From: a virus
Lineage: Duplodnaviria; Caudoviricetes
Length of the DNA stretch: 41,081 bases
Direction: 5' to 3' (one strand)
IMG/VR virus record: IMGVR_UViG_3300034279_001484
Span: 1-41,081 of that record
Shown here in pieces: positions 1 to 41,081 of this stretch. Under the pieces are notes generated by a model. It made no database searches. It saw only the letters and a program-made list of their open reading frames with translations, and was not told the DNA's origin. Positions within the stretch are counted from its first letter, which is position 1, and each line of letters starts with the position of its first letter. The position numbers and the translations under genes were made by a program.

Positions 1-76
1 TCGCGGCTGGGATTCGTTTGCAGACATTCCAAAGCAAAAGGCTGAGGAAGTCTTGAAGTGGGCGCTCGCTAAGGGC
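1..76 (+). repeat. Terminal direct repeat, copy 1 (identical to 41006-41081); circular-contig overlap
   Basis: Exact 76-nt match TCGCGGCTGG...GCTAAGGGC at both ends; an ORF reads through the junction. Confidence 0.97.
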
Positions 77-93
77 GCAGAAGGAGGAATCTA

Positions 94-477
94 ATGGATT
101 TCGCGCACATCACGGTCATGGGCAATCTTGGGCGAGACCCTGAAGTTAAGGCTTCAGCGGCTGGCAGCAAGTACGCCCGACTGTCGGTAGCAGTCAACAA
201 GCAGGTAAAGACCGAAGAGGGTTTCAAACCTGAAACGGTCTGGTACGAGGTGGTCTGCTTTGGCAAGACGGCGGAGTCGGTAGAAAAGTTTGCCCAGAAG
301 GGCAGCAAGGTGCTGGTTACGGGCAAGCCTGAGCCACAGACCTACACTGACAAGGCTGGAAATGTTCGCTACAAGATCCAGGTGGTTGCAACCGATGTGA
401 TTGTTGCCGCTGGCAAGAAGGATCAGGCTTCGCAGCCGCAGGATGACACCAGCGGTCTTGAAGACCTGCCGTTCTGA
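94..477 (+). CDS. ssb: Single-stranded DNA-binding protein
   Basis: OB-fold motifs MGNLGRDPE, W(Y)EVVCFGKTAE and KGSKVLVTG; acidic C-terminal EDLPF; AGGAGG RBS. Confidence 0.96.
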   Translation: MDFAHITVMGNLGRDPEVKASAAGSKYARLSVAVNKQVKTEEGFKPETVWYEVVCFGKTAESVEKFAQKGSKVLVTGKPEPQTYTDKAGNVRYKIQVVATDVIVAAGKKDQASQPQDDTSGLEDLPF

Positions 478-845
478 GCGAGGAAAAGCAGACTCGCGCC
501 CAAAAGATCCTTGCCCTCTTGCAAGAGGCAGAAGGGCAATGGGTCTTTGGTGCGGCTCTGCTGAGTCCAGAGGTCGGCGGGTCACGGTACTCGGCGCGGA
601 TTGAGGAACTAAGAAAGGCGGGGCATCACATTGAGTCCCGACCAGATCCCCGACCCGACCGAGCGCTTTGGCAGTACCGACTGCTAACTGGGGCGCAGCC
701 GAAGCCGCCAGTGGAGCGCTGGCAGTGCCAGGGATGCTCCACGGTGACCGAAGTGATGCCTGGCATGGGAACAGTTGCAGAGAACCTCCGCGTCGGCGGG
801 TGTCACATCTGCAAAAAGAAGCAAGCAGTGTGGAGGAAAATGTGA
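474..845 (+). CDS. Winged-HTH protein with a C-terminal Zn ribbon; start uncertain (CTG 474 or TTG 519)
   Basis: RAQKILALLQEAEGQWV...RYSARIEELRKAGHHIESR is HTH-like; CQGC...CHIC; frame open from 462. Confidence 0.7.
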   Translation: MSEEKQTRAQKILALLQEAEGQWVFGAALLSPEVGGSRYSARIEELRKAGHHIESRPDPRPDRALWQYRLLTGAQPKPPVERWQCQGCSTVTEVMPGMGTVAENLRVGGCHICKKKQAVWRKM

Positions 846-1345
846 GTAAAGCGCAGAGACAGTGGATGCGGGTTGACCGCGACTGGGATAGCAGCACGAA
901 GATCCGACGGATTGGCATGGAGTTTGGTGCCAACGGCGTTGTCGCCTGGTTTAGCCTGCTGGCGCGGGCATGCCAGAACGATGGGGTGATTGGTGATGAC
1001 CTTGACCTGATGGTTGCGGTTTCTTCACCATCTATCCACCTAACGCAGTCAGATGCCGAGGTGATCGCCGACGGTTTCAAGTCGCTGGAGATCGTCACGA
1101 AGTCTGGTGACGATTGGGTGGTCACAAACTGGTCGCAATACCAGCCGCCGATGAACGCGATCACGCCATCGTCACGCAAGCGTCACGAAAGCGTCACCGA
1201 TAAAAGTGACATGAGCGTGGCTACAAACAAACAAACAAACGAACAGACAGACAGACAAACATCCAGGGTTATAAACCCCGCAACCCTGGGGCGCTATCGC
1301 GCCACGGAAAGCGTCGGGAGCGTATTGGAAAGGTTGAAGTCATGA
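842..1345 (+). CDS. Phage replication initiator / replisome-organiser-like protein
   Basis: GTG overlaps the upstream stop; WMRVDRDW..STKIRRI...G.NGVVAWFSLL and NWSQYQ motifs; internal short repeats; position after ssb. Confidence 0.7.
   Translation: MSKAQRQWMRVDRDWDSSTKIRRIGMEFGANGVVAWFSLLARACQNDGVIGDDLDLMVAVSSPSIHLTQSDAEVIADGFKSLEIVTKSGDDWVVTNWSQYQPPMNAITPSSRKRHESVTDKSDMSVATNKQTNEQTDRQTSRVINPATLGRYRATESVGSVLERLKS
1160..1290. repeat. Candidate replication origin: iteron-like CGTCAC repeats, (ACAA/ACAG)n tract and inverted repeat
   Basis: CGTCAC at 1170, 1181 and 1192 (11-bp period); inverted GTGAC at 1206; ACAAACAAAC...ACAGACAGAC at about 1223-1261; CCAGGGTT/AACCCTGG at 1263-1289. Confidence 0.55.
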
Positions 1346-1692
1346 CAATCGTCCAATTTTGTGATTGGTGTGCGTGCGTTGGGTGCAGCGCAGGGAACTG
1401 CTGCGACCATGGCAAGTTCACGGAAGACGGAAGGTTTGATCCACGGCAACCGCATCGCCTGGCGGTACGGGTAGTCAGTGGGCATGAAACTGCCATTGGT
1501 GGCGAGTTTGTTGTTGAAGATCAGTTTGGAACCATGTACAGGTGGGTGGTGAACTGCATTGAAGAGCCACGCTATGTAAGCGTTCCAAAGTTGCTGTCAA
1601 AGCGGCTTATTGAAAAGCACGACCTTGACGCATACGACATTTATCCAGAGAAGAGCGAGTTGGTTCGCATCTTCGGGGAAGGCTTGCTGTGA
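1342..1692 (+). CDS. Hypothetical protein with a Cys-rich N-terminus
   Basis: ATGA/GTGA-coupled to both neighbours; CDWCACVGC...CCDH. Confidence 0.7.
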   Translation: MTIVQFCDWCACVGCSAGNCCDHGKFTEDGRFDPRQPHRLAVRVVSGHETAIGGEFVVEDQFGTMYRWVVNCIEEPRYVSVPKLLSKRLIEKHDLDAYDIYPEKSELVRIFGEGLL

Positions 1693-2081
1693 ACCCGTAT
1701 GTCATTGAGGGGAAGATCCCCAACATGATGACGCCAAATGGCGTGGACGCCATGATTGAGTTGGGAGCCGACGAGCAGTTTCGCTACGAGGCAACCTTCG
1801 CATTCATTCAGGTATTCCGAATCTTTTACGGGCATTCAGCGAGTGTCCGAGAAATGTCGGAGTGGCTTGGGGTGGCAACATCAGCGGTTCATCGGCGCCT
1901 TGGCGTGTTAAAAAATCGGGGCTGGATCACTGGCGAGACCAACCGAGCCAGAACGATCCGACCAGCGGAGTTCACGCTCCACGGTGATACCCTGACAATA
2001 ATTGACGCCTACCGAGATTATTGGGCAAGGAGGCTTGGCGATCATGAGCAGCACAAGAAAAACAATCCGCGTACTCGGTAA
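1689..2081 (+). CDS. LexA-type DNA-binding (winged HTH) protein with no peptidase domain
   Basis: FI..F...YG.SASVREMSEWLGVATSAVHRRLGVLKNRGWI....NRARTIR matches the LexA N-terminal domain pattern. Confidence 0.8.
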   Translation: MNPYVIEGKIPNMMTPNGVDAMIELGADEQFRYEATFAFIQVFRIFYGHSASVREMSEWLGVATSAVHRRLGVLKNRGWITGETNRARTIRPAEFTLHGDTLTIIDAYRDYWARRLGDHEQHKKNNPRTR

Positions 2082-2454
2082 ACCGCAGCCGCAAGGCTCG
2101 TCGCGGGCGTTTGTGGTCAATGGGAAGCCAGTGATCACCAGCGCCAATAAAAATCTCAAGCCATGGCGAACGGTTGTGGAATGGGAAGCGCGCAATCAGT
2201 GGCAAGGGCAGCCACCGCTCAAGGGCGCTGTGCTGGTGTGGCTGGAATTCCGTTTGCACCGACCAAAGTCGGTCAAGCGCGAAATCCCGACGGTCAAGCC
2301 AGACCTGGACAAAATGATTCGCTCGGTGCTGGACGCGCTGACATCGGCTCATGTCTGGGATGACGACGCCCAGGTGTGGGCGATTCACGCAAGCAAGCGC
2401 TACGCCGACGAGGAGCATCCTGAAGGCGTAGTCATCCAGGTGGACGAACTGTGA
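2044..2454 (+). CDS. rusA: RusA family Holliday junction resolvase
   Basis: GKPQPQGS, KPDLDKMIRSVLDALT and WDDDAQV motifs; GGAGG upstream of ATG 2044. Confidence 0.93.
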   Translation: MSSTRKTIRVLGKPQPQGSSRAFVVNGKPVITSANKNLKPWRTVVEWEARNQWQGQPPLKGAVLVWLEFRLHRPKSVKREIPTVKPDLDKMIRSVLDALTSAHVWDDDAQVWAIHASKRYADEEHPEGVVIQVDEL

Positions 2455-2906
2455 TTGGGCTAATCCTGGCGCTGTCGGCGGCGATTACGCCAATGCCAAT
2501 GCCACCGCTTACTGCCCACGGGATTCCGACAAGCGGGACTGCCACCTGGTACGGAAGCACTCATCCGCAAGGAAAAAAGTTTTGTTTTGGCGGGCATAAA
2601 AACACTTGCAACCCATACAGCAAGGGCGAAAAAGTATGGTACGCAGCAGTCGGTTCCTGGGAGTATTACGACAAGCCATACAACATCCAGGTGTGCCGAC
2701 GCGGAACGGATCGCTGCGTTGTGGTTACGGTTCGGGATTACTGCCACGGAGCCTGGCAATCGCTAAGGCGACCATGGACAAGCAAAAGCCGAGCCATTGA
2801 CCTAAGCCCTGCGGCGTTTCTGGCGCTCGCGGGAGACCTGGGGGTCGGCATCATCTTTGTAGAGATCCGAGAAATTGTTTACAGGAATAAAACGCGCAAT
2901 TTGTGA
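2451..2906 (+). CDS. Secreted RlpA-like double-psi beta-barrel protein (lytic transglycosylase/expansin-like)
   Basis: Hydrophobic N-terminal signal; GTATWYG, VVVTVRD.C and RAIDLSPAAF motifs. Confidence 0.8.
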   Translation: MIGLILALSAAITPMPMPPLTAHGIPTSGTATWYGSTHPQGKKFCFGGHKNTCNPYSKGEKVWYAAVGSWEYYDKPYNIQVCRRGTDRCVVVTVRDYCHGAWQSLRRPWTSKSRAIDLSPAAFLALAGDLGVGIIFVEIREIVYRNKTRNL

Positions 2907-2917
2907 TAGGCTCCAGC

Positions 2918-3009
2918 GACGGTTGAGGAACCGCAATGTCTTCCCCAGGGGCTTCCTCCCCTCTGGGTGTTCACCCCCCGTGTCTGCAGCACGGGGGGTA
3001 TTACTTTTT
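2918..3009 (+). ncRNA. Candidate small structured RNA or 3' UTR element with three hairpins
   Basis: CGGTT-GAGG-AACCG (2920-2933); AGGGG-CTTCCT-CCCCT (2947-2962); terminator hairpin; possible extended -10 TG-A-TAGGCT at 2904-2912. Confidence 0.35.
2973..3009 (+). terminator. Intrinsic terminator ending the replication operon
   Basis: 10-bp stem ACCCCCCGTG/CACGGGGGGT followed by ATTACTTTTT. Confidence 0.75.
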
Positions 3010-3037
3010 GTTACAGACCCTCCATTTTACGCACGAT

Positions 3038-3105
3038 TTGACATTTGATCTGACATGTGAGACAATTATGTCGGAGCGGGGAGAGGAACCCCGACAGAAA
3101 GGAGG
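3038..3105 (+). promoter_or_regulatory. Early cassette 1: promoter, AGAGGAA-loop hairpin and RBS
   Basis: TTGACA (3038), 17 bp, GACAAT (3061) preceded by TGn; CGGGG-AGAGGAA-CCCCG at 3077-3093; AGGAGG; lacks the AAAC-N6-GTTT box. Confidence 0.75.
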
Positions 3106-3109
3106 CTCA

Positions 3110-3292
3110 ATGAACAAAAACACCAAGAAGTTCTTCAGGAACTGGGACAAACGAATTGCCCAGTACAACGCCCAGCGGGAGCGGGAGGAAGCCGCAATCG
3201 CTAAAGCGCGGGGAACCGCAAAGCCAGCGCCGAAGGCGCAACCAGTCACCGACCTGGACATGTCGGAACTTCAGAAGCGGCTCAAGTTCTGA
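3110..3292 (+). CDS. Small basic hypothetical protein (60 aa)
   Basis: AAAGGAGG RBS before ATG 3110; the longer 2936 start runs through regulatory hairpins. Confidence 0.75.
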   Translation: MNKNTKKFFRNWDKRIAQYNAQREREEAAIAKARGTAKPAPKAQPVTDLDMSELQKRLKF

Positions 3293-3306
3293 GCCAGGAG
3301 GGAACC

Positions 3307-3486
3307 ATGAAACTAGATTGGACAAACCCAAATTCCCCAGCCGACGGGCTGATGTGGAACTTCTGCCCAGTCGGGGGGAAGCGCCACGGCATCCTCATCC
3401 TCACCAGGAATGAGGCGGGCGGGCTAATGAGCCACTGCCCAAAGTGCTACACCCCCCGAAAGAAGAGGGGCGAGCGCAAGGGGTAA
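3307..3486 (+). CDS. Small hypothetical protein, possible Zn ribbon (59 aa; not in the ORF track)
   Basis: GGAGG RBS; MKLDWTNP...FCP...H...HCPKC...GERKG*. Confidence 0.65.
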   Translation: MKLDWTNPNSPADGLMWNFCPVGGKRHGILILTRNEAGGLMSHCPKCYTPRKKRGERKG

Positions 3487-3495
3487 GATGCCCCA

Positions 3496-4035
3496 ATGCC
3501 TACCACCCCCCGCTGCCAGTGGCGACTCCTTGAAGCCCGCTGCAGTCGGGGGGCTAAAGGCACCCTACGGTTTGGCAAGCGAGTTTGCGACCGACACCGA
3601 GAAAGCCTGTTTGCAGTTTCCGACTCAACAACGGTGTGGGTTGGCGGGGAAGTTTCCAGCGAACACCTCAAGTGGGTCATGAAAACCATCAAAGGCGTCC
3701 AGCGCGCTACAGGCTACTGCCCAACCAGCATCAATTTCCGCAAGGCGGACGGCGGGGTGTGCTGGGCAAAATACCATCTCACCGTACCGAGCAAGGGAAT
3801 CACGGGGCGGATGATCCTGCTCCACGAGATTGCCCACGGGCTGCAGTGGGGCGACGATCACGGCGAGGATTTCTACGCTGCCCTATTCAAACTGGGCAAG
3901 CGCTGGCTCTCCAGGGACGAACACGCCGCCATGGTGGAGGACGAACTTATGTACAAGCCCAAGGGTGCCAAGGGCGCCGCCAAGCGGCTGGGGATCAAGA
4001 TTCAGGAAGAGGATGTAACACTTCCAAGGACTTGA
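3496..4035 (+). CDS. Zincin-like metallopeptidase (SprT/YgjP-like HExxH)
   Basis: ILLHEIAH......HGEDF motif. Confidence 0.75.
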   Translation: MPTTPRCQWRLLEARCSRGAKGTLRFGKRVCDRHRESLFAVSDSTTVWVGGEVSSEHLKWVMKTIKGVQRATGYCPTSINFRKADGGVCWAKYHLTVPSKGITGRMILLHEIAHGLQWGDDHGEDFYAALFKLGKRWLSRDEHAAMVEDELMYKPKGAKGAAKRLGIKIQEEDVTLPRT

Positions 4036-4097
4036 CAGGCTGAAACGCTGGGGTTTATGATGCAGTTAGCCCAGGAGAGGAACCTGGTAGGAGGAGG
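4032..4097 (+). promoter_or_regulatory. Early cassette 2: promoter with operator, hairpin and RBS
   Basis: TTGACA (4032), 18 bp, TATGAT (4056); AAAC-GCTGGG-GTTT at 4043-4056; CCAGG-AGAGGAA-CCTGG at 4071-4087; GGAGGAGG. Confidence 0.88.
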
Positions 4098-4105
4098 AAA
4101 AGCAC

Positions 4106-4234
4106 ATGACAATGGAGGATCTCGCATTCCAGATCGGTGAACTCCACAAGCAGTGGGTCACGGGTCAGTTGAGCGACAGGGAATTTGTCAACAAGACGGC
4201 GGCACTGCTGAAGTTCGCCAACCTAGTCAAGTAA
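4106..4234 (+). CDS. Small hypothetical protein (42 aa; not in the ORF track)
   Basis: Strong RBS; MTMEDLAFQIGELHKQW...FANLVK*. Confidence 0.7.
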   Translation: MTMEDLAFQIGELHKQWVTGQLSDREFVNKTAALLKFANLVK

Positions 4235-4245
4235 TCGGAGGAATT

Positions 4246-4641
4246 ATGCAGTTAAGCCAAGCAAAAGAAATCGTCAACACGCCAGAACTAAATCAGAACT
4301 GGCAGAAACTGACGCAAGAGGAAGCGGACTTGCTCATGGATCATGTTGAGAGTCAGCAGAATCGGCAGGAATGCTGCTTCCCTTACGACTGCATGCACCA
4401 CGAGCAGTGCGACGGCGAGTATCTCTGCGGTTCATGCAAGCGAGGCGCGGAGCGCTGGAAAGTAGTTGACAAAGTTCTGCAGAAATTTCCGATGGGCTAC
4501 CAGTACGCGCAGGCACTTACCCGAATGGGTGAGCAGGAACTAATCGCTCACAAACTTCAGACCATCAAGGATCTTCGGGCGATTGGCGACCACGCAGCGG
4601 CGGATCGGCTTTTCAATGAGGGGGATGAAGACTCATGGTGA
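4246..4641 (+). CDS. Hypothetical protein with a Cys cluster
   Basis: GGAGG RBS before ATG 4246; CC..C...C...CGSC. Confidence 0.75.
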   Translation: MQLSQAKEIVNTPELNQNWQKLTQEEADLLMDHVESQQNRQECCFPYDCMHHEQCDGEYLCGSCKRGAERWKVVDKVLQKFPMGYQYAQALTRMGEQELIAHKLQTIKDLRAIGDHAAADRLFNEGDEDSW

Positions 4642-4946
4642 CAAGAATTGACGGCACGCTCTACGCCGACGGCTGGGACGAGTGCATGATTGGACACGCA
4701 ACCCAGGCGACGGCAGAGGGCGTTCGCGTAGTGGCGGTGTACTCGGTCAGCAAAATCTTGGAAAAGATCGCTGCCGAGGCTGCGGATCACGACGCCAAGA
4801 ATGGCAACCCAATTGGGGAGAAAGATTTTTACCTGGGCGAGGCTGAGGAGTTTTTCAACTTCAACATTTCCAGTGCCTACATTGGGAAAGGGCTGGCGCA
4901 TCCAGTTTTTGTCAACGAAACCCTGGACATAGAGATTGACAGTTGA
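4635..4946 (+). CDS. Phage hypothetical protein
   Basis: ADGWDECMIG...VAVYS..KI...AEEFFNFNI..AYIG pattern, which I recognise from uncultured phages; coupled start. Confidence 0.75.
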   Translation: MVTRIDGTLYADGWDECMIGHATQATAEGVRVVAVYSVSKILEKIAAEAADHDAKNGNPIGEKDFYLGEAEEFFNFNISSAYIGKGLAHPVFVNETLDIEIDS

Positions 4947-4998
4947 AACGCCAGGGTTTATGATGCTGGCAGACGGTTGAGGAACCGTAAAGGAGGAG
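4936..4998 (+). promoter_or_regulatory. Early cassette 3: promoter with operator, hairpin and RBS
   Basis: TTGACA (4936), 17 bp, TATGAT (4959); AAAC-GCCAGG-GTTT at 4946-4959; ACGGTT-GAGG-AACCGT at 4973-4988; AGGAGGAG. Confidence 0.9.
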
Positions 4999-5001
4999 TA
5001 A

Positions 5002-5553
5002 ATGGAGGAAGAGATGGAAGCAGTAACTAGCCCGATCACTAAGTGCGTCGGGTGCGAATCGGACATTGACAACGACGGCGACGGCGGTCGCTGGTCAGAA
5101 ATTAAAGGCGGCGAATTCTGCTGGAATTGTTTCCAGTCAGAAATTGAGCATGCCAGCACGATCACTTACCTGGTCAACGGCGAAAAGCAGCGCAGGGTTG
5201 TGGTCGCAGCCAACTGGATCGTGGACGGTGAGTATTACGAGGATCTCACGGCAAAGGAAACCGAGGGGATCAATCACTACTACACCCGCACCGACGGCTG
5301 GCGCGGTTACTGGACGACGACGCTTGGGGACGAGTGGGTTGAGGTCGCGGAGGGAATGTTCCTCTGGGGCGAAGAAACCGACATCGTAACCATGGGCGGG
5401 ACGCTCCAGGAACTGCACAAAGAAGGGGTGCTGCCTTGTGAGGTGGCGCTGGTTGCAGACCTGACGAGCAATGTGTTCGCAGCGGGATGCAGCATCTTTG
5501 TCCGCAAGGCTGACCTGGATGTGTGGAATTCGCAGAAGGAGGAAATCAAGTGA
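5002..5553 (+). CDS. Hypothetical protein with an N-terminal CxxC...CxxC
   Basis: Strong RBS; CVGC...CWNC. Confidence 0.8.
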   Translation: MEEEMEAVTSPITKCVGCESDIDNDGDGGRWSEIKGGEFCWNCFQSEIEHASTITYLVNGEKQRRVVVAANWIVDGEYYEDLTAKETEGINHYYTRTDGWRGYWTTTLGDEWVEVAEGMFLWGEETDIVTMGGTLQELHKEGVLPCEVALVADLTSNVFAAGCSIFVRKADLDVWNSQKEEIK

Positions 5554-5957
5554 AGATCTTGCAGGTGGAATTGGAGCAAAAGGACATCGCAGACATTTTG
5601 CACTGCGCGATTGAGGGAGGCATTAATTACTGGGGCGAGTGCAAGGGCTACAAGTGGACGGATTGGTATGTAGATCCAGAGGCACCGTATGGCAGCCCTG
5701 ATTACGACAAACTTAAAGATCTGCCTGCCGACTATGTGTATGTGCAGGTCAAGGAGGACGAAGACGCTGGCGAGCCGACACGAGACCCAAACACTTGGGT
5801 GCCGATTCGCAGAGCAGACATTGAACGCGGGTTTGCCCTGGCATTTGCCAAGCATCCGCATCTCTATAACGCCCGCGACGGCGAGGTAGACATGGACGCA
5901 ACTGGTGGTGAAGTCATCATCCAGTACGCAGTATTTGGGGAGTTGATTTATGGCTGA
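5550..5957 (+). CDS. Phage hypothetical protein
   Basis: AGGAGG RBS and GTGA coupling; AIEGGINYW and DA....IIQYAVFGELIYG motifs. Confidence 0.8.
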   Translation: MKILQVELEQKDIADILHCAIEGGINYWGECKGYKWTDWYVDPEAPYGSPDYDKLKDLPADYVYVQVKEDEDAGEPTRDPNTWVPIRRADIERGFALAFAKHPHLYNARDGEVDMDATGGEVIIQYAVFGELIYG

Positions 5958-6159
5958 GACGACTTACAAAATTGTTCGCCTTCACTTTGAAGAGGGCGTG
6001 CCAAATCGGATTGTGGACAGAGGGCTGACGCTGGAAGAGGCACAAGCGCACTGCCGAAACAAGGAAACCAGCAGCCGCACTTGCACATCGCCAGTGGCGA
6101 AAGCGTACACGGCAAAGTTTGGCGCCTGGTTTGATGGATACGAGGAGGAAAAGAAGTGA
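5950..6159 (+). CDS. Small phage hypothetical protein
   Basis: YKIVR...GLTLEEAQAHC...WFDGY; overlaps both neighbours. Confidence 0.75.
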   Translation: MAETTYKIVRLHFEEGVPNRIVDRGLTLEEAQAHCRNKETSSRTCTSPVAKAYTAKFGAWFDGYEEEKK

Positions 6160-6389
6160 CCTACGAAGGAAGTTACGAAGGGATTTTTTCCGTCCCGTGC
6201 GATGCGTGTGGGACAGACGGCGCAGAAGTTATGCAGCAAAAGATTGGGCAGTTGTGCGAGAACTGTTACAACGCCTGGAATTGCGCCTGCCTGGACTGCA
6301 AGGCGGAAGTTTCGCCTGAAGCACTCAAGCAGATTGATAACCTGGTCACGGACTGGGCGACCGCCGCCAGCCCCGATGGGTGGGTTTGA
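6156..6389 (+). CDS. Small Cys-rich hypothetical protein
   Basis: GAGGAGG RBS; three CxxC-type motifs. Confidence 0.65.
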   Translation: MTYEGSYEGIFSVPCDACGTDGAEVMQQKIGQLCENCYNAWNCACLDCKAEVSPEALKQIDNLVTDWATAASPDGWV

Positions 6390-6452
6390 CGGCAGAAACG
6401 CTATCGTTTACAATTAGGGAGCAGTCGGGAGAGGAACCCGACGCAAAGGAGG
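6386..6452 (+). promoter_or_regulatory. Early cassette 4: promoter with operator, hairpin and RBS
   Basis: TTGACG (6386), 17 bp, TACAAT (6409); AAACG-CTAT-CGTTT at 6396-6409; GTCGGG-AGAGGAA-CCCGAC at 6424-6442; AGGAGG. Confidence 0.88.
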
Positions 6453-6456
6453 AAAC

Positions 6457-6702
6457 ATGGGAACAACAATCCAGGAATGCAATGGGTGCGGCAATCAATT
6501 TGACGCAACCACGGGCGCACTTTCTCGCCACGACAACAGCACCAAGGTGTGCAGCAGTTGCGGGCAGGACGAGGGCATGGCGCAATTTGTGGCTCACAGT
6601 TACAACATTGATCCGCAATCAATTCTGCTAGGCGCAGGAAAGATTGACTGGGAAATTCTTGCAGGAAACATCATTTTTAAGAAGGAGGCAGTGCAATCAT
6701 GA
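6457..6702 (+). CDS. Small Zn-ribbon hypothetical protein
   Basis: CNGC...ALSRHDN...CSSCG motif; strong RBS. Confidence 0.78.
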   Translation: MGTTIQECNGCGNQFDATTGALSRHDNSTKVCSSCGQDEGMAQFVAHSYNIDPQSILLGAGKIDWEILAGNIIFKKEAVQS

Positions 6703-6950
6703 CGACTGAAATTGGAGAAACCACTGGCGGCATTGACATGGTTGACGCAATCATCCGCTACGAGACAGGCAATCTAAACCTGGAAGAGACGGTGCAGATG
6801 TTTGCGTACCTCATCAAGAGCGGAACGGCTTGGAGGCTGCAAGGATCATACGGGCGCGCAGCGCACCAGATGATTGTTGACGGGGTGATCAGCCGCGAAG
6901 GAGAAATTAACTACGAACGATTGGAGGAATTGAATGACCGAACAAGTTAA
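6699..6950 (+). CDS. Phage hypothetical protein
   Basis: IIRYETG...LIKSGTAWRLQGSYGRAA motif; AGGAGG RBS. Confidence 0.78.
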   Translation: MTTEIGETTGGIDMVDAIIRYETGNLNLEETVQMFAYLIKSGTAWRLQGSYGRAAHQMIVDGVISREGEINYERLEELNDRTS

Positions 6951-7779
6951 TAGGGTTGCAGTGATCAGCGATGTTCACGCGAACATCCAGGGTCTTGAAG
7001 CGGTTTTGTACGACATTGCCCAGTTCCAGCCAGACGAAATCTGGCACACAGGCGATCTCGTCGGCTACGGCGCACGCCCAAACGAGGTTATTGACATGCT
7101 GCGAGCAGTGAGGGCTAAGGGCATCCTTGGCAACCACGACGAAGAAGCGCTCAAGACCTGGGGCAATGCCGCCGAGTTTAATGACAGCGCACGCTCCGCA
7201 ATCATGTGGACAAAAGATGCGTTGAACGAAACCTCTCGCGCCTTTTTGTACGACCTGCGCCCAATGGCACGGTTTGCAATCGGCAACGAGCATGCGCTTC
7301 TGGTTCACGGGTCGCCGCGAGCGCCCATGTGGGAGTACATGTCGGCGCATGTTGCCCATGACGCATTTGACGCTTTGCGCGATTTCAATGCGGACTTTGG
7401 CTTGTACGGTCACACGCACCAGGCTGCAGAAATCTACAAGCGCCCGAAGACGGCGGAACTTGACATCAACAACATGGCGTTAGAAGAAATCCAGGATCGG
7501 ATTTCTATGGGGTGGACATACGCTCCATACATCATGAATAAATTAAATCCACAGATGCTGGAGGTGGAGGCGGCTGGGGCGTGGATGAACGCTGGCAGCG
7601 CTGGGCAACCACGGGACAACGACAAGCGCGCTGCGTGGCTGTCGCTGGCAGTGGACAAGCACGGAAAAACTATCCGCCAGATTCACCGCGTGGAGTACGA
7701 CATCCAGGGGGCGCAGCGGGACATCATCCAGGCTGGGCTGCCCCTTGATCTCGCCGAGAGGCTGGAGGTGGGTAGTTGA
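6934..7779 (+). CDS. Calcineurin-like metallophosphoesterase
   Basis: ISDVHAN, GDLVGYG, GNHD, VHGSP, GHTH and NAGSAGQPRD motifs. Confidence 0.92.
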   Translation: MTEQVNRVAVISDVHANIQGLEAVLYDIAQFQPDEIWHTGDLVGYGARPNEVIDMLRAVRAKGILGNHDEEALKTWGNAAEFNDSARSAIMWTKDALNETSRAFLYDLRPMARFAIGNEHALLVHGSPRAPMWEYMSAHVAHDAFDALRDFNADFGLYGHTHQAAEIYKRPKTAELDINNMALEEIQDRISMGWTYAPYIMNKLNPQMLEVEAAGAWMNAGSAGQPRDNDKRAAWLSLAVDKHGKTIRQIHRVEYDIQGAQRDIIQAGLPLDLAERLEVGS

Positions 7780-7840
7780 CATCTGAAACGCTAGGGTTTA
7801 TGCTTCCTTTGGAAGCGGGGGCTGTCCCCGCAGGAGGAGG
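7776..7840 (+). promoter_or_regulatory. Early cassette 5: promoter with operator, hairpin (different loop) and RBS
   Basis: TTGACA (7776), 17 bp, TATGCT (7799); AAAC-GCTAGG-GTTT at 7786-7799; GCGGGG-GCTGT-CCCCGC at 7815-7831; AGGAGGAGG. Confidence 0.88.
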
Positions 7841-7847
7841 AAAACTG

Positions 7848-8102
7848 GTGGGAGTCTTCAAGGATCTGGCAATCCAGGAACTGAATCAGGAAACCAGCAC
7901 GGCGCCAACCTGCAGCGTATGCGGCGGGTACAACCAAACTTCAGGACACTTCTGCTTCACCTGCGTCAGCAAGTACGGCAGCAAGACCTGCGATTTTTGC
8001 GGAGTGTCGGTCGGAACGACTGGCGGGTTCAAGTGCCACGAGGAATGCAACCAGGTTTATTGCGCGGAACACATTGTCAAGTACGAAGGAGGAGTCAAGT
8101 GA
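7848..8102 (+). CDS. Small multi-Zn-finger hypothetical protein
   Basis: GTG after a strong RBS; CSVC, CFTC, CDFC, CHEEC and CAEH. Confidence 0.72.
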   Translation: MGVFKDLAIQELNQETSTAPTCSVCGGYNQTSGHFCFTCVSKYGSKTCDFCGVSVGTTGGFKCHEECNQVYCAEHIVKYEGGVK

Positions 8103-8404
8103 AGAATTTCCAGGGGAAGAGCCGAGACATTGAAAATCCGTATGCAATCTTCAGGGCTGGCACATGGGAGTGGCGCGTGTTGAAGCGGTACCAAAACCGC
8201 GACGCGGAAATTGCTAACCCGTATGCACGCTGGCTGTGCGCGGTGCAGTCGCCACACACTTACGGCGGCTGGGACATGGGGGATGTGTATGTCCGAGAAA
8301 TTCCAGGCGCCACGCCAGGAATGGCGCTCGGTGGAGAGGATGGAATTGACAAGTTGGTGGTCATGGACATCGCAGCAAAAATCGCTGACCTGGTGCAAGC
8401 GTGA
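8099..8404 (+). CDS. Phage hypothetical protein
   Basis: KSR..ENPYAI...WEWRVLK.YQ...PYARW..AV.SP.T.G.WDMGD pattern; GGAGG RBS. Confidence 0.78.
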   Translation: MKNFQGKSRDIENPYAIFRAGTWEWRVLKRYQNRDAEIANPYARWLCAVQSPHTYGGWDMGDVYVREIPGATPGMALGGEDGIDKLVVMDIAAKIADLVQA

Positions 8405-8479
8405 GCAGGCTATTCCTGCTTGCGTGCTTGATGTTGGTGTCAGCGGCAGCGCTGCAGAAAATTATGGGGGTGCATGGGT

Positions 8480-8638
8480 ATGTCTGAACTGTTTGACGAG
8501 GTGAAATTGACATTTTCGGAATTGGCGTATGCCTTTAAACACGATAGAAAGGAATTCGTAATGGATTTTCTAGGGGCTATTTCAATCTTGCTGGTTGTCT
8601 ACACCATGCTGCTGCTAGGTTCGGTGAAGAATGGGTAA
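8480..8638 (+). CDS. Small membrane protein (52 aa; not in the ORF track)
   Basis: C-terminal hydrophobic FLGAISILLVVYTMLLLGSV; overlaps the next start. Confidence 0.55.
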   Translation: MSELFDEVKLTFSELAYAFKHDRKEFVMDFLGAISILLVVYTMLLLGSVKNG

Positions 8639-9272
8639 GGCATACGGCGTCGCTATCAATCCTGTGCTGCTGATCAAGGATTTTGGCATCACCGACCTGA
8701 AACTGGTTGGACTAGACAAACCGATTGGTCGCTCGCTCAAAGAGGCGCTCAACCACAACGGGCTGGTTACGGATTACACCGCGCTTGGCTCGCTGCTGCT
8801 AGATGGCGAAGACGGCGAGCAACTGGAGGTCGGGCTGTTTGTGGATTCGGACGCCGAAATGCACGGCGAGACGGTCAACGGCAAGCGCCAACCTGGTCGG
8901 CTGAACTCGCTGGCAACGCTGATCCGACGCGCAGCCCTTGGCGCAATGGGCGAGAACCCGATTTCGGTAGCGCCAGTCTGCGGGCGAGTAGTTATCTGCA
9001 AGATTGACGATGACCGCGATCCGCACCCGCTCAATGAGGCGCAGGGCTACATCGTCATGACCCAACTTGCCGAACTTTTGGGCAACGGCTACCTTGGTGA
9101 CGAGCGCTTTGACCAGAAATTCCTGGATTGGATGTCTACGCAGGAGGTGCAGGAAAGCGCTATGGAGATGGCGAAAGTGCTGACCAAAATCATGAAGCGA
9201 GATGGCGGCACGATGGGCGACTTGCCTTATCCAGAGGACAAAACTGAGAAAAAGAAGGAATTGGTGCATTGA
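8631..9272 (+). CDS. Hypothetical protein, DUF3846-like
   Basis: LFVDSD...LNSLAT...VCGRVVIC resembles the DUF3846 pattern. Confidence 0.6.
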   Translation: MGKAYGVAINPVLLIKDFGITDLKLVGLDKPIGRSLKEALNHNGLVTDYTALGSLLLDGEDGEQLEVGLFVDSDAEMHGETVNGKRQPGRLNSLATLIRRAALGAMGENPISVAPVCGRVVICKIDDDRDPHPLNEAQGYIVMTQLAELLGNGYLGDERFDQKFLDWMSTQEVQESAMEMAKVLTKIMKRDGGTMGDLPYPEDKTEKKKELVH

Positions 9273-9739
9273 TGGCTGAAGTCCCGCACATTAAACGGGA
9301 GGGTGTTTACAACAAACGCAAGCGCCGACAACTTGGGCAGGTGGACTGGACGCCCCTGAACCAGGAAGGCGTGGATCTGTTTGTTCGGATTTTCCTGGAT
9401 GTGATTCTTCCTTGCCACGGCGAGGAGTGGAAGCATGTCCAGGAAGAGACGGTCAGAACGATTAGCCCTGAACTGTCGGACGCTGTGGAAGCGGAGATTT
9501 ATGCACAAAATCCGCTTGCAGTGATTACCGAGTATGTCAACGGCAAACCACGGTGGTCAGCCCAGGGCGGTGAATCGCTGGAAATGATGTATGTCCGATT
9601 TAGCAACGGCTTGCTTTCGCCAGAGGAAGCATGGGCTGCAGCAGGCAACGAATGCGAATGCGGCAACGGCGGGTTCGGCTGTTTTAATTCCGAACACAAC
9701 AAAATGAGATCAGAGATGGAGGCTTGGACAAATGAGTAG
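9272..9739 (+). CDS. Hypothetical protein
   Basis: TGATG coupling; long ORF with genome-typical codon use. Confidence 0.72.
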   Translation: MAEVPHIKREGVYNKRKRRQLGQVDWTPLNQEGVDLFVRIFLDVILPCHGEEWKHVQEETVRTISPELSDAVEAEIYAQNPLAVITEYVNGKPRWSAQGGESLEMMYVRFSNGLLSPEEAWAAAGNECECGNGGFGCFNSEHNKMRSEMEAWTNE

Positions 9740-9905
9740 CGAAAAGTACACACTGCGCGAGGCAGCCACAATCCTGGGCATCAGCCCGACAACGCTACGG
9801 GTACAATTGAACCGTGGACGCATTGAAGGCGAGAAGCGTGGGCGAGACTGGTTTCTCACTGCTGCGACGGTTCGCCAGTATCAGCGGGAAACGGGTAAAA
9901 AGTAA
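9732..9905 (+). CDS. Excisionase/MerR-like HTH DNA-binding protein (57 aa; not in the ORF track)
   Basis: YTLREAATILGISPTTLRVQLNRGRIEGEKRGRDWFL fits the HTH_17 pattern; GGAGG RBS. Confidence 0.85.
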   Translation: MSSEKYTLREAATILGISPTTLRVQLNRGRIEGEKRGRDWFLTAATVRQYQRETGKK

Positions 9906-10023
9906 AAAAATAGATTTGCGCTTCGCGCCAGGTGTCTAAGTATTACCTAATGTCAAAACGGGTCTCTCCGTTGTTCTGACGGGGTGGATTTCTGTAACAA
10001 AACCAGAAATTAGCAATGTTGGG

Positions 10024-10032
10024 TGGTAGAGT
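10024..10032 (+). promoter_or_regulatory. Extended -10 element for a probable leaderless terS transcript
   Basis: TG-G-TAGAGT ends 6 nt before ATG 10039; no SD sequence. Confidence 0.5.
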
Positions 10033-10038
10033 GTCAAC

Positions 10039-10533
10039 ATGACCGATACAAATGAAAACCTGGAAATTGGTAGACCGACCAAGAAAACTGAGCAGCGCAC
10101 AGAAGCGCTACTTCAGTCACTTCGTGCTGGAGCATCTCGGCAGCGGGCAGCGGCTTTGGCTGGTATTCATAGAGACACACTGTACGAGTGGATGAAGCAA
10201 GATCCTGCATTTTCCGACGCTATAGAAAAAGCAGAAGCATTTGCAGAATCTAGGTTTTTGGCTAGAGTGGCTACCGCAGCAGAAAATGAGCGCTCATGGC
10301 AGGCAGCCGCTTGGATCTTGGAGCGCAGGTTCCCGAATGAATGGCGCCGACGCGAAGGCGTTGAGGTCAGCGGAGCCGAAGGCAAGGCTATTGAGGTGAA
10401 AACTGTTGGAGACCCTGAAGCAGACGCAGCCCGACTCGCAGCAACCCTTGGACTTCTGGAGCAACTGGGCGTTGTCTCTAGACCCGACGACACGATCATC
10501 CCTGCTGGAGAGGCTGAATCCGACCCTTCCTGA
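10039..10533 (+). CDS. terS: Terminase small subunit
   Basis: GRPTK, HTH AAALAGIHRDTLYEW and WQAAAWILERRFP; directly upstream of terL. Confidence 0.88.
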   Translation: MTDTNENLEIGRPTKKTEQRTEALLQSLRAGASRQRAAALAGIHRDTLYEWMKQDPAFSDAIEKAEAFAESRFLARVATAAENERSWQAAAWILERRFPNEWRRREGVEVSGAEGKAIEVKTVGDPEADAARLAATLGLLEQLGVVSRPDDTIIPAGEAESDPS

Positions 10534-11872
10534 TTGCGTCCCGCACAAGCCAGAAGTGCCGCAGGCGGTGTTTCTGAGCCTGGGCAACCGAGAGGCTCTG
10601 TACGGCGGGGCTGCTGGTGGAGGCAAATCAGACGCTTTACTCATGGCTGCGCTTCAGCACATCCACATTCCCAACTATTCCGCCCTGCTGCTGCGCCGAA
10701 CCTACAAAGACCTCTCCCTACCCGATGCAGTCATGGATCGCGCTCGTAGGTGGCTCGCTGGTGCCTCTGGCGTGACCTGGAATGGTGAGCGAAGAGAGTT
10801 TCGCTGGGGAAATGGCGCCACGCTCGTATTCGGTCACTTGGAGAACGAAAACGACAAATACCGCTACCAGGGTGCCGCCTTCCAATACATCGGCTTTGAC
10901 GAGTTGACCCAGTTCAGCGAAACCCAGTACATGTTTGTTACATCACGCTTGCGACGGCTCAAGGGCTTTTCTGCCACGCCGCGAATCCGCTCGGCTTCCA
11001 ACCCTGGAGGGCTTGGGCATGACTGGGTGTTTAATCGCTTTATTCCCCACAAGGATGAGCGCACGGGTGAGTGGATTGTTCCGAGGGACAAGACGGGAGA
11101 GGCTCGGCTCTTTGTTCCAGCCAAATTGACTGATAACCCGCACCTAGACCAGGAAGAGTACATGCGGACGCTCAACGAACTGGACGATGTGATGCGCGCC
11201 CAACTGGTAGACGGCGCCTGGACTGTGGCTCCTGCAGGCGACTTTTTCAACCCTGGCTCTCTGGAGAACTATGTGGACGACCTGGAGTGGGGCGACTATC
11301 GCTGGGTTCGCTACTGGGACTTGGCTGCGACTGAGGCGAAGGCTGGGCGAGACCCCGACTACACGGCGGGCGCTCTGGTGGGGCGTTCCCAGAAAACGGG
11401 GCTTACTGTGGTCGCCGACATCCAGCGTGTCCGAGCGCGCCCTGACCAGGTGGAGAATCTGATCATGGCGTGCGCCCAGAATGACCCCAAGGGTACGGCG
11501 ATCCGAATGGAGCAGGAACCTGGCGCATCGGGCGTTATGGCAATTGACCATTACTCCCGCAAGGTGCTGTATGGGTACGATTTCAAGGGGCTGCGTGCAA
11601 CAGGCGCCAAGGATGTGCGCGCTCGTGCATTTGCAGCGCAGGCAAATCGTGGGAATGTGCGCCTAGTGCGTGGCTTCTGGAATTCACCCTTTGTTTCGGA
11701 GTGTTACGCTTTCCCCAAGGGCGCACACGACGACCAGGTGGACGCTGTGTCTGGCGCTGTCAACGAACTTTCTGGCATTTATGTTTCTGGCTCTGCTGCA
11801 ATTGCCCCCACACTGGCATCGCAACGGCTAGGATCTGAGACAATAAGGCGATCCCGATTGATCGCTGGTTAG
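10406..11872 (+). CDS. terL: Terminase large subunit (start uncertain)
   Basis: Walker A YGGAAGGGKS, Walker B IGFDELTQF, ASNPGG; nuclease motifs YWDLA, EQEPG and HDDQVDA. Confidence 0.96.
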   Translation: METLKQTQPDSQQPLDFWSNWALSLDPTTRSSLLERLNPTLPDCVPHKPEVPQAVFLSLGNREALYGGAAGGGKSDALLMAALQHIHIPNYSALLLRRTYKDLSLPDAVMDRARRWLAGASGVTWNGERREFRWGNGATLVFGHLENENDKYRYQGAAFQYIGFDELTQFSETQYMFVTSRLRRLKGFSATPRIRSASNPGGLGHDWVFNRFIPHKDERTGEWIVPRDKTGEARLFVPAKLTDNPHLDQEEYMRTLNELDDVMRAQLVDGAWTVAPAGDFFNPGSLENYVDDLEWGDYRWVRYWDLAATEAKAGRDPDYTAGALVGRSQKTGLTVVADIQRVRARPDQVENLIMACAQNDPKGTAIRMEQEPGASGVMAIDHYSRKVLYGYDFKGLRATGAKDVRARAFAAQANRGNVRLVRGFWNSPFVSECYAFPKGAHDDQVDAVSGAVNELSGIYVSGSAAIAPTLASQRLGSETIRRSRLIAG

Positions 11873-11879
11873 GAGAGAA

Positions 11880-13394
11880 ATGGCAAGTTTTACCGAGCGC
11901 GTAACCAAGGCTTTTAAAGTCCTCCGAGAGGGCTTGACTGAGCCTACGACTGGGCTGATTGATTCCGACGATTACCTGTATCGCCGACTTACTGGCGAGA
12001 CTCGTGACCTGACGCCTGTTACCCAGGAGCGCGCCCGCACGGTGTCTCGCTACCTGCATCGCCAAAACCCGCTGGCTCGCCGAATGGTGGAAATCATGGC
12101 GGACTTTGTGGTGGGCGATGGGCTGACCTATGTGTGCGTAGACCCAAATGTGCAAGAGATCGTGGATGAATTCTGGGCTGACCCTGAAATGAAGATGGAT
12201 CTGCGACATCGTGACCTGGTGGTAGACCTGGCTGTCAATGGCGAATTGTTCCTGCGCGCCTACGAGAAGAATGGCAAGGTGGCGCTTGGCTACATTGACC
12301 CAGCCCGCGTAAAGGAAGTTCACAAGGATAACGAAAACGCTTTTGTGGACAAGGAAATTACGATCTACACCAAGCGCTACCAGGAGGGCGAGGAAGTAGT
12401 GCCGATTATGCAGCCAATCCCAAGCAAGGCTGGTATGGACTTTGATGGCGAGGTTTTTGCCTATTTCATCAACCGCCCAGTAGGTGCGACTCGTGGCACG
12501 CCAGACTCATTGGCACTTGCCGACTGGATTGACGGTTACGACAGCATTATGTTCAACGCAGTGGATCGCGCAAACCTAATGAACACCTTTATTTGGGATG
12601 TAACCCTGAAGAATGCAGACGGCGAGCAGGTGCAGGATTGGTCGCGTAATCACCTGATTTCACCGAAGCCTGGAACAGTGCGCGTCCACAACGACTACGA
12701 AACCTGGCAGGCAGTCTCTCCAACGCTCGGCGCTTCAGAGACCGAAACAATTAGCCGCATGATTAAAAACCTGATCCTTGGCGGAGCGGGCGTCCCAGAA
12801 GCCTGGTTTGCAGATGGCGACTCAGCGAACCGCGCCACGGTTGCAGAGCAGGGAGCGCCGACCTACCGAATGTTGACCGCACGCCAGCGCCTAGTTGGTT
12901 CAATTTTTGAGGAAATTGCCCAGTATGTGATCGCCAAGGCGGTTCAGTCGGGGCGCCTCTCCAAGAATGTTGATCGTTCCTGCATCGTGGTGCTGCCAGA
13001 CCCAAGCGTGGAAGACACCAAGGGAATCGCAGCCGCCCTTCCGCAACTCATGGGCGCGCTTTCTGCTGCAACCAGCAGCAAATTCATCAGCACCGACTCC
13101 GCCCGCAAGGTATTCCTCAGCATCACCGAGCAGTTGGGCATTGAACTTGACCCAGAGGTTGAGGAAGAGTTGATTGAGGAAGAGGAAGCCGAGAATCTTG
13201 CCAAGCAGCAGGCGGCGGGTCTTCCAGCACCAGGCGCCCCAAACATGCAGCCAGCAATGTTGGACGCGCAGGCACGACGAGAGCAAGCCACGGTTGAGCA
13301 GGCTGAAGAGCGCATCGGCAAGGCAGCCGAATTTGGGGAAAAGCGCGAGACCGAGCAGGAAGGCTCAGAGCGCGAGAATCCTGGCGGGGCGTAA
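11880..13394 (+). CDS. Portal protein
   Basis: 504 aa directly after terL; NPLARRMVE...DFVVGDG, GELF and NRAT patterns. Confidence 0.88.
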   Translation: MASFTERVTKAFKVLREGLTEPTTGLIDSDDYLYRRLTGETRDLTPVTQERARTVSRYLHRQNPLARRMVEIMADFVVGDGLTYVCVDPNVQEIVDEFWADPEMKMDLRHRDLVVDLAVNGELFLRAYEKNGKVALGYIDPARVKEVHKDNENAFVDKEITIYTKRYQEGEEVVPIMQPIPSKAGMDFDGEVFAYFINRPVGATRGTPDSLALADWIDGYDSIMFNAVDRANLMNTFIWDVTLKNADGEQVQDWSRNHLISPKPGTVRVHNDYETWQAVSPTLGASETETISRMIKNLILGGAGVPEAWFADGDSANRATVAEQGAPTYRMLTARQRLVGSIFEEIAQYVIAKAVQSGRLSKNVDRSCIVVLPDPSVEDTKGIAAALPQLMGALSAATSSKFISTDSARKVFLSITEQLGIELDPEVEEELIEEEEAENLAKQQAAGLPAPGAPNMQPAMLDAQARREQATVEQAEERIGKAAEFGEKRETEQEGSERENPGGA

Positions 13395-13400
13395 TCCCGC

Positions 13401-16400
13401 ATGGCTGAAACAAAAGAGCCGCAGCAGCAGACCCCAGCCCAGCAAGAGCAGTGGGCAGGATCGCCAGCGCGTGAAGCCTGGGCAAAAGCGCTTCTAGATC
13501 GCGCCTACAAGGGCGTTGCAATTGAAGACAGCGCCATGGCGGAAATGAAGTCGCTGCTGTACCGCGCCCAAGAGGAAGTCGCCAAAATCCTGCAGGACTA
13601 CAACGGTCAGAGCATCCCAGAGTGGCGGCTCAACCGAGTGAATCAGCAAATTGCCGCCCTGGAGCGCTTGAGTGGCGAGTGGGATGCAAAGGCGACCGAA
13701 ATCCTGCGGAGGCATTTGGGAACGCTTGCACAGGCTGCAAAAGGGCTTCCAGCAGAGGAGCAGGCACGGGTCAACGATGCGATCAGCACGGCGAAGGCGC
13801 AGTTGGACGCTTCGGCTCGTGGTGAGGTGCGTGGCTCGCAGGCAACCGCAGGCTCAATTCGTGTCCCCACGGCGACTCGTGGTAGGGGCGCCGCTGGCAT
13901 GGTGTATTCCGACCCGCGCTATGTGGACATCGCCATCCAGTATGTCCCCGAACAAATCAAGGATTCGCTTGGCAAACTGAAAGCGGCAGTCAAGCAGGAA
14001 ATCATCCGAAACAGCCTTGCCCTGGATACGCCAGAAGCGAGCATGGCACGGTTGACCAGTGTGGCGACGCCGATTGGCGCGTTCCCTACGGCGGCAGTCC
14101 GAGCCGAGGCGATTGTTCGCACCGAATTTGGTCGGGTCAGCCAGATCGCCAACATGTCGGCTATCGCGCAAATGGCAGAGAATCCCTACGGCATCCCGAA
14201 TGAGGCTTCGGTGATGACAGACGCCAATGGGTTTATGTACAAGGAATGGATCGCAGTGGGCGACTCGCGCACGCGACCAGAACACGCAGCCCTGGATGGC
14301 ACCATCGTTCGCTACGACCAGCCGTTCATGGTGGGCGAGTTTGAAGCCCAGTTCCCGAAAGACCCAGCACTACCAGCCAAGCACGGCGTCAATTGCCGCT
14401 GCATGGTGGTTCCTGCGTTCCCGCCAGAATTCGCTGCACAGATGGGCGCGTTTAACCAGGGCGTCAATGGCGCAGTTCCTGGCGCGGGGATGGGCGACTA
14501 CCTAGACGCGGCGCTTAATGGCGAGCCAGTCCAGCCAGCCCAGCCGCTCCCAGGGGGCGGCTTCGTAGACCCGACGGATGTTTCAGTCATGGCACCAGAG
14601 GCAACGCCTAACCCTTATGGTGGCGTCATCCCAGTTGGCAGCGATGGTCACGGAATTGCAGCCGACGGCACAGTTATTTCGTCTGGACTTGCCGCGCAAG
14701 ATTTTATTGGCACGCAGCAGCAGTTGCTAGACAACATCCAACTGGCGATGAGCAGGATTAACACGCTTCCTGGCGTACAGCGCACCAGCAGGCTCGGCGT
14801 CAGCGACATCGTGTTCGGGCGAGTCACAGACATCTTGCGTCAGGCAACCGCATCGGTTGGGCGCGTTGCCAAGAGCCTTGCCACACCACCAAGCATCGCC
14901 GTCAACGATGACTCCCAGGCACTGCTTGCATTGCTGCAGCCAAAGAAGGGCGGAAAGCGCAAGAAGAAAGTCTTGGTTCCAGTGCGCGGCGACGAGATGT
15001 TTGAGGAGGCATTGCCGCCAGTCGCTTTGGTCATCAAGGATGCCGCTGCTATGGCTGGGAAATCGGCTGATGCAGCGGAATACATGTTGCAAACAGGGTT
15101 TAGTAAGTGGAAAGATTACCTGGAGTTCATTGCAACAGAGATGCGACGGCGAGACGAAGCAAATGCCAAGGGAGAGGCGTTTGTTCCAAAGCCAAAAATT
15201 GTTTACGACCGCAAAAACCAGAAAGGCGAGAGAGTCGTCCTGGAATTTGACTTGGATGCATGGGCAAAACTTCCAGCACCAGCGCGTGAATTCATCCTTC
15301 GCACGGTAACTTCACGAGAGGTGCGCGACAGTGGTCAGGACACATCTTTTGCAAATAGAGGCTTGATTGAAACGCTGGAGCAGCGAGCGCAAAAGCGTCT
15401 TAACCTCCTGATTGAAAGCGCACGGATGAATGAGCATGAGGCGACAAGTCAGGCAACGCAGGTCGCCATGCTCAAAGTTATTGAGCGAGCAGTCGGGAAA
15501 ATCGTCCCAGACTGGCACCGTCTACCCGTTGAGGAACTGCACAAGATGCTGTACGGCAGCGATACACCGCCAGACGACTCAAAGCAGATGCTGGAGCATG
15601 CCTTTGCTTCTGGGGGAAGAGGCGGGCGATCCAAACCAGAATACTTCATTCTGAAACGGCTCCAGGAGTTGCGCGGCGACCCGCGCTACGCAGAAATTCT
15701 GGCAAAGCACGACGCTGAGTCGCAACTGCCAGAAGATGTGCGAAAGGCTGTCTACGACTCTCCAGACGATTTGCTAGAGGGATTGGCAAAGGCGGAAGCA
15801 GCGGTTGAGGCGATTCTTGCCGAGCCAGAATCAGATCAGCAAACAGTCAAAACAAATTGGCGGCTTCGCCTGGATTCGGCAGTAGAAATTCTTAACGGCT
15901 GGGAAAAGATTCTGCAGTACCACTTGACCATGGACACCCTTCCTGGAAGCGGCTATTACGAGGCTGTCTACTTGGACTTGGCTGCACGGCTTGAGCGGCA
16001 GGGTGTGGACATTTCCAAAGATTTTGGTAAGTGGTATGTAGATCGGGAACTGCAAAACCCAGAATCCATTGTGTCCAAGCGCTTTGCGCTGATGAAGCAA
16101 ACATTAATCGTGCCAAAGCCAGGCGAAAAAGACTATGTGGAGCGAACGCCTGGCGAACTCAGCGTACAAGTTCCGCGACCAAACGACACCTTCATCAATC
16201 CGCTAACTGGACAGCCCATTACCGAGCGGGACATGCTGGAATTCCTGTACATGCAATACAACGACATGGATGTTGTCAACAAGGAACTAAACATTACCGC
16301 CGTAATGCGCCAGAATCTTCCCTACGGAATTGATTTGCGAGAGATGGATGCTCAGGCAACCCGCTCGCTTCTGTATCAGTTTGCAGAAGAGGTCGGACAC

Positions 16401-19397
16401 ATCACGCCAGAAATGATTCTTGGCACAGCACGGACGCAGTTGCTGCAGAAACTAGCACGAGAGGGAAAAATTGTTGTTGGAACCCATGGGTTTTTGCAAT
16501 ACAACGGAGTTGATTTATACACAACGCGCTCAGAGCGCCGACTTGCTCGCACTTACACTGGAGAGAAACTTGTATCGCATGTCGCCTTTACTCAGAGCCG
16601 CCACAACGAATCTTTAGACGCATCTATTCCAGAAACTCCAAATACCAGCGGAAGGCATCGCATTGAAGGATCTATCCACAGCGTTGTTGTTGCTGAAGCG
16701 TCGCCGCAAGACATCCCAGTGATCATCGCCGCATCAATCCTTTACGACGGACGAAAGCAAACTCATCTTTTTGGCGGGGAAGCAGATTTTCACCAGATGG
16801 ATTCCGTCAAAGCAACAACAACGACTGCGTGGAATTCGCTTCTAAAACTTTCTCAGCGATGGTCTGCTGCCATCAAATTGGCTGACAGAGCAAAAGACAA
16901 GTTCCTTGACGCCATGCTTACTGACGGCGTGATGCAAGATCCGCTGCAATACGAAGATTTCCTCAAGGCGACAGCAAAGCGAGCCATTGACGCTGGGCTT
17001 GCTGACCCAAACGATCCCCTGATCCAGCAATTGCTCAACACCAGGCGCATGCAAGACATTGATTTGTCGCATCCGCTTATTTCACGAATCATTCACGGCA
17101 TGACGGGCAATCGCAGCGGCGAGTCGCCAATCCTTGCGGCAGAGGCACTCGGATTCTCCCTTGACCCGCAACTAGTTGCAGACATTCACATAATTTCAGG
17201 AGTTCGCAGCGGCGTTTTCGGTCGCGCAGCGCTGTTCTCCGAGGAGCCAAATGGCTACGGTGCATTGCGTCGGGTTCTTACTGGTCGCCTTGGGCTGGAA
17301 TTTGGTGATGACATCACGGACGCTGCAGATCGCATTTCCGAAACTAAGGGATTCCTGTTTAAGGCAGCGCTGACGGGCGGCTACACAGTTAAAAAGCAAA
17401 AGGAACGGATGGGTACAGCATCGCCAGACGAAGGCTGGATTCTAAAACGCGATGGCGGCTGGCAAGACAAAGAAGTATCTATTGCATGGCACGAATTGGA
17501 ATTTCTCATTGCAGAAACTGCCGCACTTGAAGCGTTGGCACGCGGGGCAAACCCAGATGACGGTATTTATCCGACGCCGCTTGTTTTGGAAGTTGAGCCT
17601 CCAGCAGATCTGTGGCAGAGGGACGAAAACGATCAGAAACTTTATGCCTCAAAGATTCGTGACCAGCAAGAGCAACTTGTTCTGGATGTTGTTTTAACAA
17701 AATACCTGGATAGCGATGGAAAGCCGACGCGGGCTGGAGAATTGTTGCTTCGCACGGTTAGCGAGGAAGTTAAGGGCGGATTTGAATACGAAGGCGGGCT
17801 TTCGCCAAGACCAGCAGAAGCAATTCGCCAAATCATCATGAAATACGCGACAAGAGCCTCCATGTCAGCCATGACCAGGTACAACAACAGCGAAGGGAAA
17901 GCAATTAATTCCCTTGGCGGCAAGGCGTACTATGTTCGCAGCGCAGACTACGAGTATTTCTTTACGCCGATTGGCTATCGCGGCGCAATTTCACCAGAAA
18001 TGACTTATCGCTCCAGCGATGAATCTATTACCCAGTACCACAAGCCGACGCCACTTTCAAAAATCCTTTCTAACATCAAGAGATTCCGAGCGGCGCATCA
18101 GATGGCTTTGGTGTGGGCTGCGGATTCCGCCCGACTTGAACTTAAGCAAGGCATTAACGAACTGCTTCAGGGCGATCTTGCTGACATTAAAAAGCGCCAA
18201 GATTGGCGCGAGCGCATGGAAAAGATTGTCGCCAACATGCAGGCGCTGTCGCGCTCTAAAAAGCGGCAGCAGGCGTCAGGCACCACTGTCACGGATGAGA
18301 TCGTTGACGAGGCGTTCAAGCAACTTGACAAAGAATTGGAATCCGCCCTTAAAACAATTTCTGATGACAAATACACCTTCATTAAAGACCCCGCAGAAAT
18401 TGCGGCGATGGATGCGTTGCGAGCAAAGATCCAGGAGCAACTAGCGACTGCCCCTATCGCAAGCCCAAAACTTATTGGAAGCGGCGTCAGCGGTTCGTCA
18501 AGCGTGCGACTCAACGGGAAGAAAGCCCTAGTTAAAAACCGAAAAAAGATGCTGTCAAACGGCGCTATTCGTGAGCGGTTTGGCATTCCTCCCGACCAAG
18601 ACATGCGGGCAGAAATTGCCGCTCAGATCATTGACGAACTTGGCGGCTTGTTTATTGGCAAGGCACAGGCAACAACTCGCCGCATCCAAAAAAGCGATGG
18701 AATTACAGACGACATGGGTAACGATGTGTCTGGAGAGTCTTTGGTTATGGATTGGCTCACGGAAGGATGGCTTAGTGGAGAAGTAAACCATCACTTTGGT
18801 CGTCTTGCTGATGCGGTTAATTACGATTTGATGGGCGTCTACGAAACAATCATTGGGAACACTGACCGACATCGCGGTAATTTCCTTGTCGCCCCAGTCA
18901 TTGACCCAGCAGACCCGCAAATGATTGACAAGGATGGAAATGTTGTTGACGCCAGCGGTGCGCCGACGGGTGAGATGTGGAAGAGATGGAAAATCGTTCC
19001 GATTGACAACGGACTTGCCTTCCCAGACGCGGATGTACACATGAAAGCGGGCTTCGGAACATCGGCGCCTTGGTTGAATGGCGAAACAATGACGCCACGC
19101 GCACGAGAAGTGTTGCTAAAGATTTGGAAAAACAGGGTAGAACTTCACCGCAGGCTCAGTGCGGTTTTGCCGCCAGCAGCAGTGCGCGGAGCCTTCTATC
19201 GGATTATCTGGATGCTCAAAACGGGAAGAGTGATGGAGGGCGACGACTTTATGGAGGCAACTTACAACCCGCAGTCACCAAACAGCGACGGCGTAGTCGC
19301 AGCAGCCTTGGCTGAAGCAAAGTCCGTTCTAGACGCAAATGTTTCCACGGGCGAATTTGTTGCCCCTGGTCAGGTTGAAATTGGCTTGGAGCCATAA
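13401..19397 (+). CDS. Giant MuF (SPP1 gp7-like) minor head protein with a C-terminal PI3/PI4-kinase/HipA-like kinase domain
   Basis: MuF motifs RAEAIVRTE, KEW....DSRTRPEH..LDG and VNCRC; kinase motifs GSGVSG..ALVK, EIAAQIID, GNTDRHRGN and PIDNGLAF. Confidence 0.88.
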   Translation: MAETKEPQQQTPAQQEQWAGSPAREAWAKALLDRAYKGVAIEDSAMAEMKSLLYRAQEEVAKILQDYNGQSIPEWRLNRVNQQIAALERLSGEWDAKATEILRRHLGTLAQAAKGLPAEEQARVNDAISTAKAQLDASARGEVRGSQATAGSIRVPTATRGRGAAGMVYSDPRYVDIAIQYVPEQIKDSLGKLKAAVKQEIIRNSLALDTPEASMARLTSVATPIGAFPTAAVRAEAIVRTEFGRVSQIANMSAIAQMAENPYGIPNEASVMTDANGFMYKEWIAVGDSRTRPEHAALDGTIVRYDQPFMVGEFEAQFPKDPALPAKHGVNCRCMVVPAFPPEFAAQMGAFNQGVNGAVPGAGMGDYLDAALNGEPVQPAQPLPGGGFVDPTDVSVMAPEATPNPYGGVIPVGSDGHGIAADGTVISSGLAAQDFIGTQQQLLDNIQLAMSRINTLPGVQRTSRLGVSDIVFGRVTDILRQATASVGRVAKSLATPPSIAVNDDSQALLALLQPKKGGKRKKKVLVPVRGDEMFEEALPPVALVIKDAAAMAGKSADAAEYMLQTGFSKWKDYLEFIATEMRRRDEANAKGEAFVPKPKIVYDRKNQKGERVVLEFDLDAWAKLPAPAREFILRTVTSREVRDSGQDTSFANRGLIETLEQRAQKRLNLLIESARMNEHEATSQATQVAMLKVIERAVGKIVPDWHRLPVEELHKMLYGSDTPPDDSKQMLEHAFASGGRGGRSKPEYFILKRLQELRGDPRYAEILAKHDAESQLPEDVRKAVYDSPDDLLEGLAKAEAAVEAILAEPESDQQTVKTNWRLRLDSAVEILNGWEKILQYHLTMDTLPGSGYYEAVYLDLAARLERQGVDISKDFGKWYVDRELQNPESIVSKRFALMKQTLIVPKPGEKDYVERTPGELSVQVPRPNDTFINPLTGQPITERDMLEFLYMQYNDMDVVNKELNITAVMRQNLPYGIDLREMDAQATRSLLYQFAEEVGHITPEMILGTARTQLLQKLAREGKIVVGTHGFLQYNGVDLYTTRSERRLARTYTGEKLVSHVAFTQSRHNESLDASIPETPNTSGRHRIEGSIHSVVVAEASPQDIPVIIAASILYDGRKQTHLFGGEADFHQMDSVKATTTTAWNSLLKLSQRWSAAIKLADRAKDKFLDAMLTDGVMQDPLQYEDFLKATAKRAIDAGLADPNDPLIQQLLNTRRMQDIDLSHPLISRIIHGMTGNRSGESPILAAEALGFSLDPQLVADIHIISGVRSGVFGRAALFSEEPNGYGALRRVLTGRLGLEFGDDITDAADRISETKGFLFKAALTGGYTVKKQKERMGTASPDEGWILKRDGGWQDKEVSIAWHELEFLIAETAALEALARGANPDDGIYPTPLVLEVEPPADLWQRDENDQKLYASKIRDQQEQLVLDVVLTKYLDSDGKPTRAGELLLRTVSEEVKGGFEYEGGLSPRPAEAIRQIIMKYATRASMSAMTRYNNSEGKAINSLGGKAYYVRSADYEYFFTPIGYRGAISPEMTYRSSDESITQYHKPTPLSKILSNIKRFRAAHQMALVWAADSARLELKQGINELLQGDLADIKKRQDWRERMEKIVANMQALSRSKKRQQASGTTVTDEIVDEAFKQLDKELESALKTISDDKYTFIKDPAEIAAMDALRAKIQEQLATAPIASPKLIGSGVSGSSSVRLNGKKALVKNRKKMLSNGAIRERFGIPPDQDMRAEIAAQIIDELGGLFIGKAQATTRRIQKSDGITDDMGNDVSGESLVMDWLTEGWLSGEVNHHFGRLADAVNYDLMGVYETIIGNTDRHRGNFLVAPVIDPADPQMIDKDGNVVDASGAPTGEMWKRWKIVPIDNGLAFPDADVHMKAGFGTSAPWLNGETMTPRAREVLLKIWKNRVELHRRLSAVLPPAAVRGAFYRIIWMLKTGRVMEGDDFMEATYNPQSPNSDGVVAAALAEAKSVLDANVSTGEFVAPGQVEIGLEP

Positions 19398-19406
19398 GGA
19401 GAGATC

Positions 19407-19739
19407 ATGGAACTAGAACTTCGGGTGTACCGACTGAACTCCGCCACGGATAGCGGCTACGAATTCCTGGGCGGGGTGAAGTCGTCGGACAAAGCGCCTG
19501 TCACGCTTCTCCCAGGAGCCAGCGGCGGTACGGCGGCAATTACCCAAGAGATTAATGGCTACGATGTGAAAAAGTTTCCAGGGGGCGAGCCAGCCAGCCT
19601 AAATGACGGACATGAATTTGTCATTGGGCTTACGCTATTCTATGTAAACAACCGCGACGAAGCGGTTTTGTTTGCCGATGGCAAACCGATCAATTGGCGA
19701 GATGCGTATGAGCGCATCCCTAAAGTAGCAAAGGAGTAA
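19407..19739 (+). CDS. Hypothetical protein; candidate immunity protein for the MuF kinase
   Basis: 110 aa directly after the MuF toxin tip; AAGGAG RBS. Confidence 0.6.
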   Translation: MELELRVYRLNSATDSGYEFLGGVKSSDKAPVTLLPGASGGTAAITQEINGYDVKKFPGGEPASLNDGHEFVIGLTLFYVNNRDEAVLFADGKPINWRDAYERIPKVAKE

Positions 19740-19741
19740 TC

Positions 19742-19936
19742 ATGGCAAAGGATGAAAAGAAGGTCGTTTCCGAAGTAGCCCCTGAAGTCGCTCCTGCGGC
19801 TGAGGCGGTTACCGCTCCGAAGAAGGCTGACGCTGGGCTTGAGCCTGGTGAGGTCGTCATCGGCGAGCGCCGCGACGGTGACACGCTGATCGTTGTCACT
19901 TCGTTCGGGCGCAAGATCGTCAAGCAGGGCAAGTAA
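19742..19936 (+). CDS. Small hypothetical protein
   Basis: AAGGAG RBS; biased codon use similar to the capsid gene. Confidence 0.75.
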   Translation: MAKDEKKVVSEVAPEVAPAAEAVTAPKKADAGLEPGEVVIGERRDGDTLIVVTSFGRKIVKQGK

Positions 19937-19938
19937 CA

Positions 19939-20289
19939 ATGGCGGGCGCCTACACGCTCACGATTGAGCAGGGAGCGACGCTTTCAATCGTCGCCACCTG
20001 GAAAGATTCGTCGGGAACGGCGATCAATCTGACGAGTTACACAGCGCGCCTATCGGTTCGGACGCATCATTCCTCCGACACCGTTTTGCTTTCACTGACC
20101 ACATCCAACGGCGGCATCGCGCTTGGCGGAGCCGCTGGAACCATCACCATCACGGCAACGGCAACGCAAACTGCAGCGCTCACGGCGCCAGTGCGCGGCG
20201 TGTATGACCTGGAACTGGTTTCGTCTGGAGGGGTAGTGACTCGCCTGCTTGAGGGAGGGGCAGTCATTACACCAGAGGTTACGCGATGA
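19939..20289 (+). CDS. Beta-sandwich virion structural protein (BppU/LtfC-like)
   Basis: IEQGAT...INLTSYTARLSVR...VYDLEL...RLLEG...PEVTR pattern. Confidence 0.7.
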   Translation: MAGAYTLTIEQGATLSIVATWKDSSGTAINLTSYTARLSVRTHHSSDTVLLSLTTSNGGIALGGAAGTITITATATQTAALTAPVRGVYDLELVSSGGVVTRLLEGGAVITPEVTR

Positions 20290-20885
20290 GCGTCACCGTA
20301 ACCCAGAACACCCAGACCGTTGAAATCGTTGACCAGCGCGAAACCGTTACGGTTGCGCCAGTTACACAGTCGGTAACAGTTAGCACGGTTGGAACCCAAG
20401 GCATCCAGGGGGAGGCGCCGCCAAGGTATTACGGCGCATTCCAAGACCTGACGACGCAGACCATCGCGTCAACGACGGTTGCCTATCCAATGACACTGGA
20501 TACAACCGATTACGCCAATGGGTTTTCTCGCGGGACGCCTAATTCACGAATCGTTGCAGCAAACACTGGCACCTACAACATTCAGTGGTCGGGGCAATTC
20601 CAAAACATTAATAATCAAGATCAAGATGTGACAGTTTGGCTCCGAATCAACGGAACCGATGTCGCTGGAAGCGCTGGCTACCTTGCCATTCCGAGCAGTC
20701 ACGGGGGAGTTCCAGGTCACATTATTGCTGGGTGGAACTACATTCTCCCGCTCACCGCTGGGCAGTATTTTGAATTTGTTTGGCAGTCAACCAGCACCGA
20801 TGTTTCTCTACGGTTTTACCCTGCTGCGGCAAATCCGACGCGCCCATCCACAGCAAGCCTGATTGTCACTGTTGTTCCTGTCTAG
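20286..20885 (+). CDS. Fibre/spike-like structural protein with a short collagen stretch and a C1q/BclA-like domain
   Basis: Thr/Val-rich N-terminus; GTQGIQGE; YYGAF.D...GTYNIQWSGQF...VWLRING jelly-roll pattern. Confidence 0.65.
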   Translation: MSVTVTQNTQTVEIVDQRETVTVAPVTQSVTVSTVGTQGIQGEAPPRYYGAFQDLTTQTIASTTVAYPMTLDTTDYANGFSRGTPNSRIVAANTGTYNIQWSGQFQNINNQDQDVTVWLRINGTDVAGSAGYLAIPSSHGGVPGHIIAGWNYILPLTAGQYFEFVWQSTSTDVSLRFYPAAANPTRPSTASLIVTVVPV

Positions 20886-20893
20886 GAGGGGAC

Positions 20894-21685
20894 ATGCCAA
20901 AGCCAGTAGATGAAGCAGTTCGCGTCATTGCCCAGCATGCCCTGGTGGAGTACGCATCGGGGCAACCACGAGACCGCAAAGGGCGCTTTAGCGGCACGGG
21001 CGGCGGAGGAGGCGGGGGCGGAGTCGTAGATCCAAACGCCCCGTATGACGCCATTGGCGATCCAGTAATGGCAGGATTGGCAAAGAATTTGTACGGAGAC
21101 CTAGCGCAATACGATAAAAAGGGCGACTACATCCCAACATCCCCATCCGAGAAGAAGGCTGCGGCAAGGTGGGTAGAAAGCGACGGCTACAAAGCCATCC
21201 AAGCCGCCCAGTCTGGCGAGCGCTCCTATGAAATTCATGGCGAAAAGCGCTTTGTGCATGAAGGGGATGTGGCGCAGGCGGCAATTATGACTTCGTTGAC
21301 ACAGCGGGCAAGGACAACTGAGGATTTGGTGGTCTCTCGCGGAATCAAGGTGCCGCCAACTGGAAAGTCCGCCCTTGTCGCTGCCGTTGAGCAGGCTGGG
21401 GTTGGCGGAACAATCCAGATTCCGAAGTTCACGGCTACTTCAAAAAACCCAATGGTGGCAGTGTCATTTTCTACAAAGCAAATTGTGCGGATTGCGGCTC
21501 CAAAGGGAACCAGGGCGCTAGACTTTGACCTAATCAAACACGGCTTGCCCAAGGGTTCCTGGGGAAACCAAAACAACGAGCGCGAAGTGTTGTTCCCGCC
21601 TGGCGCACGGTTTCGGGTGGTGGACATCAAGCGCGGCGCGGTTGAGGGCAGCATTTTTATTGACCTAGTAGCACTGGGGGACTAA
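20894..21685 (+). CDS. ADP-ribosyltransferase (R-S-E, VIP2/Alt-like) with an N-terminal QPRDxKGRF-polyGly signal
   Basis: VSRG, FTATS and NEREVLFPPGARFRV motifs; AGGAGG RBS before ATG 20894. Confidence 0.88.
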   Translation: MPKPVDEAVRVIAQHALVEYASGQPRDRKGRFSGTGGGGGGGGVVDPNAPYDAIGDPVMAGLAKNLYGDLAQYDKKGDYIPTSPSEKKAAARWVESDGYKAIQAAQSGERSYEIHGEKRFVHEGDVAQAAIMTSLTQRARTTEDLVVSRGIKVPPTGKSALVAAVEQAGVGGTIQIPKFTATSKNPMVAVSFSTKQIVRIAAPKGTRALDFDLIKHGLPKGSWGNQNNEREVLFPPGARFRVVDIKRGAVEGSIFIDLVALGD

Positions 21686-22500
21686 TGAGCGACAAGTTTG
21701 TAGAAGACCTGGAAGTTATCGTTGTAAGCGTCGGGAAGCCGCTCACGGAAGCCTTGTTGCTGGAGTACGCCGCTGGGCAGCCCCGCGATAAAAAGGGGCG
21801 ATTCGGTAGCACTGGCGGCGGTGGTGGCGGAGGGGGTGGCGGCGTCGTAGACGCCCAGCAGGTCATTGCGGTTACCAGGGAGAACGAAGGCGCCACTTTG
21901 CCAACGGGCGTGGGGTCGGCTGGGGTGCGCGTCACGGGCGAGCAGCCGAAGTCGGGTTACGCCGTAGCCACGGGCATTGCTGGTCGGGTGGTTAGCGCCG
22001 ACGATTTCTTTGATCGCACTAAGGGCGTGGAAATCGTTGACAAGTTCCTTGCTGACAATGCCCAACATTTTGCCAATCCAGCGCACCATCTCGGCACCTG
22101 GCACGAAACCAAGACAGGTCGTGTACACTTGGACATTACCGAGGTATTCCCTGCTGGTCAGCGAAGAGTTGCCGTGCAAGCAGGGCGCGACCGAGATCAA
22201 ATCAGCATCTTTAACCTAAAAACACTTAAAGAAATCCCAACGGGAGGCAAAGGTGGAGTCCAAGAATCAGAAGATCGTCCAGGTGCCAACGGACATCGGT
22301 ACGATGACGCCCGAAGAGCGACGGAAAGTGGCGGAGCAGTTGTGGGAGACGCTCTCGTCGCAGATTCTGGAGAGCCACAAGCGCAATCCGCAGATGGTGG
22401 CGCTGGACGAGTTGCTGGACGACAAGACTTCCAAGGGCTGACGCCTAACGAATTGATCGCGGAGTACGCGAAGCGAAATCCAACCTGGGACGGTTGCTAA
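21685..22500 (+). CDS. Effector-like protein with the QPRDxKGRF-polyGly signal; central domain possibly SAM-lyase-like
   Basis: Shared N-terminal signal; GAT...P.SGYAVA...HLGTW...GRVHLDI...AG..RDQISIFNL domain; the fold call is inference. Confidence 0.6.
   Translation: MSDKFVEDLEVIVVSVGKPLTEALLLEYAAGQPRDKKGRFGSTGGGGGGGGGGVVDAQQVIAVTRENEGATLPTGVGSAGVRVTGEQPKSGYAVATGIAGRVVSADDFFDRTKGVEIVDKFLADNAQHFANPAHHLGTWHETKTGRVHLDITEVFPAGQRRVAVQAGRDRDQISIFNLKTLKEIPTGGKGGVQESEDRPGANGHRYDDARRATESGGAVVGDALVADSGEPQAQSADGGAGRVAGRQDFQGLTPNELIAEYAKRNPTWDGC
22253..22441 (+). CDS. Nested 62-aa helical protein; candidate antitoxin/immunity
   Basis: GGAGG 5 nt before GTG; MTPEERRKVAEQLWETL resembles addiction-module component helices; overlaps the low-complexity tail of 21685-22500 in another frame. 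Confidence 0.6.
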   Translation: MESKNQKIVQVPTDIGTMTPEERRKVAEQLWETLSSQILESHKRNPQMVALDELLDDKTSKG

Positions 22501-22515
22501 GGTTATTATTGCTTT

Positions 22516-24522
22516 ATGACTGACATTCGCAAATTGTCCCGCGAAATTGCTGAGGCGCTCCTCAAGGAGTACGCCCCTAGTCAGCCGCGAGATAAAAAGG
22601 GACGCTTTGGCAGCACTGGAGGCGGTGGGGGCGGCGGAGGCGCAGTAGATGTTTCAGGCGTTCCGTCGCACGCACGGATGCGCGATCTCTCTCCTGGAAG
22701 CCCAACCATCGGGAAAGATGTGCAGGTAACTTTCGCAACGCTTCCAGCAAAAACGCAAAGCGACTTGGGAAAACTTCGCAGCGAAGGCGGACACAGCCTT
22801 ACTCCGCACATCAACGAACGCGGAACATTGTCTCCAGAGCGCGCAGCGTTTCACCGAGATCTTGTCAGTCGGCAAATTCTTAGCGAAGCCGAAGTTGCCA
22901 GCGCTGGAGTTGCCCGCGCAGACGGCAAGCCAACGCTAGTCATTCTTGGCGGAGGCGGCGGCGCTGGAAAGTCAACGCTCCTAGACACAATTGATACCAA
23001 AGACCCTGCGTTCAAGAAAGACTTGGAAGCGCTTGGCATTGTGGTTCCTTCCGCAAAAATTAAGCACAACGAAGACGGAACCAGCACAAAAATTGACGAC
23101 TCACCTGGAGTGCGACGAACTGCTGCGGTTGTAAATGCTGACCATGCAAAAGCAGGAATCTGGTCTGCCAAAGAAGACACTCGCGGAGCAACTGAAATTA
23201 CCAGCGGTGGCACAACCAAGCCGATGACGGCAGCGGGGCGTGTTCACGAAGAGTCGTCAGTAATTGCACAGCGAGCGGTGGAAGTCAACCTATCTCGTGG
23301 CGCGGATGTGATCCTTGACGGAACTGGCGACGGATCGGCAGAAAAGCGAATGGCTCAATTTGAGGGAGCATCCACAACGCACGATGTTGTGGGAGTGTTC
23401 GTTACCACAAGAATTGGCACAACCGCAGACGATGGCGTTCGCGGAGATGTTGGGCGAAGAAACGGCAAGCCAATGACCCTAACTGACGGTTCATCAATGG
23501 TTCGCTCTGTCCCAGACGATTTGATCGTTACGGCGCATCGGGCTTCTAACGCCGCATTCCTCCAAGGCGTTTCAAAGCCAGGCAGCATGTTCCATCGCGC
23601 CGTTGTCTACGAACGCACACCAGTAGTCGGGACAAACGGAAAGCAAACCCTGGACAGCGCTGGACGACCACAATACAAATTCACGCTTGCTGGTCACTAC
23701 GAAGCAGGTGTATTCCGAGAAATTGTCCCTGGAATTAGGCAGCGCATGGCTGCTCGCGCAAGGACTGACGAACAGGGAAGAGACATTGGGTTGCCAACTG
23801 ATTTTGGTTTGAACGAAGCAATTCGTGAGGCTGGCGAGGAAGTCCAGGGCGGAAGCAACTTGCCGTATTGGGTTTTGCTTGACCTTTATTCGGAAATTCT
23901 TCGCGGCACATCCGAAGACGAATCTGCAGTGCTAGACGAGTACCCAGAGGCTCAAGCGGACTGGGATCGTGTTTCTGCCTATGTCGCCTCCGCGCCAGAA
24001 GATGTTGTCATTGACCTGCCAGCAGAAATCAGCACGCGAAGCATCAATTTGCAAAGCATCTACCCAAACTCGCCAGACCAGGAGCCATCGTCCCTTGGAG
24101 TTAAGGAGGCAGCAATGCCGTTGGCTCCTCACGACAATGCGCTGTACGACGCCTACGAAAAGATTCTGGCGCAGCACGGTAAGTGGGCGCAGGGCGGCGC
24201 AGATGGCGCCCGATACCTGAACGAATCCCCATCGCTGGCTAAGGGAATCATGTGCGGAAATTGCGTTTTCTACATTGAAGGCGGCGCTTGTGAGTTGGTT
24301 GAGGGAATCATCCGACCAGAAGGCGGATGCAAACTCAACATCCCTGAGCCGATCACCGAAGGCACACCAGGGCGCAGAAGGGCGTTGCGTGCTTTGGCGC
24401 GTGCTAAGGTAAAAAACAAACTTCGTGTTAAGGCTGGAAAAAAGCCTATCATCGCTGGCAAAGAGATCGCAGTTAGCACTTATGTCAATGAGTATGGAGA
24501 CCCAAGAAAGGGTAAAGAATGA
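22516..24522 (+). CDS. Polyprotein: QPRDxKGRF signal, zeta-toxin-like P-loop kinase, acidic helical domain, HiPIP-like Cys domain and basic tail
   Basis: LGGGGGAGKST, VNADHAK, VHEESS and VILDGTG (zeta/AAA_33-like); CGNCVFY...CELVEG.I.PEGGC. Confidence 0.82.
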   Translation: MTDIRKLSREIAEALLKEYAPSQPRDKKGRFGSTGGGGGGGGAVDVSGVPSHARMRDLSPGSPTIGKDVQVTFATLPAKTQSDLGKLRSEGGHSLTPHINERGTLSPERAAFHRDLVSRQILSEAEVASAGVARADGKPTLVILGGGGGAGKSTLLDTIDTKDPAFKKDLEALGIVVPSAKIKHNEDGTSTKIDDSPGVRRTAAVVNADHAKAGIWSAKEDTRGATEITSGGTTKPMTAAGRVHEESSVIAQRAVEVNLSRGADVILDGTGDGSAEKRMAQFEGASTTHDVVGVFVTTRIGTTADDGVRGDVGRRNGKPMTLTDGSSMVRSVPDDLIVTAHRASNAAFLQGVSKPGSMFHRAVVYERTPVVGTNGKQTLDSAGRPQYKFTLAGHYEAGVFREIVPGIRQRMAARARTDEQGRDIGLPTDFGLNEAIREAGEEVQGGSNLPYWVLLDLYSEILRGTSEDESAVLDEYPEAQADWDRVSAYVASAPEDVVIDLPAEISTRSINLQSIYPNSPDQEPSSLGVKEAAMPLAPHDNALYDAYEKILAQHGKWAQGGADGARYLNESPSLAKGIMCGNCVFYIEGGACELVEGIIRPEGGCKLNIPEPITEGTPGRRRALRALARAKVKNKLRVKAGKKPIIAGKEIAVSTYVNEYGDPRKGKE

Positions 24523-26747
24523 CGCCTGACGAGTTGAACGCAGACCTCGTAATCGGAAGCCGCGAAGATGTCGCCGCTGCCGTTGAGATTCTTAAGGAAG
24601 AGGATCGTGACGGTCTCCGATCATTTGTGACCCATGCCGCCGCCGCTGTTGATGCGGCTGATTTGATTCCATCCGACTGGAGCGCCCCTGTTGAGGTTCC
24701 AGCAGAAGAGATCGTCCCCGTTGAAGAGATCCCAAGTGGCGATGAGGCTGAAGGCGTTGTTATGGAGGCTGTTGAGCCGACAGGCAGCGTTGTAGATGTC
24801 CTGCTGATCCAGCCAGGGATGTCAAAGAATCGCCGCCGCTATTCCGAATCCACACTCCGCGATGCCGTTCCGCTTTTTGAAGGCGCACGGGCATTTGCTG
24901 GCAAGGGAATTGACCACAACCCAGACGAGCGCGGGGTGCGATCCCTGGTTGGCTGGTACACAAATGCCCGCTGGGTAGACAAGGCGCCACACCCAACCAA
25001 GAAGGGCGCAACTGTTTCTGGCGTTGCAGCCAATTTCCATGTTTCTGAGGCTGCGCCTTGGCTCAAGGCAATGATGGCTGATTCAATCAAGCGCGGCAAG
25101 CCAGATCTTGTCGGCTTCTCCATCGTCGGCGACGGCGAAACCGCACTGGTGCGCGAGGCACGCAGCCAGTTTATTGATGTAACGAAGATCAACACCATTG
25201 AAAGTGTTGATGTCGTTGTAAACCCCGCTGCAGGCGGTATGCCAATGCGCTTGGTAGCAAGTGCAAATAGCGTACCAACTGGTATTGATTGGGGTATTAT
25301 CAATCGCAGTGAGGCTCTTAGCCTCATTGCAGAAGGCGTTTTGCTCCCTGAAGAACTCATGGAGAAACGCGCAGATCTCTACGAGCAGTTGCTCGCAGAG
25401 GCAGTTGTTGCGCTTCAGGCGCAGAAGGAGAACGGAACAGTGGAGAACCAGACGGAGACTACCGTCGTGGATACCGTTACCGAGAAGGTCGGCGCGGTTA
25501 TCACGAAGGCTCTCGTTGAGGCTCGCCTTGCTGGTGTCACTCTTCCCGATAGCGCCAAGAAGCGCGTTCGGGAGGCGACCGAGGGCAAGGTGCTTGACGA
25601 GACCGCTATTGACGCAGTGGTGAAGGCGGAAGCCGACTACATTGCAGAACTCACCAAGCCAGCCGTTACCGACGCCGCTGCAGTTGTGACCGATGTGGTC
25701 GCCCCTGCCGACAAGGTAAAGGAGGCGGTGTATCAGATCGTTGCTGGCAAGTCCAGCCAGTCCATCAAGGGACTGTATGTGGATCTTTCAAACGACCGCT
25801 CGTTCACGGGCAAGATTCAGGAGGGCGCGGTACTTGCCGAGGCTCTTACCGTTTCGTCGTTTGACCAGATTCTCGGCGATTCCATCACCCGCCGAATGCT
25901 TGAGTATTACAACCAGCCAGGGCTGGATCAGTGGCGCAAGTTGGTGTCAGTTGGCTCGGTCAACGACATGCGAACCCAGCGCCGCATCCGCTTCGGTGGC
26001 TACAACAACCTGTCAGTGGTAACTGAGGGAAGCGCTTACGGCGCTCTCACCAGCCCAACGGACGAGGAAGCCACCTACGCTCCGAGCAAGAAGGGCGGCA
26101 CCGAGGTAATCACGATGGAAATGATCGTGAACGATGACCTTGGCGCCATCCGCGACATCCCGCGCCGACTTGGACGGGCTGCCGCTCAGACCCTTCACGA
26201 GTTTGTGTTTGACATCCTCAAGGACAACGGTGCGATCTACGACAGCGTTGCGCTGTTCCATGCTTCGCACGGCAACCTGGGCAGCACCGCTTTGACGGCT
26301 GCTTCGCTCAAGGCTGCTCGCCTTCAGATGCTCAAGCAGGCTGATGTCTCAAACAGCAAGCGCCTTGGCATTACGCCAAAGTATCTTGTGATCCCAGTGG
26401 ATCTTGAGCAGGATGCCTTCACAATCTTGAACTCGGTCTTCCTCCCATCGGGCGTCGGCACGGCTGCTCCATCGGACGCGAACTATGCTCGCACCTTTGG
26501 TCTTGAGCCAGTGTCGGTTCCTTACTGGACAGACACGAACAACTGGTTCCTGGTCGCTTCGCCAATGGATGTTCCGACAATTGAAGTCGGCTTCCTCAAT
26601 GGCAAGGAAGACCCAGAACTCTTCGTTCAGGATCAGCCTGTCAACGGCAGCATGTTCAGCAATGACAAGATCACTTACAAGGTTCGCCACATTTACGGTG
26701 GTGCAGTCCTTGATTACCGTGGTCTGCAGGGCAACATCGTCGCCTAA
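24519..26747 (+). CDS. Prohead protease-scaffold-major capsid protein fusion (Mu gpT-like capsid domain)
   Basis: Protease motifs G.SKNRRRYS, DH, GFSI and SVDVVVNPAAGG; capsid motifs IVNDDLGAIRDIP..LGRAA, LFHASHGNL, PKYLVIP.DLE and YKVRH.YGG..LDYRG. Confidence 0.92.
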   Translation: MTPDELNADLVIGSREDVAAAVEILKEEDRDGLRSFVTHAAAAVDAADLIPSDWSAPVEVPAEEIVPVEEIPSGDEAEGVVMEAVEPTGSVVDVLLIQPGMSKNRRRYSESTLRDAVPLFEGARAFAGKGIDHNPDERGVRSLVGWYTNARWVDKAPHPTKKGATVSGVAANFHVSEAAPWLKAMMADSIKRGKPDLVGFSIVGDGETALVREARSQFIDVTKINTIESVDVVVNPAAGGMPMRLVASANSVPTGIDWGIINRSEALSLIAEGVLLPEELMEKRADLYEQLLAEAVVALQAQKENGTVENQTETTVVDTVTEKVGAVITKALVEARLAGVTLPDSAKKRVREATEGKVLDETAIDAVVKAEADYIAELTKPAVTDAAAVVTDVVAPADKVKEAVYQIVAGKSSQSIKGLYVDLSNDRSFTGKIQEGAVLAEALTVSSFDQILGDSITRRMLEYYNQPGLDQWRKLVSVGSVNDMRTQRRIRFGGYNNLSVVTEGSAYGALTSPTDEEATYAPSKKGGTEVITMEMIVNDDLGAIRDIPRRLGRAAAQTLHEFVFDILKDNGAIYDSVALFHASHGNLGSTALTAASLKAARLQMLKQADVSNSKRLGITPKYLVIPVDLEQDAFTILNSVFLPSGVGTAAPSDANYARTFGLEPVSVPYWTDTNNWFLVASPMDVPTIEVGFLNGKEDPELFVQDQPVNGSMFSNDKITYKVRHIYGGAVLDYRGLQGNIVA

Positions 26748-26773
26748 GCAAGCACTCAACTAGGGGTATGATC

Positions 26774-26804
26774 TGAGGGAGTCGGGATTAGCCCGACTCC
26801 CTCA
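26774..26804 (+). terminator. Strong hairpin after the capsid gene (terminator/attenuator)
   Basis: 13-bp stem TGAGGGAGTCGGG/CCCGACTCCCTCA, then TTCATCTTCT. Confidence 0.7.
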
Positions 26805-26871
26805 TTCATCTTCTGGCGACGGCGGCGGTTCCCCTAGCGTCGTCGTCGCCAGGAGTCCAAAGGAGAATTAA

Positions 26872-27603
26872 ATGCCATACAACGGAATCAACGGGATGGG
26901 AACTTACTCGCTGGGCGATGCCTTGACGGTTGTCAAGTCAATTCTGCGAGATACCACTGCAGTGGCTGACGCCCGTTTGCTTTCCGATGATGAAATTGTC
27001 AACTGCATTCACCGAGCAGAGAACCGCTATTCTGCGGACAAGCCGCGAGAAAAGGTTCACGACATTGTTGGGGATGGGACTGCCTGGGCATCTTTGCCAG
27101 CGGATTACACGCCTGACTCCAGCGCGATTATTCGGATGGAATCGCCCATTGACAACACTCCGCCATCCTGGGTGGATAACCGCGATTACATTTTGATGCC
27201 TTACGGGGTCAACAGCACCCCAAAAATTCGCTGGACACGAGTCTTCCCTTCCACGGGCGAAACTGTTCGCCTCTACTATTACATTGATCGCTCCTACGGA
27301 ACGGCAGCGTCTGGAACTACTATTTTGGACGAAGACCATTTTGCTGTTTGCGATTTGGCTGTTTCGTATTGCGCCGCAGACATCGGCAACAAGTACGCCA
27401 GGGCGCATGAGCCGATCTTGGGAGCAGACACTGTTGATTACGGCGCCAAGGGGCAAAACTGGATTAGCATTTCAGAGCATTATTTGAAGCGCTACGAGGA
27501 TGCCGTTGCCGACGGTGTTAAGTATGGTTCATCATTCCTTAACTGGGATGTTCAGCCGTTCCCAACCCGCGATTACCTGTTCCATCGCAAGATGAGCCGA
27601 TGA
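26872..27603 (+). CDS. Head-tail adaptor / head completion protein
   Basis: First gene after the capsid gene; LRD......LLSDDEI pattern. Confidence 0.7.
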   Translation: MPYNGINGMGTYSLGDALTVVKSILRDTTAVADARLLSDDEIVNCIHRAENRYSADKPREKVHDIVGDGTAWASLPADYTPDSSAIIRMESPIDNTPPSWVDNRDYILMPYGVNSTPKIRWTRVFPSTGETVRLYYYIDRSYGTAASGTTILDEDHFAVCDLAVSYCAADIGNKYARAHEPILGADTVDYGAKGQNWISISEHYLKRYEDAVADGVKYGSSFLNWDVQPFPTRDYLFHRKMSR

Positions 27604-28172
27604 GCCTCGCGGGGCGCATCACTCTTATCTTCCGCGACTTCACTGGGTTTCGCGGAAAGTACACGCCACAACTCATCATGGCGGCTCAATACGAAGCGAC
27701 AAAAGCAGGCGTTACATACCTGTACCCAAAACTAGTGCGAGCCACTCCAGTCGGAGCGACGGCAATGTTGCGCCAGTCAACACTTTTTACGCCCCCGCGC
27801 TACGCCATGAGTTCAACTGAGGGTCGCCCAGGCTGGGAGGTTTCATCAACAATCGGCGCGACGGGAGGGGCAAGCCTCTATGTTGAGTTCGTGGAGCATG
27901 GGCGTCGCCCAGGGAAGTTCCCGCCAGTTGAGCCAATTCGCAAATGGGTTCGCCGAGTCCTTGGCATTACAGGGGCTTCCCAAATCCGTAGCGTTGCCTT
28001 CCTGGTCGCCAGGAAAATTGCCCGAAAAGGAACGCCAGCCACAAACTTTACCGCCATAACCGCACAAAAGGAGGAAGGGACGACTAAGATGTTCATGAAA
28101 ATGGCTGCCTCTAGGGTCTTGAACAACCCGCCAAAATCAGCCATCCAGACAGTTGAGCGAAAGGGCGGATGA
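27600..28172 (+). CDS. HK97 gp10-like neck/tail completion protein
   Basis: YVEFVEHGRRPGKFPP...IRKWV...AFLVARKIARKGT motif. Confidence 0.78.
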   Translation: MSLAGRITLIFRDFTGFRGKYTPQLIMAAQYEATKAGVTYLYPKLVRATPVGATAMLRQSTLFTPPRYAMSSTEGRPGWEVSSTIGATGGASLYVEFVEHGRRPGKFPPVEPIRKWVRRVLGITGASQIRSVAFLVARKIARKGTPATNFTAITAQKEEGTTKMFMKMAASRVLNNPPKSAIQTVERKGG

Positions 28173-28660
28173 TGAGCGTCATTGGGCAGCACGCTGCGGC
28201 ATTGAAAACAGCGCTAGAAGGAATTACCGACATTGGCGTGGTGTACGACTACCAGCCCTACCCAAAAAATGACTGGGCGCAGTTTATTGACACGCTCACG
28301 GTAAAGATTGGCGGGCAGCGCCAAGTTCGTGCCTGGACAATTCAGTACGATGGCGAAAACCGCGACTACCAGGTGGTTGGCATTGGCAGCGTCAAGACAA
28401 TCCGCTCCCTGAACTACATCATTCGGGGACACCTATCGTGGAGCAACCCAACCAGCGACAAGGCGTTCCGAGACCTGGTAGAGCAGGTCGCCACAGCCGT
28501 TGACACGGCTCGGTCGCTCGGAGGCACCGCCCTTGACCATCAACCAGTTACTATTGACCTACCTAATGACGCATCGCCTGTCATGATTGGCGATGTCCTG
28601 TGTCATTATGTTGAGATCAGGGTAATTGTTAAAGCAGTGGAAACACTGTCAGCAGTATAG
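28169..28660 (+). CDS. Probable tail terminator
   Basis: Size and position before the tail tube; R.LGG motif. Confidence 0.6.
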   Translation: MMSVIGQHAAALKTALEGITDIGVVYDYQPYPKNDWAQFIDTLTVKIGGQRQVRAWTIQYDGENRDYQVVGIGSVKTIRSLNYIIRGHLSWSNPTSDKAFRDLVEQVATAVDTARSLGGTALDHQPVTIDLPNDASPVMIGDVLCHYVEIRVIVKAVETLSAV

Positions 28661-28669
28661 GAGAGTCAA

Positions 28670-28852
28670 ATGTCTGATAAGGAAGTAAAACTTGAGTATG
28701 TCGGTGGTGACAAGTACATCATTGGCGTTCCTGCAAGTGCTATTGTTGTCAGCGAGCAAGAGGCAGCGGCGCTAGTCGCCACTGGTCTTTACGCTGCAGA
28801 TAAGCCTGCTATTAAGCAGGCACCAGTTGTAGAAAAGGGAGATGACAAGTGA
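28670..28852 (+). CDS. Small hypothetical structural-region protein
   Basis: AGGAG RBS; LEYVG..YIIGVPA motif. Confidence 0.72.
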   Translation: MSDKEVKLEYVGGDKYIIGVPASAIVVSEQEAAALVATGLYAADKPAIKQAPVVEKGDDK

Positions 28853-29805
28853 GCATCGGCGTACAAGTTGGGGCTGAGTCTACGGCGGGAACCGCTGCCG
28901 CGACGCTCACCTCTGTTCCTGCGGATTTCACCGCAAAACTCGTTAAGGCAAACAATGTTGTTGAGGAAGTTCGCAGCGGTCAGGACATCCATTTCGCGTC
29001 TCGCCCAGGGGTTGAGTACGAGGAGTGGGCGGTCGGCGACTCTGCTGTCTACCACGACACCATCGGGCTTTGGCTTTCTGCCGCGCTTGGAACACCCACC
29101 AAGGCTGCATTCGCAACAAGCGGCTGGGCGACGACTTTCAAGTTCGCCGACACCCCACGGACGCTGACGCTTGGGGCAACCCAGCCACGCCGCGAAACAG
29201 AGGGCTACAAGATTGTCAACGCAGTAGTTGACAAGTTTGTGCTTACCTTTGATGCCGAAGGCAACTTGACCTATAACTGCAGCGGATTTGGCAAGACGCG
29301 AGCGAGCGGCTACACGCCAACTTATTCGTTCTCGTCCGTAACGCCATTTGTTGCCTGGAAGGGTCAGGTCACATTCAACGGTTCTGGATCTGGCGCTTAC
29401 GCCAAGTTGAAGAAGGGTTCTATTACCTTCACCCGCAACCGCAAGCCGATGTTCACGGTGAACAATGTCGCAACGGCAAACGCCTATACGACTGGCGCCC
29501 GCATGGTTGAGTTTGAGTTGACCTGCGACTTTGCGACTGTTGGCGAGTACGACAAGTACCGCACGGCGGCAACGGATGCGCTTACGATTAAGTGGTCGCA
29601 CCCAACCGAGACGGTTGGCTCTGCCCCAGCCGCCCCAACAATTCAGGTCAAGATCGGCACCGCCTTCATTGAAGACGCCGACATTGACACGGGCGCAGAC
29701 CTGCCAGAGATTACGGTCAAGGGCAAGGCGCTGTACAACGCCGCCGATGCTTCGCTGGCAGTTGTGGTTGTTGAGGGTCTTACGGACTTCACCACGGCTT
29801 CTTAA
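28849..29805 (+). CDS. Major tail (tube) protein
   Basis: 318 aa, beta-rich; G.EST.GT N-terminus; upstream of the chaperone and tape measure genes. Confidence 0.82.
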   Translation: MSIGVQVGAESTAGTAAATLTSVPADFTAKLVKANNVVEEVRSGQDIHFASRPGVEYEEWAVGDSAVYHDTIGLWLSAALGTPTKAAFATSGWATTFKFADTPRTLTLGATQPRRETEGYKIVNAVVDKFVLTFDAEGNLTYNCSGFGKTRASGYTPTYSFSSVTPFVAWKGQVTFNGSGSGAYAKLKKGSITFTRNRKPMFTVNNVATANAYTTGARMVEFELTCDFATVGEYDKYRTAATDALTIKWSHPTETVGSAPAAPTIQVKIGTAFIEDADIDTGADLPEITVKGKALYNAADASLAVVVVEGLTDFTTAS

Positions 29806-29819
29806 TCTGCGATAATCAA

Positions 29820-29856
29820 GATCAGCAACCCAGCCCATGTGGGCTGGGTGCTGGTC
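29820..29856 (+). terminator. Hairpin between tail tube and chaperone genes (attenuator or stabiliser; no U-tract)
   Basis: GATCAGC-A-ACCCAGCCC-ATGT-GGGCTGGGT-GCTGGTC. Confidence 0.5.
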
Positions 29857-29876
29857 ACTAGGGAAAGGGGAATCTC

Positions 29877-30344
29877 ATGGGTTCATTTCGTCAATTGTCG
29901 GTTCGCCGAGCGGCGGACACTCGCACAATCACAATCGCAGACAAGCCAGAACTAGTCGCCGCAGGCGATTGGCTTGGCGAGGGCGAAAGCATCACCTTCT
30001 GGGGTGTGCTTCCCCACGGCGTTGTTCAGGGGATGGTTGCCGCTGGCAGCAGCGCCAAGATTGACCGAACGGGAACGCTATCGGAAATGGGCTGGGACAC
30101 CGCCGCAGCGTTAAGAGCGCGAATTATTGGCGGCATCGTTGATTGGCGCCTCTTTGACGAGGCAGGCATGATTGTTGAGTGGGTTCCAGCAAACGGCGCT
30201 GACCTGCTTGATGGTTTGCCAAATCCTGTTTATCAGTACCTCATGACGGAAATCGGCAAGGAATCACCAAAGTTGCTTTCAGAGGTAAACCCAGACGCCG
30301 CCGCTGACGGTGGAAAGCCTGGTGAAACGCTGGGGGAAGCCTAA
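29877..30344 (+). CDS. Tail assembly chaperone (gpG-like)
   Basis: Between tail tube and tape measure; IVDW.L.DE.G motif; ends on a slippery site. Confidence 0.85.
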   Translation: MGSFRQLSVRRAADTRTITIADKPELVAAGDWLGEGESITFWGVLPHGVVQGMVAAGSSAKIDRTGTLSEMGWDTAAALRARIIGGIVDWRLFDEAGMIVEWVPANGADLLDGLPNPVYQYLMTEIGKESPKLLSEVNPDAAADGGKPGETLGEA

Positions 30345-30544
30345 GCCGCGATTTAGCGGCGGTCTTTTCTGGTCGCAAAGGGAACCAGCCGCCCTGGTTA
30401 TCTGATGTAATGCTCTGCGAAGCCTTCGGATGGTCGTATGATGATGTGAACGAAGCGCCTCATTGGTTTATTGAGCGCTCGCTTGCATACATAGCGGCAA
30501 AAAGAAAAGCAGAAAACAAAGCGCGTGAGAAGGGCGGAAAATAG
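30332..30544 (+). CDS. -1 frameshift extension of the tail assembly chaperone (gpGT-like)
   Basis: G GGG GAA heptamer at 30332-30338; the -1 frame is open to TAG 30544 (...MLCEAFGWSYDDVNEAPHWFIER...) and fills the gap to the tape measure gene. Confidence 0.82.
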   Translation, partial: GGSLSRDLAAVFSGRKGNQPPWLSDVMLCEAFGWSYDDVNEAPHWFIERSLAYIAAKRKAENKAREKGGK

Positions 30545-30547
30545 TCG

Positions 30548-32773
30548 GTGCGTGAACAGATTGGTATTGATGTAACAGCGCGAGACCTTGCAAGCAAGGA
30601 ACTCCAGCGCGTCAATGGAGCGGTAGACCGACTAGCCGCGTCCGCTGGCAAGGCTACCCCAGCAACCAACGCCCTTGGCGGCGCTCAAATGGGCATGGCG
30701 CAAAAAGCATTCTTCTTGCTGCAGAATCTGCAGTCGGTGCAATGGGCGCTTTCCATGGTGAATTCGGTGATGCAGCCAGCGGTTAATGCCGCAAGAGACT
30801 ACGCCGAATCCCTGACCAAAACCAATGTCGTGCTTGGTGAGCATGCGGATGTCTTGCTTAAGGCTGCGGAGACATCGGCGCGAACCATGGGTCTGTCTGG
30901 AAATCAAGTGCTGCAGATGGGTTCCGAGTACGCGAACCTATTCCGCGCCATGAAGTTGACCGAAGAAGAGTCGGCAAACATGTCCCTTGCAACACTCCAG
31001 TTGGCATCGGACATCTCGTCATTTAACAACATCTCAATGGACGACGCACTTGGCAAGTTGCGCTCTGGTCTCGTCGGGGAATACTTGCCGATGCGTACTG
31101 TCGGTGTGCAGTTGAACGAATTGATCGTCAACCAAAAGGCTCTTGACATGGGTCTTGCAAAAACCACAAAGGAAATTACGGCTCAACACAAGGTTATGGC
31201 TCGCTTTGCGGTCATGACTGAGCAACTTGACCTGACCCAGGGAGACTTTGCGCGAACGCAATACGGACTTGCAAACCAGCAGCGCGTTGCCGCAGCAGTC
31301 ATGGAAGACAACATGCGAAAGGCTGGCGAAGCCCTGCTCCCAATCTTCCTAGCCCTTACTCAGGCAAGCATTGGCTTCATGGAAGTGGTTATCCCGATCA
31401 TCACGGTTCTTGGAACACAGTTCCCAGCAATCATGATTGGAGCAGGTGTTGCGCTTATTGCCTTTGCTGGCGGTCTTGTGCCAGCAACAGCGGCTGTTTG
31501 GGCATTTGCCGCTGGTATTTGGGCGGCGTTGGTTCCGTTCTTGCCATTTGTTGCCATCGGTCTTGCAGTTGCTGGGGTTCTTATGATTCTGGAGGAAAAC
31601 TTTGGCGTTGTGACTGGCGCAGTTCATGTTTTGTCCGAAGTTCTTGGCGGAATTGTGAATTTCATTAAGAGTTCAGTTGTAGTGGCGATCCAAATCCTTG
31701 CGAATGTTGTTGGGTTTTTCAATAAAGACATGGGGCATGAACTGCACAAAATTGCTAACAGTGTTCAAAACATTGGAAAAGAAACGACTGAGGTTGTTAA
31801 GGCGACGGAAGAGGACGCTCGCCTAACCATCGCTCGCGGAATTCCAGGAATGGAAATGGTGGCAAATGATTACTTTGATGCCCTGCCAGACGCGGCTGGA
31901 AATGCGAAAGAGCAAGTGCTTACCCGCACATCGTCAATCATCAGCGGCGTTGCCGACTCTTTGAAGGCAGGACGAGATTCAGTAAAAAATGCGGCTGCAG
32001 AACTTAAGGATGCTCTTGCAAATGCAGTTAGCCCTAAAAAGGAAAAGAAAGACCTCAAAGAATTCTTGGGTTCAAAGGAACTTAAGGCAGCGCTTGAAAG
32101 CGACGACGCCGTTGTCCGCGCCTATGCGGAAAAGGCGCAGGCTGCCGCAAAGGAGAGGCTCTTTGCCCTGGAGCAGGGAGTGCCAGACGCGGCGCTTGAA
32201 AGCAAAATCACCTACGACGACGCATACAAGGCTGCAACGGACAGAGTTCTTGCGGAAATGCAAGCAGCAGAAAATGCCGCTGCTGGTGAATTTGAGCGAC
32301 AGAAATTCTCCTACACCGATTATGGCAAGCGAACAATGGATGCCTACGCTGACGGCATTGAGCGCGGCGGCGTCGGAGTAGTTCAGGTGCTGCGAAATGT
32401 GTTGACCAACATGGAGCCGCTCCTTGTGGCAAAGTCTCCGCCAACAATGCACTCGCCGCTGCATAAGATTGACGACTGGGGTTCGCGCACTATCGGCGCG
32501 TTCGGGGACGGCATGCGAAACGCTGCATCATCCCTGCGCGACAGCGCACGGTTTGCAGTTGATTTTGCCCGACCAGAACTTGAAAATGTTGCCGCTCTTG
32601 GCGTGTCTAATGCGGCAGCGGTTTCAGGCTCGCCAGTTGTCATCAACAATAACTTCCAGCCAGGAAGCGTTCGTAAAGATGAGGACATCCGAAGGATCAC
32701 CGAGCGCATCCATGTGCAGGCTCGCTTGCGTGGTGGGCTGCACGGGGGCGGCGCCTCGTCGGTAGCGCTCTAA
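30548..32773 (+). CDS. Tail tape measure protein
   Basis: 741 aa, Ala-rich helical; I.VTARD.AS start; LASDISSFNN and QGDFART motifs; central hydrophobic segment. Confidence 0.93.
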   Translation: MREQIGIDVTARDLASKELQRVNGAVDRLAASAGKATPATNALGGAQMGMAQKAFFLLQNLQSVQWALSMVNSVMQPAVNAARDYAESLTKTNVVLGEHADVLLKAAETSARTMGLSGNQVLQMGSEYANLFRAMKLTEEESANMSLATLQLASDISSFNNISMDDALGKLRSGLVGEYLPMRTVGVQLNELIVNQKALDMGLAKTTKEITAQHKVMARFAVMTEQLDLTQGDFARTQYGLANQQRVAAAVMEDNMRKAGEALLPIFLALTQASIGFMEVVIPIITVLGTQFPAIMIGAGVALIAFAGGLVPATAAVWAFAAGIWAALVPFLPFVAIGLAVAGVLMILEENFGVVTGAVHVLSEVLGGIVNFIKSSVVVAIQILANVVGFFNKDMGHELHKIANSVQNIGKETTEVVKATEEDARLTIARGIPGMEMVANDYFDALPDAAGNAKEQVLTRTSSIISGVADSLKAGRDSVKNAAAELKDALANAVSPKKEKKDLKEFLGSKELKAALESDDAVVRAYAEKAQAAAKERLFALEQGVPDAALESKITYDDAYKAATDRVLAEMQAAENAAAGEFERQKFSYTDYGKRTMDAYADGIERGGVGVVQVLRNVLTNMEPLLVAKSPPTMHSPLHKIDDWGSRTIGAFGDGMRNAASSLRDSARFAVDFARPELENVAALGVSNAAAVSGSPVVINNNFQPGSVRKDEDIRRITERIHVQARLRGGLHGGGASSVAL

Positions 32774-35700
32774 ATGGCAACATTTCAGGTTCTCATTGGG
32801 GGAGTTGATCGCACATCGGTCATTGCCGTTGAAACTTTTACGGCTGAAATTGGATCACGCGAAAACATCACAACTTGCTCATTTGACATCCGTGACGAAA
32901 CCAGGTCTATTGAGGTAAAGGGCGCGGAATCAGTTGTCGTCAAGCAAGACACCACAACAATCTGGTCGGGCTATGTCGGCAATGTGTCAGTCTCATTTGA
33001 CGGTAACGCGAACATGCTGGCAGTTGACGCCCAATCGGGAAACAACATGCTGGATCAAAAAGCCTACCGAACCATCGGTTATGTTTCAAAAGGCACTGCT
33101 GGAAGCGCAAACGATAAGGGTTCAATCCGACCATCTGGCTTTAGCAGGACATTTGGCGCAGAAGTTGTGTGGCTTCTTGCAAGTTCTACTTGCTCGCCTG
33201 GAGCAAGCCCAATCACTTACTCGTCGGCAAAGATCTACAAGGCAACAAACTCCCTCACCGCCCGCGTAGATTACGGCGGGAAGACCTTGCGCGAAGGCTT
33301 GGAAGACTTCATTAAGGCGGCTTACGGCGCAAAGAAAATGACTTTCTGGGTTGACGCCGCTGGAGCGTTGAACATTCAGCCAACTGGTCAGTCCGCAAAC
33401 ATGCTAGAAAACTTTGACTTCTACAACGGCGCGACATCGGATTGGACTCTCGCTGGCGGTGCATCTATTACAGCCGCTGCTGGTCAGTCAACTGGCGCCC
33501 CTGGTGCGGGTAGTGTCGTGGACTATGGTGTTCAGTTGGACGACAACACAGAGTCTGCCGTTCAAAACGCTGCGGTCGTTGCTGGGCGTCGCTACTATGT
33601 TGCAGGCGGGCTAAAAAACCAGACTTCAAATCGTGGTCGCATCAATCTGGTGTGGAGGAACAGCGGCGGCACAACAATTAGCACCGACTCCCTTTCTACG
33701 GCGACGGTGGGTTCATGGGTTCGCCTTGAAGGAATCTATACAGCGCCAGCGACGGCTACTTCTGTCAACTACACGCTGTCGTATTTTGGGTCAACTTCTG
33801 GGGCTGCTTACTTTGATAACTTGCGAATCATTGAGGAGAACGCTGGTTTTGGAATTAGCGATACGCCAAACAACACCAGCACTTTTGCCCCAGAAGACTA
33901 CGAAGAGTCCGTTGACTCCAGCGCAGTTATTAACGCCGTTGCAATTAAGGGAAAGAAATACACCGTTGGCAAGACTTACCTTAGCGACGGTCACGACGCT
34001 TGGCAAACTTATTATGTTGAATACGCACCCTCCATCGCGTATTTTGGGAAAGTATTCACTACAGCACTTGACGACGACAAAGTAAGTAGTGCCGCCAAAG
34101 CAACAGAGGCTGCTTACAAAATCTTTAGCGAATCTGCGTTTCCGATTCGTGAAGGCACATACAAGATCTCGTCGGCAAAACTTGGCGCCATCGTCCCGAC
34201 ACCAGGAACCTATCAGATTTTCCAAATGTCAAGAATGCCGTCTGCCCGCCAGGTCACAATCAACCGCATTGAATCGGTGTCTGTGCTTCCTTACGGCGCT
34301 GGCGAAGTTGTATACGAAGTTCAATTTGGCGCCCAAAAAGGCAACATTGCTTCGGCGCTTGCAACGGTTGGCTCCGCAATGTGGGGGACTGGAAAGCCGA
34401 AAACAGGCAGCACTGTTTTTGAGCATAATTTTGTACGAGATGGGTTGCTGACTGGCGGACGAACACTTACAGATCCGCAGACCACAGGCGTTGCGGCGGA
34501 AGTTGAGCAAGGCGCAGCAGTATCTGCAATCGCCCCAATGTCTGTCGTTAAGAAAAACACTGCACTAACCCCAGCAAATAACTTGCCAAACCTTGCCGAC
34601 TACGGCGGCGACGGTGAATTTCCGATTGGGTCACTGATTCTCCTGGTACCCGACGCTGGAGATCCGCACCTCACAAAGCCAACGCTGTACCGCAGCGATG
34701 GAACAACGACCTGGACTGCAGTTACCCCCGCGCAACTCAAGAGCGACGCCGTAGCCGCTGGGCGCATGAGCAACGGGATGATCGTTGCCGACTCAATCTT
34801 TGCTGGAACGATTGACGCTGGGACTATTGATGTCACCAACCTCAACGCCAGCAACATTACAACTGGAACTCTGACTTCTATTGCAATTAATGCTGGCAGC
34901 GGCAAGTTCACGGTTGACTCTTCTGGAAACGCTCTTGCCAACTCAATCACGCTTGGATCAACGGCGACAGTCACCAACACTGCAGGAAACGAAGTTACTG
35001 GTTCAATTTATTCGCGCCCTGGCGACAATGTGACTAGCGCACAGTTCCGACTTGTTGCAGACGACTCAAATAATCTAACCAGATCAATCACTGGCATTAC
35101 ATCTTCTGGCGCTGCAGCAAACGCTAACTGCACAATTAACGCCACGGCACATCCATTTTCGGCTGGTCAGTTTGTTTGGTTCACAGGCGCCACTGGCGCT
35201 GGAGCCGCAGCGCTTAACGCCATCACCGAAAGCCTGCCAGCACAAATCATTTCTACAACCACAAACGCTTTTGTTATTAACTATTACCTAGCAATCGGGG
35301 CAATTACCGCAGGAACGGCAACCGCTGGTAAACGATTGTCGGTGGTGGCTCCGTCTGGGCTGTTTGTGTATCAAAGCGACAGCAAGCCTGGCGCAATTGC
35401 AACAGGCAGTATTGCTCTTGGAACGGCGCTCACCAAACTTGGTAAGGGATCTACCGCAACGCTTGCTGACGGTGAAATTGGATTCTTAACTTCTACAACT
35501 CCCCGATACGCTGGCGGCGGAAACCTTTTTTCCCCAGACGGAACAGCAACTGTTGCAACCAGTGGCGATTTCCGACTTGGGGTAAGTTCTACTTCTACCC
35601 AGGGAGACATTGAGTTTAAGGCAGGAACTGGCGGGCGTATCGGCGCATTTAGCGCGACGGCAGGAAACACCTCTATTGGCGTATTCAACTCAGACCGAAG

Positions 35701-36136
35701 CGGCTACACCGCCCTGGTTGCCAACGGATTCTATCCAGCGCAAGGCTCCTCGTATCTGGGCTGGAGCGGCACGCAATTCACCATGAACGATTCGGTTGCT
35801 GTCACTGGGGCGATCACGGCAACAACAAGCATTACTGCGACTGGAAACATTGATGGGGCAAACCAGGCATCGTATGTTCGGGCAGACATTTCTACTTCCA
35901 GCACAACAAGCATCCCTGCTGGTGGGTTCCAAAGCCATTCCCTTACCTGGACGGCAACTGGCGCTTCAACTCCGTATGTTGTTGCCAGCCCATACATGAC
36001 GACAGGAAGCACTGTTTCCATGTCGGCAGTAGTGTTCTCACAAGTTCCTGGCGGAGCAACCGTTTATCTCTACAACACATCTTCACTGGCGACGACTGTT
36101 TCTCGTAGAGCGCAGGGAATTGCCGTAGTTCCATAA
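32774..36136 (+). CDS. Tail tip/hub-fibre fusion with an inserted carbohydrate-binding module
   Basis: Follows the tape measure gene; CBM-like NMLEN.DF...GRRYY...WVRLEG..TAPATA...YFDN; AGTIDA..I.VTNLNASNITTGTL repeat; Gly/Thr/Ser-rich C-terminus. Confidence 0.82.
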   Translation: MATFQVLIGGVDRTSVIAVETFTAEIGSRENITTCSFDIRDETRSIEVKGAESVVVKQDTTTIWSGYVGNVSVSFDGNANMLAVDAQSGNNMLDQKAYRTIGYVSKGTAGSANDKGSIRPSGFSRTFGAEVVWLLASSTCSPGASPITYSSAKIYKATNSLTARVDYGGKTLREGLEDFIKAAYGAKKMTFWVDAAGALNIQPTGQSANMLENFDFYNGATSDWTLAGGASITAAAGQSTGAPGAGSVVDYGVQLDDNTESAVQNAAVVAGRRYYVAGGLKNQTSNRGRINLVWRNSGGTTISTDSLSTATVGSWVRLEGIYTAPATATSVNYTLSYFGSTSGAAYFDNLRIIEENAGFGISDTPNNTSTFAPEDYEESVDSSAVINAVAIKGKKYTVGKTYLSDGHDAWQTYYVEYAPSIAYFGKVFTTALDDDKVSSAAKATEAAYKIFSESAFPIREGTYKISSAKLGAIVPTPGTYQIFQMSRMPSARQVTINRIESVSVLPYGAGEVVYEVQFGAQKGNIASALATVGSAMWGTGKPKTGSTVFEHNFVRDGLLTGGRTLTDPQTTGVAAEVEQGAAVSAIAPMSVVKKNTALTPANNLPNLADYGGDGEFPIGSLILLVPDAGDPHLTKPTLYRSDGTTTWTAVTPAQLKSDAVAAGRMSNGMIVADSIFAGTIDAGTIDVTNLNASNITTGTLTSIAINAGSGKFTVDSSGNALANSITLGSTATVTNTAGNEVTGSIYSRPGDNVTSAQFRLVADDSNNLTRSITGITSSGAAANANCTINATAHPFSAGQFVWFTGATGAGAAALNAITESLPAQIISTTTNAFVINYYLAIGAITAGTATAGKRLSVVAPSGLFVYQSDSKPGAIATGSIALGTALTKLGKGSTATLADGEIGFLTSTTPRYAGGGNLFSPDGTATVATSGDFRLGVSSTSTQGDIEFKAGTGGRIGAFSATAGNTSIGVFNSDRSGYTALVANGFYPAQGSSYLGWSGTQFTMNDSVAVTGAITATTSITATGNIDGANQASYVRADISTSSTTSIPAGGFQSHSLTWTATGASTPYVVASPYMTTGSTVSMSAVVFSQVPGGATVYLYNTSSLATTVSRRAQGIAVVP

Positions 36137-36145
36137 AGGAGAGTT

Positions 36146-36412
36146 ATGTCAGACCTTAGTTTCTTTGGCGAAAACATGAAGGCGTGCGCTGTTTACGACC
36201 CAGTAAGCGGCATTTTTGAAAGCATCGTCATCATGCCCGAAAAAGAATGCGCTGGATACGACACGGGAAATGGTCTTGCTTTTGAATGGATTGATTCTCT
36301 TGATGTCGTCCCAATGGACAGCCTTGAAAAAGGAAAGTGCATCCGCAGGATCGGGGCTAATCAATACGAAATTCAAGACGCCCCGCCGCTCCCTGGTAAC
36401 ATTAAGGAATGA
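36146..36412 (+). CDS. Small protein after the tail fibre (fibre chaperone-like)
   Basis: AAGGAG RBS; AVYD..SG.....I pattern; position. Confidence 0.55.
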   Translation: MSDLSFFGENMKACAVYDPVSGIFESIVIMPEKECAGYDTGNGLAFEWIDSLDVVPMDSLEKGKCIRRIGANQYEIQDAPPLPGNIKE

Positions 36413-36594
36413 CAACCAAGGACAGCACCGAAATCCTTAAGCGCCTGGAGCGCATTGAGCGAGATCTTGCCGACATCAAGGTGGAGATGGCGGAGACTCG
36501 TGGCGCCTATCGGCTTGCTAAGTTTGTTATTGCCATGCTTGGGCTTTCGGGTCTTGGCGGAGTCATCGCGTTTCTTAACGGGCAAGGTAAGTAA
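36409..36594 (+). CDS. Small coiled-coil plus transmembrane protein (XhlA/holin-like)
   Basis: Heptad ILKRLERIERDL, then FVIAMLGLSGLGGVIAFL; precedes the lysin. Confidence 0.72.
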   Translation: MTTKDSTEILKRLERIERDLADIKVEMAETRGAYRLAKFVIAMLGLSGLGGVIAFLNGQGK

Positions 36595-37418
36595 TGCCAA
36601 TTAAGGTTGTCACCCAAACTACCCTTATTGAGGGCAAGGCAACAAAGACAACTTCCGACAACTGGATGGACGATTGCGGCGTTACAAGTGCAGGCATGGC
36701 AGTCCAGTGGGCGACCAAAGGCGCGATCACGGTTACGCCGCAGCAATCCTGGGATGCTGGCGCAAAGGCTGGACGCAAGGATGTTGACGGGGCTGGAAAC
36801 GGCACCAGCGCTGTGGAACTGGTTAAGACCGCCAAAGTGCTTGGCGCCCATGCAGTCGTCGTGCGATCTTGGGACGCCGCAAAGAATGCCGCCCGAAAGG
36901 GCGCCGCAATCGTCACCAATGTGGACGCGCCACTCGGCATCCCTGAGCGGGTGTGGTCTGACTGGCAGAAAAAGCGCGCCAAGGGCAAGCCTCCCTACGG
37001 TCACTGGTGCGTGCTGGCATGCGACGGTGGCGAGTGGGAGTACGCCGACCCGACGATGAGCGGCAAGGGCAAAGAGGTTTACGGCAAGGCGATTTCGGAG
37101 AAAGAAGCCGACAGCATCGCGCACTCCAAGAAACTGGCTAAAAAGACGCCCATTTGGATCGTGGTCACGGCGACGGCACCAGCCCCAAAGACCCCCGCCA
37201 AAAGCCCCGTACAGGCACCTCAGAAGCCCCAGAACGCGAGCAAACCTCAGCCTGTACTCCCAGTACCCCCAAAGCCCAAGGAGAAGCCTGCAAAAGTGGC
37301 GCTCCAGGCTGAACTGGCTGCTACCCTTAAAGAGATCAAGGTGACGCCCTGGGGGGCTGCCCAGCGAGCGCTGTGGAAGCGTGTTGACCAGATCCATAAC
37401 AAACTTCGTGGCAAGTAA
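36594..37418 (+). CDS. Probable endolysin: C39-like cysteine peptidase with a Pro/Lys-rich tail
   Basis: DDCGVTS (Cys), YGHW.V (His) and ADP (Asp); flanked by two membrane-protein genes. Confidence 0.75.
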   Translation: MPIKVVTQTTLIEGKATKTTSDNWMDDCGVTSAGMAVQWATKGAITVTPQQSWDAGAKAGRKDVDGAGNGTSAVELVKTAKVLGAHAVVVRSWDAAKNAARKGAAIVTNVDAPLGIPERVWSDWQKKRAKGKPPYGHWCVLACDGGEWEYADPTMSGKGKEVYGKAISEKEADSIAHSKKLAKKTPIWIVVTATAPAPKTPAKSPVQAPQKPQNASKPQPVLPVPPKPKEKPAKVALQAELAATLKEIKVTPWGAAQRALWKRVDQIHNKLRGK

Positions 37419-37431
37419 GAAAGGAATGACA

Positions 37432-37647
37432 ATGAGCAGGCAATTGAAGGCAATTTTGACAGAGGCAGCGCGGACGGCTGCTGCTACGGCTTTGGCAATG
37501 TGGGTGGCAATGGGTGTTGACATCTGGTCGCTGGACGCCGATGCTTTGAAGGCACTCAGCGCGGCGGCAGTAGCCGCTGGCGTTCAAGTAGTGCTACGGT
37601 ACTTGCAGCCAGGTGGCGAATACGGCATCGGGGCTGACAAGAAGTAA
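37432..37647 (+). CDS. Holin
   Basis: Two hydrophobic helices; EAART.A pattern; YLQP....YG.G C-terminus; follows the lysin (alternative start 37426). Confidence 0.75.
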   Translation: MSRQLKAILTEAARTAAATALAMWVAMGVDIWSLDADALKALSAAAVAAGVQVVLRYLQPGGEYGIGADKK

Positions 37648-37673
37648 TAAAAAATTAGGGGAGGAACTAGGGG

Positions 37674-37910
37674 ATGGCGTTACTAGACGCAATTAATGCT
37701 GCTCGCCCAGCGGTGAGCAAATCAATGTGCGGCGTTCGCCGCGTGTTGTCCGAACTCAGCGGAGCAGACGCAGCCGATCTTCGGTCGGCTCTGAGTAATC
37801 CTGTCATTGAGTCATCAGCAATTGCCAAAGGCGTTGCTGTTGCTCTTGGCGCAAGACTTGCCGCGTCTTCAGTGGCTCGGCACAGGAAAGGGGAATGCTC
37901 GTGTCAGTAG
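37674..37910 (+). CDS. Small HTH/Zn-binding hypothetical protein
   Basis: GGAGG RBS; C.V...IA......SVARHRKGECSC. Confidence 0.7.
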   Translation: MALLDAINAARPAVSKSMCGVRRVLSELSGADAADLRSALSNPVIESSAIAKGVAVALGARLAASSVARHRKGECSCQ

Positions 37911-38959
37911 AAGAAGAAATTCAGCGCGCCCAAATTGAGGGCGAGTTGCGTTCGCAACTGAACGCTGCACTGAAAAAGTACGATTCGCTCAAGCGTGATC
38001 GTGACGACTACACCGAAGCGATCTTCCGCGCAGCAAAGTCGGCTGCAAGCGCAATGATTATTCCGCCAGTCCAGGCGCCGAAGCCAGACAAGCGCACCAA
38101 GCAGGCTGAAACTGCCATTGCTGTGCTTGGCGATTTCCAGTTGGGCAAGGTGACAGCAGGCTACAACTCACAGATTTGCGAAGAGCGCATTGACATCTAC
38201 GCAGACAAAGTAATCAAACTCACAGAGATCCAGCGCGCTGACCATCCAGTCAACGACCTGCAGATTTTTGTACTTGGCGACATCGTTGAGGGCGAGTTGA
38301 TCTTCCCTGGTCAGCAGTGGCAGTTGGACAGTTCGCTGTACCAGCAGACGGTGCTTGACGCTCCGCGCATCCTGACTAATTTCATTCGGAAGATGCTTGC
38401 AAACTTTAGCGGCAAGATCACCGTTCACATGGTTATCGGCAATCACGGCGCTATCGGTGGACAGACGCGACGCGACATGAATCCAGAGAGCAACGCCGAC
38501 CGCATGGCTTATCGCATCACTCAGATGTTGCTCAGGGATGAGAAGCGCGTTTCGTTCAACATTCCAGATGGTTCTGGCGAATCACATTGGTACACGGTTG
38601 CCGAAGTATTCCCGAACTACAGGGTTTTGTTGTTCCACGGCTACAACCTGCGCGGAGGGTCGGGCTTCCCTTGGTATGGGCTGATGAAAAAGGTTGGCGG
38701 CTGGGCGCTGGGCGCAATCCCAGAAGTCTTCCACGACACTGACTTTGGTCACTGGCACCAGCCGACCCGCGTCACGCTCAACCGAGTGACGGCGCGCTGC
38801 AATGGCAGCCCAGAAAGCCACAACACTTTTGCCCAGGAAGCGCTGGCAGCAGTCGGGCGCCCAAGCCAGGGTCTCCGATTCGTTCACCCGAAGTACGGGG
38901 TGACGGCGGAGTATGTTGTCTACCTAGACACAGAAAACCCAGTCTTGCCGCAGATCTGA
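37895..38959 (+). CDS. Calcineurin-like phosphoesterase with an N-terminal coiled coil (start 37895 or 37901)
   Basis: LGDFQLG, LGDIVEG, IGNHG, FHG, GHWH and NGS motifs. Confidence 0.88.
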   Translation: MLVSVEEEIQRAQIEGELRSQLNAALKKYDSLKRDRDDYTEAIFRAAKSAASAMIIPPVQAPKPDKRTKQAETAIAVLGDFQLGKVTAGYNSQICEERIDIYADKVIKLTEIQRADHPVNDLQIFVLGDIVEGELIFPGQQWQLDSSLYQQTVLDAPRILTNFIRKMLANFSGKITVHMVIGNHGAIGGQTRRDMNPESNADRMAYRITQMLLRDEKRVSFNIPDGSGESHWYTVAEVFPNYRVLLFHGYNLRGGSGFPWYGLMKKVGGWALGAIPEVFHDTDFGHWHQPTRVTLNRVTARCNGSPESHNTFAQEALAAVGRPSQGLRFVHPKYGVTAEYVVYLDTENPVLPQI

Positions 38960-38987
38960 CATTCCCCGACAAGCATGTGTACAGGTG

Positions 38988-39016
38988 TTGACACACCAGA
39001 ACAGATGCTCTACTCT
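38988..39016 (+). promoter_or_regulatory. Promoter of the recombination/replication operon with an overlapping SOS-box-like site
   Basis: TTGACA (38988), 17 bp, TACTCT (39011); AGAAC-AGAT-GCTCT at 38998-39011. Confidence 0.7.
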
Positions 39017-39095
39017 TCCTGCATCAGCCGACGAGCCTAGGCTGGTCTGAGGAAAGGCTCCCGCGTCTAGGGGCGCGGAGCAAATAGGAGGGGAC

Positions 39096-39356
39096 ATGGA
39101 GGATTTCGTTACGACCACGGGGTCGGAAATCCATTGGCGTTATTCAGGGCGTGAGCCGCTGATTGATTACGCCGCTGCAACGCAGGAGTTGGTCGCTGGT
39201 AAGGCGATCAAGGTTTTTGCCAAGACGAAGGAAGAGGCATGGCGCAAGCGCGCAACGCTGGCGCAGCAGTTCCGACTTCGTGGCATGAAGGTGAAGTCAC
39301 GATGCGCCGCAGGGCAAGATGGATCGTTTGAGATCGTCTTGGCATTGGTCGCGTAA
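39096..39356 (+). CDS. Small basic hypothetical protein, possibly DNA-binding
   Basis: AGGAGG RBS; first gene after the promoter. Confidence 0.7.
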   Translation: MEDFVTTTGSEIHWRYSGREPLIDYAAATQELVAGKAIKVFAKTKEEAWRKRATLAQQFRLRGMKVKSRCAAGQDGSFEIVLALVA

Positions 39357-40153
39357 TGGCTCGCTGTTTTGACCCCAGCCATCGCTCGTATTCGGGCGAC
39401 AGGCTGTGGAATGAGTGCCAGTGGAAAGCCAATGCCCTGACGGTCAATGGCGTCAAGCCCCAAATGGGCGAAGCGGCAATGGTCGGCAAAGCGGTGGACG
39501 CGGCTGTCTGTTTGCTCATCGCTGGCGAAGCAGCCAGTGTTGAGCGAGAGGTTGAGGCTGCCGTTCACGAGGAAGATCCACAGGCGCAGCGCGTTTGGGC
39601 GCTTGATGCCATGAAGGAAAAGGCATCGGCACTGGTTCAGTTGTGGCAGCGCGATGTGCAGCCGCAAATGCCAGAGGTGTTTGGAACCCAGGTGGAGTTG
39701 CATTGGGAATTTGAGGGCGCGACTTATCACGCCCATCCCGACATCATTCTTGCCGACGGTTCTGTCATTGACCTGAAGACAAGCGAGCGCAGGCTGGAGG
39801 AGCGTCGGGCTGACCACGACTTCCAGTTGACCTATTACGCCTGGGGGCTGTATGAGGTCTACGGCTCGCTTCCGCCGATGGTCGGGCTTGACGGCTTGAT
39901 CTATGCGAATCCGCCGAAGGATGTTTTGGCTTGGAACCCGAAGGCGACAAAGCCTTGGTACGACAGCCAGCGCAGCCGACGGTTGACCGCAGCGGTTGAG
40001 GCGTTCCGCATTGAGGCTGCAAAGCGCGAGCGATCACGCAATGTGGCGAAAGAGTTGGACATGCACCTAACTCAGGGATTCACGGCGCAATTTGCATGCA
40101 ATGGATGCGCCGCAAAAGTGGACTGCCCCGCATGGCGCGGCATCCAAGAGTAA
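39356..40153 (+). CDS. PD-(D/E)XK nuclease (RecB/Cas4-like exonuclease)
   Basis: SYS....W.ECQW, HPDII...VIDLKT, QLTYY and C..C....C cluster. Confidence 0.88.
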   Translation: MARCFDPSHRSYSGDRLWNECQWKANALTVNGVKPQMGEAAMVGKAVDAAVCLLIAGEAASVEREVEAAVHEEDPQAQRVWALDAMKEKASALVQLWQRDVQPQMPEVFGTQVELHWEFEGATYHAHPDIILADGSVIDLKTSERRLEERRADHDFQLTYYAWGLYEVYGSLPPMVGLDGLIYANPPKDVLAWNPKATKPWYDSQRSRRLTAAVEAFRIEAAKRERSRNVAKELDMHLTQGFTAQFACNGCAAKVDCPAWRGIQE

Positions 40154-40163
40154 GGAGGGACTG

Positions 40164-41081
40164 GTGAGCAACCCGTTCAAGACGGCTCAGAATGTTGAGC
40201 CGAAGATGAAAGTTCTGGTCTACGGTGCGTCGGGGGTCGGCAAGACTTACTTCGCGCTGTCGGGCAAGGGCAAGGTCGCTGTGATTGACACCGAAGGTGG
40301 CACGGCGCACTACGCAGGTCGCCCAGGGCTGGCGGAATTTGATGTTCTGCCAACCAAGACCTACAAGGATGTCAAGGCGGCTGTTGAGTACATCGCGGCG
40401 AACCCGAAGGCGTACACAACGCTGGTCATTGACCCGCTGACAGTAATTTGGGAAACACTGCAGGATGCAGCCCAGATCAAGCGCGCAGCGGCAAATGCAG
40501 CGAAGGGTCGCGGGAGCGGCATCGTTGAGGAAACCGACCTGGAGATGCTGGACTGGGGGCGAATCAAGCGCCAGTATAAGTCGCTCCTGACGGCAATCAT
40601 CAACTTGCCAATTCACACCATTGTGGTGGCACGCGAGAAAGACGACACCGAGAAGCGCGGCGATCAGATTGTTCGCATTGGCAGCAAGCCAGACTGCGAA
40701 AAGGGAACGCCGTATTTCTTTGACAGCGTGTTGCGTATGTCGGTTGAGTCTGGCGTTCGCAAGATGACGGTTGTCAAGGATCGCACTGGCTCTAATGACC
40801 TGAAGGCTGAGATTGTTGACCCGACTTTTGAGTCGGTGTTCGCAAAGGCTCTTGGCGTTAAGGGTGGCGTAAAGCGCGAGCAGATGGACGAAGCAGTCGC
40901 TGCAGCCCTGGACGCCGAAGAGGAGCCAGCAGGCGACGAACTCGCTGGAAACATCCGCATTGCCCTGGTTGCGGCTGGCATTGACAGCGACGCGCTGTTG
41001 AAGTCTCGCGGCTGGGATTCGTTTGCAGACATTCCAAAGCAAAAGGCTGAGGAAGTCTTGAAGTGGGCGCTCGCTAAGGGC
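40164..41081 (+). CDS. AAA_24/Sak4-like ATPase; continues across the junction to TAA at 92-94 (about 311 aa)
   Basis: KVLVYGASGVGKT, VIDTEGG, TLVIDP and DWG.IK motifs; AAGGAGG RBS; absent from the ORF track because it wraps. Confidence 0.88.
   Translation, partial: MSNPFKTAQNVEPKMKVLVYGASGVGKTYFALSGKGKVAVIDTEGGTAHYAGRPGLAEFDVLPTKTYKDVKAAVEYIAANPKAYTTLVIDPLTVIWETLQDAAQIKRAAANAAKGRGSGIVEETDLEMLDWGRIKRQYKSLLTAIINLPIHTIVVAREKDDTEKRGDQIVRIGSKPDCEKGTPYFFDSVLRMSVESGVRKMTVVKDRTGSNDLKAEIVDPTFESVFAKALGVKGGVKREQMDEAVAAALDAEEEPAGDELAGNIRIALVAAGIDSDALLKSRGWDSFADIPKQKAEEVLKWALAKG
41006..41081 (+). repeat. Terminal direct repeat, copy 2 (identical to 1-76)
   Basis: Exact match. Confidence 0.97.

What the first reader, a model, noticed from the sequence alone, without database searches (positions are those of the whole stretch)
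20894..24522. Three unrelated effector enzymes share one N-terminal signal: a candidate modular capsid-cargo loading system
Seen: three consecutive head-module genes begin with a short leader and a near-identical peptide. These are ALVE-YASGQPRDRKGRFSGT-G7-VVD (20942-21031), LLLE-YAAGQPRDKKGRFGST-polyG-VVD (21757-21852) and LLKE-YAPSQPRDKKGRFGST-G7-AVD (22561-22650). The copies differ at many synonymous positions (CAA CCA CGA GAC / CAG CCC CGC GAT / CAG CCG CGA GAT), so the peptide rather than the DNA is conserved. After the Gly linker the domains are unrelated: an ADP-ribosyltransferase, a possible SAM-lyase fold and a zeta-toxin kinase. Established: T4 packages internal proteins through a short N-terminal capsid-targeting sequence removed by gp21 after (I/L)-x-E, and it injects the ART Alt; MuF-fused toxins are also known. 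Inference: the motif is a portable head-loading or DNA-tethering tag on stand-alone, swappable effectors that are injected with the genome for host takeover, anti-defence or competition.
Basis: partly seen in the sequence, partly recalled or inferred. Interest (0 to 1): 0.92.

Follow-up and report, generated by a model that had tools for sequence, protein, structure and literature searches.

The report
Shared delivery tag on phage cargo
Three enzymes in the head region of this uncultured phage carry the same 13-residue tag found on unrelated proteins of many other phages, placed just behind a predicted cut site that matches each phage's own head protease, so it likely docks swappable enzymes inside the virus head for injection.

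Summary
A profile hits 4,679 protein clusters, including polyproteins with up to 21 matched stretches. It precedes ART, zeta, PBECR, LPD3, NUDIX, GNAT and other domains, often fused behind portal, MuF or head protease.

The residue before the tag is constant within a protein (114 of 125) and tracks the head protease. D/N goes with DUF2213 and K/R with S78 types (29 of 31, then 30 of 30 in a test predicted beforehand). E occurs here, where L-x-E also marks the scaffold/capsid junction (109 of 120 homologues). So the conserved part most likely stays on the mature enzyme, unlike T4's removed targeting peptide. In head modules with no detectable protease it sits directly behind the start Met.

Best reading (0.5): a docking peptide that loads or holds each effector in the head. 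ART and zeta are supported; SAM lyase is inconclusive. Gene 2 overlaps a conserved nested gene, likely an inhibitor.

The parts
20894..21685 (+). Gene 1 (263 aa): leader, tag, linker, ADP-ribosyltransferase domain
   Evidence: PF03496 E 2.4e-5; R149, T182-S183, E229-x-E231 located (R-S-E motif names recalled)
20894..20950 (+). Gene 1 leader, 19 aa, ending in predicted protease site L-V-E (20942-20950)
   Evidence: site inferred
20951..21022 (+). Tag 1 (20951-20989) and S-G-T-G8 linker
21685..22500 (+). Gene 2 (271 aa): leader, tag, linker, 138-aa alpha/beta domain (21847-22260, possibly SAM-lyase-like), poorly conserved tail
21685..21765 (+). Gene 2 leader, 27 aa, ending in L-L-E (21757-21765); residues 1-17 are conserved only in relatives that have the ART gene just upstream
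21766..21843 (+). Tag 2 (21766-21804) and G-S-T-G10 linker
22253..22441 (+). Nested 62-aa gene in another frame over the tail of gene 2 (GTG start, GGAGG 5 nt upstream); likely inhibitor of the gene-2 domain
   Evidence: 25-26 of 53 residues identical in three relatives against 13-19 of 53 for the gene-2 frame
22516..24522 (+). Gene 3 (668 aa): leader, tag, zeta-toxin-like kinase (about 22645-23790), acidic helical domain (about 23839-24100), four-Cys domain (about 24118-24350), basic tail; hydrophobic-x-E sites fall at the domain borders
22516..22569 (+). Gene 3 leader, 18 aa, ending in L-K-E (22561-22569)
22570..22641 (+). Tag 3 (22570-22608) and G-S-T-G8 linker
24519..26747 (+). Prohead protease (about 24774-25250; His133, Ser201, Asp231 conserved), scaffold and major capsid protein in one gene
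25833..25844 (+). Scaffold/capsid junction L439-A-E441|A442, predicted maturation site of the same type as the three leaders
   Evidence: L 101, E 109, S/A 119 of 120 homologues
13401..19397 (+). MuF protein (1998 aa) with a C-terminal PI3/4-kinase-like domain; carries no tag (context)
10406..13394 (+). Terminase large subunit and portal (context)

Best explanation
Each of the three genes encodes a short leader ending in L-x-E, a conserved 13-residue tag, a Gly linker and an enzyme-like domain; the phage's head protease likely cuts after the Glu, and the tag, kept at the new N-terminus, likely docks the enzyme on an inner head component so that it is packaged and would be injected with the DNA. 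Shown: the anatomy, the spread of the tag, its head-module context, the match between the residue before the tag and the head-protease family, and its position directly behind Met where no protease was found. Inferred: cleavage, packaging, docking, injection and the effector roles (ADP-ribosylation, phosphorylation, possibly SAM cleavage against host defences). Every unit of a polyprotein or portal fusion needs its own tag because, once cut free, it would otherwise lose its hold in the head. Small partner proteins or peptides encoded behind each enzyme likely keep it quiet in the producing cell. The docking partner is not identified; the capsid inner wall or the portal are my candidates.
For: Spread: about 180 and about 630 IMG/VR stretches for two strict patterns, 4,679 clusters at E<=0.001, about 270 stretches in prokaryote genomes of many phyla. 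Cargo: 60 of 150 downstream units have a Pfam hit, mostly enzymes (ART 24, zeta 8, LPD3 5, PBECR 5, single NUDIX, GNAT, 2H, kinases, topoisomerase IB) and no tail or capsid family. Carriers: of 56 long upstream segments, 23 are portals, 7 MuF, 2 head proteases. Cut site: one hallmark residue within 4 positions of the tag in at least 80% of copies in 114 of 125 polyproteins (z about 21 against shuffles), with little signal (z 0.4-2.4) beyond position -7. It tracks the protease family in 29 of 31 contigs and in 30 of 30 contigs predicted beforehand. The same residue ranks first in pooled scaffolds for D, N and K and for E in this phage's family (5.8-fold; junction E in 109 of 120). The gene-2 domain occurs behind a K-type tag in P0156. 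Tag kept: K is depleted in the linker of K-type proteins (0.020 against 0.057, p 5e-8). Leader not needed: in 7 head modules with scaffold and capsid but no protease hit, tagged genes start with the tag within about 5 residues of Met. The tag is modelled as a small hairpin (pLDDT 83 over residues 11-20).
Against: No virion, cleavage or binding data exist for any tagged protein. Depletion of the hallmark residue was significant for K, marginal for F (p 0.04, n=4) and R (p 0.07), and absent for D, N, A and L. L186 has D-type tags but a K-rich scaffold, and L213 is a miss under the strict rule. The scaffold test was weak for R (rank 2, 4, 12) and for the single L and E contigs. Contigs are related and no tree correction was made, so the p-values are overstated. 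The held-out test was not fully blind: portal or DUF2213 hits for 7 of the searched D/N loci were seen earlier. The 7 protease-less modules share one portal family, and only their head regions were scanned. This phage's MuF cargo has no tag, so the tag is not required for all head cargo. Leaders of stand-alone genes are more alike within a phage than internal flanks (0.62 against 0.05, p 0.023), so a leader may do the loading in some phages. Five tags lie far from the head module, and some tagged genes lie in bacterial chromosomes without head genes nearby.
Confidence: 0.5

Rival explanations
1. The tag is an ejection (threading) signal. Cargo is loaded by the leader or by fusion to portal, MuF or protease, and the cut exposes the tag so that the portal or tail exit path engages it.
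For: The tag is almost always near a natural or predicted N-terminus: spacer 0-2 residues in 462 of 499 copies, and 50 of 117 genome tags have Met within 4 residues. Portal-fused units need no loading signal yet carry it. Leaders show phage-specific likeness. The only PDB match is a loop in the baseplate hub of phage 7-7-1, on the exit path (E 0.049).
Against: Leaderless tagged genes in protease-less phages have no other shared loading signal. The tag occurs with four portal families. The hub match is single, weak and lacks the first aromatic residue.
Confidence: 0.22
2. The tag binds the packaged DNA and the enzyme is dragged into the cell with the genome.
For: Invariant Arg and frequent Arg/Lys in the hairpin. 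The three tags here are +3. A 72-aa basic protein of phage MET13-T1 starts with the core motif. DNA is common to all these phages.
Against: 443 of 641 polyprotein tags and 194 of 295 locus tags are net negative.
Confidence: 0.1
3. The tag acts after injection, binding a conserved host factor or setting the effector's lifetime (a new N-terminal W/Y/F is an N-degron in bacteria; recalled).
For: The aromatic residue would be the very first residue in 247 of 499 copies. Tagged genes occur in bacterial chromosomes away from head genes (L447, L454).
Against: Half of the copies have a 1-3 residue spacer. Hosts span many phyla with one or two membranes. The tag is tied to head modules.
Confidence: 0.08
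4. The tag is only a docking site that directs the head protease to the cut (and may load cargo by riding on the protease).
For: It lies next to the predicted site. Every protease identified was an S78, S78_2, DUF2213, Mu-like or window-type enzyme, and no ClpP was found in 39 contigs (no baseline).
Against: It occurs in head modules with no detectable protease. Scaffold and capsid sites and the inner sites of gene 3 have no tag.
Confidence: 0.05
5. The motif is a functionless recombination cassette copied among cargo genes.
For: Some tags are followed by only about 27 residues (L070, L052).
Against: Synonymous divergence among copies, invariant P-R and G across phyla and a match of the preceding residue to the protease.
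Confidence: 0.05

Closest known systems
Phage T4 capsid-targeting sequence of IPI-III and Alt, removed by gp21; SPN3US/phiKZ ejection-protein propeptides (PMC5694885, passages)
   Same: Short N-terminal leader on head cargo ending in a hydrophobic-x-E site; an ADP-ribosyltransferase among the cargo; the cut matches the capsid maturation site.
   Different: In T4 the signal is the 10-20-residue piece that is removed. Here the conserved peptide follows the site, repeats inside polyproteins, is shared across unrelated phages and is paired with at least six different cut residues.
Polyvalent proteins of phages (Iyer et al. 2017, PMC5512222, passages)
   Same: Same domain repertoire (ART-PolyVal, PBECR, LPD3, LPD13, InPase, Kinase-PolyVal, 2H, zeta), fusions to MuF and portal, proposed virion packaging.
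   Different: That paper proposes processing mainly by MPTase metallopeptidases. In the passages seen it describes no repeated tag and no match of a cut residue to the head protease; its supplements were not seen.
MuF polymorphic toxins (Jamet et al. 2017, PMC5576092, passages)
   Same: Head-module toxin-like domains followed by small ORFs proposed as immunity.
   Different: The three genes have no MuF domain, and this phage's MuF has no tag. The words 'motif' and 'cleav' do not occur in that paper's main text.
Phage SAM lyase Svi3-3 (PDB 6ZM9; PMC7877911, passages), for gene 2 only
   Same: Invariant G83, W85, D96, Q118 echo G56, Y58, E69, Q104, with the same 13-residue spacing from Gly to the acidic residue; 6ZM9 appears in both fold searches.
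   Different: Matches are weak (Foldseek E 0.56; Z 2.6, rmsd 3.4, 69 aligned); the spacing to Gln differs (22 against 35).
PHROG phrog_38358 (unknown function)
   Same: Positions 3-26 of the profile match the tag in all three genes.
   Different: Unnamed family. No Pfam or NCBIfam model covered the tag in the proteins scanned.

Membership tests
T4-type capsid-targeting sequence | Short N-terminal propeptide ending in (I/L)-x-E | tested here: met
   Leaders of 19, 27 and 18 aa ending L-V-E, L-L-E, L-K-E
T4-type capsid-targeting sequence | The conserved signal is the part removed by the protease | tested here: not met
   The conserved peptide lies after the predicted site
T4-type capsid-targeting sequence | Cleavage by the prohead protease inside the head | not testable with these tools
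   Indirect support only
T4-type capsid-targeting sequence | Sufficient to package a foreign protein | not testable with these tools
   Needs a reporter fusion
T4-type capsid-targeting sequence | Protease of the gp21 (S77) family | tested here: inconclusive
   No Pfam protease family hit at E<=0.1; His/Ser/Asp conserved and E-site enriched
MuF polymorphic toxins | MuF domain N-terminal to the toxin | tested here: not met
   No MuF hit in genes 1-3; MuF is a separate gene
MuF polymorphic toxins | Small downstream ORF as immunity candidate | tested here: inconclusive
   Conserved nested ORF behind gene 2; candidates for genes 1 and 3 are fused segments; no activity tested
Phage polyvalent proteins | Several unrelated effector domains in one chain, encoded among virion genes | tested here: met
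   Gene 3, the gene 2+3 fusion in relatives, and tagged polyproteins with ART-PolyVal, InPase, MuF
Phage polyvalent proteins | Processing by an MPTase metallopeptidase | tested here: inconclusive
   No such Pfam hit; one weak HEXXH hit in P0039
VIP2-like ADP-ribosyltransferase (gene 1) | PF03496 match and R-S-E catalytic motifs | tested here: met
   24.2 bits, cut-off 23.4; R149, T182-S183, E229-x-E231 (motif definition recalled)
Zeta-toxin-like kinase (gene 3) | PF06414 match with Walker A | tested here: met
   28.9 bits, cut-off 22.3, residues 135-161; relatives score higher. Substrate not testable
Phage SAM lyase (gene 2) | Svi3-3-like fold | tested here: inconclusive
   Model pLDDT 94; 6ZM9 at E 0.56 and Z 2.6, rmsd 3.4, 69 aligned
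Phage SAM lyase (gene 2) | Conserved G, Y, E, Q substrate residues | tested here: inconclusive
   G83, W85, D96, Q118 invariant in 9 sequences against PMC7877911 passages; equivalence not shown by superposition
Phage SAM lyase (gene 2) | Trimer and SAM cleavage | not tested
   Needs an assay

The most novel reading that the evidence does not exclude
Tailed phages with unrelated portals, proteases and hosts share one short address peptide, read by a conserved part of the head, that loads any attached enzyme and carries it into the next cell; phages fit it with a cut site for their own protease, and some bacteria put it on chromosomal toxin-like genes to load their proteins into passing phage heads.
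Probability: 0.25. Interest if true: 0.93.

Novelty: new variant of a known kind. Interest (0 to 1): 0.8.

Why it matters
How virion-borne effectors (MuF toxins, polyvalent proteins) are loaded, released and injected is open outside a few model phages. The tag makes it testable with a 13-residue mutation in cultured phages. It marks domain borders and candidate injected effectors, 90 of 150 of which have no Pfam family, so it is a search handle for new anti-defence enzymes. It also gives predicted cleavage specificities for DUF2213 (Asp/Asn) and other uncharacterised head proteases. If it is sufficient for packaging, it is a portable way to load proteins into phage heads.

Tried and rejected
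tblastn of short tags against cultured phages is insensitive: 3 weak records, none, 12 with a D-type tag. Per-contig dipeptide scoring of scaffolds was too noisy. The pooled version used three patterns, all reported. Fold searches did not place gene 2, and the Atlas gave only hypothetical proteins. Mu-like protease was found in 1 of 49 contigs, ClpP in 0 of 39. The 7-7-1 structure paper says nothing about the hub loop in the passages seen. Rejected: a chance or recent DNA duplication (synonymous divergence); the tag as the removed T4-type peptide; the tag as a pure protease docking site. About ten core-only matches without a Gly/Ser linker (such as L003, L012, L092, L141, L142) were treated as atypical and left out of the Pfam tally. 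Earlier scan findings gave no match by place or sequence.
Full report
Setting. The window is a 41-kb virus record with terminase, portal, MuF, a fused protease-scaffold-capsid gene, tail tube and a likely tape measure protein. The three genes lie between MuF and the protease gene.

Observation. Confirmed. Each gene reads leader - L-x-E - Y-x3-QPRD-[R/K]-KGRF - Gly run - domain. The copies differ at many synonymous sites, and the chance expectation is 2.4e-6. Gene 1 passes the Pfam cut-off for an ADP-ribosyltransferase and gene 3 for zeta toxin. Gene 2 folds confidently (pLDDT 94) but matches the SAM lyase 6ZM9 only weakly. Its invariant G, W, D, Q resemble the conserved residues reported in PMC7877911 (passages), so SAM lyase is possible, not shown.

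The tag is widespread. Two strict patterns match about 180 and about 630 IMG/VR stretches and one matches about 270 stretches in prokaryote genomes, from Actinomycetota, Bacillota and Pseudomonadota to Melainabacteria, Planctomycetota and Spirochaetota (bins may be contaminated). A profile of 63 copies hits 4,679 clusters, with up to 21 matched stretches in one protein. Units between tags have a median length of 255 aa and the 8 residues after the tag are 45% Gly/Ser against 16% background. I scanned 150 of 188 non-redundant downstream units (left out: the window's three, nine short or atypical units and the last 26 of the list). Sixty have a Pfam hit: ART of three kinds 24, zeta 8, LPD3 5, PBECR/LPD13 5, MuF 4, and single NUDIX, GNAT, 2H, histidine phosphatase, topoisomerase IB, two kinases, ParB, CdiA-C and DUFs; none is a tail or capsid family. 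Of 56 long upstream segments, 23 are portals of four families, 7 MuF, 2 head proteases, 2 C39 peptidases, 7 enzymes and 15 unassigned. Of 55 tags in contigs with an identified protease, 47 lie within 15 kb of it and 54 on its strand; three more are near across the ends of terminal-repeat contigs and five are distant.

The residue before the tag behaves as a protease site. In 114 of 125 polyproteins with three or more copies, one residue occurs within four positions of the tag in at least 80% of copies (K in most; also A, L, D, R, N, F, E). The constancy is z about 21 at positions -3 to -1 and 0.4-2.4 beyond -7, so it is not simple duplication. In 50 contigs searched for three protease families, 13 had DUF2213 and 18 had S78 or S78_2. 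The nearest of K/R/D/N was D or N in 13 of 13 and K or R in 16 of 18 (misses L213, L186). I then wrote predictions for 50 more loci. Forty-two records were searched: 21 had DUF2213, all predicted D/N; 9 had an S78 type, all predicted K; 12 had no protease hit, mostly short fragments. Caveats: the contigs are related, and hints for 7 of the searched D/N loci had been seen. Pooled scaffolds rank the same residue first for D, N and K in at least two of three patterns; R and the single L and E contigs are weak. For this phage's own family, L-x-E|(S/A) marks the scaffold/capsid junction (E in 109 of 120), hydrophobic-x-E-(A/S) is 5.8-fold enriched in scaffolds and not in capsids, and His, Ser and Asp are conserved in the protease. 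Such sites are denser in genes 1-3 and the protease gene (1.1-1.8 per 100 aa) than in terminase, tape measure, MuF or portal (0-0.5; tail tube 0.6). A distant contig with this protease type also has an E-type tag (L251), and the gene-2 domain appears with a K-type tag in P0156. That such proteases cut after one residue type is known for T4 gp21 and SPN3US gp245 (PMC5694885, passages); for HK97 it is recalled.

The tag is more than a cut site. It lies after the predicted cut, 0-2 residues away in 462 of 499 copies, and K-type proteins avoid Lys in the tag core and linker; the other types show little or no such avoidance. In seven head modules with scaffold and capsid but no protease hit (L167, L210, L445, L449, L451-L453; one portal family; head regions only), tagged genes start with the tag within about five residues of Met and carry cargo of the same kinds (LPD3, PBECR1, MuF_C). 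So the tag sits near a natural or protease-made N-terminus and needs neither leader nor protease. Its core is modelled as a small hairpin. Most tags are net negative, which favours a protein partner over DNA.

Modularity. In close relatives genes 2 and 3 form one chain with an internal L-L-E site and tag (L310-L314), gene 3 stands alone in L002 and L067, and the ART gene was found upstream in L312-L314 only, among nine loci of unequal length. A nested gene overlaps the tail of gene 2 and is better conserved than that tail, which fits the small immunity ORFs proposed for MuF toxins (PMC5576092, passages).

Mechanism. Most likely (0.5) the proteins enter the procapsid, the protease cuts after L-x-E, and the tag docks each freed enzyme on an inner head component until it is injected. 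The nearest rival (0.22) is that the tag is an ejection signal and loading is done by leaders and fusions; leaders of stand-alone genes are modestly alike within a phage. DNA tether, host-side role, protease docking and no function share the rest. Cleavage, packaging, partner and injection are all inferred.

Against my reading. No experimental data exist. The statistics lack a tree correction. L186 is a true mismatch. This phage's MuF cargo has no tag. Five tags lie far from head genes. Some chromosomal tagged genes have no head genes nearby.

Prior knowledge. T4-type targeting peptides, polyvalent proteins and MuF toxins are known, and the cargo belongs to that world. I found no description of this tag in nine full-text searches (listings and abstract starts; one search used motif strings), nor in passages of PMC5512222, PMC5576092, PMC5694885 and PMC12796354. 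Subscription papers are mostly outside the library, and the supplements of PMC5512222 were not seen and could hold the motif. No Pfam or NCBIfam model covered the tag in the proteins scanned; PHROG 38358 holds it unnamed. Earlier scan notes (unchecked, read after my hypothesis was formed) describe protease-cut cargo polyproteins with other motifs; one of them found only weak support for cargo cleavage.

Verdict. Real, widespread and apparently undescribed: a new variant of protease-processed head cargo, in which a conserved retained tag is paired with an exchangeable cut site. Interest 0.8.

Noticed in passing
window 22253-22441 (+): Nested 62-aa gene over the tail of gene 2, better conserved than the gene-2 frame; similar small ORFs follow distant homologues L315, L316, L318, L319. 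In relatives it is overprinted on the linker of a polyprotein. Likely inhibitor.
   Followed up: partly
window 21685-21735: The first 17 residues of gene 2 are conserved only in relatives with the ART gene upstream (L312-L314), not in L310, L311, L002, L029, L067: possible ART partner peptide.
   Followed up: partly
window 23839-24350: Gene 3 continues with an acidic helical domain and a four-Cys domain (HiPIP-like pattern, recalled), each bounded by hydrophobic-x-E sites and conserved in relatives.
   Followed up: partly
L447:9045-10016 (-), L454:9352-9972 (-), L446:1-177 (-), L448:9989-10888 (+): Chromosomal genes of Melainabacteria bins start with the tag right after Met (one carries an M23 peptidase next to WYL and GIY-YIG genes). 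No head genes were found among scanned ORFs around L447 and L454; L446 was seen on one side only; L448 lies about 8 kb from a terminase.
   Followed up: partly
L041:9071-15138 (-): A cluster of stand-alone genes about 38-41 kb from the head module shares a phage-specific helical leader ending in K; most carry the tag or a variant, and one shows no tag behind its leader.
   Followed up: partly
L273:3903-5267 (phage 7-7-1 baseplate hub, PDB 9RKU): Core motif plus Gly/Ser run inserted in a loop of a tail protein, without the first aromatic residue; E 0.049.
   Followed up: partly
L274:7992-8210 (Xanthomonas phage MET13-T1): 72-aa basic protein behind the terminase begins with the core motif.
   Followed up: no
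L186 / L300: D-type tags in a phage whose scaffold is K-rich and whose protease is S78_2: a mismatch, possibly a recently acquired module.
   Followed up: partly
window 13401-19397: 1998-aa MuF protein with a PI3/4-kinase-like C-terminal domain and about 1,400 unassigned residues; no tag.
   Followed up: no
P0001, P0002: Polyproteins of 7,334 and 5,313 aa with 15 and 16 regex-counted tags, nearly all preceded by Phe.
   Followed up: no
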